Source: an uncultured delta proteobacterium (GTDB taxonomy: Bacteria > Desulfobacterota > Syntrophobacteria > Syntrophobacterales > Syntrophobacteraceae). Taken from it: DNA of 64,000 bases. Below are positions 1 to 64,000 of this stretch, piece by piece. Each line of letters opens with the position of its first letter. Within the stretch, counting starts at the first letter, position 1. The stretch lies in NCBI GenBank assembly GCA_963808625.1, contig CAWEHK010000033.1, positions 1 to 64,000 of the forward strand. Direction: 5' to 3'. The translations under genes and the position numbers were made by a program. The notes under the pieces were generated by a model. That model saw only the letters and a program-made list of their open reading frames with translations, had not been told where the DNA came from and made no database searches.

Positions 1-829
1 GGCGGACTCAAACTATCAGCTGGTTGAAAACTGGGCTCAGCTTCCGCAAGGGATGGATTGGAGTGGGGTGACCGGCGTAGACATCGACTCGCACGGGACG
101 ATCTACGTTCTTCGTCAGGCTCATGCGATGCCGATCATGGCCTTTGATGGTACCGGCAGATTCTTGAGGTCATGGGGCCAAGAGATGTTCATGAGGTAAC
201 ACTCCCTGCGCACCGACCCTGACGGCAATATCTGGGTCACCGATAGGCTATCGCATCAGATCTTCAAGTTCAGCTCCGATGGAACGATCTTAATGACCCT
301 CGGCCAAAAAGGAATTCGCGGCGACAACGAATCCAAGGAAGCATTTAACGGTCCAGCCGACGTCGTCATTGCAAAAGACGGAAGCATCTTCATCGCGGAC
401 GGTGAACACAGCACCAACAACCGGGTCGTGCATTATTCCAAGGAGGGCAAATTCGTCAGATATTGGGGAGGCAGAGGAACAGAACCCGGGAAATTCGACG
501 ACCCGCATAGCATTGCAATAGATTCGAAGGGACGTATCTATGTGGCGGACCGCGGGAACAGCCGTATTCAAATCTTCGATCAGGACGGAAAATACCTTGA
601 CCAATGGACCAACTTCGGTACGCCATATGGCCTGTTCATCGCAAGAGACGATATGCTTTACGTCGTCGATGGACTCACTTGGTTGTGCATCGCAAACACA
701 AGCGATGGCAGAATTGTGGATCGCATCGCTGGGCTCAACAATCCGCACGCGGTCGCCGTTGACAAAGAGGGCGCGATCTACATTGCCGAGATCGACGGGA
801 CCAATGTGAAGAAATTCGTCAAGAAGTAG
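1..829 (+). pseudogene. NHL-repeat beta-propeller protein (peptidylamidoglycolate lyase-like), 5' end outside the window, in-frame TAA at 197-199
   Basis: Frame 2 reads ...LVENWAQLPQG...GVDIDSHGTIYV...WGQEMFMR*HSLRTDPDGNIWVTD and continues in frame into ORF 293-829, which has NHL repeats (FNGPADVV, FDDPHSIAIDSKGRIYVADRGNSRIQ). Confidence 0.8.
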
Positions 830-1040
830 CCCTCGGAGATTGCTCCCCACGAGCGGGACCTGTCCCCGCCCTTTCTTCCCCATGGAGAGCCAAGGGTGGC
901 TCTATAATTCAAATCGGTCAGGCGTGTGGGAATCATAGTCCCTGTGCACAGTGAGCGAGACTTCTGCTGGGGAAGATATTGTGCTCCCGGAAGAAAAGGC
1001 GAAATCGAAATGTGATTATCTGTCACCGTGAAACTGTAAG

Positions 1041-1156
1041 TAGCTTAACAACCTCAAGTCCTTGGGAGCAGAGGAAAATCGTTGAAGATATCCCATTGAA
1101 ATCCTCACCTTTTTCATCGTTGATTTTGCTCTGATCAAGGCAGGTATCCATACCTG
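1041..1156 (-). repeat. Dispersed ~115 bp element family A, copy 1
   Basis: Reverse complement gatacctgccttgatcagagcaaaatcaacgatgaaaaaggtgagg...ggatatcttcaacgatt...cttgaggttgttaagcta aligns with 25940-26057 and 23349-23456. Confidence 0.8.
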
Positions 1157-1902
1157 AGCCATCGGTCAACCGGCCAACAAATCCCTCACCCTTCGGGTTA
1201 TGGAAGCAGCCCCCCGACCCCCATGAGGGAAAAATCAAAGCGCCTGTGGATGGGCCGGTTATCCTCGATCATTTTGACGATGGCTGGCCCGGATATGAAG
1301 AGCCCGTCATCATCTACCACTAGACTCCGAGGCTGGAGACAGATCCCGTCGGCCACCACGGGAGCAGTGCGCTCTCAAATCCCGGGGATACAGCCTCTTT
1401 CTCGCCCTCCACAATCAAGACAACGCGCAAGATGACTGATTTGCGGCTTGCTGCCCGGCACTTTGACCACCACGATATCACACCGTGGTGATTCTTGTCT
1501 TCACATACCAGGAAATCGGCACAGAAATAGCCTTGACTGTATCCACCACACATGCTACTCGAAAAGGGTCGGAAAGCAATTTCCTATCACCTCACCTGAT
1601 TCGGGGTCGTCGCCCACCGGGAAGTCCGTAAGGAATAGCGTGAATTCCGGCTCTTCTTCTACCTCAATACCCCCTTGCCCTGGTAGAAAGAGCCTTAAGC
1701 TTATTTTCTCTCCAAGCGTGGTTGCTTCGGTACATTGCATCTTCATGACTGCCCCCCTTTGCGGACTAACACCACGCATGGGCACGTTAGGACAGTGGAA
1801 ATCTTACAGAAGCTCGCCTCAAGGACCAATCTCCGTCTCATGATAGCGATTCTTTCTTTTCTTATGTCACTTAAGCCGCCTTGCTTGCCTGGCCCAACCG
1901 TA

Positions 1903-3385
1903 TTATGCCTTACTCGCTTCCTTCTTTTCCTTCTCTTTCAAATTCAAGGTCTCTTTAACAAGATTCTTTTCGTGATCGAAGTTCACGACGCGCTGCAGCA
2001 TGATCTTTTGCGCCATAACGGGACCCGCGCCATGCCATGTGGCGACCCCGTGTTGGCCTGCGGTCCAGTGCTGCAGGAGTTTGTGGACTTTCAAGATGTT
2101 TTCCGTGGGCTCATCGGAGCCGAAGCTGTAAAATTCGGTTACATAATCCTTCACTTCAGGGTTTTGCAGTTCCTTGATGGAGGGCATGGTTACGATGAGA
2201 CCTCCCCCTATGTCTCCAGCCAACGCCATGGCCTTCCAAAAAGAATTGCAGATGTTGAGCTTTGCAACGTTTCCCATGACTTCATCCGGCAGATACACGC
2301 CGGAACCCACAGGTTCCTCTTTACCCTTATTGGCAGCTGCCAGACCGCAGGCTCGCCCTGTTTCTCTCATGACAACCATTTCAGTCAGTTGTTCATTGAC
2401 GTGGGCTACCTTCTGCAAGCCCTTGTATTCCTGGATCAACTTGGCAGCGCCTATAATCTGGTTCATGAAGCCCACCTTGCAGGTACCGCCGCAGGTCATC
2501 CGGTGGGTTTTGGCAAACCGGGTCACGAACTTTCCGGAATACTTGGATTCGCCGCAATGAAAGACGCGCTCCCAGGGAACGAACACGTTTTCGAAGATCA
2601 CCAGGGCCGTTTCTCTTTGGCCGAAATCGGGGGTTGCCGAGCTCTTCCAGGTCATCGGCGGCATCCCTTTCCGCCGAAAAGGGAGAGTACTGGCAGACAT
2701 AGGTGATCCCCTCGGCATCGATTGGCGTAGCGAAGGCAAGGGCATAGTCCTCCTCACCCGGAGCGTGAGAGGACTGTGGCAGAACCACCAGTTCATGACT
2801 GGCGAAAGCCCCGCTGATGTTGATTTTGGCTCCCCGTACGAAGATGCCGTCTTTGTTCTTGTCCACAACTTTCATGGAAAGGAAAGGATCGGGCCAGTCC
2901 AAGGTTTTTTGATTCCGTTGTCCGCGCGGTTCGGTGAGTGCCCCTGCCACGGACAGGTCTTTTCGCTGAACCATCTTTAGGTATTCGAGGAACCTCGGAT
3001 AGTATTCGGTGCCGAGGTCTCTGTCCATCTCCCAGCAGGTGCTCGCAAGAGCATGAAAGACATCGTATCCCACACAACGGTATATGCACGTTCCGAGCCT
3101 TTCGGCAGTGAATGTTCCCGCCTCCGCTTTCTTCACCAGGTCGTCGGTGCTTGCGCTGACATGGGTGTAGCGGTTCACCACATCGTCAATGAGAGGGGAA
3201 TAGCAGGACATGATATCCTTATAACGAGGGTCCAGTGCCCACTCATAGCTGGCTTTGTTAGCCTCGACCACCGTGCGGGTGTTTCGGTTTTCAAGGATAC
3301 TCTCGACCTTTTTCCCGTTCATGAACACTCGGGGCTTGAGGTTTTTCAGACTCTCTTCGAATTGTTCGGGGGTCATCAGGGCCAT
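1903..3385 (-). CDS. 4-hydroxybutyryl-CoA dehydratase / HpaB-family FAD protein (AbfD-like), one frameshift in the G-run at ~2629-2633
   Basis: ORFs 2393-3421 and 1903-2868 join at LGNP|DFGQRE. Motifs GTCIYRCVG and HRMTCGGTCKVG resemble AbfD Fe-S ligands; also GALTEPRG and WHGAGP. Confidence 0.8.
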
Positions 3386-3523
3386 GGTGCTTCTCCTTTC
3401 GTCTGTGAGCGTTTCCAACAAGAGAGTACTAGGAGCTTCTCCGAGAACTACGAGCTCTAGAAACTCTAGGGAATTCTTATCAATTCAATCAGTTCAATTC
3501 AATCAATTCATTACCTCCTTGTG

Positions 3524-3800
3524 CTATCCCTCAAACACAGAATCAGCCCACACACCACAACGATCTTTATAATGGAAGTGCCGTCCATGATCTTCGAATC
3601 TCCAGAAAGGACTGTGACATGCTTTAACATTGGACAGCATGGGAAGAACTTGGTTTTCAAGACGCACAGGATCGGCACCATCCGCTCCCTTGGATAAATA
3701 CTGCTTCATTTCTCCATGGGGCATCTCAAAATGTATGTTACCATTCTCTTCTTTGATGTCCATCTTCATGTATTTGACACCAAAAACCTTTTTCATCAAG
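3524..3800 (-). pseudogene. C-terminal fragment of a DUF1326-like protein
   Basis: GADGADPVRLEN...WRFEDHGRHFHYKDRCGVWAD resembles DUF1326 C-termini; no N-terminal part found. Confidence 0.4.
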
Positions 3801-4346
3801 AAAGCACCGATGCTTTGAACCAGATGTTTCATGGAACCCAGCATGGGTCGGTAAGGAACAGGTTCGCACTTTCAAAATCGACGGCGACCGACTCCTACAC
3901 ATCTCGGATTGGATGCCAGCGGTGACCAAACCCGAAATGGGGATGGGACGAGGAATTGTGACTCTTTAACGGGTAAAGTAGAAAACGGAGCGTTTTGTCC
4001 AATGTTTGAGCATCTTACTCTTTATCGAGAAAGGCGACACTGCTCAAGTGAAATAGCGCAATCCAACCCAATAAGGGTTGAGGCGACACCAATTGGCGGA
4101 GTCGTCTCAATCAATTGTTCAAGAAGCATGGAACGGCAAAGACACTCATCGGGTTACCCGCGACCTTAACCGGCGCCTTCCCCACATTGCTATAATTCCG
4201 GGGCCACTCGGAGAAACTGTCGCTCTGAAATCGAAGATATCTTAACAATATCAATTCTTTACAAGAATTCGCGATATCGCTTGATATCTGGCAGGATCTT
4301 ATGCTGAGCTGTGGATCACCATCAGCCCGGATTCGACCTCCTGCCC

Positions 4347-4940
4347 TCATAGCTCATTCGCATACACACTTTTGATCTCTTCCGGCTGGATGCAGAGGTA
4401 TTCAAGCGTCTGACGCTGCGTCGAGTGGTTGAAACAGACCATCAACTCCGGCAAACCGGTCCCGAATACCACCCGCTGGATATAGCCGAAGGTTTTTCTC
4501 AAAGTATGAGCCCCGAAATTGCCCTTGAGGTTGATCGCGGCGCACCAGCTTTTGACCAACCGATTCACCGATGGGACGGTCAGACGTCCTCTCTGACCGA
4601 GGAATAGGTAATCGTCATCCTGGTAATCCCTGGAGGCGATCAGATTGCGGATGGCATCGACACAGGCCTTGTTCAGCGTGACCCTTCTGAGCTTCCCGGT
4701 CTTCTGCTCCTTCAGCTCAATCGACTCCAGGGGTTTCAGATTCCGGACCTGAGCGACCGTGATCTTGAGGAGGTCGACCGCCCTAAGGTTCGTGTTGATT
4801 CCAAGGGTGAAAAGAGCCAGGTCCCTTTGCTTCTTGGCGAGAAGCGTTTTGATCGCCTTGATGTCTTTCATCGTCTTGACCGGCTCGACCTTGATCGTCG
4901 ATCCCTTCACGGGATGGTTGCCATTGTTGCCTTTTGTCAT
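4347..4940 (-). CDS. Small tyrosine recombinase/integrase (catalytic domain only, ~197 aa)
   Basis: RDLALFTLGINTNLRAVDLL (catalytic R), EQKTGK (K), GAHTLRKTFGY (HxxR), FNHST...TLEYL (H, Y); RBS ggagg upstream. Confidence 0.9.
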   Translation of the reverse strand: MTKGNNGNHPVKGSTIKVEPVKTMKDIKAIKTLLAKKQRDLALFTLGINTNLRAVDLLKITVAQVRNLKPLESIELKEQKTGKLRRVTLNKACVDAIRNLIASRDYQDDDYLFLGQRGRLTVPSVNRLVKSWCAAINLKGNFGAHTLRKTFGYIQRVVFGTGLPELMVCFNHSTQRQTLEYLCIQPEEIKSVYANEL

Positions 4941-5181
4941 GATGTAGTTCCTCCTTCTGGGTCGCGAGGTTTTCATTGTGTGGCTGGTGAGACTTAACAA
5001 GATAAAAGGGCAGTTCTGAGACCGAAGCGCTCAGTATCGACGCGGACCATTGCTGTGCTTAGGTCTATGGATGATTTGAGGTGACGGGAAGTCGTTAACT
5101 TCTGTCTGAAGATAACGAGTCTTGTTGCGACCACCCCGTCCACTGCATCTGATGTTTCCCGAGGGTAGTATCCCTGGGATG

Positions 5182-6148
5182 CTATTCTTGAGCCTGTGGA
5201 AGGGTCTTTTTGCGAAGGTCATAACGGCAGGTTGTGAGAGCTTCAGGGATCGCGTGGTGGTTTAACTTCCCGGCGCATCGTGCGCAGAGGGTTATCAGGG
5301 GCTGGCTGTCAATCACCGTAAGGCGGACACCGTCATATTCAGAGTCCCAATCAGCCTGTTGGATCATACGGTCAATCGACAGGCTGGCATTGCCGTATTT
5401 GATGTCCTTGCCGCACCAGTCGCACTGACAGTAAATCTCCTCCATGGTTCCGGCACTTGTATCGTGAAGGTTTTCCTCCGACTGAGTGCTTCTTTTTCCC
5501 AGAAAACTCATGACACCATAGGCGACCGCCGTTTTGAAAACGTCCTTATCATCGAATACAAGTCGCAAGAGGAGCTCTTTCGGGCTGAGTCCCGGTGGCC
5601 GGCTCTCTTTCATAACTACTGCGCGCTTCCACAAGCTGAATGAGCTGACTGCATCTATCACAGGTAAGAGCATCCCGGCTCCATTCGCCAAAAAATTCCT
5701 TGAATTCCTTGAGGTCCTTTTGTTTGGCAGCCCACAGATAGCCCATTTGGTATCCTTCGTTTTCAAGAATGGCAGGCTCATAGGTCACCGCCACCGACTC
5801 TTCCTCGAATCCCCACGCTTTCACCAGGTCCTCGGCCTCTTTTTCCCAAAGGCCGGTTTTTCCACTCCCTGCAACCATATGACCCAGTTCATGGGCAATC
5901 GTGTGAAGAATTTCCGGCTCAGGTCATGCTCCAAGATTGCCTCATTGAGCACAATGAGATGGCTTGTCGGAAAATCAAGGCGGAAACAGTGGCCGTAGGT
6001 ATCGGGATTGAAGGAGACAATCTCCAACCATGAGCCATCGAGGATTTTTTGCTTGAGCACATCCTCCGGAAGCCTTTCCAGGACCTTGACCAGATAGGGA
6101 TGGAATTCCGGACTACACTTGAATCGTTCGACTCTTTCTTCGATCATT
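5182..6148 (-). CDS. Putative Zn-metallopeptidase (HExxH, ImmA/IrrE-like) with a possible C-terminal CxxC...CxxC zinc ribbon; frameshifted
   Basis: Joining frames gives ...LIVLNE...EILHTIAHELGHMVAG...EKEAEDLVKAWGF; a downstream frame has CQCDWCG and LCARCAG. Confidence 0.5.
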
Positions 6149-6343
6149 TTGAACTCCTTGTCCCTTGAGATAGTATTTAAGATGTCGATTACCCTAATCA
6201 GACGAATGCTTGGCAGATCCTCCTGAAGCACCGTCCTCCGGATTTCTCGGGGACTCTCGCGTGCGGAGGATCTGCGATATGGTGCCAGTGGATTCCGGCA
6301 CAGGCATGGCCATCTTCTTCTGGAAGATCTGCGAGAGACCCTT

Positions 6344-7267
6344 TTATCGCGCCAACGAGAGGATGATTCCGCCGGTGCGCTGAAAGCGATAAGCCTGTTC
6401 AGCCGAAAGGTGATTGCCCTTCGCGGCATAGGTGAATGCCTGAATCACAGCCCAGAGCGTATAGCCTGGCTCATGGTCCCAGGCGTTTTGGACCTCTTGA
6501 ATCTCTTCCAGGGTATGCCCGAAGCGTCTCCCGAAGGTGATGATCGAGGCCCTGGGATCGTCCACCTTGCTCTCGATGGACATCCTCATCTTGTCTTCCT
6601 GAGTCAGGGCCAGGCGGCGGACTTCCTCCATGGTGGCATTGAAGTCGTCCAGGGCATTGCGCTTGATATGCCGGGTTTTGACCGCGATGGTATCGGCGCT
6701 GATGAGCCCGTTGGTGCAGATCAGGCGTTGATAAAAGACACTGCAACTGTACGCGACCAGGCCGACCTCCGAATTGGAGAAGTGACATCCGGGGACCATC
6801 CGGTCATCAAGGACCTTGAACGCCATGGAGTGGTCCGGGATATTCAGGAGCATCATCTCGTTTGAAATCTTGAACTCCACCCTGGTGTGCGGCGCGAAGG
6901 CGTCCAGGACCCTCTCCATGACCTCCGTGTTGTCAATTGGCTTGTACCTCCGCGTGAAGAAAGCACGGATATTCTGGTCCTTAAACCGGCAGAAGAGCGG
7001 GGCATCGCCCAAGGTGCTGAGCCAGTAATTGAGGTTCTGGGCCTGTAGATCCCGTGGGCAGCGCCCAAGGTAGTCAGCCGGGAGGCGGAGGCGCTGGGAG
7101 ATGAGTCTCTTGGCGGAGCCCATCATCTTGTAGACGTTTCCCGTCCCCTTCTCCGTTACGTGGTCGAAGTCCTCGAATTCCAGTCGTGATGCCGGAAACA
7201 TCCCGTCCCAGTTTCCATGGCTGAATTCACTTGTGATCTCAGCAGCTCTTTGAAGCGTCGTGTTCAT
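6344..7267 (-). CDS. DUF932-family phage/plasmid protein
   Basis: RAFFTRRYKPIDN, FSNSEVG, RLICTNGLI, KTRH motifs. Confidence 0.8.
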   Translation of the reverse strand: MNTTLQRAAEITSEFSHGNWDGMFPASRLEFEDFDHVTEKGTGNVYKMMGSAKRLISQRLRLPADYLGRCPRDLQAQNLNYWLSTLGDAPLFCRFKDQNIRAFFTRRYKPIDNTEVMERVLDAFAPHTRVEFKISNEMMLLNIPDHSMAFKVLDDRMVPGCHFSNSEVGLVAYSCSVFYQRLICTNGLISADTIAVKTRHIKRNALDDFNATMEEVRRLALTQEDKMRMSIESKVDDPRASIITFGRRFGHTLEEIQEVQNAWDHEPGYTLWAVIQAFTYAAKGNHLSAEQAYRFQRTGGIILSLAR

Positions 7268-7400
7268 AGCTTTTTCCCTTTCGATCTGTTGCAGTACTTG
7301 GCAATCATGGCGTTCACCAGTCGGGTCATGGGACGCCCAATTCCTTGGCAAGCCGATACAGGGCCGGAATAGACTTCTCATCAATCTTGGGCGGATACAT
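7265..7400 (-). CDS. Small ribbon-helix-helix-like protein (MYPPKIDEKSIPALYRLAKELGVP|MTRLVNAMIAKY), frameshifted
   Basis: RBS ggagg; short amphipathic helices; directly upstream of the DUF932 gene. Confidence 0.45.
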
Positions 7401-7896
7401 CTTGACCTCCGTTTCAGTATCCGCAGCGGTGACATACAGCCTCACCGGAAGCGGTGATAATAATGGTGTTGCTTCGGCCATCACCGATGGTCGCCAGGTG
7501 ACCTCAATCCAGGACGAAACGCTTGCCTTTGTGTTCACTGATGAACTCCTGGATTGGCTGGTGAGCCTCGTGATGGACGTACTTCTCCCTATGTTTTTTC
7601 ATGGAAACCTCCGTGTCTTTTGGGGTTATGCTGGGATCAATCGTTGTTGGGCTCTGGAGAGGGCATCTTCAGATGAAGACTGAACTACTCGCTACATGCT
7701 GGTTGCCCGATTCTGGATGTGCCTTTGCTGTAAAGAAGTTACATGGTATTTTGAAGTTCCCTTGGTTTTGGAGTTTAATGTAACCTGGATTCCCCGGAAG
7801 CTCGATATACATAGGCAATGGGGCATGGAATAGCGCTCAGGAGGAATATCCTTTATGGCAGAACTTGACTCACACAACTCGCAAGGATCGAGACTG

Positions 7897-8709
7897 ATGA
7901 ATAGGGCTGTCACCATCAGTCTGGCTACCCTGCTCATTGCACTCCTAACGTCGGCGTGTGTCACCAACCCGATTACCGGCCGAAGTCAGGCCATGATCGT
8001 GAGCGACCAGGAGGCCGCAAAAGTTTCACGGCAGGCCTATCTTCAACTGCTATCGGCAGCCAATCGTGAGCACGCCTTGGACAGTAACCCACAAACGTTA
8101 GTCCGCGTACGGGGGATTACCGACCGGGTTGTCGCCCAAGCCATACAGCTGCGTCCCGAGACTCGAAGCTGGCAGTGGGAGGTCCACGTTCTGAAATCAA
8201 ACGAGGTAAACGCCTGGTGTATGGCGGGAGGAAAGATGGCTGTGTACACCGGTTTGCTCGAAAAGATCAAACCCAGCAACGACGAACTCGCCCAGGTCAT
8301 GGCTCATGAAATCTCCCATGCGCTGCTGTCACACCAGGCGGAGAAGATTTCCAGAGTCCAGATGCAGGGGGCGGGTCTGCAATTGGGTGTGCTGGCAGGT
8401 GCAATTGCGGGTTACGATTTGAGCGGGGTTGCCGGTCTGGCTGACAACGCAGCCTCGCTCGCTTTGCAGTTGCCTAACAGCCGCGAAGCCGAAAGCGAAG
8501 CGGACAAAGTGGGGATGCTGCTCGCAGCGCGTGCCGGATATAACCCACAAGCGGCTGTTTCGCTGTGGGAGAAGATGCTGCGGTCATCAAGCGGCGGCCC
8601 TCCCGAATGGCTGAGCACGCATCCAGACCCCGAAACGCGTATAGGTTACATGCGTACGTTGGCAGAACAATACATGCCGGTCTATAAAAGCGCCGCCCGA
8701 GCTCCATGA
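7897..8709 (+). CDS. M48-family Zn metallopeptidase lipoprotein
   Basis: Lipobox LTSAC; NAWCMAGGK, AHEISH, SREAESEAD, WLSTHP. Confidence 0.92.
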   Translation: MNRAVTISLATLLIALLTSACVTNPITGRSQAMIVSDQEAAKVSRQAYLQLLSAANREHALDSNPQTLVRVRGITDRVVAQAIQLRPETRSWQWEVHVLKSNEVNAWCMAGGKMAVYTGLLEKIKPSNDELAQVMAHEISHALLSHQAEKISRVQMQGAGLQLGVLAGAIAGYDLSGVAGLADNAASLALQLPNSREAESEADKVGMLLAARAGYNPQAAVSLWEKMLRSSSGGPPEWLSTHPDPETRIGYMRTLAEQYMPVYKSAARAP

Positions 8710-8934
8710 GCGGAGCGCCCGCCCTCAACCGGAAAACCGATGGCGGTCCTTCAGCCAAAGGATGCCCCTCTATTTCACACTGGAACGCCCAAGTGCTGGC
8801 GTCATTACGACTGTATTCTCCTGATTCTCCTGCCTGAACGCACCTCTTTTAGTTTGCCAAGGCCCAGAACCAATCGGGCCAGGTGGACGGTAATTTATGA
8901 GTTATGGTGGTGGCATTGCCTTTTTCCTGAGCCA

Positions 8935-9456
8935 CTACTTTCCCCAGGACTTCGACGGCTGATATCGGAGGGACGGTTTCCGGCCAGGAGCCTTCGTTCC
9001 CGGTGAGCCAGGGATGGAATCAGGGCCAGCGCCGTCAATAAGATCTTGGTCGTCTTCCAGGGTGTCCTCCAGACCACTCCGATTGTATCGCTGCCTCTTC
9101 CCTGGTGCATCGCTCAGCGACAATAGCGCTCTCCACACATCGAAATAGACATCGTGCCTGTGCTTTCTCCGCCGAGGGGTCCCTCAGTCTTTCCGAATAG
9201 CACCTCGTCCTTGAAATTGGGGTAGTCGATGCTCATCGCTTCGTCTGCGAGGAACTTCGCCCAGATCTCCTGCCGCATGACGGATGCGGAAAGGGTAATC
9301 GGTTCCGGCGTTCGTGAGGATCTTGGATTTGACTCCAGTCTGTTTCTTCAATACCTCCAGGTCTTTCCTGCATCGTGCCCTGACCTCCAGTTCATCGGGA
9401 GCACAGCCTGGTTTCTTTACGACGCTGATAAAATCCGGATTTCGTGAATGCCCACA
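8935..9456 (-). CDS. Mobile-element-type hypothetical protein, frameshifted
   Basis: Frames join to MWAFTKSGF|ISVVKK...EVRAR...TDYPFRI|...IDYPNFKDEV...HDVYFDVW. Confidence 0.55.
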
Positions 9457-9565
9457 TCGGCACCTCCTTTCATCTTTCCTTCGAGCTCTGTTCTTGGCAA
9501 AAAGTGGCATCAGGACCGCCCTAATTTCAATTCTGACGGCATTTCTTCGACAGGCCATATCTGAA

Positions 9566-9796
9566 CATGGCCGAAATGCGCTTTACGTTGGGGGGCATGG
9601 CGAGGTCGTTACTCTGTTCGCTCAGAGCCTTCACCACATTCAAGATGCGATTGAAGAGGCTCGGGATTGCTCTCTGGATGCTTTGACGCTGACACTCCCG
9701 AGGATACGATCACGCCAGGTTCAAAAATCGTCTGAACGGACTGAAATTCCTCTCTACTTTCTTATAGGGAATTCGAGGTTACGGAAAAATCGGAAG
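9566..9796. repeat. Dispersed ~230 bp repeat family B, copy 1
   Basis: ctttacgttgg..gcatggcg...ctgttcgctcagagccttcac...gaggttacggaaaaatcggaa; direct repeat of 10973-11203. Confidence 0.9.
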
Positions 9797-9983
9797 GTGG
9801 GGCTTTGTGAGGTACATGATTTTGCGCATTGCATCGGGTGCGGTTAAGAGGGGTGAGCGAAGGAGAGAAAGCAGCGGAACAACGAGTACCGCAACTTATT
9901 CTGCCCTACCTCAGGAAGTGTGCTATCCTTGGCCCCGCAAAAGGCCATTTCTTATCACTCAACCTCAATGTGGAGAGCACATC

Positions 9984-10808
9984 ATGAGAGCACAGAAGAG
10001 TTTCCTGATCGCAGTCGTTTGCTTGTTCCTCGGATTCATCGCAACCATTTCGCTGGCGCAACAAGCACCAGATGATTTTCCCGGATGTGGGTGCGGGGAT
10101 GCCGCGGGGCCAATCTGGTTGTCACTTCGGTCTCTGGTCCTACCACGGGCTATTCATAACCAGACCATATGCGGTGACCTACAGTGTGAAGAACCAAGGC
10201 AATGAAGCTTCCGGTTCCTACCAAGTGGGGCTATACCTGTCCGCGGACAAGATGATTGACCCTGCTGCCGACCGCCTGTTGGACAAGGTGACGTTTTCCA
10301 CGGGACTGGGACCAGGGAAAAACCAGACAGAAGACCACCAATGTATTGGTTCCCATCAATGGATTGTCAGGGAAGTACTACTACGGTTCCATTGTAGGAA
10401 CCAGTAAAAAGGCTTCATCGAAGCAGGTTTCCCTCGTCCGTTATTCATTGGCGGACGATAATGACACCGTGACAGATCACAAGACCGGTTTGATCTGGCA
10501 ACAGGCTGATGATGGAGTACAGAGAAACTTGGGATGGTGCCAACCAGTACTGTGGGAACTTGGATCTTGGCGGTAAAACAGACTGGCGGCTGCCAAGCAT
10601 GGATGAGTTGGAAACGATTATCGACTTTTCCCAATTTAACCCCGCCATTAATCCGGTGTTCAGCTGCCGTCCAAACGGTTACTGGTCGGGCAGTACCCAC
10701 GTGGGTCACCCAGGCAACACGTGGTACATCGGTTTCTACGGTGGGCTCGCGGGTTGGGGCACTGAGACCTACTACGGTTATGTCCGGTGTGTGCGCGGCG
10801 GACCTTGA
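9984..10808 (+). CDS. Secreted CARDB-like + DUF1566 (Lcl/C-type lectin fold) protein, frameshifted
   Basis: Signal peptide; VKNQGNEASGSYQVGLYLS (CARDB-like); TVTDHKTGLIWQQ, DWRLPSMDEL, YWSGS, VRCVRGG. Confidence 0.85.
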
Positions 10809-10833
10809 TAATTTGACCCTCGGACTATTCTTG

Positions 10834-10861
10834 AAGCCGGGGAGAGATCTCCGGCTTTTTT
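10834..10861 (+). terminator. Hairpin plus U-tract after the DUF1566 gene
   Basis: aagccgggagagatctccggcttttt. Confidence 0.6.
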
Positions 10862-10972
10862 GCTTCTGGAGGCCCGGATGTGAATAGATCGGCGGAGACC
10901 GGCTATCCTCGGGACACGACCCGTCTGATTTGCCCTGCAAGCCACGATCTCATGCCGAGCCATGCTGGATTA

Positions 10973-11203
10973 TGTCCGAAATGGGCTTTACGTTGGGGGG
11001 CATGGCGGGGTCATTACCCTGTTCGCTCAGAGCCTTCACGACATTCAAAATGCGCTTGAAGAGGTTCGCGATTACTCCCTGGATGCTTCTATGTTGGCGA
11101 TATTTCTACCGGTATGGTCATGTGGGTTCAAAAGTGAATCCAACTGGATGAAATTCCCCTCTACTCTCTATAAGGAAATTGGAGGTTACGGAAAAATCGG
11201 AAG
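10973..11203. repeat. Repeat family B, copy 2
   Basis: Aligns along its length with 9566-9796. Confidence 0.9.
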
Positions 11204-11329
11204 CTTATTGCACGCGTAGACAGATGCAATAAGCTCGCTCGTTGTCGAGAAGGCCTTGGAGGGCAAGGATCTGTAGAACTCCCCCTCCTATACCGGACTC
11301 ATGCGGGTGCATCTGCCGATATGGCGATG

Positions 11330-11409
11330 CGGGTTCAAAAATAGTGTGAACCGACTGAAATTACCCTTCACTTACCTATAGGAAATTCGAGGTTACGGAA
11401 AAATCGGAA
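11330..11409. repeat. Repeat family B, partial copy 3
   Basis: ggttcaaaaa...actgaaatt...ctataggaaattcgaggttacggaaaaatcggaa. Confidence 0.85.
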
Positions 11410-11821
11410 CTAAGAGCCTTGCTATTTAATAAAAGATTATCGAATGGCTGTTAACATATTGTTTTCGTTACCAAGAGATTATGATAACCTCCATGAGGGG
11501 ATTTTCGGGGGAGCGAAAAGGATTCAGAATTTTTTCTATGCCGGTGAAATTTTTTCTTGGGATGGCGAGAATGATCCTCTCTTTTCAGTTCACTATCTGT
11601 CAGTTCGTACATTCTGAAAGTTCTGCTGTTACTTCCGCATTGGCTTTGGTTATGGTCGCCATCTATGGTTCCTTCGCAGAATGATTTTGAGGACACTGAA
11701 ACTTCCCAACAAGGCCATTCCGAGCTTGATGGCAGGCACGAGCATCCACTATAGCGCAAATAACAATTGAACCTCTTCCGCCTCAGAAATCACAGAAAGG
11801 GAGGCACACTTGAGACCTTTT

Positions 11822-12496
11822 CTATTCAAGTCCCTCGTGTTTTTTCCAGTATTCATACTCGTAAGGCCACTCTTCCTTGCGGTACACCATGAGTCGACGC
11901 ATACGTTCTTTAAAGGCAGACATCTTCTCCTGCGTTTCTGGAAATGACTCTTTACCCTTCCAAGCCAGAACCAGCCGATTACCAAGATCGAGGGCGCTGG
12001 TGGTGATATCCTCAGGGAAATCGTCCCCGAAGATCAGGCCCATGGTTGCCCACACGGAGCCAACGGACTGAATGCCTGTAATCATTAGAAAATGGTTCAT
12101 ATACTCGGCAATAGGCTCCTCATCTCCTCCACCGGAGGTTACGACAGAAGCTCCGAACTTTCCATGAAAGGCAAGGCAATGGATGGCACAGGCGCAGCGG
12201 TCCATGAAGGCTTTCATCTGAGCGCTCACGCTAAAGATGTAATTAGGGCTTGCGAGAACAACACCGTCAGCTGCTTTCACCTTCTGCTGAATCTCTTCGA
12301 AAGAATCCTTCTGAGCACAGTGCCCCTTTTTATGACAGTAATCACATCCCAAGCAGGGCAGTACCGTGTTCCCTGGCAGGTAAATGGTCTCCGCCAGTGC
12401 TCCTTCGCTCCCAGCCCCTTCCAGGACTAAGCGAGTCAGCTTGGCTGTGTTTCCCTTCGCTCCATGAGGACTTCCGACAATGGCAACAATCTTCAC
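11822..12496 (-). CDS. Flavodoxin-like iron-sulfur flavoprotein / NADPH-dependent FMN reductase
   Basis: GSPHGAKGNT, CLGCDYC...C, ASPNY, MKAFMDR. Confidence 0.9.
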   Translation of the reverse strand: MKIVAIVGSPHGAKGNTAKLTRLVLEGAGSEGALAETIYLPGNTVLPCLGCDYCHKKGHCAQKDSFEEIQQKVKAADGVVLASPNYIFSVSAQMKAFMDRCACAIHCLAFHGKFGASVVTSGGGDEEPIAEYMNHFLMITGIQSVGSVWATMGLIFGDDFPEDITTSALDLGNRLVLAWKGKESFPETQEKMSAFKERMRRLMVYRKEEWPYEYEYWKKHEGLE

Positions 12497-12529
12497 TCTA
12501 TCCTCCGCTACTGAATGCTATAGGCGAAA

Positions 12530-12955
12530 TCACTCCTCGCGCAACTTGATCAGCTCCACCAGTTCGGGTGGCAGCTCTGCCGAGGCGCCGGATTTCTGGT
12601 CAACGTTTACCCAAATCACTTGCCCCGAAGCGCGAAGATCCTCCCCTTCCTTCGAGAATATCTCAATCTGAAAGGTCAGGCTTGAGCGGCCAATCCGAGG
12701 AATTCGCACACACACGTCGATTTCATCATCGAAGTGGCAGGGCTTGTGGAACTCCACTACCACCTTAACAGTGTGAAAGTCCTCTCCTCGATCCCTGGCA
12801 TGAGCGAGATAGTCAAAGGGCAGGGAACGAAAATACTCGTAAATGGCGGTATCGAAGTAGGTGAGATAATGGGCGTTGAAGACGATGCCCTGAGCATCGG
12901 TCTCAGCGTAACGCACCCGCAGGGGAAAGAAAAACTTGAAGTCGCTCCGGGACAT
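12530..12955 (-). CDS. Acyl-CoA thioesterase (4HBT/YbgC family)
   Basis: RVRYAETDAQGIVFNAHYLTYFD, IGRSS. Confidence 0.9.
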   Translation of the reverse strand: MSRSDFKFFFPLRVRYAETDAQGIVFNAHYLTYFDTAIYEYFRSLPFDYLAHARDRGEDFHTVKVVVEFHKPCHFDDEIDVCVRIPRIGRSSLTFQIEIFSKEGEDLRASGQVIWVNVDQKSGASAELPPELVELIKLREE

Positions 12956-13003
12956 TTTACCAGCCTCAAAGGGACAAGTGCTTTTTCAAACTCTGTAATT
13001 GTT

Positions 13004-13237
13004 TCAACCTTTCTTCGTTGTCTCTTTGGGAGGTGCTTTTGACGCTGATCTGAGAACGGTCACCGCCTCTCCACCAATCCCCCAGTTGTCCGTTTCAACC
13101 TCATCGATCACGACAACCGTTGTCTGTGGATTCTTCCCAAGGACATCGGCTAAAAGCTGTGTGACCCCTTTGATAAGCTGGGCTTTCTGATCTGGGGTGG
13201 CACCTTCTCTGGTGATTTTGATGTTCACATAGGGCAT
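13004..13237 (-). CDS. 4-oxalocrotonate tautomerase family protein
   Basis: N-terminal Pro (MPYVNIKI), QKAQLI, NWGIGG. Confidence 0.92.
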   Translation of the reverse strand: MPYVNIKITREGATPDQKAQLIKGVTQLLADVLGKNPQTTVVVIDEVETDNWGIGGEAVTVLRSASKAPPKETTKKG

Positions 13238-13345
13238 GGCGATTTACCTCATCATTGAGATGACCATTCTTTTTGGCGCTAAGATCAAGGAATCTCGTAT
13301 CTGTCTATTTCGCGCATTTCGAAAATGAACCCAGGATGTCTCCGT

Positions 13346-14416
13346 CTATTTTAAGGCAATGGCTTTCTCAGGACAGATTTCCTGGCAGCAAAAGCACGTA
13401 ATGCACGTGTCAGCATCAACCTGAGGGAGGTCGTCACCCATGGACAGGGCCGATACCGGGCACTGCTCAATGCAAGTGCCACAGCGAGTGCACAATTCGG
13501 GATCAGCTTGCGGCCGCAAGAGCGTCTCGGTGGTCAAGCAGTTCCTGTATCGCCTTGTTGTGAAGATCGCTTCGCCGCCCAAGGGCGGAAGCTTGAAGTC
13601 GGGTAAGGGTTTCAACTCCCCGATCATTTCAATTGAACTCAGGTCATACTCCCCCAGGCCAACTTCCTTGGCCTTTTGAAGGAACCGTAGCCGTCCCGGC
13701 TCACATCCCATCATCGTGGCGATTACGGCGTCCATAGCCACGGCGTTGTCGGAGGCCAGGATCAAGCCGATGTCCCTCAGGTCGGGGGAAGCCGGACCAT
13801 TGCCCTCCATGCCGACCACTGCATCCACCAGGAACAGATCGGGAACCCGGAGCCGGAACACGTCGACCACCATCTCATTGAACCGTTCCGGGCTGCCCGC
13901 CGCTTTGTGCAGTCTGGCTTTCTGAGCGCCAGGCAGCAATCCATAGCTGTTTTTGATCGCTCCTGTGAGAACGGTTAAGCCGTGGGTCTTGAACTTCGGC
14001 AGGCTGATGATAATGTCAGCCTCCAATACAATCCGGGAAAGGCTCACGGTTGGCATGAAATCGGGATTGAAAGCGACCTTCTGCGAGTCGTTTCCGATGT
14101 TCTGATAATAGCCCTTTGCCGCTTCCATCAGGCCTGTCTGTCTGAAGCTTTCCTCGTTCGCCCCATAGCTGAAAAGGCCAGGATTATCACCTACGACGAT
14201 GCCTGGCAGGGCCCAGTGTTTCAACTTTTTCCACCACAGCACGGAGCACTGCCGGGTGGGTGACGATGCCTTCCTCGGCCTCCGAAGCCCGTCAGCACAT
14301 TAGGTTTGATAAAGACGGTTTTTCCTCTCACTGCTCAGGGGGAAGAGTTCAAAAGCCCGGTCGACAGCCTCAGAGACTTTGTCATACGTTGCAGGATGGA
14401 TCATCACTTTCGCCAT
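13346..14416 (-). CDS. DUF362 protein with C-terminal 2x[4Fe-4S] ferredoxin domain; several frameshifts in the 5' part
   Basis: MAKVMIHPATY...KTVFIKPNV...THPAVLRAVV; LPKFKTH, GAIKN, GMEGNGP, CTRCGTCIEQCP, CITCFCCQEICP. Confidence 0.85.
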
Positions 14417-14490
14417 GGATCTTCCCTCCTTCTGTCGGTCTATTTGGGATATAGCGCAAAGCGTGCCCGAGTGGTGATAAGTTGGGCATG

Positions 14491-15279
14491 CTATTGTCCG
14501 ATGCCACTTGACGAAAGCTGGCCCTCGGGGTTGTCAAGAGACCACTCGGTGGCGACAAGGCGCCTGCCGGTGAGCCTGCGTCCTGCATCGGAGGCAAGAA
14601 AGACGGCCGGCGGGACCACGATCTCGGGCGGTAGAAGATGGCGTCGAAGCTCGTCAGGTATGTCCGGTGGGATCATGCCGGTTGCCGTTGCTCCGCCTGG
14701 GAGAATCTCATTTACGGTGATGCCTGTGCCATCCAAATCCTGTGCCCAAATGATCGTTTCAGACTCAAGAGCAGCCTTCGACGGGCCATACGGCGAGAAG
14801 CCCCGACGTTTCATCGTCTCGTAATTCATGGAGACATTGATGATGGCTCCAGTGCTGCGCCGTAGCATATGGGGTACAGCCGCTCGGGCCATCAGGAAAG
14901 GGCCGTTGACATTGGTGTCGATCACCATCCTCCAGACGGTGGGGTCAACCTCCCAAAAGCGTGTTGGCTCAGTAAGAAATTGGGGGCTGACATATCTCAT
15001 GCCTCGGCCCGCGTTGTTAACCAGCACGTCAAGATGGCCGAAGCAGCTGATGGTGTCGGCCACGACGCGCTCACATGCAGTGGGATCGGTGACGTCTGCG
15101 ACGATGGCGAGTGCAAGATCGGCACCCCAGGTGGCGGCAAAGGCTTCGATTTCCGAACGCTCTCGTGCCGCTGTAACAACGACGCGGGCTCCCTCGCGAA
15201 CATACCCTTCTGCGATGGCGCGTCCGATGCCACGACCGCCGCCTGTGATAATCGCTACCTTTCCTTCAAGCTTTCCCAT
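14491..15279 (-). CDS. Short-chain dehydrogenase/reductase
   Basis: TGGGRGIG, NNAG, YGPSK. Confidence 0.95.
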   Translation of the reverse strand: MGKLEGKVAIITGGGRGIGRAIAEGYVREGARVVVTAARERSEIEAFAATWGADLALAIVADVTDPTACERVVADTISCFGHLDVLVNNAGRGMRYVSPQFLTEPTRFWEVDPTVWRMVIDTNVNGPFLMARAAVPHMLRRSTGAIINVSMNYETMKRRGFSPYGPSKAALESETIIWAQDLDGTGITVNEILPGGATATGMIPPDIPDELRRHLLPPEIVVPPAVFLASDAGRRLTGRRLVATEWSLDNPEGQLSSSGIGQ

Positions 15280-15559
15280 AGTTCCCTCACCTGTTTACTC
15301 GCCTGATCGAGGCCTCCAGATAGGGGGGTCGATTTTCCACTTTCGGCTGCCCATACCAGGTTAGTCATCTTTTCTCATTTCCAGAACGTCAGAAGAACTC
15401 AATCAAAAGGGTGCTTAACCGTGTCTGTCTCTTTTGGCGGTGGAATAGACTCCGGGAATTTCTCAGACCTCAACCTTTCCACCACAGAATTCAACAGGGC
15501 CGTAGATCTTCTGAGCCGCTTCGAGTCCCCTCTTCTCCCGAGTAAGGCAGAATGCTCCG

Positions 15560-15727
15560 TTATTGCAAGGATGAAATGAAATACCAGATCGCGACCACAA
15601 TAAAGGCAATCGCCGGAATCAGGCCCATCAGCTTCCTTCGGCTCTTTGCAAAGATGGACTTTTTGTCCTCCTTCTTCATCTTTTTGACCGGTTCCGCAAC
15701 TCGCTTGATGGTCTTCTTGTTTGACAT
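15560..15727 (-). CDS. Small Lys-rich protein with one C-terminal TM helix (55 aa)
   Basis: MSNKKTIKR...LMGLIPAIAFIVVAIWYFISSLQ; frame conserved in the second copy. Confidence 0.6.
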   Translation of the reverse strand: MSNKKTIKRVAEPVKKMKKEDKKSIFAKSRRKLMGLIPAIAFIVVAIWYFISSLQ

Positions 15728-15875
15728 GGTTATCCGATCCTTCTCTGTGGCCCTTGAGGCAGCCATGTCATGGCATATCTGAAATGGCCTACCACCATAC
15801 CATCTTCATTTTCGTCCTGGCGCCGAAGCTTCAAAATCGACGGTATGTTTGAGGACCCTAATTTGCCTGAACTCC

Positions 15876-16157
15876 TCAGTGCCTCGTCTGCAATCGTCTC
15901 CATAAGGATTCAACGATGACCATCGAAGCATCGTCAGGATGCATGCTTTCGGAACCGCAAGATTTGAGTAAGTCTTTACTCCCATCCCACAATTTGAAGA
16001 CTTCTCTTATGCCTGTTCCTGAGCCGAAATGGAATTGTCCCAGATCTGTTTCGTCGACGGTTCTGATCAACCCTTTGTCTTCCCGACTCAGCGTAGCGAT
16101 CATTTGATCAACCGCTTCTTGAACGGTTTTCGGCAAACTCTTCTCAGCCAAAGGCAT
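15876..16157 (-). CDS. DUF6794-like domain protein
   Basis: PKTVQEAVD...HFGSGTGIR...LW...LLKSCG...HPDDASMVIVESLW; RBS ggagg. Confidence 0.7.
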   Translation of the reverse strand: MPLAEKSLPKTVQEAVDQMIATLSREDKGLIRTVDETDLGQFHFGSGTGIREVFKLWDGSKDLLKSCGSESMHPDDASMVIVESLWRRLQTRH

Positions 16158-16446
16158 TCTGAACCTCCCCCGTCGTTGTTCGCGTCCGTTACTCCCTTTT
16201 TGGTTAAGGCGTCATGTGGTATTCTGAGCTATCGGCAAGCATTTTACTCCAGCCAATGTGAACAGGGGGATTTATGTCGAGGGATGGATGCAAGAAAGAG
16301 TGATGCTGTGGTTATTGCCCCCAATGGTTTGCAGTTCGAAGCTGATGGCAGAGACGCTTGAGGTCGGGGTGGTCAAGGAAATGGGGTACACACTGACCCG
16401 AGAAATGCCGACAGAACCGGAACTATGAGGATTAGGGGGAGAGAGA

Positions 16447-16821
16447 ATGGATCGGGTGTTCTTCGCAATTGGCGCTATCTCGGCATTCTTGGGAGTGGCG
16501 GCTGGTGCCTTCGGCGCTCATGGCTTAAAGAGTCGCATCAGCACTGAGATGCTCACTGTCTTCGAAGTCGGTGTGCGCTATCAGATGTATCACGCATTTG
16601 CTCTGCTGGCGGTCGCTTTAGCACAGACAAAATGGCCAAGCACAATTATGACAGTGAGCGGCTGGTTTTTCATGATAGGGACATTGCTTTTCTCCGGCAG
16701 CCTTTATCTGCTGGCTTTTACTGGATTGCGCTGGTTAGGTTTAATTACTCCGTTTGGTGGATTGTCATTCCTTGCGGGTTGGCTGTGTTTAGCATGGGTT
16801 TCTCTGAGGTCGTTTACTTGA
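16447..16821 (+). CDS. DUF423 (YgdD/TMEM256) membrane protein
   Basis: GAFGAHGL, YQMYHA, FSGSLY, ITPFGG. Confidence 0.92.
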   Translation: MDRVFFAIGAISAFLGVAAGAFGAHGLKSRISTEMLTVFEVGVRYQMYHAFALLAVALAQTKWPSTIMTVSGWFFMIGTLLFSGSLYLLAFTGLRWLGLITPFGGLSFLAGWLCLAWVSLRSFT

Positions 16822-17007
16822 GATAGGAAGAATACTGTTGCTGACAGAAAGTAATGTCTTTGATCAGAGGGTTTGGGAAATTCTGAGTCAGAAGAAAGGA
16901 TCAAAGCATCGTTTCCGGATGGACAGGAGTTAAGGTCAGGGTTACAGAATACGCGGAGGAAACCGACTCCTCCGGCTTCAGGGTAGACATATCGAAAGGA
17001 TTTCAAC

Positions 17008-18167
17008 TTGGGCACGCTTCCAGGAGGAAAGAGGATTAAACTGTTGCTCATCCTGGCTTGCGCCAGTACTGTCGCTGGTGCTGTTGTCTGCCACCCCGGA
17101 CTGCTGCTGCGCGGAATCCGGACCACACGAAGGTTACCTAATCGGGATCTATGCCACGGGTTTACCATTTATCGAGAAAACGCCAAATGGAAGCTATGTC
17201 GGTGCAGAGGTTGAATTATGGGATGAAATCGCGCGGAGGGTAGGCTTCTCTTATCATTTTCGGGAGATGCACAGCCTTGCGGAGACACTCGAAGCACTGA
17301 CCAGAGATGAGCTGGATTTTGCTCTGGCCACTACGACGGTCACCAGCAAGCGTTCCAAGTCGATGGTGTTTTCACACCCATATTTTGTGTCCGGGCAGGC
17401 CATTCTGGTCAATGCAAAGGAGACAACCACCATAAGGGTTCTGCTCGAAGCCATATGCTCCCCTATTATAATTCAGGCATTTCTGGCCTTGATACTGCTG
17501 CTCATCGTTTATGGGCATGTACTCTGGTTCGCTGAGCGCGGGAAAAACCCGCTGTTAGACAGCCGTTACTTTCCCGGCGTTTTCGAGGCTATGTGGTGTG
17601 CTTTTGCCATCAAAAGCACTATCGGCTTCGGTGATGTGGTGCCGCATAATTGGACGGCGAGGATCCTGGCGGTGCCGATCTGGCTCTCTGGAATAGTCCT
17701 CGCTTCAGTGATCAGCGCCCAGTTGATTTCCGCCTTCGTTGCCGAGAGAATCAAGCCAGAGTCCACGATTTCCGGCTATCTTGATCTAGTGGATAAAAAG
17801 GTGGCAGTGCTTGAAGGATCGACCGGCATGATTGCTGTTGTGGATATTGGAGTCAAAGACGATAGTCCAGGTCACATCCACTGAGGAAGGGTATCAAAGG
17901 CTTCTTAATCACGAGGTGGATGCGTTCGTTTTTGATCATCCCAGTCTTGCGTATGAAACCGACAAATTGAGAGACAAGGGACAGGAGGTAATGATAGTAG
18001 GCGAGCCTTTCACCCAGGAGTTCTACGCGATACCCATGAGCACTCAGCTTGCCGCTCGTGAACCAACCCTTATGGGGAGAATAGACTCCGCCATTCTTGC
18101 AATGCATGACGAAAAGCACCTCGATCGTTTGCGACAGAAATGGATCTCGGTTTTGAACGTCCGCTAA
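17008..18167 (+). CDS. GluR0-like ligand-gated K+ channel (split substrate-binding domain flanking M1-P-M2), frameshifted
   Basis: SBP_bac_3 motifs (GAEVELWDEIA, TVTSKRS, FSHPY), TM helices, pore STIGFGDVVP, second SBP half in ORF 17832-18167; start is approximate. Confidence 0.8.
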
Positions 18168-18324
18168 GAGCTTCCTTTCTGTTAATTCACATGAAGTCTG
18201 ATCGCCCTTTTGGCAGGTCACAGATCTGTGCCTTCGTATTCCTTTTGAAGAAATCCAACCTTTTAATGATATGCTGTCACCCGATGGCTTGGCGTTGCAC
18301 CTTGTTGAACAGAGATAGAAAGAG

Positions 18325-18942
18325 ATGAGCAAGCAAGACCGAATCCTACTGGAGATTTTCTCCGACTATGTCTGACCCTGGTGCTACTTCATTACCGGGC
18401 GTATTGAAAAACTCAAACAAGCGTACGATATCGAGGTCAAGTGGATCGCGTTTCCCCTGCATCCGGAAACCCCGGAAGAAGGCCGGAGCCTGGAAGAACT
18501 CTTCGCAGGAAGGGATATCGATATTCCATCCATGATGGACCATCTGAAAAGGGTGGCAGCCGACTGCGGCCTGCCCTTCGGAATGCGCTCCAGGACATAT
18601 AATAGCCGGCGGGCTCAGGAGCTGGGAAAGTGGGCTGAATCCCTGAGCAAGGGAAAGGAATTTCACCTGGCGGTGTTCAAGGCCTATTTTGGCGATGGAC
18701 TCAACATTGCAAAGATTCCGGTATTGGTAGAGATTGCCGAATCGGTTGGCCTCAATGGAGCAGAAGAGGCTTTATCCAGTGGGGCTTTCAAAGAGGCAGT
18801 GGACCACGACTGGAAATACTCCCGAACCTGTGGAATCACGGCGGTCCCAACCTTTGTCGCTAATAGGCGCAAGGTGGTTGGTGCTCAGCCATATAAGGTT
18901 TTGGAAGAACTGATAATAGAGAGGGGTCCCTCTATTTCATAA
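18325..18942 (+). CDS. DsbA/FrnE-family thioredoxin-fold selenoprotein (UGA=Sec at 18373-18375, UPWC)
   Basis: MSKQDRILLEIFSDYV-TGA-PWCYF is in frame with ORF 18532-18942 (FPLHP, YNSRRAQEL, ITAVPTF, GAQP). Confidence 0.88.
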
Positions 18943-18987
18943 CGAGTGTGCGGAAAGTGGCCCATTTCATGGTTCGGGAGGAGGAAT

Positions 18988-19500
18988 ATGCAGGTTGCCA
19001 CTGCTTTAAGGGAAAGGAGAAGCGTCCGTTCTTTTGAGAATCGGGAGGTTGAAGACGACAAACTGACGAGGGTGCTTGAAGCAGGGAGACTCTCGCCGTC
19101 AGCAGTTAATCGTCAGGAATGGAAATTCATTGTCGTCAGAAGCAATGACAAAAGGAAGAAATTAGTAGATGCCGCATGCGGTCAGTCTTTCGTAGGTCAG
19201 GCTCCCGTGGTTCTCGTCGCTTGTGCTACCGAAAGCAGGGCAATCATGACCTGTGGCCAGCCTGCCTATACCGTGGATGTGTCGATTGCCTTCGCATACA
19301 TGATCCTCCAGGCGTGCGAGCTTGGTCTTGGCACCTGCTGGATCGGCGCCTTCAATGAAGACAAAGTTAAGGAGATCTTGGTGATTCCCGAAGACGTCCG
19401 CGTTGTGGCGATGTCTCCCCTGGGTTATCCGACTCACAAAAGCCCGCCGAGGCCAAGAAAGAAATTGGCGGAGATTGTCTGTTTTGAAAAGTACGCATAA
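18988..19500 (+). CDS. Nitroreductase family protein
   Basis: RRSVRSF, SPSAVNRQEW, LGLGTCWIG, LGYP, RK. Confidence 0.93.
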   Translation: MQVATALRERRSVRSFENREVEDDKLTRVLEAGRLSPSAVNRQEWKFIVVRSNDKRKKLVDAACGQSFVGQAPVVLVACATESRAIMTCGQPAYTVDVSIAFAYMILQACELGLGTCWIGAFNEDKVKEILVIPEDVRVVAMSPLGYPTHKSPPRPRKKLAEIVCFEKYA

Positions 19501-19510
19501 AAGGTGAGGA

Positions 19511-19681
19511 ATGACCATCTTTGGTATCGACCCAGAGTTGCTGGGTCTTAGTCTCATTTATTCGATCATCCCTGCCGCACTGACGACGGCTCACCCAGAC
19601 TTCTTCGTCATCATCTCGGTGCCATCCGGTGTATTAAACCTCGTTGGGGTTGTCCTTCTGCTGCTTGGGATTCCACTGTGA
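19511..19681 (+). CDS. Small 56 aa two-TM membrane protein, below the ORF-track cutoff
   Basis: RBS aaggtgagga then MTIFGIDPELLGLSLIYSII...LNLVGVVLLLLGIPL*. Confidence 0.45.
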   Translation: MTIFGIDPELLGLSLIYSIIPAALTTAHPDFFVIISVPSGVLNLVGVVLLLLGIPL

Positions 19682-20137
19682 CTCCTTTCTCGTTTTTGAG
19701 GAATGACCAATCTCCTGAAAATGTCTCCTGAGCCACATCCCATAAGAAATGATCTCATTATGTTGAGCGACAACCGTCAGGTAACTGAACCCTGTGGGGA
19801 ATAAGAGGCTGAGGACAGAGAAAGGTGAAGATATCTGCCTTCTTTCCACAAAAATCAGCGAGCAGAAACTTCAGGATTACAAAACCATATCACCAACAAA
19901 TGGTCGGCGTTCTCTCTGGTCGGGATTGTTAAGGAACCGCCACATTTACTCCCCCTCAGGATTGAAGGAACTGAGAGACAACTATTTTCACAGCCAGTTT
20001 CATGCTATACTTGAAACCAAAAGAAAGAAGGGAACCACGGTTGGCGAAAGAACAGCACAAGAGGCTGGTCACCGGAGTTCTCTCTCAGGTTCTATGTTTG
20101 CCGCCTAGCCTTATCCGGGTTGCAGGGGAGGTGTCCC

Positions 20138-22027
20138 ATGGCAACAGAAGGATTCAAGCGCAAGCTGGCCGCTGTCTTCAGTGCCGATGTAGCCGGTTAC
20201 AGTCGGCTCATGGGCGAAGATGAAGCAGCAACCCTAACGACCCTCGAAGCCTACAAACAAGTGATGTCTGTTCTCATCAAGCAACACCGGGGGCGGGTGG
20301 TGGCTTCTCCCGGGGATAATGTCCTGGCCGAGTTTGCCAGCGTCGTGGATGCGGTCCAGTGCGGGGTGGCGGTGCAGAAGGAGATCCAGGCCCGCAACGC
20401 CGAACTTCCAGAGAACCGGAGAATGCAGTTTCGCATCGGGATCAACCTGGGGGATGTCATCGAGGAGGGAGACAGCATCTACGGGGACGGGGTGAACATC
20501 GCGGCGCGGCTGGAATCCCTCGCGGACCCCGGCGGGATCTGCATCTCCAAGATGGCTTTCGAACAGATCGAGACCAAGCTGCCCTTGGGATACGAGTCTC
20601 TTGGGGAGCAAACGGTCAAGAATATTGCGAAACCGGTAGGGGCTTACAAGGTTTTGATGGAGCCAAGGGTAACGGTAAAAGCCGCGACTGTTGCCAAGCC
20701 AAAAGTTAGCGCAAGGCGCAGGCCTCTGTTGGTGGCCCTCCTTGGCGTCCTGGTCGTGGTGGTGGGGGCAGCAGCGTTCTGGTATTTCACCCGTCCGCCT
20801 GCCCCACCGCCGGTGGAGAAAGCCTCCAAGGAGCGGATGGCCTAGCCTCTGCCCGACAAACCGTCCATCGCCGTCATGCCGTTCGTGAACATGACCGGGG
20901 ATCAAAAGCAGGATTTCTTCTGCGATGGGTTGACCGAAAGCCTGATATCAGCCCTCTCAAAAGTGCCGGAACTATTCGTCATCTCTCGGGAATCCACCTT
21001 CAGCTACAAGGGCAAGGCGGTGAAGACCAGTCAGGTGAGCGAGGAGCTTGGGGTGCAGTACGTGCTGGAGGGGAGCGTGCAGATGGCCGGGGATCGAGTG
21101 CGGGTCACGGTGCAGCTCATCGATGCCCTCAGGGGACATCACCTCTGGTCAGAGAGCTACGACCGGAGCATGAAAGACCTCTTCGACCTGCAGGATGAGA
21201 TGACCATGAAGATCCTCAAGGAACTGCGGGTGACGATCACTGGAGCACCGCGGACACGCTCAAAGGGAACGGACAACCTTAAGGCTTACTTGAAGCTTTT
21301 GGAAGGGGTTGGGTACCACAGACAGGGCACCAAAGAGGCGAATGCTGAGGCCCAACGGCTTTACCAGGAAGCCATCGCCCTGGACCCAAATTGGGCAACG
21401 CCTTATGCCAATCTCGCCCAAGCACTTCATCTGGATCTGTTTTACGGTGCCAGTGAATCGCCCAAAGAGACGCTCTCAAAGGCGATGAAATTGGCACAAA
21501 AAGCTGTCGAACTGGACAACTCCTCGTCTGAGGCCCACGCCGCTCTAGGCGAGATATTACTGGGAATGCGTCAGCATGATAAGGCGATTGAGGCCGGGGA
21601 GCGGGCTGTGACGCTTAACCCCAACGACTATGCGGCTCTACAGGGTCTTGCCCACTGTCTGTTCTACGCCGGGAGGAGTGAGGAGAGCCTTCCTTTGAGT
21701 CGACAGGCCATGCGACTCAATCCTTTTCGTCCCGGTAGCTACCGCACGTTTGCTCTCGCTTGTCGTGAAACCGGAAGGTATGAGGAGGGGATCGCCGCCC
21801 TCAAGAAATCCCTTCAGATTCTCCCTAAGGATGTGTTCAATAGAGTTATTCTGGTCAGTTTGTATATGTACGCCGGACGCGAAGATGAAGCCCGGGCTAC
21901 CGTCGCGGAGATCCAGCGAATAGCCCCGAATTTTTCTGTCGAAAAGCTGGCCAAAGCACTCCCATACAAGGACGAAGCGACGCGGGATCGCTACATAGAC
22001 TCTCTGCGCAATGCGGGGCTGAAGTGA
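20138..22027 (+). CDS. Class III adenylate/guanylate cyclase - TM - TolB-N-like - TPR protein, interrupted by an in-frame TAG at 20843-20845
   Basis: RKLAAVFSADVAGYSRLMG, GDNV, FRIGINLGD, GDGVNIAARLE; ERMA*PLPDKPSIAVMPFVNM continues in frame into TPRs. Confidence 0.88.
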
Positions 22028-22298
22028 GGAAGGCTGGCGGTTTTCCGGTGTTAGCAATCGGGGACGGAGAAGATAGGGATGGTCGATTCCACCCCATTCA
22101 CACTTCTGACATAAGTGACCTGCCCCGAATCTTAGAAGGGATATGGCTTCAGGCGTTACCGCCGCAGGGTTTTTTATACGGCGTGAATACCACCGTCATG
22201 CGTCTTGGGCGGGTCAATGTAATTAATATTAGCTGCAAGGGAGAAGCGCCCATAATGGGTTGCCGCGACCGTTTCATCAGCAGAAATAGGAGGAGCCA

Positions 22299-23078
22299 AT
22301 GCGCAACTTTACCGGCCTTAAACCTGTCGTTACCCTGGTTCTCCTTCTTGCTCTCCTTCCAACCACAGTGTATGCGGAAACTCCGGTTGAGTCGAATGTC
22401 GATAGCAGGCTGATCCTGGCATTTCAGGTGCGAGACAGCGAACTACAGAACTGGCTTCCCGCCTCTTGGCAGGTGAATCCGGTGACCGCCGGTCCGTCGA
22501 AGGGTGCAAACCTGTTCGTACTGTTCGCCCAGAACCTCCTGTGCCAGACTCCAGACGGAAAGCCATCAGCATCCGGTGGGACGGCCCGCTATGTCCCGCT
22601 CGTCATTCCGGCCAAGCACGCCCAGACGGGTGAGGAATCCTCTTTTGTCATGCGGATCTACACAACAGATCACGGCGGGCTTCCGGGACCCTACAAGAAC
22701 TCAGTAAAGGCCGACGTGCACCGCGAACTCACACTGAGGGGCGAGAATCTGGCACCCGGCACCGGGAGCGACGACTGGGAAATGAAGGAGGCGAGCGGCG
22801 GAGGCATCGTGGTCCGGCTCGCGTATCAGCGGTCAGTCCCGGCGCGTGCCAAGATCGAGCAGAAAATTCGCTCCTCGGTCGATCCGGATTTCTATCGGAT
22901 CTATCGGGTGGATCAGGGTGCCGAACTCGTGAGAAGCGTGCCCGCTGGTGTCGACCGACTGCAAAGCTATGAGTTCCGCTCCACGGTCTCCGAGCTTTCG
23001 AAGCTCTTCGATGGCAGCTCGCAGCTTGTTAGCATTACGGTGATCCCCTGGTACGTCCGGCAGGTTTCGCTGCCCTGA
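22299..23078 (+). CDS. Secreted hypothetical protein
   Basis: RBS aggag, signal peptide (VYA-E), 259 aa open frame. Confidence 0.75.
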   Translation: MRNFTGLKPVVTLVLLLALLPTTVYAETPVESNVDSRLILAFQVRDSELQNWLPASWQVNPVTAGPSKGANLFVLFAQNLLCQTPDGKPSASGGTARYVPLVIPAKHAQTGEESSFVMRIYTTDHGGLPGPYKNSVKADVHRELTLRGENLAPGTGSDDWEMKEASGGGIVVRLAYQRSVPARAKIEQKIRSSVDPDFYRIYRVDQGAELVRSVPAGVDRLQSYEFRSTVSELSKLFDGSSQLVSITVIPWYVRQVSLP

Positions 23079-23106
23079 CGCTTGTAGCAACGAACACGCG
23101 CAGCCA

Positions 23107-23240
23107 AGCGGGCAACCGGTGGATTTTCTCCCCTTGTGTCCTCACACCACCCGGCATGAGGGACCGCACGGGGCGGTTGTCCAGTCCCGCCGGCATATTC
23201 GAGCCATAAAGATGGCTGCAAATAGTGAAAGCCAAAAGAC
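23107..23240 (-). mobile_element. Group II (class C-like) intron 3' remnant: domains V-VI and possibly the IEP C-terminus
   Basis: Reverse complement aaccgccccgtgcggtccctcatgccgggtggtgtgag (short DV, CGC triad), then ggggagaaaatccaccggttgcccgct (DVI-like); upstream frame contains ...GFHY... Confidence 0.7.
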
Positions 23241-23348
23241 AGGCGGAGCAACCGCTTACTCTGACTTGAATTGACGTTGAAAACGATAGAATCAGGCTCC
23301 CATCCAGCGGGTGAAACATTTCTATCATGCGCAGCAAGCAAATGTAGC

Positions 23349-23456
23349 GATAACTGCCTTATCAATGGAAAAATCAGCGAACGAAAAGTTGAGGAAAGCA
23401 AAAGGATATCGCGCCCAGGTGACCTCTGCCCTCAAGGCTCAGAGGCTGTTAAGTTA
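23349..23456 (+). repeat. Element family A, copy 2 (diverged)
   Basis: gataactgcctt...aaaatc...aaaagttgagg...aaaaggatatc...cctctgccctcaaggctcagaggctgttaagtta. Confidence 0.7.
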
Positions 23457-23516
23457 TCGCCATTTGGCCGGGTAGCAGGTTGTGAGAGTTCTTTCTTTAG
23501 GGTGTTGTTGGCCAGT

Positions 23517-24032
23517 TCAATGGAGGGAGTTGTGGTCGCGATCATGATGCCCGACTGAACTTGGTGTTGTGTGATGCTTGTGAATAAGCGCATGCCCTTT
23601 TCCACGGGAGATCAGCCAGCGGTTCGCAGGAAATGCGGCGACACCGGCAAGGACAAGTGAAAGCATGAGGCTGCCCCAGAAGAGCAGTTGATCCAGCCCT
23701 GCGGACATCGCACCAGGAATGGCGAGCATTACCGCGTTGTCAATAATCTCCATAATGGTGATGGAAAGTGTATCTGACGCCAGAGCGAGTATGATTGCCG
23801 TGCGGAACTCCAATTTTGCCCTCAGAAGAGGGATCAAGGTCAGGAGATAACCAAAAGCAAAGGCGAGAATCACTGAAAGCACGACTGTCGACCAGTTTCC
23901 CCATCCCAGTGCAGTGCCAATTATCATCCCAAGAACTTCACCAATTGAGCAACCAGTGAGACAATGGATTGTTGCACTGAGGGCGATACGATTCAAAGGA
24001 AGTGCGCTGCGATTATGTTTTTCCAGGTTCAT
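23517..24032 (-). CDS. DUF4396 membrane protein with His-rich tail
   Basis: ATIHCLTGCSIGEVLG, DTLSITIMEIIDN, FPANRWLI.RGKGHA. Confidence 0.88.
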   Translation of the reverse strand: MNLEKHNRSALPLNRIALSATIHCLTGCSIGEVLGMIIGTALGWGNWSTVVLSVILAFAFGYLLTLIPLLRAKLEFRTAIILALASDTLSITIMEIIDNAVMLAIPGAMSAGLDQLLFWGSLMLSLVLAGVAAFPANRWLISRGKGHALIHKHHTTPSSVGHHDRDHNSLH

Positions 24033-24064
24033 ATGGCATGCCTCCCTTACACGACTTCATTGAT

Positions 24065-24139
24065 ATCCGGCGTTCGCCTTCTGCGGTTGCCTGAAGCATA
24101 GCAGCGCTGGAGCGATGCGCCTGCAGGGCATTGTTAGAA
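24065..24139 (-). other. Degenerate integron attC-like site
   Basis: Reverse complement TTCTAAC-AATGC-CCTGCAG...CAGAAGG-CGAAC-GCCGGAT just after the VOC gene stop; the R' GTT is eroded. Confidence 0.4.
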
Positions 24140-24155
24140 CCCTCAGATCGATGAG

Positions 24156-24563
24156 TTACTGTTGGTTCAGTGCGCTGGGTTCCATATAGATTAGTTCCCA
24201 GATGTGCCCATCGGGATCTTGGAAGCCGTGCTGATACATAAAGCCGTAGTCCTTCGGTTCGGCATAGGTCGTTCCGCCGGCAGCGACAGCTTTGCCGACC
24301 AAGTCGTTGACCATGTCTCGACTCTCACACGAAAAACACACCAGTACTTCTGTGCTTTTCTTGGCATCACAAATTGGTCTGGGAGTAAACTCCTTGAATT
24401 TCGCCTCAGTCAGCAGCATGACATAGATGTCTTCACTGACGACCATGCAGGCCGCCGTGTCGTCTGTGAACTGTGGATTGAAACTGTAGCCGAGCTTGGT
24501 GAAGAACTCCATGGACCTGTTCAGGTTCTTTACCGGGAGGTTGACAAAGATTTTGGTAGCCAT
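24156..24563 (-). CDS. VOC/glyoxalase family protein
   Basis: MATKIFVNLPVKNLNRSMEFF, FMYQHGFQDPDGHIWE; RBS aaggag. Confidence 0.92.
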   Translation of the reverse strand: MATKIFVNLPVKNLNRSMEFFTKLGYSFNPQFTDDTAACMVVSEDIYVMLLTEAKFKEFTPRPICDAKKSTEVLVCFSCESRDMVNDLVGKAVAAGGTTYAEPKDYGFMYQHGFQDPDGHIWELIYMEPSALNQQ

Positions 24564-24599
24564 GTTTTTCTCCTTGTAGAATCCTAGATGAAGGCACCG

Positions 24600-24903
24600 G
24601 GCGGATTGTGCGTCTGTTGGTGAGCATCCCTCCAACCGGTTAGAGTCATGACAATCCACGGGTTCGTTCTCGAGATGGTGGTGCAGGCGTCGATGTTGCT
24701 CATCGGTCATCGGCAACTGATGTGCTGCTCGATGATCAGCATTGATATCTTCGTATAGTTCCTCGTGTTCGGCCTCCTGGCTTTGGTGCAAAGTACGATG
24801 TTCTTTATACTCCTCACGAGGAAGCGCCAGAGATGGCGAAACCAAGCAACCCTGCCACGGGTAGGGTCAGGAGCACATTCTTCAGCAGTTGCGTTCTCAT
24901 CAT
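24600..24903 (-). pseudogene. Small secreted His/Glu-rich protein, frameshifted; 3' end unclear
   Basis: Signal-like MRTQLLKNVLLTLPVAGLLGFA then EHRTLHQSQEAEHEEL...HRRLHHHLE in another frame. Confidence 0.45.
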
Positions 24904-25109
24904 GGCATTCTCCTTTCGAATTGATGGAGTATGAATGAAGATAGGCACAGGAAAATCGAAAGGCAAGTGATATGCCAGGAGCGTGCTTCCCTGCTGGGCG
25001 TAGGTTATCGGAACCCTGAGGCGCAGCATTTCAGGTCCAAGTGCTTGTTTTCAGCCGATGGGGCCATTATTTTCAAGTTGAGTTGAACCGTTGGCAGAGG
25101 GAGAAGACA

Positions 25110-25471
25110 AAGAACATAAGAAGCATCATCAGGGTTTCCATCGCGATCTTGCTTCTTCTGATTACTTCGTGTGCGACCATTGAAAAAGCCGGGCATAGGT
25201 ACATCATGAGAGGCCAGGTCCTTGAAGTCAGTGACAATATAGCCTATTTGTGTATAGGCAGCAAGGACGGAGCCCAGATTGTTTAGGAATACACGGTCTA
25301 CAGATTTGTAAAAGTGCACAATCCGTACTCGAGACCTGGGGCTCAATACTCCTTTAAGAGGGAAGAAACGGGCAGAATAGAAATCACGGAAATAGTCGAT
25401 GAGGATATGGCAACGGCCAAGGTGGTAAGAGGTGAAGTTAAGGAAAACGACGTCGTCGAATTGAACCAATA
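25110..25471 (+). pseudogene. Lipoprotein paralogue of 25536-25904 with an in-frame TAG (25284-25286) and no clear start codon
   Basis: LITSC, MRGQVLEV..AYLCIGSKDGAQIV*EYTVYRF...KREETGRIEITEIVDEDMA. Confidence 0.75.
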
Positions 25472-25535
25472 AAAGGGCTTGTCTGAGCTAATTCAAAGGC
25501 AAGGATTATGCGTGCCCTTAGCGTCGGAGAGAAAT

Positions 25536-25904
25536 ATGAAGATGAAAAGGAAACTGGTTTTCAATGCGTTTCTGGTGTTTCTGGTTGTCGCTCTGGCAGG
25601 GTGTTCCAGAATGGAAACTGAGAGACACGAGATCCTAATGAAGGGGCAGATACTCGAAGTTACCGATAATTCAGCTTATCTTTGCATCGGTAGCAAGGAT
25701 GGAGCTGATGTGGGTGACCAGTTTGCGGTATACAAATTCACACGAGCAGAGAATCCCGATTCAAAGTATGCCGCACATCCCTACTATAAACGAGAAGTAG
25801 TGGGTAGAATAAAGATCACGGAAATAGTCGATGAGCACATGGCGAGGGCGAATATCCTCTCAGGTGAAGTGAAACCTCACTATTTCGTCGAATTGGAGGG
25901 CTAG
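25536..25904 (+). CDS. Lipoprotein, small beta-rich domain
   Basis: Lipobox LAGC; MKGQILEV..AYLCIGSKDGADVG; KREVVGRIKITEIVDEHMA. Confidence 0.8.
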   Translation: MKMKRKLVFNAFLVFLVVALAGCSRMETERHEILMKGQILEVTDNSAYLCIGSKDGADVGDQFAVYKFTRAENPDSKYAAHPYYKREVVGRIKITEIVDEHMARANILSGEVKPHYFVELEG

Positions 25905-25939
25905 AAAATGAAAGGCATCAGGTGAAACAGGGATCTGAA

Positions 25940-26057
25940 CAGGCATGCCGATAGCTGCCTTGGTTCGAGCAAAATCGACGATCAAAAAGGTCAGTATTCC
26001 AAAAGGATATCTTCAACGATTCACCCCCATCATCATGAGCTTGAGGCTGTTAAGCTA
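25940..26057 (+). repeat. Element family A, copy 3
   Basis: gatagctgccttggttcgagcaaaatcgacgatcaaaaaggtcag...ggatatcttcaacgatt...cttgaggctgttaagcta. Confidence 0.8.
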
Positions 26058-26686
26058 TCATGACCAGAGGTTTGGTCTCCCCCGAGGATGAAAACCGCCT
26101 TGGCTCTCCCTTTCGTCTGGGAGGCGAGCTTCTGACAAGCTTGATCATCGAGAATCGTGATGTTTGAGAAAACGGTCAGGCGGGTGGGCACCCTGTCCCC
26201 GAAACGCCTGGCGGCGCTTGATATTAATCTGCCAAGGGCGGTCAGTACCTTAGATGATGATATGCCACCATCGGGTACAAAAACTCTCCATCACTTCATC
26301 TTGCATTTGACTGAATCCGTTTTGGTTGGGCAGGGGGTTTTCGGAGGCCCTTTCCGAAAACCCCAGCACGGTTTTGACGGTGTCGCAGCCTTGTTGAGGA
26401 GTGAAACCGCCATTCCACATCTGCCCTGAAAGGGGGTCCTGATGTTGGAAAGAAGCTCGCCGGGCCAACACCAGGAAACCGCAGGCTGCGAGACGGTGCA
26501 TAGATGGCGCCCGGCATGATCGTTACACCTCTGCCTTGCAGAGGCTCGTTGTGGGTTGCGGGTTGTTCATTTGACAAGAACCTCGATGAGCGCAGTGGAG
26601 CAAAGCTTTCCCGCGTTTCCTGGAGTCTTGATCAGTAAGTGATTTGACTCTGGGTCACTTTTCGGAGACCATCTCAACTATCCTAA

Positions 26687-27610
26687 TCAGGACAGATAGA
26701 TCCCACTGCAAAAGATCATCCCATCGACCTTCTCAAAATATACGGTTTTCGGCTGCAGCCTTTTGGTCGCCGGATTGAACCATTTGTATTCCGCCCAACC
26801 GCAACCCTTGGTGTTGGCATTATCTACGATTTCCTTAATGAAACTTTTACCATCCATATCCTGGATGTGATAGAAGTCCTTGCCGACAAACTTGGCATTG
26901 ATCGGGTGAGCAAGCATGGTCCCATTGCTATCCAAGACGTATACATATTGTTCATCCTCGACAAAACGTCCGAGGGGAGTAGAGCATTCAGCTAATGCTA
27001 TATCCTTGCCGTTAGCTTTGTAAAAGGTTTTGGCCTTTTCAACCCAACGTTTCGCATCGTCCGGCATGAGCTCGGTGAATCGCTCCTGACCGAGTCCCGT
27101 TTCTACCGCAGCGCTCGCCGGCTCCTGGGATGGGGTGATTTGTCCCACAGAAACCTCATCACCCACGATTGCAGCAAGGGGATCTTCAGGAGGGCTATAA
27201 GCCAGGTTGGACCCGTAGACGCCACTGCAAAAGATCATACCATCGACCCGTTCAAAGCATACTGTTTTAGGCTGTTCGCTTTTGGTGACGGGGTCAATCC
27301 ATTTGTATTCCACCCAGCCGAAATCCTTGATGTTGGCAGTGTCGACGATTTCTTTAATGAACGACTTCCCGTCGGCGTCCTGGACCCGGTAGAAATCCTT
27401 GCCCGGATAACTTTCATTGACTCCGTGGGCAAGCATGGTGCCATTGATATCCAAGACATAAATATACTGCTCGCCTTGCACAAAGTGGCCTTGGGGGTTA
27501 GAGAATTCGGCTAAAGCGATTTCTTTGCCGGTAGCTTTGTAAAAAGCTATCGCCTTGTTCACCCAATCCATTGCATCATTTAGAACCAGTTCTCTCAGAT
27601 AGCCTTCCAT
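26687..27610 (-). CDS. Soluble tandem single-Cache (sCache_2 x2) protein
   Basis: Two repeats of WV.KA..FYKA.GK.IALAE...QY.YVLD.NGTMLAH...GKSFIKEIVD..GW.EYKW..P.TK..QPKTV.FE.VDGMIFCSG.Y; no TM or signal peptide. Confidence 0.88.
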   Translation of the reverse strand: MEGYLRELVLNDAMDWVNKAIAFYKATGKEIALAEFSNPQGHFVQGEQYIYVLDINGTMLAHGVNESYPGKDFYRVQDADGKSFIKEIVDTANIKDFGWVEYKWIDPVTKSEQPKTVCFERVDGMIFCSGVYGSNLAYSPPEDPLAAIVGDEVSVGQITPSQEPASAAVETGLGQERFTELMPDDAKRWVEKAKTFYKANGKDIALAECSTPLGRFVEDEQYVYVLDSNGTMLAHPINAKFVGKDFYHIQDMDGKSFIKEIVDNANTKGCGWAEYKWFNPATKRLQPKTVYFEKVDGMIFCSGIYLS

Positions 27611-27656
27611 ACGCTCCTCCTTTACTCGATGAAGGGTTGATCTGAAGCAACCGGAC

Positions 27657-27944
27657 TCATACAAGTGCCAGTAGCATTCTGAAGCTTTCATCACTCAAAT
27701 GGTGGTAGCCATTGCATAGCACTGGTTGACGCATCTTCCGTTTGGCCTCCTCATCCCACACCAACACCCTGATCGGGCGGTGAGGATCATCAAACCACGC
27801 CAAATCGATTACTTCCCGGATCGTTTTGAAATCGTGATTACCATTTGCGATGACCGGTTCATGCATTCTCTCTTTTGATACTTCATCCCAATGGCAATTC
27901 TCCATAAAATCTTCGGCCGTTGTCTCAAAGTATTCCAGATACAT
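27657..27944 (-). CDS. Hypothetical small protein with an internal repeat (paralogue of 28331-28681)
   Basis: RBS ggggagg; WDEVSKERMHEPVIANGNH / WDEEAKRKMRQPVLCNGYH. Confidence 0.7.
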   Translation of the reverse strand: MYLEYFETTAEDFMENCHWDEVSKERMHEPVIANGNHDFKTIREVIDLAWFDDPHRPIRVLVWDEEAKRKMRQPVLCNGYHHLSDESFRMLLALV

Positions 27945-28249
27945 GACTGACCCTCCCCTTTAGATTCCTTGAGTTGAACAATGCCTTTCTTAAAGTTGAT
28001 TCTCGTTTACCATGTAGGCAGTTAACGAAAGGTTAAACTAATAGGTGACAGAGCCAATTCAATGACCTGGCGACCTATATTCCCCCTCATTTCCTTTCAA
28101 GAAGGCTGATCTTAAAGAACCAGGTACAAGATCACTAGAAACAAGTCAGCTAACCGGAGCTACCGTACTTTCACCGAAATGCAACCCCTGGCCACAACCG
28201 AGACGACTTCTGTTGGTTTATTGATAGATTGATTTGACAGCAAGCTCTA

Positions 28250-28281
28250 TGAGGATCGGCCCTTTCGTGCGGCCGATCCTC
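28250..28281. terminator. Perfect 11-bp GC-rich hairpin
   Basis: gaggatcggcc-ctttcgtgc-ggccgatcctc between the two paralogues; no clear U-tract. Confidence 0.5.
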
Positions 28282-28330
28282 GGCGACTTCATGACCTTTG
28301 CCCTGCGGTGGGGGAACTCGGCCAGATCGG

Positions 28331-28681
28331 TCAGGACCAGGCGTAGTCAGAAAGAATGCGCAAGGTAATTGGGCCTACCCAATGATACCTATAGCCCATT
28401 ACCGGTTGGCGCATTTTCGCAATAGCGTCTGGACCATATGCGGGAAGTTGCTCCTCTCTGAGCGGATCAAAGAACCATGCCAGTTCAGAATAGGTAATTC
28501 GCGAGATGACATCAAAAGGTGGATGGCCGTTGTGGACTAATGGCTCGCGCGCCTTATCCAGAGTGGCCTTATCCCGGGGGTAGTCGATAAAGGATCCGCC
28601 GTTCACACCATCAAAGCCGTTATCGGGGATGACGGTCCCGGCCACTCTTTTCAGTTCCTCGTTTTGGGCGATTCCAGACAT
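28331..28681 (-). CDS. Hypothetical small protein (paralogue of 27657-27944)
   Basis: RBS gaggaggg; KAREPLVHNG...LAWFFDPLR...KMRQPVM...YH. Confidence 0.7.
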   Translation of the reverse strand: MSGIAQNEELKRVAGTVIPDNGFDGVNGGSFIDYPRDKATLDKAREPLVHNGHPPFDVISRITYSELAWFFDPLREEQLPAYGPDAIAKMRQPVMGYRYHWVGPITLRILSDYAWS

Positions 28682-28794
28682 TTTTTCCCTCCTCACAATG
28701 TTGGCGGTAAACAATGTTCATCGGGAATTGCACTGGTCGACTCAACCCTACCGATTGAGGACAGGGAAATCAATCGAGGGAAGTACCCTTTTTG

Positions 28795-28814
28795 CCTAGG
28801 TATGATTACCTAGG
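28795..28814. promoter_or_regulatory. Perfect palindrome, candidate NarL/LuxR-family operator
   Basis: CCTAGGTA-TGAT-TACCTAGG upstream of 28681, with related gagggaagtac/gagggaaatac motifs nearby. Confidence 0.55.
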
Positions 28815-28858
28815 AACAGTGGAGGGAAATACTTAGGAAGTGACACAAAGGTGAGATA

Positions 28859-29506
28859 TTAAAATTGAATATATCCCATTGAAAGGGCATACTTAACGAG
28901 GTCCGTGTTCTTAGTGATGTTCAGCTTTCTCATGATATTGGAACGATGATTGTCCACAGTACGAATACTTAAGCATAATATTGCCGCAATCTCCTTGCTC
29001 GATTTCCCCTCAGCAACGAGTTTCAGGACTTCCGTTTCCCGTGCCGTAAGGAGATCGGGTTGATTAACCTTTCGGTGCCTTTGAACATAGAATTCTTTCA
29101 GGTAGGGAACAATGAGGGGAGAGATGTATACCTCCCCCTGCTGTATGGTCTTTATTGCATTCAGGAGTTCTCTGGGCGCATCTTCTTTCAGCAGGTAACC
29201 ATTGGCTCCTGCAGCGATGGCATGTTCCAGCAACTCTCTCCCCTTATGCATCGTAAGGATCAATACCTTAAGCCCGGGATAGATGGCTTTAACCCGCTGG
29301 GTGGCCTCGATTCCGGATATATTGGGCATGGTGATATCCAGAATCGCCAAGTCAGCCTTCACGTTTCGCAGGAGTTCCAAGAGTTCGGAGCCATCACTTG
29401 CTTCTCCTACTACCTGCAGATCCGGGCTCTCCTCGATGAGTTTCCTGATACCCTGGCGTACCAGGACATGGTCATCAGCCAGCACGATGCGGTAAGGGGA
29501 CATCAT
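28859..29506 (-). CDS. NarL/FixJ-family response regulator (REC + LuxR HTH)
   Basis: LADDH, LDITMP, LTMH, GYLLK, LTARETEVLKLVAEG..SKEIA..TVDNHRSNIMRKL. Confidence 0.95.
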   Translation of the reverse strand: MMSPYRIVLADDHVLVRQGIRKLIEESPDLQVVGEASDGSELLELLRNVKADLAILDITMPNISGIEATQRVKAIYPGLKVLILTMHKGRELLEHAIAAGANGYLLKEDAPRELLNAIKTIQQGEVYISPLIVPYLKEFYVQRHRKVNQPDLLTARETEVLKLVAEGKSSKEIAAILCLSIRTVDNHRSNIMRKLNITKNTDLVKYALSMGYIQF

Positions 29507-32307
29507 GGCTTTTCCCTTTCCTTGAGGGTGAGTGAGAACGATACCATGGTCCCTTGCCCGGCTTGACTAAAATCTGGAACGCGCCACCCAGCATGTGGGT
29601 CCGTTCCTTCATGGCAAAGAGTCCCATACCCTTTTTAGAGGCCGGTCGCCGGCTCACTTCCCGGATATCAAACCCCTTACCGTTATCAGCCACACTGAAG
29701 TTCACCTGTTCGCCCTGCCTCTTGATGGACAAGGACACCTGAGTTGCCCCGGAATGTTTCACGATATTCGTCAAAGCCTCCTGGAAGACACGATATACTG
29801 CCGCCAACGTTCTTCGAGGGAAGTAGGGACTGATGTCCTGTCAAGTCCAACAGACAGCAGAGCCCATTTCTCTGGCACACCTCGTCGAACAAATGTTTGA
29901 GGGAAGCTGCGAGCCCCAACTCCTCCAGCAGATAGGGGCTTAAATCATGGCAGAGCCTTCGCATATCTGCAACGCTGTGGTCAATGCGGCTAAGCAGGAA
30001 GTCGCAATCATCTTTCAGGGACCTTTGATCTTCCTTCAGCTTATTCTGGATCGAGGTCAAGTAGATTTTCAGCACGGTCAGGTCTTGCCCCAGTCCATCA
30101 TGCAGCTCTTTTGAAATCCGATTCCGCTCTTTTTCCTGGATGGTAAAGAGTTGCGAGGTCAAGGAGCGCAAGTTCTTTTCGGACTGTTGAAGGGTCTCTT
30201 CGCTCTTGAGCAGTGCCGCTTCTGCCCGCCTGCGCTCAGCAATTTCTTGACTCAGCTGCTCATTAGAGACTTTGATGGTGGCCAATGCCTCTTTGATCCC
30301 GCTCAAGTCCCTGGCGACAGCAACACTGCCGAGAGTTTTGTTTTGGCTGCCTCTAAGCAAGCCAATAGAAATCTCAAAGGGGACAATGTCGCCATCCTTT
30401 CTCTTCATCTTCATTTCCCATTTCTTCACCGAACCTTCCTGGCGCAGCTGCACGAGCATTCTTCGAAGTTCATCCTTATCCGCATATAGATCAAAACCGG
30501 ACTTACCCTTCATTTCTTCGAGGGTATAGCCGTAAAGCTCTGCGGCCATTCGGTTCCACCTGATGAATCTGCCGGATCCATCGACGATGCCGATGGCATC
30601 GGGGGAATTCTCAAAGATGTTCTCCAGGTAGGTGTTCGCTTGCTTTAATTCATACTCTACATTTTTGCGGTCAGTGATGTCGGAAACGAGACCGTCGCAG
30701 GCGACAAGCCTGCTGGCGGCATCATAGCGGGGCACAATGGTATTCCGCACCCAGCGGGTGGTTCCATTCTTGTGAATAATGCGATGCTCCAACGGAACTT
30801 TTGCTTCGCCTCGTAAGGCGGTCTCCGCGTGCTGTTTCACGACATGCTGGTCTTCGGGATGAACCATTTCATACCACAGATAAGGCATCCGGACATAATC
30901 TTCCGGTGTGAAGCCAGTGACCGCTACGCAACCCTGGCCGTGGGTGGTGGACACTGGCAATCCGTCTTTCAACTCAACCGTGAAAATGTAGTCGGTAACC
31001 GAACCGAGCAACAGCTTGTAGCGTTGCTCGCTAGCCTGCAGGGCTTCCTCGCCTCGCTTGCGGTCGGTCATTTCACGGTTGCTCCCGCGCCGGCCCAGAT
31101 ACTGCCCCTCAGCATCAAACACCGGTTGATAGACGTGGCCGATCCAGCGTGTGGTGCCGTCACGATGGATGATGCGAAATTCGCATTCGCATGAGGTGCC
31201 GCTGGTCTGACACTGTTCTAAATGGGCCTCATATCGGCCCTTGTCATCGGGGTGGATGATACGGAAGAGCAGTTCGGGGTCGTCTTCGTACTCGCCTGCC
31301 CTGCGGCCAGTAATCCTTTCGCAGGAAGGCGACGAGTAAAGGTAGCGCCCTTCGGGGCTTACCCAATACTCCCAGTCATAGGTGTTATCCGCGACAATCC
31401 GGTGCTTGATCTCGGATGAGCGCAGTGCGTCTTCCGCCAGCCGGCGCTCGCTGATATCCTCGGCAAAGCCTTCCAGGATGGCGGGTTCAGCCGATCTGTC
31501 GGGAATTCTACGAAAGAATAGCCGCGCGGTGATTTTCTCGCCATCCTTGCGGCGCAAATGGATTTCCACCTTGTCCCATGCCCCGTTGCCTGCTAACGCT
31601 TTGCTTACTACGAGCTTCAGCCTCTCTTCCGGAGCGGCGTACAAAGCCTCAGCAACCGAGGTCCGGTTTGTCGTGGCGATCATTTCTTGGGGTGATGAGT
31701 AGCCGAGAATACGGGACAGCTCGAGGTTCGCATCGAGCAGTCTGCCGTCTGCCGTAGTGCGAAATATCCCGATGGGCGCATTATCGAAAATGCTGCGGTA
31801 CTTCTCCTCGCTCGTCCGAAGAGCTTCCTCTGCTCGTTTACGATGGGTGATGTCCTGATGAAATCCAAGAAAATACGATTCGCCTCCAATCTGGATGACA
31901 TTGCATGAAACGTTCAAGAGAACCTTGTGACCGTTCTTGTGATAATGCTCAACTTCAAAATTCATCGATTCGCCCGTCAAAAGCCTGCGCAGACGTTCGG
32001 GCGCCAATCTCGCGGTTTCGGGGGCGTCCAGATCCGACAGCTTTAGGTGTTCCATTTCCTTCGGGCTACCATAGCCATGTAATTTGGCGAACGATTCATT
32101 TACAGTGAAGTTCGTTTCGCCGATTGGCATCATCATGATCCCGTCAGTAGCCTGGTCAAAAAGCGTCCGGTATTTCGACTCGGATTGCTGTAGCGCCTCC
32201 TCCGCCTGCTTACGTTCGTCTTCTGCCTTCTCCAGTTCGGCCATGCGCCTACGCATCTGGATCAATTCATCAAGCAATTGCTCCTTGGTCTTAACTTTGT
32301 CTTTCAT
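29503..32307 (-). CDS. Cytoplasmic multi-PAS (about 5) HisKA_3 histidine kinase; frameshifts at ~29830 and ~29550
   Basis: QEKERNRISKELHDGLGQ; YRVFQEALTNIVKHS, DNGKGFD, GMGL..MKER; no TM. Confidence 0.9.
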
Positions 32308-32923
32308 TCCGAGTCTCCTCAGATTTAAGTGGCACTGCTCTGCCCGGAATAATTCTACCATATTCAGAGTTAGACCTTACTTGCTACCGCGATGTTTTCA
32401 AACGCGAGCGACGCCGAGGATGGGTTCAACGGTAGCCCGTCGGAGGGGGGCGCCGGGGGCGGCCGGCACAGCGGTTCATAAGAAACTTGTATACCAGAAA
32501 CCGAGTAAGATACCCAAGGTAATGATAGCTGCCTTGAATCGCGCTGTTGACGCTGCAACCTTTTAATTTCAGCTCTCCTATATGGATACCTGGAGGTCCT
32601 GCCAATTCCCTCAACAGTTGCTTTCTATATGTGCACAAGGCCAACCGTTGGAAAGCCCGAGTGCTGGACAACCGCTTGGAGAGCGCCCCCTTTCCCTCAA
32701 CCAGTTTCTTCAGGATCTTGAGTGCGGTTTTCGGCGCTTTCGGAAAACGTTGCAGTCTCTCTTTCTTGATCTTCTCCCAGTCCAAAGCTCGACTATGATA
32801 CACACATGACCCCGTGGGTAGGACATGGTGGTGATACGGAGAAGGGGAGCAAGCGATGATGAAAGTGGAAACGCTAGGAGCTGGAGAGAGGACCGGAAAA
32901 CGAGCCAGGCTGTTGAGTCTCCT

Positions 32924-33310
32924 TCATTTACTGCCCTTGAGCTTCTCGATCTCCTTTTTTTGCACCATATCAAAATACTTGTCGGCTTCTTCAATGCTGA
33001 AAAACACTGCCTCGCGAGGCAAAGCGCTTACGATGTCAAACACTTTCCGAATCTGTGGCTGCAGGTTGATCAGAACCACATGACCATCTTGTGACCTTAC
33101 AGCCTTTCTTGCGCTCACAATTGACTTGATCCCCATACTGCTGATGTAGTCCAATCTTTCCAGATCAAAGATCAATAACCTTGGAGAGCTGCTCACCACT
33201 GGGCCAATCTTCTCCTCAAGCTCAAAATACGTGTTGCTATCCAGCCTGCCTTCCAGTGTGATCAGGTGGGACCCCTCGTGACGCTTTATAATACCGACTT
33301 GCAGAGACAT
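32924..33310 (-). CDS. STAS-domain anti-sigma factor antagonist
   Basis: LEGRLDS, DLERLDYISSMGI, QPQIRKVFDI. Confidence 0.9.
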   Translation of the reverse strand: MSLQVGIIKRHEGSHLITLEGRLDSNTYFELEEKIGPVVSSSPRLLIFDLERLDYISSMGIKSIVSARKAVRSQDGHVVLINLQPQIRKVFDIVSALPREAVFFSIEEADKYFDMVQKKEIEKLKGSK

Positions 33311-33459
33311 GGTACATTTCCTCCTCAGCAAAAGAGCGACCGTAGAGCTATTTTTTTCCTCTGGTTCTTCTGTAGTTCAGTTCTTGGCGATTGATGGATT
33401 TCATTCTGTCATTCCCATTGAAGGATGCATGGATTCGAGGTTGAGCGCAGTCCGTTGCT

Positions 33460-33738
33460 TTAAGACTCCGAGTCTCGCCTCAGCCTTCCCTTTACGAAGA
33501 AAACACCACCGGCGATGAGCGATGAAAGGCCAAGGACGGAGTCGATGACTCTGGCTTGGGTGGACATCTCGGGGAACACAATGGTCTGATAGAGAAGGTA
33601 TGCCAAAACCCCCATTATGGCTCCTTCCCTCAGATTGCTGCGTTCCAAGATTTTTCCTTTGCACTCAAGGTTGAGCTTTACAGCATAGTTGAGGAGAATC
33701 CCTGTGAAAATCAGACCGTAAAACAATCCTTCGTTCAT
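33460..33738 (-). CDS. Small membrane hypothetical protein
   Basis: Three hydrophobic segments; follows the AlaX-like gene on the same strand. Confidence 0.55.
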   Translation of the reverse strand: MNEGLFYGLIFTGILLNYAVKLNLECKGKILERSNLREGAIMGVLAYLLYQTIVFPEMSTQARVIDSVLGLSSLIAGGVFFVKGRLRRDSES

Positions 33739-33806
33739 TTCTTGACCTTCAACTTGTTCGTTCAGGCTGCGCCAAAGAACACATGGCAGATCTGCGCCTG
33801 AGCGCA

Positions 33807-34265
33807 TCACTCAACATTCTTCGCCAGCTTGTATCTGATCCTCAGAATGCCTTCCTCAAAGCTGGTTGACACTACTCGAAACGCCCCGATCTCACCCGTG
33901 GATTTCACATGAGGACCAATGCAAGGGCAGGCATCGTAGTCACCTATTCGGATGATTCTTATGTCATCGCCAGCATCTTCCGGAAGCCTTTCCAAATTGT
34001 ACTGCCTCTCTGCTTCGTCTCTGGGAACAAATTCTTCGGTAACAGGAAGATCCGCCTGAATGATGTCGTTGACCTGCCTGGCCAGTTCATCGACTTCCTC
34101 TTGAGATAGAGCTCGGTCAAAATGGTAGTCGAGTTTGGACTTTTTCCTCTCGATGTGGGCACTGAAGCACCGGCCAGAGCGAAACATCCTATTCATCGTC
34201 TGGTTCACGATGTGCTCTGCTGAGTGCATCCGCGGATCAAACTGTTTTTCCAGTAGCTCGGGCAT
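33807..34265 (-). CDS. Stand-alone tRNA_SAD (AlaX-like) aminoacyl-tRNA editing protein
   Basis: MHSAEH (HxxxH) and CIGPH (CxxxH) Zn motifs, IRIIRIGDYD. Confidence 0.85.
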   Translation of the reverse strand: MPELLEKQFDPRMHSAEHIVNQTMNRMFRSGRCFSAHIERKKSKLDYHFDRALSQEEVDELARQVNDIIQADLPVTEEFVPRDEAERQYNLERLPEDAGDDIRIIRIGDYDACPCIGPHVKSTGEIGAFRVVSTSFEEGILRIRYKLAKNVE

Positions 34266-34345
34266 ACCGCTCACCCTTGACCTTTCACTTTACCGCCCGG
34301 ATATGTTTCTTACCTTGCAGGTTAGTCGGCCACATATCTGCCCCT

Positions 34346-34962
34346 GCAGAATGCCCCGTTATTGCAAGGATGAAATGAAATACCAGATCGCGATCACAAT
34401 AAAGGCAATCGCCGGAATCAGGCCCATCAGCTTCCTTCGGCTCTTTGCAAAGATGGACTTTTTGTCCTCCTTCTTCATCTTTTTGACCGGTTCCGCAGTT
34501 CGCTTGATGGTCTTCTTGTTTGACATGGTTATCCTATCCTTCTCCATGGCCCTTGGGGCAGCCATGTCATTGCATATCTGAAATGGCCTACCAGCATACC
34601 ATCTTCATTTTCGTCCTGGCGCCGAAGCTTCAAGGTCGACGGTTTGTTTAAGGACCCTAATTTGCCTGAACTCCTCAGTGCCTCGTCTGCAATCTTCTCC
34701 ACAACGCTTCAATGATCACCATCGAGGCATCATCAGGATGCATTTCTTCTGATCCGCAAGATTCGCAGAAGATCCTTGTTCCCATGCCACAGCTGGAATG
34801 CTTCCCTGATTCCCGTTTCCAATCCGAAATGGAATTCTACCAGGTCTGCTTCAGTCGGCATTCTTGATCAACTCTTTTTCTCCGTGACCCAAAGCAGCGA
34901 TCATGTGGTCGACTGCTTCTTGAACGGTTCGCGGTAAACCACCTTCAGCAAAAGGCATTCTG
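34346..34962. repeat. ~615 bp duplicated segment, copy 2 (small TM gene 34359-34526; frameshifted DUF6794-like copy 34675-34958)
   Basis: Direct repeat of 15547-16161. Confidence 0.92.
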
Positions 34963-34978
34963 GATCTCCCTGGTCAAT

Positions 34979-35170
34979 TCAATGAGAGGTGTTCGTGCCA
35001 CCCTTGGTTTGTTTCTCAATTTCCAATTGTTTCTGAGCTTTCCATGCAGGGCACCATTTCCCATGCCACTCCATGACCTTCCCGAACAGAGTATCGGGGT
35101 TCTTTCTGGCGTACTGGCAGAGCGTGCAGTTGTCACAGGTCTCTCCAAGAAATCTGGTGAATCGGTTCAT
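34979..35170 (-). CDS. Small Cys/His protein (CxxCxxC...WH..WCPAW)
   Basis: 63 aa ORF with RBS-like caggggg. Confidence 0.6.
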   Translation of the reverse strand: MNRFTRFLGETCDNCTLCQYARKNPDTLFGKVMEWHGKWCPAWKAQKQLEIEKQTKGGTNTSH

Positions 35171-35302
35171 ATAGCCCCCTGCTTTTGAGTTAAGGCGCCA
35201 GTGAAGATGTGATAGTGTGTCGTAATTCGGGTTGTCATTTTACCCGATTCGGTTTGGAATTTGCGATTTATGTCGTCACCCAACTGCCCTCTCGGGGGAC
35301 AA

Positions 35303-35452
35303 ATGCGGGAACAACCAAAGCTTCAGAAAATCATCTCAGGTGGACAAACCGGTGTTGACCGAGCAGCACTGGATATCGGTCTTGAGTTGGGGATTCCCAT
35401 TGGCGGCTACTGCCCGAAAGGAAGACGGTCTGAAGATGGAACCATTCCCATC
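35303..35452 (+). pseudogene. Truncated putative molybdenum-carrier (SLOG) protein N-terminus
   Basis: [32 protein letters not shown], then similarity ends. Confidence 0.8.
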
Positions 35453-35644
35453 CTGAAAAGCCTCTTCTTACCTGTTCCTAATATCGCTCGTGTCGCCTGC
35501 GCTGTTGGGGGGCTTCAAAGGTCAGCGGGACAAATAGCGGAAATTGAGGCTTAGGCGATTACCGGAAGGGCTCGGAGAAGACCCTGGCTTTTTCTGTTTT
35601 TTCTACACAGGAGCAACACAGGAAAACAGGCGGTGTCTATAAAG

Positions 35645-35721
<77 letters not shown>

Positions 35722-35882
35722 GCATGATTCATGGAAGCCAACTTCATGGTTGCCGAATTTAATAGTCGTTTTACCCTTGCATTGTCAACAGCCTTCTCCA
35801 TGACGACGGCTTCTCCATAGCCTCGCTCAGGTCATTATTCTTGCTGATTAGCGTCGCTCTTCAGCCATGCATTTTGTCAACG

Positions 35883-35997
35883 GTCATTCCCGCATGCTCC
35901 CCGCTTAAAGCCTGCGGGGAGAGGCTTTAGCGGAAATCGAGCAAGGTTTTGCCCTATTACAAGCTGGATTCCCGCTCAAAACCGCTGCGCGAATGAC
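35883..35997. repeat. REP/MITE-like palindromic element
   Basis: gtcattcccgc...tggattcccgc...gaatgac inverted ends. Confidence 0.65.
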
Positions 35998-36162
35998 AGA
36001 TTCAGGAGCTCTGGTTAACATAAATCAGCCTTGGCTTCGTCTGGTTGAAGAATAGCGCTAATCGGATTTTTCTTTTGTGTTTTTCAGAGGCAAGTCGTAA
36101 ACAACCAGGGATTCGGATGGTTGTTCCATGGCAAGGTCCCGTTCATTAATGGAGGATGGTCT

Positions 36163-36330
36163 ATGTCGCGCAGAAGCCAGTGGCTGAGCTTGTTCGGGGG
36201 ATGTGTCGTCTTTGTGTTGGGCATCATGGAACTCTACCAGCAGGGGAAGTGGGTTCTGCTTATACTGGGTCTCCTGATCATCGCCTTCACCATCTCCAAC
36301 CTGGTCAAGAGCAGACTGAAGGAGGAGTGA
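36163..36330 (+). CDS. Small two-TM membrane protein
   Basis: RBS ggagg; MSRRSQWLSLFGG...LILGLLIIAFTISNL. Confidence 0.6.
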   Translation: MSRRSQWLSLFGGCVVFVLGIMELYQQGKWVLLILGLLIIAFTISNLVKSRLKEE

Positions 36331-36456
36331 GGTGCTGCTAATTCTCTCGCGCGGGTAATTGCCCTTGACCTTGGCGAGCAAATCATCTAACTTTCATGCG
36401 CTTAATGGCAATAGTTTACTTGAAGCTCTAAATGCAGAGGGAGAAAAGCGTCCGGT

Positions 36457-37947
36457 ATGGAAGATCTCAACCTGGTGATGCGGGAACGGTTAAAAAAGGC
36501 GACGGAACTCGAGCAGAATGGTGTGGCACTTTTCCCGAACCGATACCCCGTCTCCCATCGCATCAAGGATCTGGCGGCTGGTTTTGCCTTATCCTCCGCT
36601 GAAGAACTCGAAGCGCAAACGGAACCTTATACGGTCGCCGGCCGAATCATCGCCATCCGCTCCTTCGGCAAGTCCATTTTCATGCATCTCCTGGATTCCG
36701 GACAAAAGCTGCAGGTCTACATACAGCAGAACCAGTTGGACAAGGAGGGGTATGAGCTTTCCAAAAAACTGGATATCGGAGACATCATTCGCGTCCGGGG
36801 GCCTCTCTTTCGAACCCGCACGCAAGAGCTCACCCTGCTCGCCAAAGAGGCGGTTCTCCTCAGCAAGAATTTGCGTCCCCTTCCCGAAAAGTACCACGGT
36901 CTGAAGGACGTCGAACTTCGCTATCGACAGCGCTATGTGGATCTCATCGTCAATGATGTGGTCCGCGAAACCTTCAGAAAACGTGCCGAAATCGTGCAAA
37001 GCGTCCGGCGCTTCCTTATGGACAGGGGCTTTCTTGAAGTGGAGACGCCCATGATGCAGCCGATTCCCGGCGGCGCGACGGCGAAGCCCTTCAAAACCTT
37101 TCACAATGCCCTTGGGATGGAGCTGTTTCTGCGCATTGCTCCCGAACTCTATCTCAAGCGGTTGTTGGTAGGGGGATTCGAAAGGGTTTTTGAGCTCAAT
37201 CGGAACTTTCGGAATGAAGGCATCTCGACTCAGCATAATCCCGAGTTTACCATGCTGGAATTTTACCAGGCCTATGCGACGTTCGAAGACTTGATGAGCC
37301 TTACGGAAGAATTGTTCGGTGCGGTGGCGACGGCCGTTAACGGCGGCAACCTCCGTCTCCCCTACCAGGGACAGGAGATCAACCTCAACCCGCCTTGGGC
37401 TCGATACCGTTTCAACGATATTCTTGTGGAAATAGGCAACATCCCTCGATCAGCCGTTGAGGATCCCGAGGAGACCATGAAACTAGCCGGCGCCATGGGC
37501 CTTGGGCCGAACCGCGGGGAGGGCCAGGGGAAACTGCTCACCAAGATATTCGACTTGGCGGTTGAGCCGAAACTCATCCAACCAACCTTTGTCAGCCATT
37601 ACCCGTTGGAGGTCTCGCCGCTTTCCCGTCGAAACGAATCGGACCCTGCCCTTGTCGACCGTTTCGAGCTGTTCATAGCGGGGAAGGAAATGGCCAACGC
37701 TTTCTCGGAACTGAATGATCCCCGGGATCAGCGCGAAAGGTTCGTTCACCAACTGGAGGCGCGTCAGGCAGGAGACGAGGAGGCCCATATGATGGATGAG
37801 GATTACCTTCGGGCTTTGGAATACGGAATGCCTCCGGCCGCAGGTGAAGGCATTGGAATCGACAGATTGGTAATGCTTTTCACCGATTCGCCATCGATTC
37901 GTGATGTGATCCTTTTCCCGCATCTTAAGCCGGAAAAGAAGATGTAA
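36457..37947 (+). CDS. lysS: Lysine--tRNA ligase (class II)
   Basis: LPEKYHGL, RYRQRYVDL, GGATAKPF, LRIAPELYLKRL, FRNEG, GIGIDRL. Confidence 0.98.
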   Translation: MEDLNLVMRERLKKATELEQNGVALFPNRYPVSHRIKDLAAGFALSSAEELEAQTEPYTVAGRIIAIRSFGKSIFMHLLDSGQKLQVYIQQNQLDKEGYELSKKLDIGDIIRVRGPLFRTRTQELTLLAKEAVLLSKNLRPLPEKYHGLKDVELRYRQRYVDLIVNDVVRETFRKRAEIVQSVRRFLMDRGFLEVETPMMQPIPGGATAKPFKTFHNALGMELFLRIAPELYLKRLLVGGFERVFELNRNFRNEGISTQHNPEFTMLEFYQAYATFEDLMSLTEELFGAVATAVNGGNLRLPYQGQEINLNPPWARYRFNDILVEIGNIPRSAVEDPEETMKLAGAMGLGPNRGEGQGKLLTKIFDLAVEPKLIQPTFVSHYPLEVSPLSRRNESDPALVDRFELFIAGKEMANAFSELNDPRDQRERFVHQLEARQAGDEEAHMMDEDYLRALEYGMPPAAGEGIGIDRLVMLFTDSPSIRDVILFPHLKPEKKM

Positions 37948-37954
37948 ACAAAAG

Positions 37955-39199
37955 ATGAATTTTGAACTCTTTGTCAGCCTTCGCTATCTTTTAGCCAAAC
38001 GGCGTCAAACCTTCATTTCCCTCATAACCTTCATCTCGATTGCCGGTGTCGCCGTCGGTGTGACCGCACTGATAGTGGTCCTGGCCGTGATGAATGGTTT
38101 CCAGGACGACCTGCGCACCCGCATCCTCGGGATTACCTCCCACGTGGTCGTGGGCAGTTTCAACGGTGCCTTTGGCGATTACCAGGCACTGATGAAAGAA
38201 GTCGAAAAGGAACCGGGCGTGGTGGCCGCTACTCCCTTCATCTATGCACAGGTGATGGTCAGCTCCGGAAAGAACGTGTCGGGTGCGATTCTGCGCGGAA
38301 TCGACCCGGCGACTGCGGCCAAGGTCATTAACATTCAAGAGAATATGATCCGGGGAAATCTTGCGGATTTGCGAACTGAGCTGTCCACGGCTTCCGGTTC
38401 CTCACCGCAGCAGGGAATTATCCTCGGAGTGGAGCTTGCCAACAATCTGGGCCTTCGCCAGGGAGAATGGGTGACCGTCATTTCGCCGACGGGGCGTCTG
38501 ACACCCATGGGGCAGGTCCCCAAGAGCAAACTCTTCCAGGTGGTCGGCATCATTCAATCGGGAATGTATGAGTATGACAATACTCTCGCCTACATAAGCC
38601 TTGCGGCGGCCCAGCAATTCCTGGGTATCGGGGATGCTGTTTCAGGCATTGAACTCAAGGTCGATGATATTTACGGGGCACGCCAGATTGCAGAGAGCTT
38701 GAGGTCTCGCCTCGGGCTTCCCTATTGGGTGCGTGACTGGATGCAAATGAACCGCAACCTGTTCTCCGCCCTGAAACTGGAGAAGGTAGTCATGTTCATT
38801 ATCCTGACCTTGATAATCCTGGTGGCGGCTTTCAACATCGTCAGTTCCCTGATCATGCTGGTTATGGAAAAAACGCGGGACATCGCCATTCTCAAGGCCA
38901 TGGGAGCAACCACGGCAAGCATTCGCAAGATATTCGTGATGGAGGGTTTCCTGATCGGGACCTCGGGGACGCTTCTGGGTCTGCTGGGGGGGTTTACGCT
39001 TTGCAGTCTGTTGAAGAAGTACCAGTTCATAGAACTCCCCCGCGACGTCTACTACATTTCAACACTTCCCGTTAAGATGGAAGCGCTTGACGTCGGCATG
39101 ATTGCTCTGGCGGCCATTTTTATCAGCCTTGTAGCGACCCTGTATCCTTCTCGTCAAGCTGCGAAGCTGGATCCCGCGGAAGCACTGCGTTATGAATAA
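37955..39199 (+). CDS. lolE: Lipoprotein-releasing ABC transporter permease LolC/E
   Basis: [42 protein letters not shown]. Confidence 0.95.
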   Translation: MNFELFVSLRYLLAKRRQTFISLITFISIAGVAVGVTALIVVLAVMNGFQDDLRTRILGITSHVVVGSFNGAFGDYQALMKEVEKEPGVVAATPFIYAQVMVSSGKNVSGAILRGIDPATAAKVINIQENMIRGNLADLRTELSTASGSSPQQGIILGVELANNLGLRQGEWVTVISPTGRLTPMGQVPKSKLFQVVGIIQSGMYEYDNTLAYISLAAAQQFLGIGDAVSGIELKVDDIYGARQIAESLRSRLGLPYWVRDWMQMNRNLFSALKLEKVVMFIILTLIILVAAFNIVSSLIMLVMEKTRDIAILKAMGATTASIRKIFVMEGFLIGTSGTLLGLLGGFTLCSLLKKYQFIELPRDVYYISTLPVKMEALDVGMIALAAIFISLVATLYPSRQAAKLDPAEALRYE

Positions 39200-39893
39200 T
39201 GACCAGCAGCCGGTGGAGGTCCACGCTCTGTCCGTCACCAAGGTTTTTGGGCAGGGCACCAATACCATTGAACTTTTTCGGGACCTCGATCTGGTGATTC
39301 GTCGCGGTGAGCGAGTGGCGATCGTGGGTGCTTCGGGAGTCGGCAAGTCCACGCTGCTCCACATTCTCGGAACGCTGGAAAAACCTACCAACGGGAAGAT
39401 CCTTTATGGCGGACAGGACATTTTCCTGTGGGAGGAGAAGGAACTCGCGCAGTTTCGCAATCGTCAAATTGGTTTTGTGTTCCAATTCCATTACCTGCTG
39501 CCGGAGTTTAACGCCCTGGAGAATGTGATGATGCCCGGCATCATCGCCGGCCTCTCGCAGCGGGAGGTGAAAGCTCAGGCCCTTTCTCTGCTGGAAAGAC
39601 TGGGGCTGACCGACCGGCTTCACCACCGGGTGGGAGAGCTTTCCGGTGGTGAGCAACAACGCGTGGCGGTGGCGCGCGCTCTGCTCCTGCGGCCAAAGAT
39701 CTTTCTCGCCGACGAACCTAGCGGGAATCTGGACAGTCGGACCGGGCGAAAGCTTCATGAGCTGCTGGTGACTCTGAATGGCGAATTGGGGCTGACGATG
39801 GTGATTGTGACCCATAACCAGGAGCTTGCGGCAATGATGCATCGCACCTTGAGGCTGGTAGACGGCCAACTGCGCCTGGAAGCAAGGAACTAG
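39192..39893 (+). CDS. lolD: Lipoprotein-releasing ABC transporter ATPase
   Basis: [36 protein letters not shown]. Confidence 0.95.
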
Positions 39894-40044
39894 TGCTCAA
39901 TTGGATAAGTCATTCACATAACAGATACTGCGTCACCCCGGTGCAAACCGGGGTTCGAAACCGCTTAAAGGCTGGATTCCGGCGTTCGCCGGAATGACGA
40001 CAGGGCGCTTGTTTATGGCGACTATTTCTGCAACGAAGCACTAG
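39890..40044. mobile_element. MITE-like insertion with CTAGTGCT/AGCACTAG ends and an internal REP-like core
   Basis: ctagtgct...cgtcaccccggtgcaaaccgggg...ggattccggcgttcgccggaatgacg...agcactag. Confidence 0.55.
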
Positions 40045-40193
40045 CTGCCAGGCGGTGTTCGGAAAGGAATCAGTTGTGATGGAACGCGCGGTGGGCTATA
40101 GAGGATAAGCTGATTCGGCTTGAGTATATTCTGCCTGATAAAGGGCTTGTTCATGGAGGCTTTTGAACTTTTGGAGGGGTGGAGGCCCGGACT

Positions 40194-42867
40194 ATGTTAA
40201 ACGGCAAGAGGATCGTCCATGGATTGTGGATCCCTCTTTTTCTTGCGATCCTTAGTTCGGCGGCATGGGCACAGCAGGAGCAGAGCCCCAGCGTTGCGAT
40301 CATGCCGTTCACCGTGCGTGGACCGCAGGAACCGGTCAAGATGCAAAAGACCATCGAAGAGCTCCTGGTCCGTCAGCTCAACGGCTGAGGGGGCGAGAGT
40401 CGTCAGCCCTCAGGACGTTGAAAAGGTGGTCAAGCCGGGAGAGGCGGTACAGACCGAGGAGCAGGCCCGGTTGCTGGGGCGGCGACTGCAGGCGGAGTAT
40501 GTCTTGATCGGGAGTTGCAGCCAGATCGGCAATAGCATCAGTCTTGATGCAAGACTTGTTAACACTTCCGGACAAAAGAAAACGGAGCTTATTTTCGCGG
40601 AACAAAGAGGCCCGGAGAATTTGGCGGCGGCCGCCAATACGGTTGTCCAGCACATGCTGGTCAGCCTCCTGGCCAAGGCCGTGATCGCCGAGGTTCAGAT
40701 TCGAGGGAATGAGCGGATAGAACCGGATGCTATCAAGCTGAATATCAGAAGCAAGAAGGGTGAGATCCTGCGACCGGAACAGGTTGCAGAGGACATAAAG
40801 GCCATCTACAAGATGGGCTTCTTCGAGAAAGTGAACGCGGATGTCTCCGACTCGCCGGCCGGCAAGGTGCTCATCTTTGTGGTGGTGGAAAACCCGACGA
40901 TCCAGGAAGTGAACATCACCGGCAATAAAAAGATCAAGGAAAAGGATATCCTGGCCGCCATCTCCACCAGGCCTTACAGCGTCGTGCAGAAAAACCTTAT
41001 CGCCGAGGACGTTCAGAAAATCATCAAACTGTATCATCAGAAAGGCTATTTCAATGTCGATGTGAAATACTCCATCGACTTTCCCAAAGATCCCCGGAAG
41101 GCAACGGTTACTTACGCTATCAATGAGAATGACAAGGTCTACATAAGAAAGATCAGCTTCACCGGCAACAAAAGCTTTTCCGCACGGAAACTGCGAAGCG
41201 TCATGGAAACCAAAGAGAAAATGTTCGTTGTCTCTTGGTTTACCGATCGAGGCATCCTCCAGAAAGAAATTCTGGATACCGATCTTGATCGTCTGAGCAT
41301 CTTTTATCACGATAAAGGCTTTATGGAAGCCAAAGTGGGTACTCCGGAGATTTCTATGAAGGATGACGGCTTTCTACATAGAAATCCCGGTCGAGGAAGG
41401 TGAGCGCTACCGCGTTTCCAGTGTCGAGATAACAGGGGATACACTTGGAGTTCAATGATCGCCTCGTCAAAGCGCTGCAATCGAAACCGAAGGACTACTT
41501 CGGCCGCGAAAAGCTGCGTGAGGATATGGACCGAATAAGCAAAACCTACATGGATCAGGGCTATGCCTACACAACGGTCGACCCGATTGTAAAACGCGAA
41601 TCGGAGCAACAAACAGCGAGCATCGACTTCGATGTGAAGAAGAAGGAAATCGTCCACATCGGCAGAGTAACGATCACGGGAAACAGCAAAACGCTTGATA
41701 AGGTCATTCGCCGGGAATTGAAATTGGCCGAAGGCGACCTTTTCAGCTCAACCAAACTTGAAAAAAGCCTCAACGCCCTGAGAAAGCTGGACTTTTTCGA
41801 AGATGTTGAAATCACTCCCACCGACACCGAACAGACCGACATCATGAACCTCAACGTCAAGGTCAAGGAGAAGCTGACGGGCTCCATCAGCGCGGGTGGT
41901 GGCTACTCTTCCGATGACGGGTTGTTCACCAGCGGCGAAATAACCCAGCGCAACCTGATGGGGACGGGCCAGTCCTTAGGTCTGAAAGGATATCTTGGAC
42001 AGAACGCACAACGTTACGTGCTGAGTTGGACTGAGCCCTACCTCTTTGATCGACCGGTAACCGGCGGCATCGATCTTTATAACTGGCTCAGGGAATATCC
42101 GGACTTCACTCAAGACAGCACCGGGTTCCGGCTGCGTTCGGGCTATCGCTTCGGAAACTATAGCCGCCTCGCCGGTTTTTACACCTGGAGCAGTGCCCTT
42201 GTCACCTCAGTACCGTTCGACGCTCCCCCCATCATTGTCCAACAGGAAGGACGGCTGATCACGAGCAGTATCACTGCGGCTGTGGAGCGGGACAGCACCG
42301 ATCACCCCTTCCTTCCGACGCGCGGAATGGTCTCCATGGCTTCGGTGCAGTGGGCCAGTCCGGTTCTGGGAGGCGAGAGCAATTTCATGAAAGCTGAGGT
42401 CCACCACGCTATTTTCTTCCCCCTGTTTTGGAAATTTGTGGGGTATGTCCGCGGCGAGTTTGGCTACATCAATATTCTCGGGGCGGATGATAACACCTCG
42501 GTCCCTTTGTATGATCGATATTTCTTGGGCGGCATCAATTCTCTCCGAGGTTTTAAATGGGCGACCGTCGGGCCCTACGACGGACCCTATATCATCGGTG
42601 GTACCAACTATGGGCTGGGCACCGTTGAACTGCTCTTTCCCCTGGTCGAGAGTATCGGTATGCGAGGGGTGTTCTTCTTTGATGCCGGCAACGCTTTCTT
42701 GACCATGCAGGATTTCAGTATCAATGCTTTTCGCACCGACGCGGGCGCCGGTATCCGCTGGAATTCGCCGTTAGGACCGTTGCGGATTGAGTGGGGTTAT
42801 AATCTTCGATCCACAACCGGGTGAAAGTCAGTATCAGTTTCAGTTTTCAGCAGGAGCATTTTTCTAA
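40194..42867 (+). CDS. bamA: Outer-membrane assembly factor BamA with an extra N-terminal domain; frameshifts at ~40385, ~41380 and ~42810
   Basis: POTRA repeats, LGGINSLRGF, GIRWNSPLGPLR, C-terminal QFSAGAFF. Confidence 0.93.
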
Positions 42868-42879
42868 GGAGCGTAACAG

Positions 42880-43403
42880 ATGAAAAGAAGAGATTTGGGA
42901 CAGGTGCTTTTGGCAACGGCAGTAGTGATACTCTTTTCCAGCACGGCAGCTTTCGCCGCCGGGACTGCGAAGATCGGAATTGTGGATGCCGTGGGGGCAT
43001 TACAGCAGTCGCAGTGGGGCAAAGCGGCGGCGGATGAGCTCAAAAAGATAGCGGAAAAGATGGACGGCGATCTCGACCAGAAGCAGAAAGCGTTCGCAGG
43101 AGCGAAAGAGGAGTTCGACAAGAAACAAGGGGTGCTTGACGCGAAAGCAAAACCAAAAAGGAGCAGGAGCTTCGGGACATGCAGCAGGAAGGGCAGAAGT
43201 ACCTGATGGATTCCAAGGGCAAGCTGAACGACCTGCAGGCGGCCCTGGCCAAAAAGGTCCATGATGTAGTCCAGAAGATCGGCAAAGACGAGAAGTACGA
43301 TTTGATTCTCGAAAAGACCAGCACCGTCTTTTTCAATGAAAAAGATGAGATAACGAAGCAGGTGGCGAAAGAATTGGACAAATTGCCACCGTTCAGGCCT
43401 TAG
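42880..43403 (+). CDS. skp: OmpH/Skp chaperone (frameshift at ~43150)
   Basis: Signal peptide, AKIGIVD, coiled coil, YDLILE..DEITKQV; gene order. Confidence 0.88.
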
Positions 43404-43573
43404 TCGAGACCTTTACCGCTGATTCGCCGGCACACCCCCTGAGCAAAGTTCCCCTCTTGTTCCGGGGGGTGGCTTGTTCCTGAAAAGCCCCATCCGGAGA
43501 CAGCGTTGATGTGGCGCTCCGGCTGTATTGTGCGGAAGGTGAGTCTTATGAGGAGGGCGACCCAACAAGCACC

Positions 43574-44648
43574 ATGGCCATGAAAACATCTCAAGAGCAA
43601 AATTCGCCAAAATCCTTCTCACTGGAGGAGGTCGCCCATCTCACGGGGACAAGAATCAAGGGAAATCCGCAAATTCGCGTTTATGGTATTGGCTCGGTCG
43701 AGAATGCCACCCCTGATCAACTGAGCTTCATCAGCGATGAGCGCTACCTGCCTTTGATAGCCGACTGTCAAGCAGCAGTGCTGATTGTCCCGCCCGCTCT
43801 CGAATACCTCGATCGCCCATTGCTCATCTCCTCCCGGCCATACCTGGCCATGGCGCGCGCCGCACAGCTTTTTTCGAGCCCCCCTTATCTGCCGGCCGGC
43901 ATCCACGAGACCGCATCGATTGGTGAAGCGGCCCGTCTGGGAGACTGCGTGCGGGTCGGCCCCTTGGCCCAAATCGGTTGCCGCAGCCGGATCGGCGAGG
44001 GGACCAGGGTCTATGGCGGGGCCTACCTGGGGTGCGATGTTGAGGTCGGCGAGGATTGCCTCATCTATCCGGGCGTGACCATACTCGACCGGTTGCCGCA
44101 TTGGCAACCGAGTCATTATCCACAGTGGCACGGTCGTCGGCAGTGACGGTTTTGGCTTTGCTCAGGATGAAATGGGGCGCCACATCAAGATCCCGCAAAC
44201 CGGCATCGTCCAGATCGACGACGATGTGGAGATTGGGGCCAACTGCACCATCGATCGCGCAGCCTTCGGACGAACCTGGATCCAGCGCGGGACAAAAATC
44301 GACAATTTGGTCCAGATAGCCCACAATGTAGTCATCGGGGAGCATTCCATCCTCATTGCTCAGGTAGGGGTTTCCGGCAGCACGCGCCTCGGCAAACACG
44401 TTGTTCTCGCGGGGCAGGTGGGAGTGGTGGGGCACATCGAAATCGGGGATGGCGTGCGGGTTGGAGCGCAGTCCGGTGTGGGTCGGTCGGTTAAGGCGGG
44501 AGAGGATGTGTCGGGCAGTCCCGTAATGCCCCACAAGGAATGGCTTAAAATGACTGTCAATGTCAAGCGTCTGCCCCAACTTAAGGCGGAGCTCAGACAA
44601 CTCAAAACGAAGGTCCGGGAGCTTGAGAAAGCCATACACGGGGAATAG
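43574..44648 (+). CDS. lpxD: UDP-3-O-acylglucosamine N-acyltransferase (frameshift at ~44090)
   Basis: Hexapeptide repeats, [26 protein letters not shown]. Confidence 0.95.
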
Positions 44649-44650
44649 CT

Positions 44651-45101
44651 ATGGAAAAGGACATCCTTGAGATCCTGAAGATGATGCCCCACCGATATCC
44701 GTTTCTTCTATTGGACCGAATTTTGGTCTTTAGTGAGGACGAAATCGTGGGCCTTAAGAATGTAACCATCAACGAGCCCTTTTTTCAGGGCCATTTTCCA
44801 ACTCACCCGGTTATGCCCGGTGTCCTTATCATCGAAGCCCTGGCACAGGCAGGTGGGCTCTGGGCGTTTTCCCATGCTCCCAAGAAGGAACGATCGGCGG
44901 TCTATTTGATGGGGCTGGACAAGGTGCGCTTTCGCAAGCCCGTGCGGCCGGGTGATCAGTTGATTCTGAAGCTCAGACTCATCAAACAAAGAGGTGCGGT
45001 GTTCAAAATGAAAGGGGAGGCCTTTGTCGACTGATCAGTTGGTGGCGGAGGCCGAGATTTTGGCGACTCTGGATCCCGGAAAGTCGGAGATGGATGCTTG
45101 A
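44651..45101 (+). CDS. fabZ: 3-hydroxyacyl-ACP dehydratase (frameshift at ~45030)
   Basis: PHRYPFLLLDR, NEPFFQGHFP, MPGVLIIEALAQ. Confidence 0.96.
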
Positions 45102-45128
45102 TTCGGTAGGAAGGAGATAGGCCCTCAT

Positions 45129-45905
45129 ATGGAGATTCATGCTACTGCGGTGGTGTCGCCCCGGGCGGAACTGGCTGAAGATGTGAAAATTGAAGCGTTT
45201 TCGATCATCGGCCCTCAAGTTACCATCGGGTCCGGTACGGTCGTCGGACCACATGCCATGATTGACGGCTGGACGACGATTGGTGAGCGCAACCGGATTT
45301 TCCCGTTTTCAACGATTGGCTATCCACCCCAGGACTTGAGCTACCGAGGAGAAGAGACCCAGCTGGTGATCGGGAACGATAACATCATCCGAGAGAATGT
45401 TACCATCAATCGCGGTACCCAGGGCGGCGGCGGCGTCACCCGAGTCGGCAACCGCAACTTGCTCATGGCCTATGCCCACGTTGCTCACGACTGCAATATC
45501 GGCAACTACGTCATCCTGGCAAATGCTACGACTCTGGGTGGACATGTGCGCATTGATGATTACGCCATCTTGGGGGGGTTGGTGGCCATCCACCAGTTTA
45601 TCCGCATCGGCGCTTATGCTTTTATCGGTGGAAAATCCGGACTGCGGATGGATATGCCGCCCTACATGCTTGCTTTCGGGGCCCCGGCCAAACTTTACGG
45701 TCCCAATTTAGTCGGGTTGAGGCGACACGGTTTCCCAAGAACCACGATCCAAGCACTGAAGAGCAGTTATCGGATCATGTTTCGCTCCGGGCTGACGATT
45801 GCCGACGCGATCAACGCCATCCGCCAGGAGGTTGACAGCATTCCGGAGGTGGAAAACCTCATAGCGTTCATGCAGGGTCGTTCAAAACGAGGGGTCACCA
45901 GGTAA
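45129..45905 (+). CDS. lpxA: UDP-N-acetylglucosamine acyltransferase
   Basis: IHATAVV, PQDLSY, HVAHDC, LGGHV, HQF.RIG. Confidence 0.96.
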   Translation: MEIHATAVVSPRAELAEDVKIEAFSIIGPQVTIGSGTVVGPHAMIDGWTTIGERNRIFPFSTIGYPPQDLSYRGEETQLVIGNDNIIRENVTINRGTQGGGGVTRVGNRNLLMAYAHVAHDCNIGNYVILANATTLGGHVRIDDYAILGGLVAIHQFIRIGAYAFIGGKSGLRMDMPPYMLAFGAPAKLYGPNLVGLRRHGFPRTTIQALKSSYRIMFRSGLTIADAINAIRQEVDSIPEVENLIAFMQGRSKRGVTR

Positions 45906-45924
45906 TACGGACAGGTAGTGTTGA

Positions 45925-47874
45925 ATGGACGACGCCTTTGTGAATCCTCAGAAGGATCTTCAAAAAATTGGCTTGATTGCAGGGAGCGGACAATTTCCGC
46001 TCCTTTTTGCTCATGCCGCCGCGGAATCCGGTCTCCAGGTTGTGGCCGTGGGCTTTCAGGGCGAGACCGATGTTGCCCTTGCAGAACACGTCGAAGAATT
46101 CCATCTGCTCAAACTGGGCCAGCTCAATCGGCTGATTCGCGCCTTCCAGAAGGCGGGTATAACCCGAGCTGCAATGGCCGGGGCCATCAACAAAACCAGG
46201 ATCTACGCCCGCATTCGTCCGGACTGGCGTGCCGTCAAACTCCTGAACAAACTCAGAAATAAGAAAGATGACTTCCTCCTCAGGGCTATTGCACAGGAAC
46301 TGGAGGCGGATGGAATCCGGATCGAAGCATCCACCATCCTGCTCCCGACGCTTCTTGCACCCGAGGGTATCCTGACGCGCCGCAAGCCGAACCGGCGGGA
46401 AGAACAGGACATGGCCTTTGGCTGGAGGTTGGCGAAAGGGATGGGGCATTTGGACGTCGGCCAGTGCCTCGTGGTCAAGAACCAGTCGGTCCTGGCCGTA
46501 GAGGGCATCGATGGCACCGATGCCACAATCGTTCGCGGCGGGGACCTCTGCCGTGAGGGCGCGGTGGTCATTAAGGTGAGCAAGCCTCGACAGGATCTAA
46601 GGTTTGACGTTCCGGCCGTAGGGCTTGAAACCGTAGCCACAATGAAGCGGGTGAATGCCAAAGTGCTGGTGATTGAGGCCGGGAAAACCATAATCTTCGA
46701 CCAGGAGAGAATGATTGATGCTGCCGATACCGCGGGAATCAGCGTCGTGGTCCAAAAGGATCTGACGGAATATGGTCCGGAGCGTTTGAATCTCACCGAA
46801 GGCGGGGGTCCAGACTTTGACTCCCTGCTGTTGCCGCCATCCCGTCCCGCCCCTGCGCCGCCAAGCATCCTGTTGCGAAAAAGCAGGTCTGATGCTGTGC
46901 GGGTTGGCGTGGTGGGAGTCGGCTACCTCGGGGGGTTTCATGCACAGAAGTACGCGCGGCTGCCGGAAGCCGGCCTTATTGCCGTTGCCGACCCCGATGA
47001 AGGCCGTGCAAGAGCGGTTGCCGCTCAGCTTGAAACCGAATTCACGGTGAATTATCGGGAACTCATCGGACGGGTGGAGGCGGTCAGCATTGCCGCGCCG
47101 ACCCCACTGCACCACCCCATCGCCAGAGACTTTCTCGAGGCCGGTGTTCATGTGCTGTTGGAAAAGCCCATGACGCAAACCGTTGCCGAGGCAGATGACC
47201 TGATTGCCCTGGCTGCGCGCAACGGCTGCATCCTCCAGATCGGCCACCTCGAACGCTTCAATTCCGCCTTCAGCGCCATCCATCCACATCTCAGGAATCC
47301 AATGTTTGTGGAAGCCGACCGCCTTGCGCTCTTTAACGAGCGGGGGTTGGATGTTGATGTCGTGCTGGATCTCATGATTCACGATATCGATATTGTCATG
47401 CATATCATTGATTCACCCCTGAAAGAACTTCGTGCATCCGGGGTGGCCGTGCTGACGGCTTTGCCCGACATCGCCAGTGTTCGGATGGAGTTTGCGAACG
47501 GGGCCGTCGCAAACCTCACTGCCAGCCGTATTTCCACCAAAAACATGCGGAAACTTCGCGTGTTTCAGGGAAATTCATATCTCGTCGCGGACTTCGCCGA
47601 ACGTCGGGCCTATGCCGTGTACCGAGAGGAAGAGCCCGATGAAGACGGATATCCTCAGGTCTCGATGGAAGACATGGAAATCGAGGAGCACGACGCGCTG
47701 GAGGATGAGATCTTCGCTTTTCTCAAGGCAATCAGAAGCGGCGGGGACCCCGCGGTGGGCGGCAGAGAAGGCAAGCGCGCACTGAGCGTTGCCTTGGAGA
47801 TATCATCCCAAATCGAGCAACAGATGCGGACGGGATGGCAGGACTCAGGAGGCGGGTCATCAAAGTTTTTCTGA
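45925..47874 (+). CDS. lpxI: LpxI (UDP-2,3-diacylglucosamine hydrolase) fused to a Gfo/Idh/MocA (GnnA-like) oxidoreductase
   Basis: N-half GLIAGSGQFP, LDVGQ, AVEGIDGTD, QDLRFDVPAVG; Pro-rich linker; C-half VGVGYLGGFHA, EKPM, GHLERFN, DLMIHDID. Confidence 0.9.
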   Translation: MDDAFVNPQKDLQKIGLIAGSGQFPLLFAHAAAESGLQVVAVGFQGETDVALAEHVEEFHLLKLGQLNRLIRAFQKAGITRAAMAGAINKTRIYARIRPDWRAVKLLNKLRNKKDDFLLRAIAQELEADGIRIEASTILLPTLLAPEGILTRRKPNRREEQDMAFGWRLAKGMGHLDVGQCLVVKNQSVLAVEGIDGTDATIVRGGDLCREGAVVIKVSKPRQDLRFDVPAVGLETVATMKRVNAKVLVIEAGKTIIFDQERMIDAADTAGISVVVQKDLTEYGPERLNLTEGGGPDFDSLLLPPSRPAPAPPSILLRKSRSDAVRVGVVGVGYLGGFHAQKYARLPEAGLIAVADPDEGRARAVAAQLETEFTVNYRELIGRVEAVSIAAPTPLHHPIARDFLEAGVHVLLEKPMTQTVAEADDLIALAARNGCILQIGHLERFNSAFSAIHPHLRNPMFVEADRLALFNERGLDVDVVLDLMIHDIDIVMHIIDSPLKELRASGVAVLTALPDIASVRMEFANGAVANLTASRISTKNMRKLRVFQGNSYLVADFAERRAYAVYREEEPDEDGYPQVSMEDMEIEEHDALEDEIFAFLKAIRSGGDPAVGGREGKRALSVALEISSQIEQQMRTGWQDSGGGSSKFF

Positions 47875-48980
47875 GCGCCGGAGAGGCTTCGGGCGATTTG
47901 CACGGCTCCTATCTGGTGCGAGCCCTTAAGGCCCGTGCTCCCGGCATCCAGATCACGTGTATGGGAGGACCTCTTCTCCAAAACGCAGGGGCTGAGGTCC
48001 TGGTGGACCATCGGCGGCTGTCGGTGGTGGGCGTCTCTGAGGTTGCAGGCCACCTCAAAGTGCTCTATGGAGCGTGGCGAACCATCACCACTCATCTTCG
48101 CAGAAACCTTCCTGATAGGGTTATCCTTATAGACTTTCCGGACTTTAATTTCCTCCTTGCCCGGGCCGCCAAGCGCCTCGGAATCAGAGTGTTTTACTAT
48201 ATCAGCCCGCAGGTGTGGGCGTGGAGGAGCGGCAGGGTGCGGACCATCAGACGGCTCGTTGATCGGATGGCAGTGATTTTACCCTTCGAGACCGAATTCT
48301 ATGCTCAATTCAACATGAAAGTGGACTTTGTGGGGCACCCCCTCCTGGATGTTCTGCCGGCTCCACCGCTTCCTGAGCAGGCAAGAGCACGACACCGGTG
48401 GCCAGGTTCAGGACCGCTCATTGGACTTCTGCCGGGCAGTCGCCGGAGCGAAATTCGATCGCTCCTTCCCATTTTTCTGGATGCGGCTGAGATCATCAAA
48501 GATCGTTTGCCTGACGCTTCCTTTATCATTCCTGTTGCCTCTTCTCTTCATCCCTCTTTGTTCGAGGCTGACGTATCGGAGCACGGACTCCCGGTGCGCC
48601 TGGCGACCGGCGACACCTACGGCGTCATGCGCGCCTGTGACCTTCTGCTGACGGTCTCCGGTACGGCAACCTTGGAAGCCGCCATCCTGGGCTCTCCGAT
48701 GATCATTGTTAACAGAGTCTCCAATCTGAGTTATCATCTGGGTCGACACCTGATCCGGGTGAGCTTCATCGGCCTTCCCAATTTGATCGCCGGCCGGCAG
48801 ATTGTGCCCGAATTTATTCAAAGTGATGCCCGACCGGAGCTTATTGCGGCGTCGGCACTGAGCCTGCTGGAGCATCCGGAGCGGCTAAAAGAGCAGCGGC
48901 AAGAACTCGGGTTGATCAGAAACAAGTTGGGAGAGGCCGGGGTGGCGGATCGGGTCGCTGAGCTTGCGCTCCAAAATTAA
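47835..48980 (+). CDS. lpxB: Lipid A disaccharide synthase
   Basis: AGEASGDLHG, IDFPDFN, SPQVWAWR, LLPGSR, SGTATLE. Confidence 0.96.
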   Translation: MAGLRRRVIKVFLSAGEASGDLHGSYLVRALKARAPGIQITCMGGPLLQNAGAEVLVDHRRLSVVGVSEVAGHLKVLYGAWRTITTHLRRNLPDRVILIDFPDFNFLLARAAKRLGIRVFYYISPQVWAWRSGRVRTIRRLVDRMAVILPFETEFYAQFNMKVDFVGHPLLDVLPAPPLPEQARARHRWPGSGPLIGLLPGSRRSEIRSLLPIFLDAAEIIKDRLPDASFIIPVASSLHPSLFEADVSEHGLPVRLATGDTYGVMRACDLLLTVSGTATLEAAILGSPMIIVNRVSNLSYHLGRHLIRVSFIGLPNLIAGRQIVPEFIQSDARPELIAASALSLLEHPERLKEQRQELGLIRNKLGEAGVADRVAELALQN

Positions 48981-49006
48981 GTGTTCTGATGAAGGAGAGG
49001 ACTCCT

Positions 49007-49570
49007 ATGAACGCCTATGCCGATTTTTTGGTGCGAGAAAATTGCATCATGCTGCTTGTGGATATTCAAAAAGTCATGCTCGATCCTTGTGTGGATCATA
49101 ATCTGGTAACCAAAAACGCTGCCGCGCTACTCGATATCGCCGGAATTCTTGAAGTCCCGATCATGTTTTCGGTTCACAACACAGAGAAGTTGGGTGGTTT
49201 TTTGCCGGAACTGTTGCAGAGAGTCTCTCTGCCGGCAATTTACCCCAAGCTGGAGTTCAGCTGTCTGGAAAATGAGGGTATCTTCCGCGCGCTGCAGCAG
49301 TCCGGGCGCCGAACCCTGCTGCTGGTCGGCTTGGAAACGCATGTGTGTATCTTTCATACCGGCGCCCATGCCTTGCGCTTGGGCTATCGCGTACATGTTG
49401 CCGCCGACGCTGTGACTTCCAGGAGCAAGATCAACCGGGAGGTCGGTTTGCGGCGTCTGGAAAGGGCTGGAGCGGTGATCAGTTCCACGGAAATGATCAT
49501 TTTCGAGCTCCTCAATCGGGCGGGAACGCCGGAATTTCGTGCCGCTTTGCCTTTGCTCAAAACGCTCTAA
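49007..49570 (+). CDS. Isochorismatase-family cysteine hydrolase
   Basis: LLVDIQ, KLEFSC, GLETHVC, STEMIIFEL. Confidence 0.9.
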   Translation: MNAYADFLVRENCIMLLVDIQKVMLDPCVDHNLVTKNAAALLDIAGILEVPIMFSVHNTEKLGGFLPELLQRVSLPAIYPKLEFSCLENEGIFRALQQSGRRTLLLVGLETHVCIFHTGAHALRLGYRVHVAADAVTSRSKINREVGLRRLERAGAVISSTEMIIFELLNRAGTPEFRAALPLLKTL

Positions 49571-49581
49571 CGAGGGGCAGA

Positions 49582-50433
49582 TCAGGGTTTTGCCAGGCAT
49601 TGGCGGACACTCGTCATCGGAAATCGCCTGCCCGGGCAATCCGTGGCTGCCCCCGGTGCATCACGGTGGCCGATGATGTGGGTAACTGGAATATGGTAAT
49701 AATCACATAGGGTTTTCAGGAGATAGTTCAGCGACTGAAGCTGACTGGCCGTGGGAGGTTCGGAATTGAAGTTCCCGACAAGGCCGATTCCGATTCCCTT
49801 CTCGTTCATTCCCGCCACATTGCAGTGCGCGCCGCCCTGTTGTTTGATCCAGCGGGGCGCCACTTCAATTTGACCGTCACCTTTCCCCAAGGTCCCATTA
49901 TCGATCAGGAAATGGTACCCCAACCCATTCCAGAAACCTCGGTCCTGATGCGAACGGTTGATGAGATAAGCCTTGCCGACATCGGTAGCGGTGTGGTGAA
50001 TGACGACATATTTCCACCGCGAGCTGGGGTAAAGCGCGATAACATTGCGAAGAGCTTTGGCATTTGGAATGACGAGCTTTTGGCCCTGGTGTATGGGATT
50101 GCCGGGTTTTAGAGAATTCGCCGTATAGATCGCCTCCGGGGAGACATCGTACATTCTGGAGATTCTCCAAACGGTTTCGAGCGGAGCCACTTCATGGATG
50201 ATGGTTTGGGTGGTCCCCGGGTCAACAAAGCATTTTTCTACAACCTTTGGGCCCACGTCAGAGGACTGAGAGGGTTTGGTGGGAGGCGGGAGGGAGCCGG
50301 TGGAAGAGGCGGACCCTCCGGGCGGCAATGTGGCAACCTTGTGGGTGCAGCCGGCTGGAACCAACATAATGAAGAAAACCAGCACGAAACTGACGGTCCC
50401 CCGGGAACAGAAGGAAAAGAAAGTCTTCATCAT
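49582..50433 (-). CDS. LysM + N-acetylmuramoyl-L-alanine amidase (Amidase_2) lipoprotein
   Basis: PAGC lipobox, HEVAPLETVWRISRMY (LysM), VIHHTA, GYHFLI, GAHC, IGHRD..TDCPG. Confidence 0.9.
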   Translation of the reverse strand: MMKTFFSFCSRGTVSFVLVFFIMLVPAGCTHKVATLPPGGSASSTGSLPPPTKPSQSSDVGPKVVEKCFVDPGTTQTIIHEVAPLETVWRISRMYDVSPEAIYTANSLKPGNPIHQGQKLVIPNAKALRNVIALYPSSRWKYVVIHHTATDVGKAYLINRSHQDRGFWNGLGYHFLIDNGTLGKGDGQIEVAPRWIKQQGGAHCNVAGMNEKGIGIGLVGNFNSEPPTASQLQSLNYLLKTLCDYYHIPVTHIIGHRDAPGAATDCPGRRFPMTSVRQCLAKP

Positions 50434-50555
50434 AATGGTCTCTCTAGCGGGCCATTGCCGTGAAGCATCTTAGGATAAAGCCAAGGTGCACCTACGTTCT
50501 TTCATCTTAAAGATGTTTTGCGTGTTTTCAAGTGTCAATTTCGATGGAAATCTTC

Positions 50556-50585
50556 TTGACAATCCCTTTTCTTTTTAGTTAGTCT
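50556..50585 (+). promoter_or_regulatory. Candidate sigma70 promoter of the aroF-tyrA leader
   Basis: TTGACA-N18-TAGTCT. Confidence 0.5.
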
Positions 50586-50615
50586 TCCGACCGAAACTGA
50601 AACCGAGGAGAGGTG

Positions 50616-50681
50616 ATGTTTACCAAGTATTACCGCTATTATTATTGCAGCGAAATTCCGGGGAGCGCTGGGGATATGTAA
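50616..50681 (+). CDS. Tyr-rich attenuator leader peptide MFTKYYRYYYCSEIPGSAGDM
   Basis: RBS gaggagagg; 5 Tyr codons within 6; precedes DAHP synthase and prephenate dehydrogenase. Confidence 0.85.
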   Translation: MFTKYYRYYYCSEIPGSAGDM

Positions 50682-50713
50682 GGCTGCCGATTTATTTTAA
50701 GTGAGTGCATCGA

Positions 50714-50755
50714 AGCCGTGGGTGTCCCGGAGTGATCCCGCGGCTCTTTTGTTTT
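50714..50755 (+). terminator. Attenuator terminator 1
   Basis: agccgtggg...cccgcggct followed by cttttgtttt. Confidence 0.8.
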
Positions 50756-50776
50756 CAGATTCAATGAAAGAATTCG

Positions 50777-50810
50777 GGCCGTGGGAATCAAATTCCCAAT
50801 GGCCTTTTTT
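50777..50810 (+). terminator. Second leader terminator
   Basis: ggccgtgggaat-caa-attcccaatggcc followed by tttttt. Confidence 0.75.
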
Positions 50811-50873
50811 CTTGGCACAGAGCGTCCTGTCGAAGAGATGCCCTGGCCCTTCTTTCAAGGAGGTAAAACGTTC

Positions 50874-51888
50874 ATGATTATTGTATTGAAACCCGGACAC
50901 GAGGATGAGGATCTGCATCGGCTGGTAAGGCGCCTTGAAGACCTTGGCTTCCGAGCCCATATCTCAAAAGGCGAGCATCGGACCATCGTAGGGGCCATCG
51001 GGGATGAGCGCTCTTTACGAGAGGTTCCCCTGGAATCAATGCCGGGGGTGGAATCGGTATTGCCCATCCTTAAGCCTTACAAGCTGGTCAGCAGGGAATT
51101 CAAACCAGAAGACACCGTCATCAAAGTAGACGGACAGGAAATCGGAGGCCAAAAGATCCAGATTTTTGCAGGACCTTGTGCGGTTGAAAGCTCGGGAGGT
51201 TCTGGAGGAGATTGCTGAAGCCCTGCTCCCTTCGGGGGTTCATTTTCTCCGCGGCGGGGCGTTCAAACCTCGAACTTCGCCATACGCTTTTCAAGGCTGG
51301 GGTGAAAAGGGCCTTAAGTTTCTGGATGCGGTTCGGGAACGAACCGGAATGCTGGTTGTGACGGAGCTCATGGACCCCAGAGACACCGTCCTGGTGTGCA
51401 GATACGCGGATATCATCCAGATCGGCACCAGAAATATGCAGAATTTCAGGCTGTTGACGGAAGTGGGAAATATTGAGAAGCCGGTTATCCTGAAGCGTGG
51501 TATGAGCGCAACCATTAAGGAATTTTTGATGTCGGCCGAATACATTTTGGCACAGGGGAACGAGAGAGTCATCCTCTGTGAGCGGGGAATTCGGACCTTT
51601 GAAACCGAAACTCGCAACACTCTTGACATCAGCGCCGTTCCTTTGCTGAAACAGTTGACGCATCTGCCGGTGATCGTTGATCCAAGCCATGCAGTCGGTC
51701 GGGCGGATCTCGTTCCGGCAGTTTCCAAAGCGGCCATTGCAGCCGGAGCCGACGGCTTGCTTATAGAAGTGCACGTCAGGCCGGAGGAAGCATTCAGCGA
51801 CGGCCCTCAGTCGTTGCGGCCTCGGGCTTTTGACAAGATGATCGAGGAATGCCGCCTTGTGGCGACGGCGGTGGGGCGGACCCTTTAG
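50874..51888 (+). CDS. aroF: DAHP synthase type I-beta with N-terminal regulatory domain (frameshift at ~51190)
   Basis: [56 protein letters not shown]. Confidence 0.95.
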
Positions 51889-52001
51889 CCGACTGTTGAA
51901 AAACCGTCTCACAGCGATTATTGGATAACGAAGCCGATAGTGAGCCGGTTATTCGGGTAGACTTTTTCTCCAATCGTTCGCGGTTTTTAGAAGGACCCCT
52001 C

Positions 52002-52930
52002 ATGGATGCCCAACAGCACCCCCCTCATTTTCGGCCTGACCAGGAAGAAGGCGAACTGCTGCGCTGGGGACGCGGAAGAACGATCGGGATTATCGGTGGT
52101 AATGGCCAGATGGGCCAATTGTTCGGTCGTTTCTTTGAGACCCAAGGATATCAGGTGTTCGTCTCCGACCGTGACCCGGGTCATGACAACAAAGAGATCA
52201 TGCGAATATCCGATATGGTCCTTTTTGCGGTGCCGCTTCACGAGACGGTGAACATCATCCGGGAGCTTGTTGTGCATGCTCGCCCCGAGCAGCTGCTTAT
52301 GGATTTGAGCAGCCTGAAGGTCGGTCCTGTGCAGGCAATGTTGCGCTCTCCTTCATCCGTTGTAGGACTGCATCCCATGTTTGGGGGAAACATTTCGTCC
52401 TTTGCCGGGCAAACCATCGTAGCCTGCCCGGTGCGCATTGATCCCTTTCGAATGGCGCTGTCTGCGGCAGACTGTTTGAAAATCAGGGGATCCGGGTTAA
52501 GGAATGCAGCCCGGAAAAACACGATTACATGATGAGTATTATCCAGGTGCTGTTTCATGTGACCACCATGCTGACCGGTCAGGGTCTTGCGGGACCTGGA
52601 AGTAGATGTTGGCCGAAACCATGGAATTTACAAGCCCCAGCTACCGGCTGGAGATGAATCTCCTCGGCCGAATGTTTGCTCAAAACCCTGCCCTCTACTC
52701 TGCGATTACCCAAATGAATCCCGTTCACCCGGGAGGTTCTCGACCATCTTGAAGCGGGTCTGAAGGTTACAAGGAATGGTATGGCGCTGCCGATTTCCCG
52801 GCATTTGTGGATGACTTCAAAAGGAGTGCCGAACATCTGGGGGATTTTTGTGAATCGGCATTCGAGGAGAGCTCTGCACTCCTGGACTTTGCCGTCAATT
52901 TGGCCCGATCCAGAAAAGAGCGACCGAGCA
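52002..52930 (+). CDS. tyrA: Prephenate dehydrogenase (several frameshifts; 3' end approximate)
   Basis: IGIIGGNGQMG, DLSSLK, GLHPMFG, HDYMMSIIQVL.H, QNPALY. Confidence 0.85.
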
Positions 52931-53548
52931 ACCGCCGGAAAAGGGCAGGGGGGTTAAGATTTTCTCACTCTTTTCAGCGACAACAAATCTTTCCAGACAA
53001 ACTCTTAGGCAGTCCTCACAATTGGAGGTCTGAGAACCCTTTTGGCAATATCGGGCAAAGGCGCTGAACCAGTCCAAGCCCGTACGGGGACACATCTTGA
53101 TGAATTCGAGAAAACGAACCAGACGATCGACGGCCATGGGGTCAATCGCGTGTTCAACACGGCAGGCATTGGCCTCAGCCTCTGGAGGATCCAGTTGCAG
53201 TGCCGAGATGAAGAATTCTTTGAGGGTTTCGTGGCGGCGGATGATATCCTGAGCAACCGTGCGCCCGGCGGAAGTCAAAGTGATGTAGCTATACGGACTG
53301 TAATTGATCAGCCCGCGACCCGCCAAGGCCTTGAGCGCCCCCGTTACCGAAGCGCGTTGAACACTCATCTGGTCGGCAATGTCTTTGGCGCGTGCCACGC
53401 GGTTAGACCGCTCCAGATGGTAGATGACCTCAAGATAATCTTCCAAGCTGGCAGAAAGCCCTTCCGGGAGATCCTGGATCATAGCTGATGCCTTTTCGTA
53501 GTTTTTGATCACCGCTTGCACCTTATCCGCTTCCTCACGGCACGTCAA
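52895..53548 (-). CDS. DtxR/MntR-family metal-dependent regulator with Cys-rich C-terminus
   Basis: SLEDYLEVIYHL, ARAKDIA, SVTGALK, RRHETL..FF, ACRVEHAI; start may be 53482. Confidence 0.92.
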   Translation of the reverse strand: MTCREEADKVQAVIKNYEKASAMIQDLPEGLSASLEDYLEVIYHLERSNRVARAKDIADQMSVQRASVTGALKALAGRGLINYSPYSYITLTSAGRTVAQDIIRRHETLKEFFISALQLDPPEAEANACRVEHAIDPMAVDRLVRFLEFIKMCPRTGLDWFSAFARYCQKGSQTSNCEDCLRVCLERFVVAEKSEKILTPLPFSGGCSVALFWIGPN

Positions 53549-53850
53549 GTTATCCAGTTGTCCCCGAAGTCACGCGAAACCCTTTTTCATCCACGAATGG
53601 ACACGAAGAAACACCAAGCAGAGATGATCATCGATTTACTTCGGGGGGCAACCGCGAGGCTATCTGCCGCACCTCTGCGGCATCTCTCGGGAGGAACTGG
53701 AGAAAAGGCTGGAAGCTTATCAGGGCTCTCGTCGCCAGTCGGTCGCAGCTGATGGAAGACGTGACAGACCTTGCATAAGAGGCCTGTTGGCAAGACCGGC
53801 AGATCACGACACGGCCACCTCGCGCTCTCAGTGATGCGGGCGGCTCTCAT

Positions 53851-56800
53851 TCAATCATTGTCAGCGATATTGACAACCGCACTCCGTGCCGATGGGACGG
53901 CAGCGTACGCTGTGGTGTCCACAAGATTGAGCTCAACGGTCTCGATCCCCTCAGCGATCGCGTCGTCAATTGGTGTAAGGGTGACATCGATGGCGCTTGC
54001 TCCGGCAGGAATGGTTGTCGTCAGCGGCAGATTCGCGTAGTCCGTCCCATTCGTCGCCGTGCCCGTGAAAGTGCATTTTATATCTAATGCGGACCCGGTG
54101 CTTCCGGTACGACTGATCGTAAATTTACCTGCCTTTGGTCCCGCTTCCGAGGCGTTGGGGTCTGTGGCAACAACGCTCACTTTCGGCATGTTGTCCCCTA
54201 GAATGGTGACCGTTCCTTTGTTTGGTGTACCGATCTGGTAGGCCGTCTCGTTGGCTGCCAGGGAGAGAATGACTGTCTGATTAGGCTCCGTTTGGTTGTC
54301 ATCGAGTGGGGTTATGGTGATGTTGATTGATGACTTACCCTTTGGAATGGAGACGGTCTTGGAGAGTTTCTGGTAATCAACACCATTAACAGCGGTACCG
54401 GCAACCGTGTATTTAACTGCCAGGGCGTTCGCTGTGGTCCCTGTTCGGGAAACCTTCAACTTTCCGGCATTGTCCGGCTTTGCAGCGATGGCATCGAACG
54501 CGGATAAGGTGACCGTTGGCAGATCATTTTCCCGTATGGTCATGGTGGCATTGTCGGGGGAGCCGCAACGGTACTTCGCATTGTCCAGGAGAGTGACCAT
54601 TACGGTCTTGTTCCCTTCATATTCCGCATTGTCAATGGGTTTTACTTGGATGTTTGCCGAGGCTGAACCGGCGGGAATCGTAAGAGAGCCTGAGAGGTGC
54701 GTATAATCAACGCCGTCCGCTGCTGTTGAGCCGGTTGTTGCATATTTTACCGTGAGGGCTGAGGTCAAAGAACCGATGCGGGTGACGGTGAATCTTCCGG
54801 TGAAAGTGCCTGCCTCGGTGATGCTTTTGTCCTTGGCGGTGACTGTCACAGAGGGTTTTTCCGCATTCACGATCGTAACCTTGGCACTGGTCGGCGAAGT
54901 GAGGGTGTAAGAGGCATTAGCGGTGAGGGTGAGGTCAACCGTTTCATTGCCGTCATTTTCCTGGTTCTTGATGGGGATGATGTCAATATTTGCCGAGGAT
55001 TGTCCCGCCGGAATGGTGCCAGTGGCCAGAATGGTCTGATAATCGACGCCGTTGGCAGCTTTCCCTCCAATGCTGTAATTAACGACCAACGAAGAAGTGG
55101 TGCTGCCGGTTCGAGAGATTTTGAACTGTCCATTATCGACAACGATCGTGGACGCTTTTGGGTCGGCCGCGGTGATGCTCACCTTGGGAAGATCGTTGTC
55201 GGCAATAGTGACGGTGGCGGTCGGTGGTGGCGAACCAATCGTATAGGCTGCATTGGTCGAGAGGGTCACCACAACCGTTTCCGGACCCTCAAATTCGGTA
55301 TCGTCGATAGGCGTTACCTTGATAACCGCTGAGGAGGCTCCTGTCGGAATCGTCACCGAACCGGTGAGGGATTGATAGTCGGTTCCCTTTGTTGCCGTAC
55401 CGCCAGTGGTGTACTTGACGGCGAGCGCCGCCTTGGTGATGCCGGTTCGGGTAACGGTGAATTGTCCGGTGTCCGTGCCGGGTTCGGAAGCATTGGGATC
55501 GGTCGCAGCGAGCGTAATCGCAGGGAGGTCGTTATCAACGATAGTGACCGATGCGCTCTTGGAGGAGCCCAAGGCATAGCCGGCGCCGGAAGTAAGGGTA
55601 AGGGTGACGGTTTCGTCGCCTTCGTAGTCCGTATCTTCTATCGCCGTTACCAATATGGTTGCGTAGGCCTGATCCGCAGGAATGGTCACGGATGTGGATA
55701 GACTGTTGTAATCAACTCCATTTGTTGCCGTCCCGCCGACGGTATAGTTTACCACCGATTCGGAATGGTTGTTGCCTATCCGCGAAACCCTGAACTGCCC
55801 TTCGGCTCCCCCCGCTTCACTCGTGTTGCGGATGAGATAAATGGATACTTCAGGGTTTTCATCATCCACGATGATGGCGGTTGCCTGATTTGGTGAACCA
55901 ATATAATAAGAGGCGCTGTCGGAAAGAGAGAGGATGACCGTCTTATCAAGATCTACCGTAGTATTATTCAATGCGGTCACGATGATATCGACGGAAGACT
56001 GACTAGCCGCCATGGTCACAATTTCGGGAAGGGTGCTGTAATTGCCGCCCGGCACAGCGGTACCGCTCATTTTGTAGTTCACTATTAGAGGCGCACTGAC
56101 GTCTCCGGTGCGAGATATCGTGAATATAGCCGTGTCATTTCCGGGTTCGGAGGCAACAGCATCGGTGGCGACAACCGTCACCGTCGGCCATTCGTCGTCG
56201 AGAATATTGATCGTGTCAACGGCAGGCGTTCCGATTGTGTATCCCGGGTTGGCCGCAAGGCTGACGATAATCGTCTCGGTCCCTTCGTAGAGTGAATCAT
56301 CGATACTGGCTACCTGAATGACCGTTGTCGTTGGAGTCAGCCGGTATGGTCACCGTACCGGAGAGGGCATTGTAGTCGACACCGGGGTCTGCCGTCCCGG
56401 CAGTGCCATAGTGGACGGTCAGGGGCAAAGCGGTATTGCCCGTTCGACTCACCGTCAAGACCCCGGGGTCTGTTCCGCTTTCAAAGCTGTTAGCGACCGT
56501 AGTGGAGATAGTCACCGTCGGGAGGTCGTTGTCATGAATGACGACCATGCCGTCCTTTGGGTCACCGACCGTGTAGAAATCATCGTTTTTCGAAAGGGTG
56601 ACGATTACTATTCTGTCGCCCTGGTATCCCGTATCGTCTTTGGGAATGACGAGCAAGTCCTGGGAAGCGCTTCCTCCCGGAATAGTCAGGGTGCCGTTGA
56701 GCTTCTGAAAATCCGTACCATTCTTTGCCGTGCCACTGACTTGGTAGTTCACCTGCAGCAGACTGATCTGGGTCGAATTGCGAGTGATGGTAAATCTCCC

Positions 56801-59800
56801 ATTCCTCGGCCCCGTCTCAGATGCATTGTCATCCACCGTAACAATAGTCACGGTGGGGAGATCGTTTTCATTAATGTAGAGGGTGGCACTGAAGGGAGAA
56901 CCGATCTTGTACCAGCCATTGCTGGCGAGGGTAAGTGAAACGAATTCGCGATCTTCAGGGATGGTGTCATCGATTGGAACAATCTGGATCGTCGCAGACA
57001 AAGCGCCGTCAGGAAGGACCACAGACGAGGGGATATAGCTGTAATCGGCACCATTCGTGGCTCGTACCGCCGATGGTATAGAAGACGGTCAGCGCCCCCG
57101 TGGTGTTTCCTGAACGCGAGACCTTGAATTCACCCGGGTCAGAGCCCTCCTCTGCGGCACGATTGTCATTCAAGGTAAGGGTCACCGTGGGCAGATCGTC
57201 ATCGGCAATCGTGACGGTGGCGTTATCAGAGGAGGCGGGGTTATAGAGTTCGTTGGCCAGGAGGGCAAGCTTGACCGTCTCCGGCCCTTCCAACAGGGTG
57301 TCGTTGATGGGTGCTAAGGTGATCGTTGCGGAAGGCGAATTCGCCGGTATCACAAGTGAGCCGGGTAGTGCAGCATAATCAGTCCCATTCGTTGCGGTGC
57401 CGCCTATGCCATAATAGACGGTCAGCGGACTCGTTGTGATCCCGGTCCGGGAAACCGTAAAGAGGCCGGAAACCGCCGGTTCGGCTGCATTGGGGTTCGT
57501 GGCGGCGATGGCAACGATGGGGCGATCATCATCGGCAATGCTCACGGTCGCGCTGCTTTGGGCGGCGATTTTATAGTTTTGAGCGGGCGAAATGGTCAAA
57601 ACTACCTCTTCGATACCTTCATAGTCGGTATCTTGCAAAGGAGCAACCAACACCGTGGCGGACGCAGCATATGCTGGAATCGTTACCGGGCTGGTGAGCA
57701 GGGCATAGTCGGTGCCGTTGGCTGCACTTCCGCTGACGCTGTAAGCCACAACCAACGGATTGGTTGTGCTCCCCGTGCGATACACCGTGAACTGACCTGT
57801 ATCCGGCCCCTTTTCCGCAGCATTGGCATCGGTGGCGACAAGCGAGACAATTGGCCGTACGTCATCGGCAATGGTAATAGTGGCCTTGGGAGGGGCTCCC
57901 ACATTATAGGAAGCGCTGCTTGAAATGGTGACGATAACGGTCTCTTCGCCCTCGATAACATCATCGCTGATTGGTGTTAGGGTGATCGTTTGCGAAGGCG
58001 AACCCGCTGGAATTACAAGCGAGCCGGAAAGCGCAGCATAGTCGTTTACAGCAGTTGCCGTACCGCTGGTGGTGTAGTTGACAGTCAAAGAGGAGGTGGT
58101 AATGCCGGTTCGCGTAACTGTGAGCAGACCTGGATTCGGTCCCATTTCCGAAGCATTAGGGGTGGTCGCAGCGATGCTCACCGTTGGCAGGTCATTGTCA
58201 TGGATGGTCACCATCGCATTGTTGGGCGATCCCAGCTGATATGAAGAATTGCTTGCCAGTGCGAGTACGACGGTCTCGTCGCCCTCATATTCCCCATCGT
58301 CTATCGGCCTCACTGTGACATTGGCCGATGATGAACCCGCCGGAATGGTCACCGAACCGGGCACCGTATTAGGCACCGTCGTGTAGTCGCCACCATTCAA
58401 GGCCGCACCGGCGAGGGTATAGTAGACCACCAGCGAAGAACTGGTGATGCCCGTTCGGGTAATCATAAATTGCCCGGGATCAGTGTCGGTCTCGGAAGCG
58501 TTCGGATCCGTTGCGGTGACTGTTACTGTCGGCAGATCATTGTCAACAAGGGTAATTCTCGCACTATTGGGTGAAGCGACATTGTAGAGGGCGCTTCCGG
58601 AAAGGGTGAGGATGATCGTCTCGTTTCCCTCGTATTCGGTGTCATCAACCGAGGTCACCAGAACAGTGGCTGAAGGGGCGCCGGCCGGAATTGTCGCACT
58701 GAGGGGGAGGGGAGCATAGTCAGACCCGCTCGCCGCCGTTCCACTGACAGTCCAGTTAACCGCCAGGGCAGAGCTGGTAATTCCGGTGCGAGAGATCTTG
58801 AATTCGCCCTTCAGCGGTCCAGATTCAAGGAAAGAGGAAGTGGTCGCCGCGACGGTCACTGACGGCAGGTCGTTATCGACAATGGTCAGGGTGGCGCTGG
58901 CGGGAGAGCCAACTTTATAAGTAGAATTCAGCAATATGGTCAACACGACCGTCTCAGGACCTTCGAATTCCTCATCATCGACCGGTGTCACGGTGATGAT
59001 CGAGGAAGATGAGCCCTGGGCAATAGTGACGGTTCCGGAGAGTTCTTTGTAGTCGGTGCCGTTAGTAGCCGTGCCGCTCACAACATACTTGACCGTCAGG
59101 GGGTTCGAGGTGTTCTCGGTTCGGTAAATGGTAAAACGCCCGGACTCTTGGTCCGCTTCATAAGCGGAGGGATCAGTCGCCGCAGTCGTCACTATCGGCA
59201 AATCGTTGTCGACGATGGTGATGGTGGCCGTAACGTTGGGACCGAGATTGTAGGAAGCATTCGGGGACAGGGTGAGGGTGACGGTTTCGTCTCCTTCATA
59301 GCCCGAGTCGTCAATGGGGGTTACAAAAATACTGGCGGTAGCAGCACCGACTGAAAAGGTTACGGTGCCGAAAAGCTGTCCGTAATCGCTGCCTGACGTA
59401 GCGGTGCCGCCAGCGCTGTAGCTGACGGTCAGAGGCGCGCTGGTTATGCCGGTGCGGGAGACGCTAAATTGAGCCGATCCTGGGCCCTGTTCCGGAACCG
59501 TGGCAACGGTGGTGGCGAGGGTTACCGTGGGCAGATCATTGTCGGCAATTGTGACTGTGCCGCTTTTGGCCAAACCGAGGACGTAGGATGGAGCGGAAGA
59601 AAGCGTGACCGTAACCGTCTCATCCCCTTCGTAATCCAAATCATCGATGGGTTTTACGGAGATTGCGGTTGAAGAGGCAAAGGCTGGAATGGTCACCAAG
59701 CCGTCGATCGCCTGAAAATCAACACCATCGGCGGCGGTGCCGCTGAGGATATAGTTTACGGTTAGAGGCGAAGAATTTATTCCGGTGCGGGAGACAATAA

Positions 59801-62800
59801 GTTGAGCCGATCCCGGGCCTTGCTCCGGAACCGTGGGAACCGTGGTGGCCATGGTCACCACTGGCAGGTCGTCATCGACAATGATCACGCTCGCGCTGAC
59901 GGTGCCAAGGTTGTATGCACTCGAGGATAAGAGGATGACGGTGACCGCCTCGTCCCCCTCGTAATCGAGGTCATCGGTGGGTTTTACGATTATTGAGGCT
60001 GTTGCAACCCCGGCAGGGATGATAACTGAACCGGGGAGCTTCTCGAAATCGACGCCATTAGAAGCAGTGCCTCCGACGGCGTAATTCAAGGTTAGAGGAG
60101 AGGTGGTTATACCCGTTCGCGAAACAGTAAATTGCCCTGCTCCCAGGCCCTGTTCCGGGACCGTGGCAATCGTTGCTGCAATACTGACGGTCGGTAAATC
60201 GTTGTCAAGAATAGAAACCGCCGCAGTGTTCTGTAAGCTAACATCGTAAAGAGCTCCGCTGATGATGGTCAGTTCGACCGTTTCCGTACCTTCATAGGCC
60301 TGATCATCAATGGGGGAAACGGTGATGGTTAGCAGACGAAAGGCCAGCCGGAATGGTGACGGACCCAGGCAAGGAATCGTAATCCGCTCCGTTTGCGGCG
60401 GTCCCGCTGACCATGTAGTTTACCGTAATGGGTACATTCCTGGAATCTGAACAATTAATCGTAAATTGGCCTTTGTCTGCGCCCGGTTCGGATGCCACCG
60501 GATCGGTTGCGGTGACGCTGATCAGAGGTTTGGTCACGGTGATGTAGGAATTCTTGGTCAGAGTATCGGTCCCGCCAAAGCCGCTGACACTCAAACTCAC
60601 GGTGTAGCTGCCGGGCGAGGCATATATGTGGCCTGGGTTCTGAACGGTGCTCGAGTTGCCATCTCCAAAATCCCAGAACCAGCTTGAGAAAGCTCCTTCG
60701 GACGCATCCGTAAATTGAACCGTAAGAGGAAATGTGCCAATCGATTTATTGGCACTGAAATTGGCCAAAAGAGCGTTGAGTTTCGCTACGAAAGCGTCCG
60801 ATCCGGCAGTGTTAAAGGTCATGAATGCGTTCAGAGTGGCAGGAAAATCGAGAGACGAAGTCTTTCCGGTGACATAGACATTGCCGATGGTCCTCGCGGC
60901 AATGCAGTAGCCGATGTCGGCGGCACTGCCCCCAAGGTAGGTGGAGTAGTCGATTTTGTCTCCCGCGGCGCTGATTCTGGTGACAAAGGCATCGGAGCTT
61001 CCTCCACCGTAAATATTTTGGACGGCCTTGACGGTGGGGAAATTGCCGGAGGTTCTGCCGGCAGCGTAGGCGTTGCCATTGCTGTCGACGGCAATGGCGT
61101 AGCCGACGTCGCTGCCTCCGCCCCCGAGAAATGTTGCATAGGAAAGGGCATCTCCCTGGGAGGAGACCTTCGCCACAAAGGCATCGGCGTCGCCGCCGCC
61201 ATAAGTGCTCTGGATGGCATTGGTGTGGGGAAAGTTGGGAGAGGAAGTCTTGCCGGTCACATAAGCTTGGCGGCTGCCGTCAACAGCGATGCCGCGAGCA
61301 AAATCGGCATTGCTGCCGCCCAGAAAGGTCGAATAGGCAACCTGCCCGGATGTGCCCAGGATCTTCATGACAAAGGCATCGGCGTCTCCGCCACCGTACG
61401 TATCCTGAAACCCTCCGGGAACAGGGAAATCCGACGAAGCCGTCTCGCCGGCCACGTAAATACTTCCGTTATCGTCCAAAGCGATGGCATAAACAGAGTC
61501 GGCCTGGGTGCCTCCGATAAAAGTGGAATAAGGGACCGCTATTCCAAGATTGTTGAGTTTCACCACAAAAGCATCGGAATAACCACCGCCGTAAATGTGC
61601 TGCAAAGCGGACCCGAAGATGGGGAAGTCGGGGGATGAGGTCACACCACCGACATAAGCCTGGCCGAACTTGTCCACGGAAATACCTTGGCCAACGTCAT
61701 CAAGACTTCCTCCGAGATAGGTGGAGTAGATCAGAGCCGTACCGGTGGTGTTCAATTTGACCGCGAAGGCATCGGAATAGCCTGTGCTCCCGGGTGCATT
61801 GGGGAAGGCGCTGGCGGTTGTCGGAAAGTCGTCGGAAGCGGTTTCACCCGTTATGTAAGCGTAGCCGAGACTATCCACTGCAATACCGAGGCCGCTGTCC
61901 GTATCATTGCCTCCGAGGTAGGCAGAATATACGAGGGCGGTTCCCGTGGCATTGAGCTTGGTAACGAACACGTCCGCATCGCCACCTGCGTAGGGGCCAA
62001 GGCCCGGCATCGTGGTCGGCAAATTGGTGGATGATGTCTTTCCGGCAAAATAAGCATTGCCCTGCGCGTCAACGGCGATGGCATTGCCGGAATCGCTTCC
62101 GAGGCCCCCAAGATAGGTCGAATAAACCAGCACCGGGTCGATGATGAGAGGGTAATCTCGGTGGTAGGAAGCAATATCAAACCCAAAGATCAACTCCGTG
62201 TTCTCCGGTGATGTTCCGGGAGACCCGGGTTCAATATGGAACCCTCCTTCAACATCAAAACGTTTTCCGTTGATTTCCTGATAGACAACCGGTTTCCGAT
62301 GAGTCAGGCTCCCACCGTCGGGAAGCTGTAACCACAAATCTCCACCGGGGGTGATGCCGAAATCCTGAATGCCTTGGTATCCGAATCTAACCCGCGATGG
62401 ATCAGCGCCGGGTTTTACGATGACGTCGTATTCCAGGGCGTGGTTTGAACCGTAAAACTTGATGTCGACTCCGGGATAGGCTTCGTGATATACGACAGAC
62501 CCGTAAGTCGCGATGTTGGTCCTCCACTTCCCCGGATCCTTTCCGATAAAGTAGTTAACCTTGCCTTCCTGTTGCTGTTGACCGTCAATTCGACCGCCTC
62601 TCTGCATGCCAACGGGGAAGAGACGAACCCGCGAGAATTCGGGGCCTCTTCCTCTATTCGGGGAGCTCACCTTGTCGCCGGATCGAACCGGGGATCGGGC
62701 TTCGGATTCAGACAGGAGGGGGGCGAAGGATTTTTCGAAACTGAAAACCACGTCGTCTTCGGAGAAGAGGATGGAATGTCCAGGACCTTTTTCGTAATAT

Positions 62801-63033
62801 TTTACCCTGTCGGGGAGCTGCCCGTCATTCTTGATAAAATAGAGGGGAATTTTGCCATACATCCCAATTTGCGGTGGCGTATTCTCAATCACTGACAGGG
62901 CCGTGGAAAGCCCGAAGAAGATGAAAGGGCAGAGGAGTGTGATTAACAGGAGCAAGAGAAGGCTGCCCCTTGACCGGCCACGGAATAGATCAAGTCCCGT
63001 TAGGCATCTTCTGATAGCTTTCATTTTCCCCAT
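53851..63033 (-). CDS. Giant (~3060 aa) surface protein: signal/TM, SBBP beta-propeller, PKD, about 20 Calx-beta-like repeats; split by 3 or more frameshifts
   Basis: ORFs 60307-63084, 57009-60089, 56297-57022 and 53851-56181 are collinear; YSTYLGG repeats, WDFGDG, repeated DNDLPTV..A.DP.ASE..G.F..SRTG..DY..L...TIPAG...P.DD..EG.ETV. Confidence 0.88.
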
Positions 63034-63097
63034 CTCCTTTGGTTGCGATTTGCTTAAACTGGAATGAATCAAATGAGTGTCCATGATATTGAGTGCT

Positions 63098-64000
63098 CTA
63101 TTTCCCGCGGCCTGACGATATCAACTCTCTAATTCCCAACTCCTCCGCCCGCGACTCAACTCTTTGAACAATCGCGGGATCCATCACAATATCCTCGGGC
63201 CAGTCACGAAGGTGCTGGTCTTCAGGTCCTTTTTTTGTGGCATCGATGACGATACGGTTGTCCCTTCTAATAAGATCGCGCTTGGGATCGACGTTGTTGA
63301 AAACCTTCCATAACACCAATGAAGCATCCTTCAAATCGATGTAGCTGTCGTACAGGACGACTATGGAGAAGGCCGCCAAGGTCTCACAATTCAGTAGATC
63401 TTCGGCCACTTCGCGACCGTTATGTTTTCCGTCCTTCTGAAAGCTGAGAAGCAGCAAACGGTGCTTCGTATACAAACGGGGAACATGGAAAGTCACCAGC
63501 AGGGATGAGATTTCCCGCAGTGCATCGGCTATAAGCAATTCGGAGGGAATCGGCAGGGAATCACTCGGGCGGCGGCGATGCTTCTCCTCGGGTAAACGCC
63601 TGGTGGCGTCAATTCCAAGCTTCGCTCCAAAGAGGGGTTCGGGTGCACTGTGGTCAAGAACATCGAGAACCCCCTCGGAAACATAAAGATCCGATCCCAG
63701 ATCAACCTCGTTCAATAGGGTCTCGAGAACCTTTCGGGGTGAACCCAAATCCACCTCCGCATCCACCAGGACTAATGCTTTACAGAAGCTCATTTGTCCC
63801 TGTCCCCACAAGGCGCTCATGACCCGACGAGCATGTCCGGGATATTCCTTGCCCATGGAAATGACGGTGAGGTTGTGAAAAACCCCTTCCCACGGCATCC
63901 AGAAATCCCGGATTTCCGGCAGGACGGCATTGAGAAGCGGCAGGAAAATCCGTTCCGTCGCCTTGGCAAGATAGCAGTCTTCCATGGGAGGGCGCCCTAC
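63098..64000 (-). CDS. UbiD-family decarboxylase, C-terminal part (5' end outside the window)
   Basis: GRPPMEDCYLAKATERIFLP, EGVFHN, YPGHAR, WGQGQM, DVLDHS, KLGIDAT. Confidence 0.9.
   Translation of the reverse strand, partial: VGRPPMEDCYLAKATERIFLPLLNAVLPEIRDFWMPWEGVFHNLTVISMGKEYPGHARRVMSALWGQGQMSFCKALVLVDAEVDLGSPRKVLETLLNEVDLGSDLYVSEGVLDVLDHSAPEPLFGAKLGIDATRRLPEEKHRRRPSDSLPIPSELLIADALREISSLLVTFHVPRLYTKHRLLLLSFQKDGKHNGREVAEDLLNCETLAAFSIVVLYDSYIDLKDASLVLWKVFNNVDPKRDLIRRDNRIVIDATKKGPEDQHLRDWPEDIVMDPAIVQRVESRAEELGIRELISSGRGK

Follow-up and report, generated by a model that had tools for sequence, protein, structure and literature searches.

In the trpL attenuator, a leader ORF with cognate codons precedes an antiterminator that competes with a terminator. 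The his operon leader (hisL) of Escherichia coli and Salmonella is described, in the passages of PMC10989985 that deal with it, as stem-loops AB, CD, and EF alternating with BC and DE, and the attenuators listed in those passages sense Trp, Phe, Thr, Leu, and His. For Desulfobacterium autotrophicum, the relevant section of PMC3082878 names a possible pheL. According to the corresponding portions of Song et al. 2005 (PMC1173090), enteric aroF-tyrA is under the control of TyrR, and what is known of tyrA regulation is scant and does not extend beyond the TyrR regulon of some gamma-proteobacteria. Table 7 of that paper lists attenuators predicted before tyrA operons, with attenuation proposed for aroF-tyrA in Vibrio and Thermus and for an aro operon of Desulfovibrio vulgaris; these predictions are structure-only, and the term "leader peptide" is absent from the portions of text concerned. 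Also, Table 3 of PMC2659441 lists Shewanella aroF as an "attenuator sensing tyr-tRNA," the table citing a 1980 E. coli paper. Finally, the uORFC-13-1 motif of Acholeplasma, a predicted uORF and terminator upstream of aroF, is read as Phe-sensing in the paragraph that Brewer et al. 2021 (PMC8632094) give to it. Given the Shewanella and tyrA predictions, Tyr attenuation at aroF was anticipated as an idea, and we found no matching element described: a full-text literature search returned no Tyr leader peptide or twin-terminator attenuator for this group, and older attenuation surveys and supplements, which lie outside that search, may list Tyr leaders.

The locus considered here lies in the window (the whole 64,000-nucleotide stretch of DNA that was analysed), with all of its features on the forward strand. 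We propose, with a probability of roughly 0.85, that a conserved Tyr-codon leader and two terminators before aroF-tyrA together make up a ribosome-sensed transcription attenuator in which an arm released from the first terminator captures the first arm of the second. Its classical part, a Tyr-specific attenuator, is predicted with high confidence; to the working of the relay between the terminators we would give somewhat better than even odds.

The element begins with a candidate sigma-70 promoter at 50556 to 50585 (TTGACA at 50556 to 50561, an 18-nt spacer, and a weak -10 box, TAGTCT, at 50580 to 50585), proposed from its sequence and from the conservation of TTGAC. A Shine-Dalgarno sequence, GAGGAG, at 50605 to 50610 precedes a 21-codon leader peptide ORF, MFTKYYRYYYCSEIPGSAGDM*, at 50616 to 50681, with five Tyr codons at 50628, 50631, 50637, 50640, and 50643 in a run spanning 50628 to 50645. 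The preliminary description of this DNA had located promoter, ribosome-binding site, ORF, and Tyr codons correctly. A generic promoter and terminator scan called neither the promoter nor either terminator, owing to the weakness of the -10 box and to stems that are long or bulged. The leader frame and length are identical in an independent genome (locus L002). Across the six frames of the window, this leader holds the sole run of five Tyr in six codons, and genome-wide at least four Tyr in seven codons occur in 4 of 6307 short ORFs with a Shine-Dalgarno sequence and ATG. All four stand before aromatic-biosynthesis operons: aroF-tyrA copies in three cases and, in the fourth, a pheA-aroD-aroE-aroA-like operon, whose gene names were read off translations. 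The rarity of the Tyr run is by itself modest (the same count gives 4 for His and 5 for Trp), and the weight rests on gene context.

Downstream of the terminators lie a further hairpin (50814 to 50849) and then, with its RBS GGAGGT, aroF, encoding DAHP synthase (50859 to 51888; start at 50874; NCBIfam PRK08673), which has a frameshift near 51190. It is followed by tyrA, encoding prephenate dehydrogenase, at 52002 to 52923, which is spread over three frames in this assembly. Since aroF, read in two frames here, occupies a single frame in 28 of 30 orthologous loci, the frameshifts in aroF and tyrA (50874 to 52923) are probably assembly indels. A Calx-beta repeat gene (53851 to 57022) is likewise present as two ORFs, and its split may have the same cause. 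The closest named relatives of this aroF belong to Syntrophobacteraceae and Syntrophobacterales. The block lpxA-lpxB-amidase-aroF-tyrA-mntR occurs in three syntenic copies in the source genome (G000), mostly at 74 to 82% nucleotide identity, located at 36000 to 79000 and, inverted, at 146700 to 200900 of contig C33, and at 4900 to 36600 of contig C37; two copies are therefore on one contig. The bin, and probably contig C33 itself, seems to be a mix of sequences from related species, and the three Tyr leaders of this genome are best read as orthologues.

Conservation was assessed by searching 41 genomes and taking the best 30 aroF-orthologue loci (the present one and 29 from relatives, falling into three families, f1 to f3), a count that leaves out 11 of the 41 genomes, for which the retrieved loci included no close aroF-tyrA orthologue. 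A Tyr-run leader ORF is present in 30/30 loci (L004 being cut by a contig end), as are terminator 1 and a downstream tyrA, and TTGAC stands 70 to 122 nt 5' of the first Tyr codon in 29 of them. Related loci are not independent, which applies to these counts and to the swap comparisons below. The suggestion that a Tyr-specific leader is unusual in this lineage does not hold: none of the orthologous loci examined lacks the element, which is conserved throughout an order of anaerobes, and Trp and Phe leaders show the two-hairpin design again. For the interval 48000 to 53000 of the window, at E values up to 5, Rfam gave no family match apart from a chance miRNA match, and at gathering score none of 6 loci matched, the His_leader, Phe_leader, and Trp_leader models included. 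Among 80 more distant aroF loci (5 of them too short), a loose filter found a Tyr-run ORF in 10, of which 6 are Syntrophobacterales-like, 3 come with a terminator and belong to other phyla, and 1 is doubtful. The Trp and Phe calls of the same filter resembled noise and were discarded. Tyr-run leaders with terminators ahead of a DAHP synthase gene were seen in L077, L110, and L125 (Anaerolineae and Gemmatimonas records).

Terminator 1 (T1) extends from 50714 to 50755 and comprises segment C (50714 to 50728), segment D (50736 to 50746), and an interrupted U-tract (50747 to 50755). Its hairpin (50714 to 50745) has a predicted stability of -17.7 kcal/mol and the tail CTTTTGTTTT. Over the 30 loci, all 240 of 240 cells of its 8-bp stem are paired, and 4 pairs show two-sided change; T-rich tails are seen as well. 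The strand competing for C is segment B (50666 to 50677, extendable to 50658), which forms the 5' side of the antiterminator at the end of the leader ORF. Its core, GGGATAT at 50671 to 50677, pairs with GTGTCCC at 50722 to 50728, inside segment C, and this B:C core is 92.8% paired in family f1, while an equivalent helix of different sequence is 98.8% paired in f2. Covariation of B:C within families is not clearly better than in shuffles (25/500 for f1, 91/500 for f2). When B and C are swapped between families (29 loci, L004 left out), the duplex is weakened in 120/120 comparisons of f1 with f2 and in 45/48 of f2 with f3, against 50/120 and 17/48 for a control segment; the f1-f3 swap (73/90 versus 64/90 for the control) is not discriminating. 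On sequence grounds, the conserved antiterminator is thus the 3' end of the leader paired into T1, and not the helix first proposed.

The preliminary description had taken two other helices as the classical 1:2 and antiterminator pairings. The complementary stretches exist, GCAGC at 50647 with GCTGC at 50683 and GGCTGCCGAT at 50682 with ATCGAAGCC at 50709, but pairing in the 1:2 helix and its inner stem reaches 57%, like shuffles, and the proposed antiterminator, at 66% pairing across 16 family members, makes up just the variable inner portion of a longer helix. These values rule both out as a conserved core. The variable extension (50682 to 50717) does appear in the minimum free energy fold of this copy. 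Segment A (50647 to 50659) is a candidate anti-antiterminator strand, with its GCAGC facing 50683 to 50687 and its ATTCC facing the GGGAT of segment B, and its helix belongs to a fold of -14.4 kcal/mol in this copy. A conserved A:B helix was sought in f1 and none was found, with pairing at 57% and the register not kept; in f2, A:B is 90% paired, without covariation.

A modelled ribosome walk along this copy gave a probability of T1 of 0.00 on every Tyr codon and of at least 0.96 from codon 15 to 17 on. The modelled switch appears in 19/30 loci, and T1 is formed in 30/30 with a ribosome positioned on the stop codon; equilibrium folding gave no switch in 11/30 loci, among them all 6 of family f3. 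Conservation and the modelled switch together support the earlier reading of the locus, in which ribosomes stalling at Tyr codons govern the attenuation of aroF-tyrA through two terminators. Folded at equilibrium without a ribosome, this copy adopts the antiterminator, and so its basal state is poorly predicted. A GG(A/G)G..ATG-stop arrangement lying on segment B (window 50663 to 50681; also L003 to L006 and the C37 copy) is kept in all 10 copies of the genus (stop TAA, TGA, or TAG), including the 5 whose leader ends just before it. This start-stop mini-ORF may permit re-initiation, by which the antiterminator would be covered, or may be what is left of a longer leader.

Terminator 2 (T2) extends from 50776 to 50813 and consists of segment E (50776 to 50786), segment F (50792 to 50805), and a U-tract (50805 to 50813), with a hairpin (50776 to 50805) of -18.4 kcal/mol and the tail TTTTTTCTT. 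Both terminators stand where the preliminary description put them, and the GCCGTGGG arm recurs at 50715 and 50778. That recurrence had been taken to suggest a duplication, from which a different account of T2 follows: the Tyr attenuator would be the same, and T2 would be an independent, uncontrolled, leaky terminator that lowers just the ceiling of expression. We regard this as possible and rather unlikely. In its favor, E is identical to C at 160/180 positions, and the second hairpin is found in 20/30 loci (19 with a T-rich tail) and is absent from 10/30. However, E differs from C exactly where D:E pairing improves, and it follows the 3' arm of T1 even where the 5' arm does not. E is complementary to D over 11 bp in this copy, and over 20 loci its 9-nt core forms 171 Watson-Crick and 6 GU pairs with D, with 3 mismatches of 180; with F, the same core forms 136 Watson-Crick and 20 GU pairs with 24 mismatches of 180, although the advantage of D is inflated because the E:F count is ungapped and F is bulged in this genus. 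In 17/20 loci, the stability of D:E equals or exceeds that of E:F. At the D1:E9 pair, four Watson-Crick types occur (TA 9, GC 7, AT 1, CG 1), whereas C9:D1 is paired in just 9/20, and a neutral duplicate of C would not be expected to track D through four pair types. In L007, L013, and L016, E stays the complement of D despite a degenerate second terminator.

Modelling indicates that the RNA left free behind a stalled ribosome folds into B:C and D:E, and behind a ribosome at the stop codon into T1 and T2. In the stalled state, the predicted probability of D:E is 0.78 to 0.99 for transcripts reaching as far as 50802, with F incomplete, and 0.10 at 50804. Once F is complete, T2 out-competes the relay in this copy (-63.2 versus -59.7 kcal/mol), which also speaks for an independent T2, and the barrier to escape is 6.9 kcal/mol. 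In only 5/22 copies does equilibrium folding keep T2 off during the stall and switch it on at the stop codon. The barrier into D:E amounts to 0.8 kcal/mol when starting from the ON state and to 10.5 kcal/mol when starting from C:D. With a ribosome positioned on the stop codon and F incomplete, D:E is also favored at equilibrium in this genus, and therefore C:D must be kinetically trapped; the barriers in that state are 10.5 kcal/mol to D:E versus 3.8 kcal/mol to E:F. Accordingly modelled, the relay is a solely kinetic effect, plausible and dependent on timing. It should also be considered that an uncontrolled T2 would cancel readthrough past T1.

The DAHP synthase paralogues of relatives bear on the same choice. 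The paralogue standing before a trpE-like gene (L141 to L160) carries a Trp run in 20/20 loci taken, the next gene being identified in 4, and two hairpins in 17/20. In 19/20 processed loci of a DAHP synthase-prephenate dehydratase(-ACT) fusion (L031 to L049 and L053), a Phe run is accompanied by two hairpins, L034 having been missed by the pattern. A T-rich tail follows the first hairpin in 5/19 Phe leaders and the second in 19/19. Since the first Phe hairpin mostly lacks such a tail, a relay would be needed there to link the leader with the real terminator, and this argues against an independent second hairpin. Modelled D:E switching in 16/19 Phe loci and 12/17 Trp loci points the same way, while equilibrium E:F switching was modelled in none of the Phe loci and in 2 Trp loci. 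As judged from sequence, the codon identity of each leader matches the branch enzyme behind its paralogue. In the source genome, a Trp leader, FWCWWW, with tandem hairpins precedes a DAHP synthase paralogue at about 130900 to 131050 of contig C21 (reverse strand), and a search of this genome, which is 85% complete, for the fusion paralogue found none. We give about an even chance to a broader picture, in which three DAHP synthase paralogues of Syntrophobacterales are under Tyr (aroF-tyrA), Phe (aroF-pheA fusion), and Trp (aroF-trpE) attenuators sharing this domino design, and in which tyrosine genuinely counts among the amino acids of attenuation in much of Desulfobacterota.

Additional leaders were seen elsewhere in the source genome. 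At 17772 to 17907 of contig C42 (reverse strand), a Tyr/Phe leader, MTNNSYFRYYYFCY..., with one terminator precedes the pheA-aroD-aroE-aroA-like operon; in locus L059 of the same genus, pheA directly follows another gene, unlike the C42 arrangement. At about 70105 to 70270 of contig C10 (forward strand), a YYYGYF leader with two hairpins, the first weak-tailed, precedes a gene for an ABC-transporter periplasmic binding protein, a candidate for aromatic amino acid transport regulated in the same way. At about 44240 to 44430 of contig C52 (reverse strand), a leader, MINRFYYLYRFCF..., is followed by two terminators. The gene behind it presumably encodes a phenylacetate-CoA ligase, which its N-terminus resembles. 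By inspection, D and E of the C52 tandem pair can still pair even though its C and E sequences differ, which again disfavors a T2 that arose as a simple, independent duplicate.

It might also be supposed that the leader senses aromatic amino acids generally, or that the peptide itself stalls the ribosome in the manner of tnaC, so that the charging of Tyr-tRNA alone is not what is read. Within the runs of the 30 loci, 153 of 209 codons are Tyr (TAT 104, TAC 49), and Phe (14), Trp (8), and Cys (8) codons also occur. Moreover, a covariance model built from the 30 loci matches in 47/151 genomes of the phylum, and the 26 outside loci inspected have ORFs rich in Tyr, Phe, and Trp, a few of them weak. 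The 12 downstream proteins identified there comprise 5 DAHP synthases, 3 ADH synthases, and one each of shikimate kinase, anthranilate synthase, an aminotransferase, and isopropylmalate synthase; mixed leaders before genes of the common pathway are thus found phylum-wide. Nevertheless, neither Phe nor Trp codons interrupt the run of this copy, Phe and Trp have separate leaders on their own paralogues, and the peptide is unconserved outside the run, with 3 to 19 codons following the last Tyr. We therefore consider general sensing or peptide stalling improbable. As for control by a TyrR/PhhR-type regulator, an RNA-binding protein, or a T-box, with the uORF incidental, TyrR-type helix-turn-helix matches do occur in 4/5 genomes searched, the source genome included, but the promoter region upstream offers no better match to a TyrR box than one with 4 mismatches of 12, T-box (RF00230) matches occur in 0/5 genomes, and were the leader untranslated, a Tyr run in 30/30 loci that uses both codons would be hard to account for, all of which makes such control very improbable.

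From the parts of the Tyr attenuator, their conservation, and their complementarity, a course of events can be proposed in which translation of the leader, stalling, termination, the response to tyrosine, and the relay are all predicted steps. When tyrosine is plentiful, the ribosome would pass codon 15 to 17 and cover segment B (50666 to 50677). With B covered, C:D would form as T1, and polymerases leaking past T1 would meet E:F, that is, T2. When charged Tyr-tRNA is scarce, the ribosome would wait at 50628 to 50645, leaving B free to pair with C. The D strand released in this way would pair with E as E emerges, so that T2 would be blocked and aroF-tyrA transcribed. If this is correct, a single ribosome stall disarms two serial terminators by way of a strand handed from the first to the second, and the domino design would make the OFF state tighter without lowering the ON state.

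Several implications follow. The Tyr leader would fill a gap in the regulation of tyrA for syntrophic and sulfate-reducing bacteria, and it adds unannotated small ORFs to their genomes. The twin-terminator relay would be a compact way of multiplying termination efficiency from one sensor and is a possible synthetic part. Finally, the Tyr, Phe, and Trp set would mean that entry into the pathway is controlled branch by branch at the RNA level.

Among described systems, uORFC-13-1 differs from the present element in its Phe reading, in its phylum, in being a prediction, and in that the paragraph on it describes no antiterminator or second terminator. The predicted tyrA and aroF attenuators share the proposal of attenuation for aroF-tyrA, and none of those in the tables concerned is for Syntrophobacterales or has twin terminators. 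The likeness to trpL and to pheL-pheA, the latter as it appears in the relevant section of PMC3082878, lies in a cognate-codon leader, an antiterminator competing with a terminator, and aromatic-biosynthesis genes downstream; here, in contrast, the codons are Tyr, the target is aroF-tyrA, and there is a second terminator. The his leader comes close as well: its short ORF holds a run of cognate codons, and among its six segments BC pairing releases D, which then pairs with E and blocks the last hairpin. The element at aroF-tyrA departs from it in the amino acid predicted to be sensed, in an AB register that is unconserved, in matching no Rfam family, and in a CD hairpin that is here a terminator with a U-tract, giving two stop points. 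The basic mechanism is textbook, and what would be new is the combination of Tyr specificity, six his-like segments, and two terminators.
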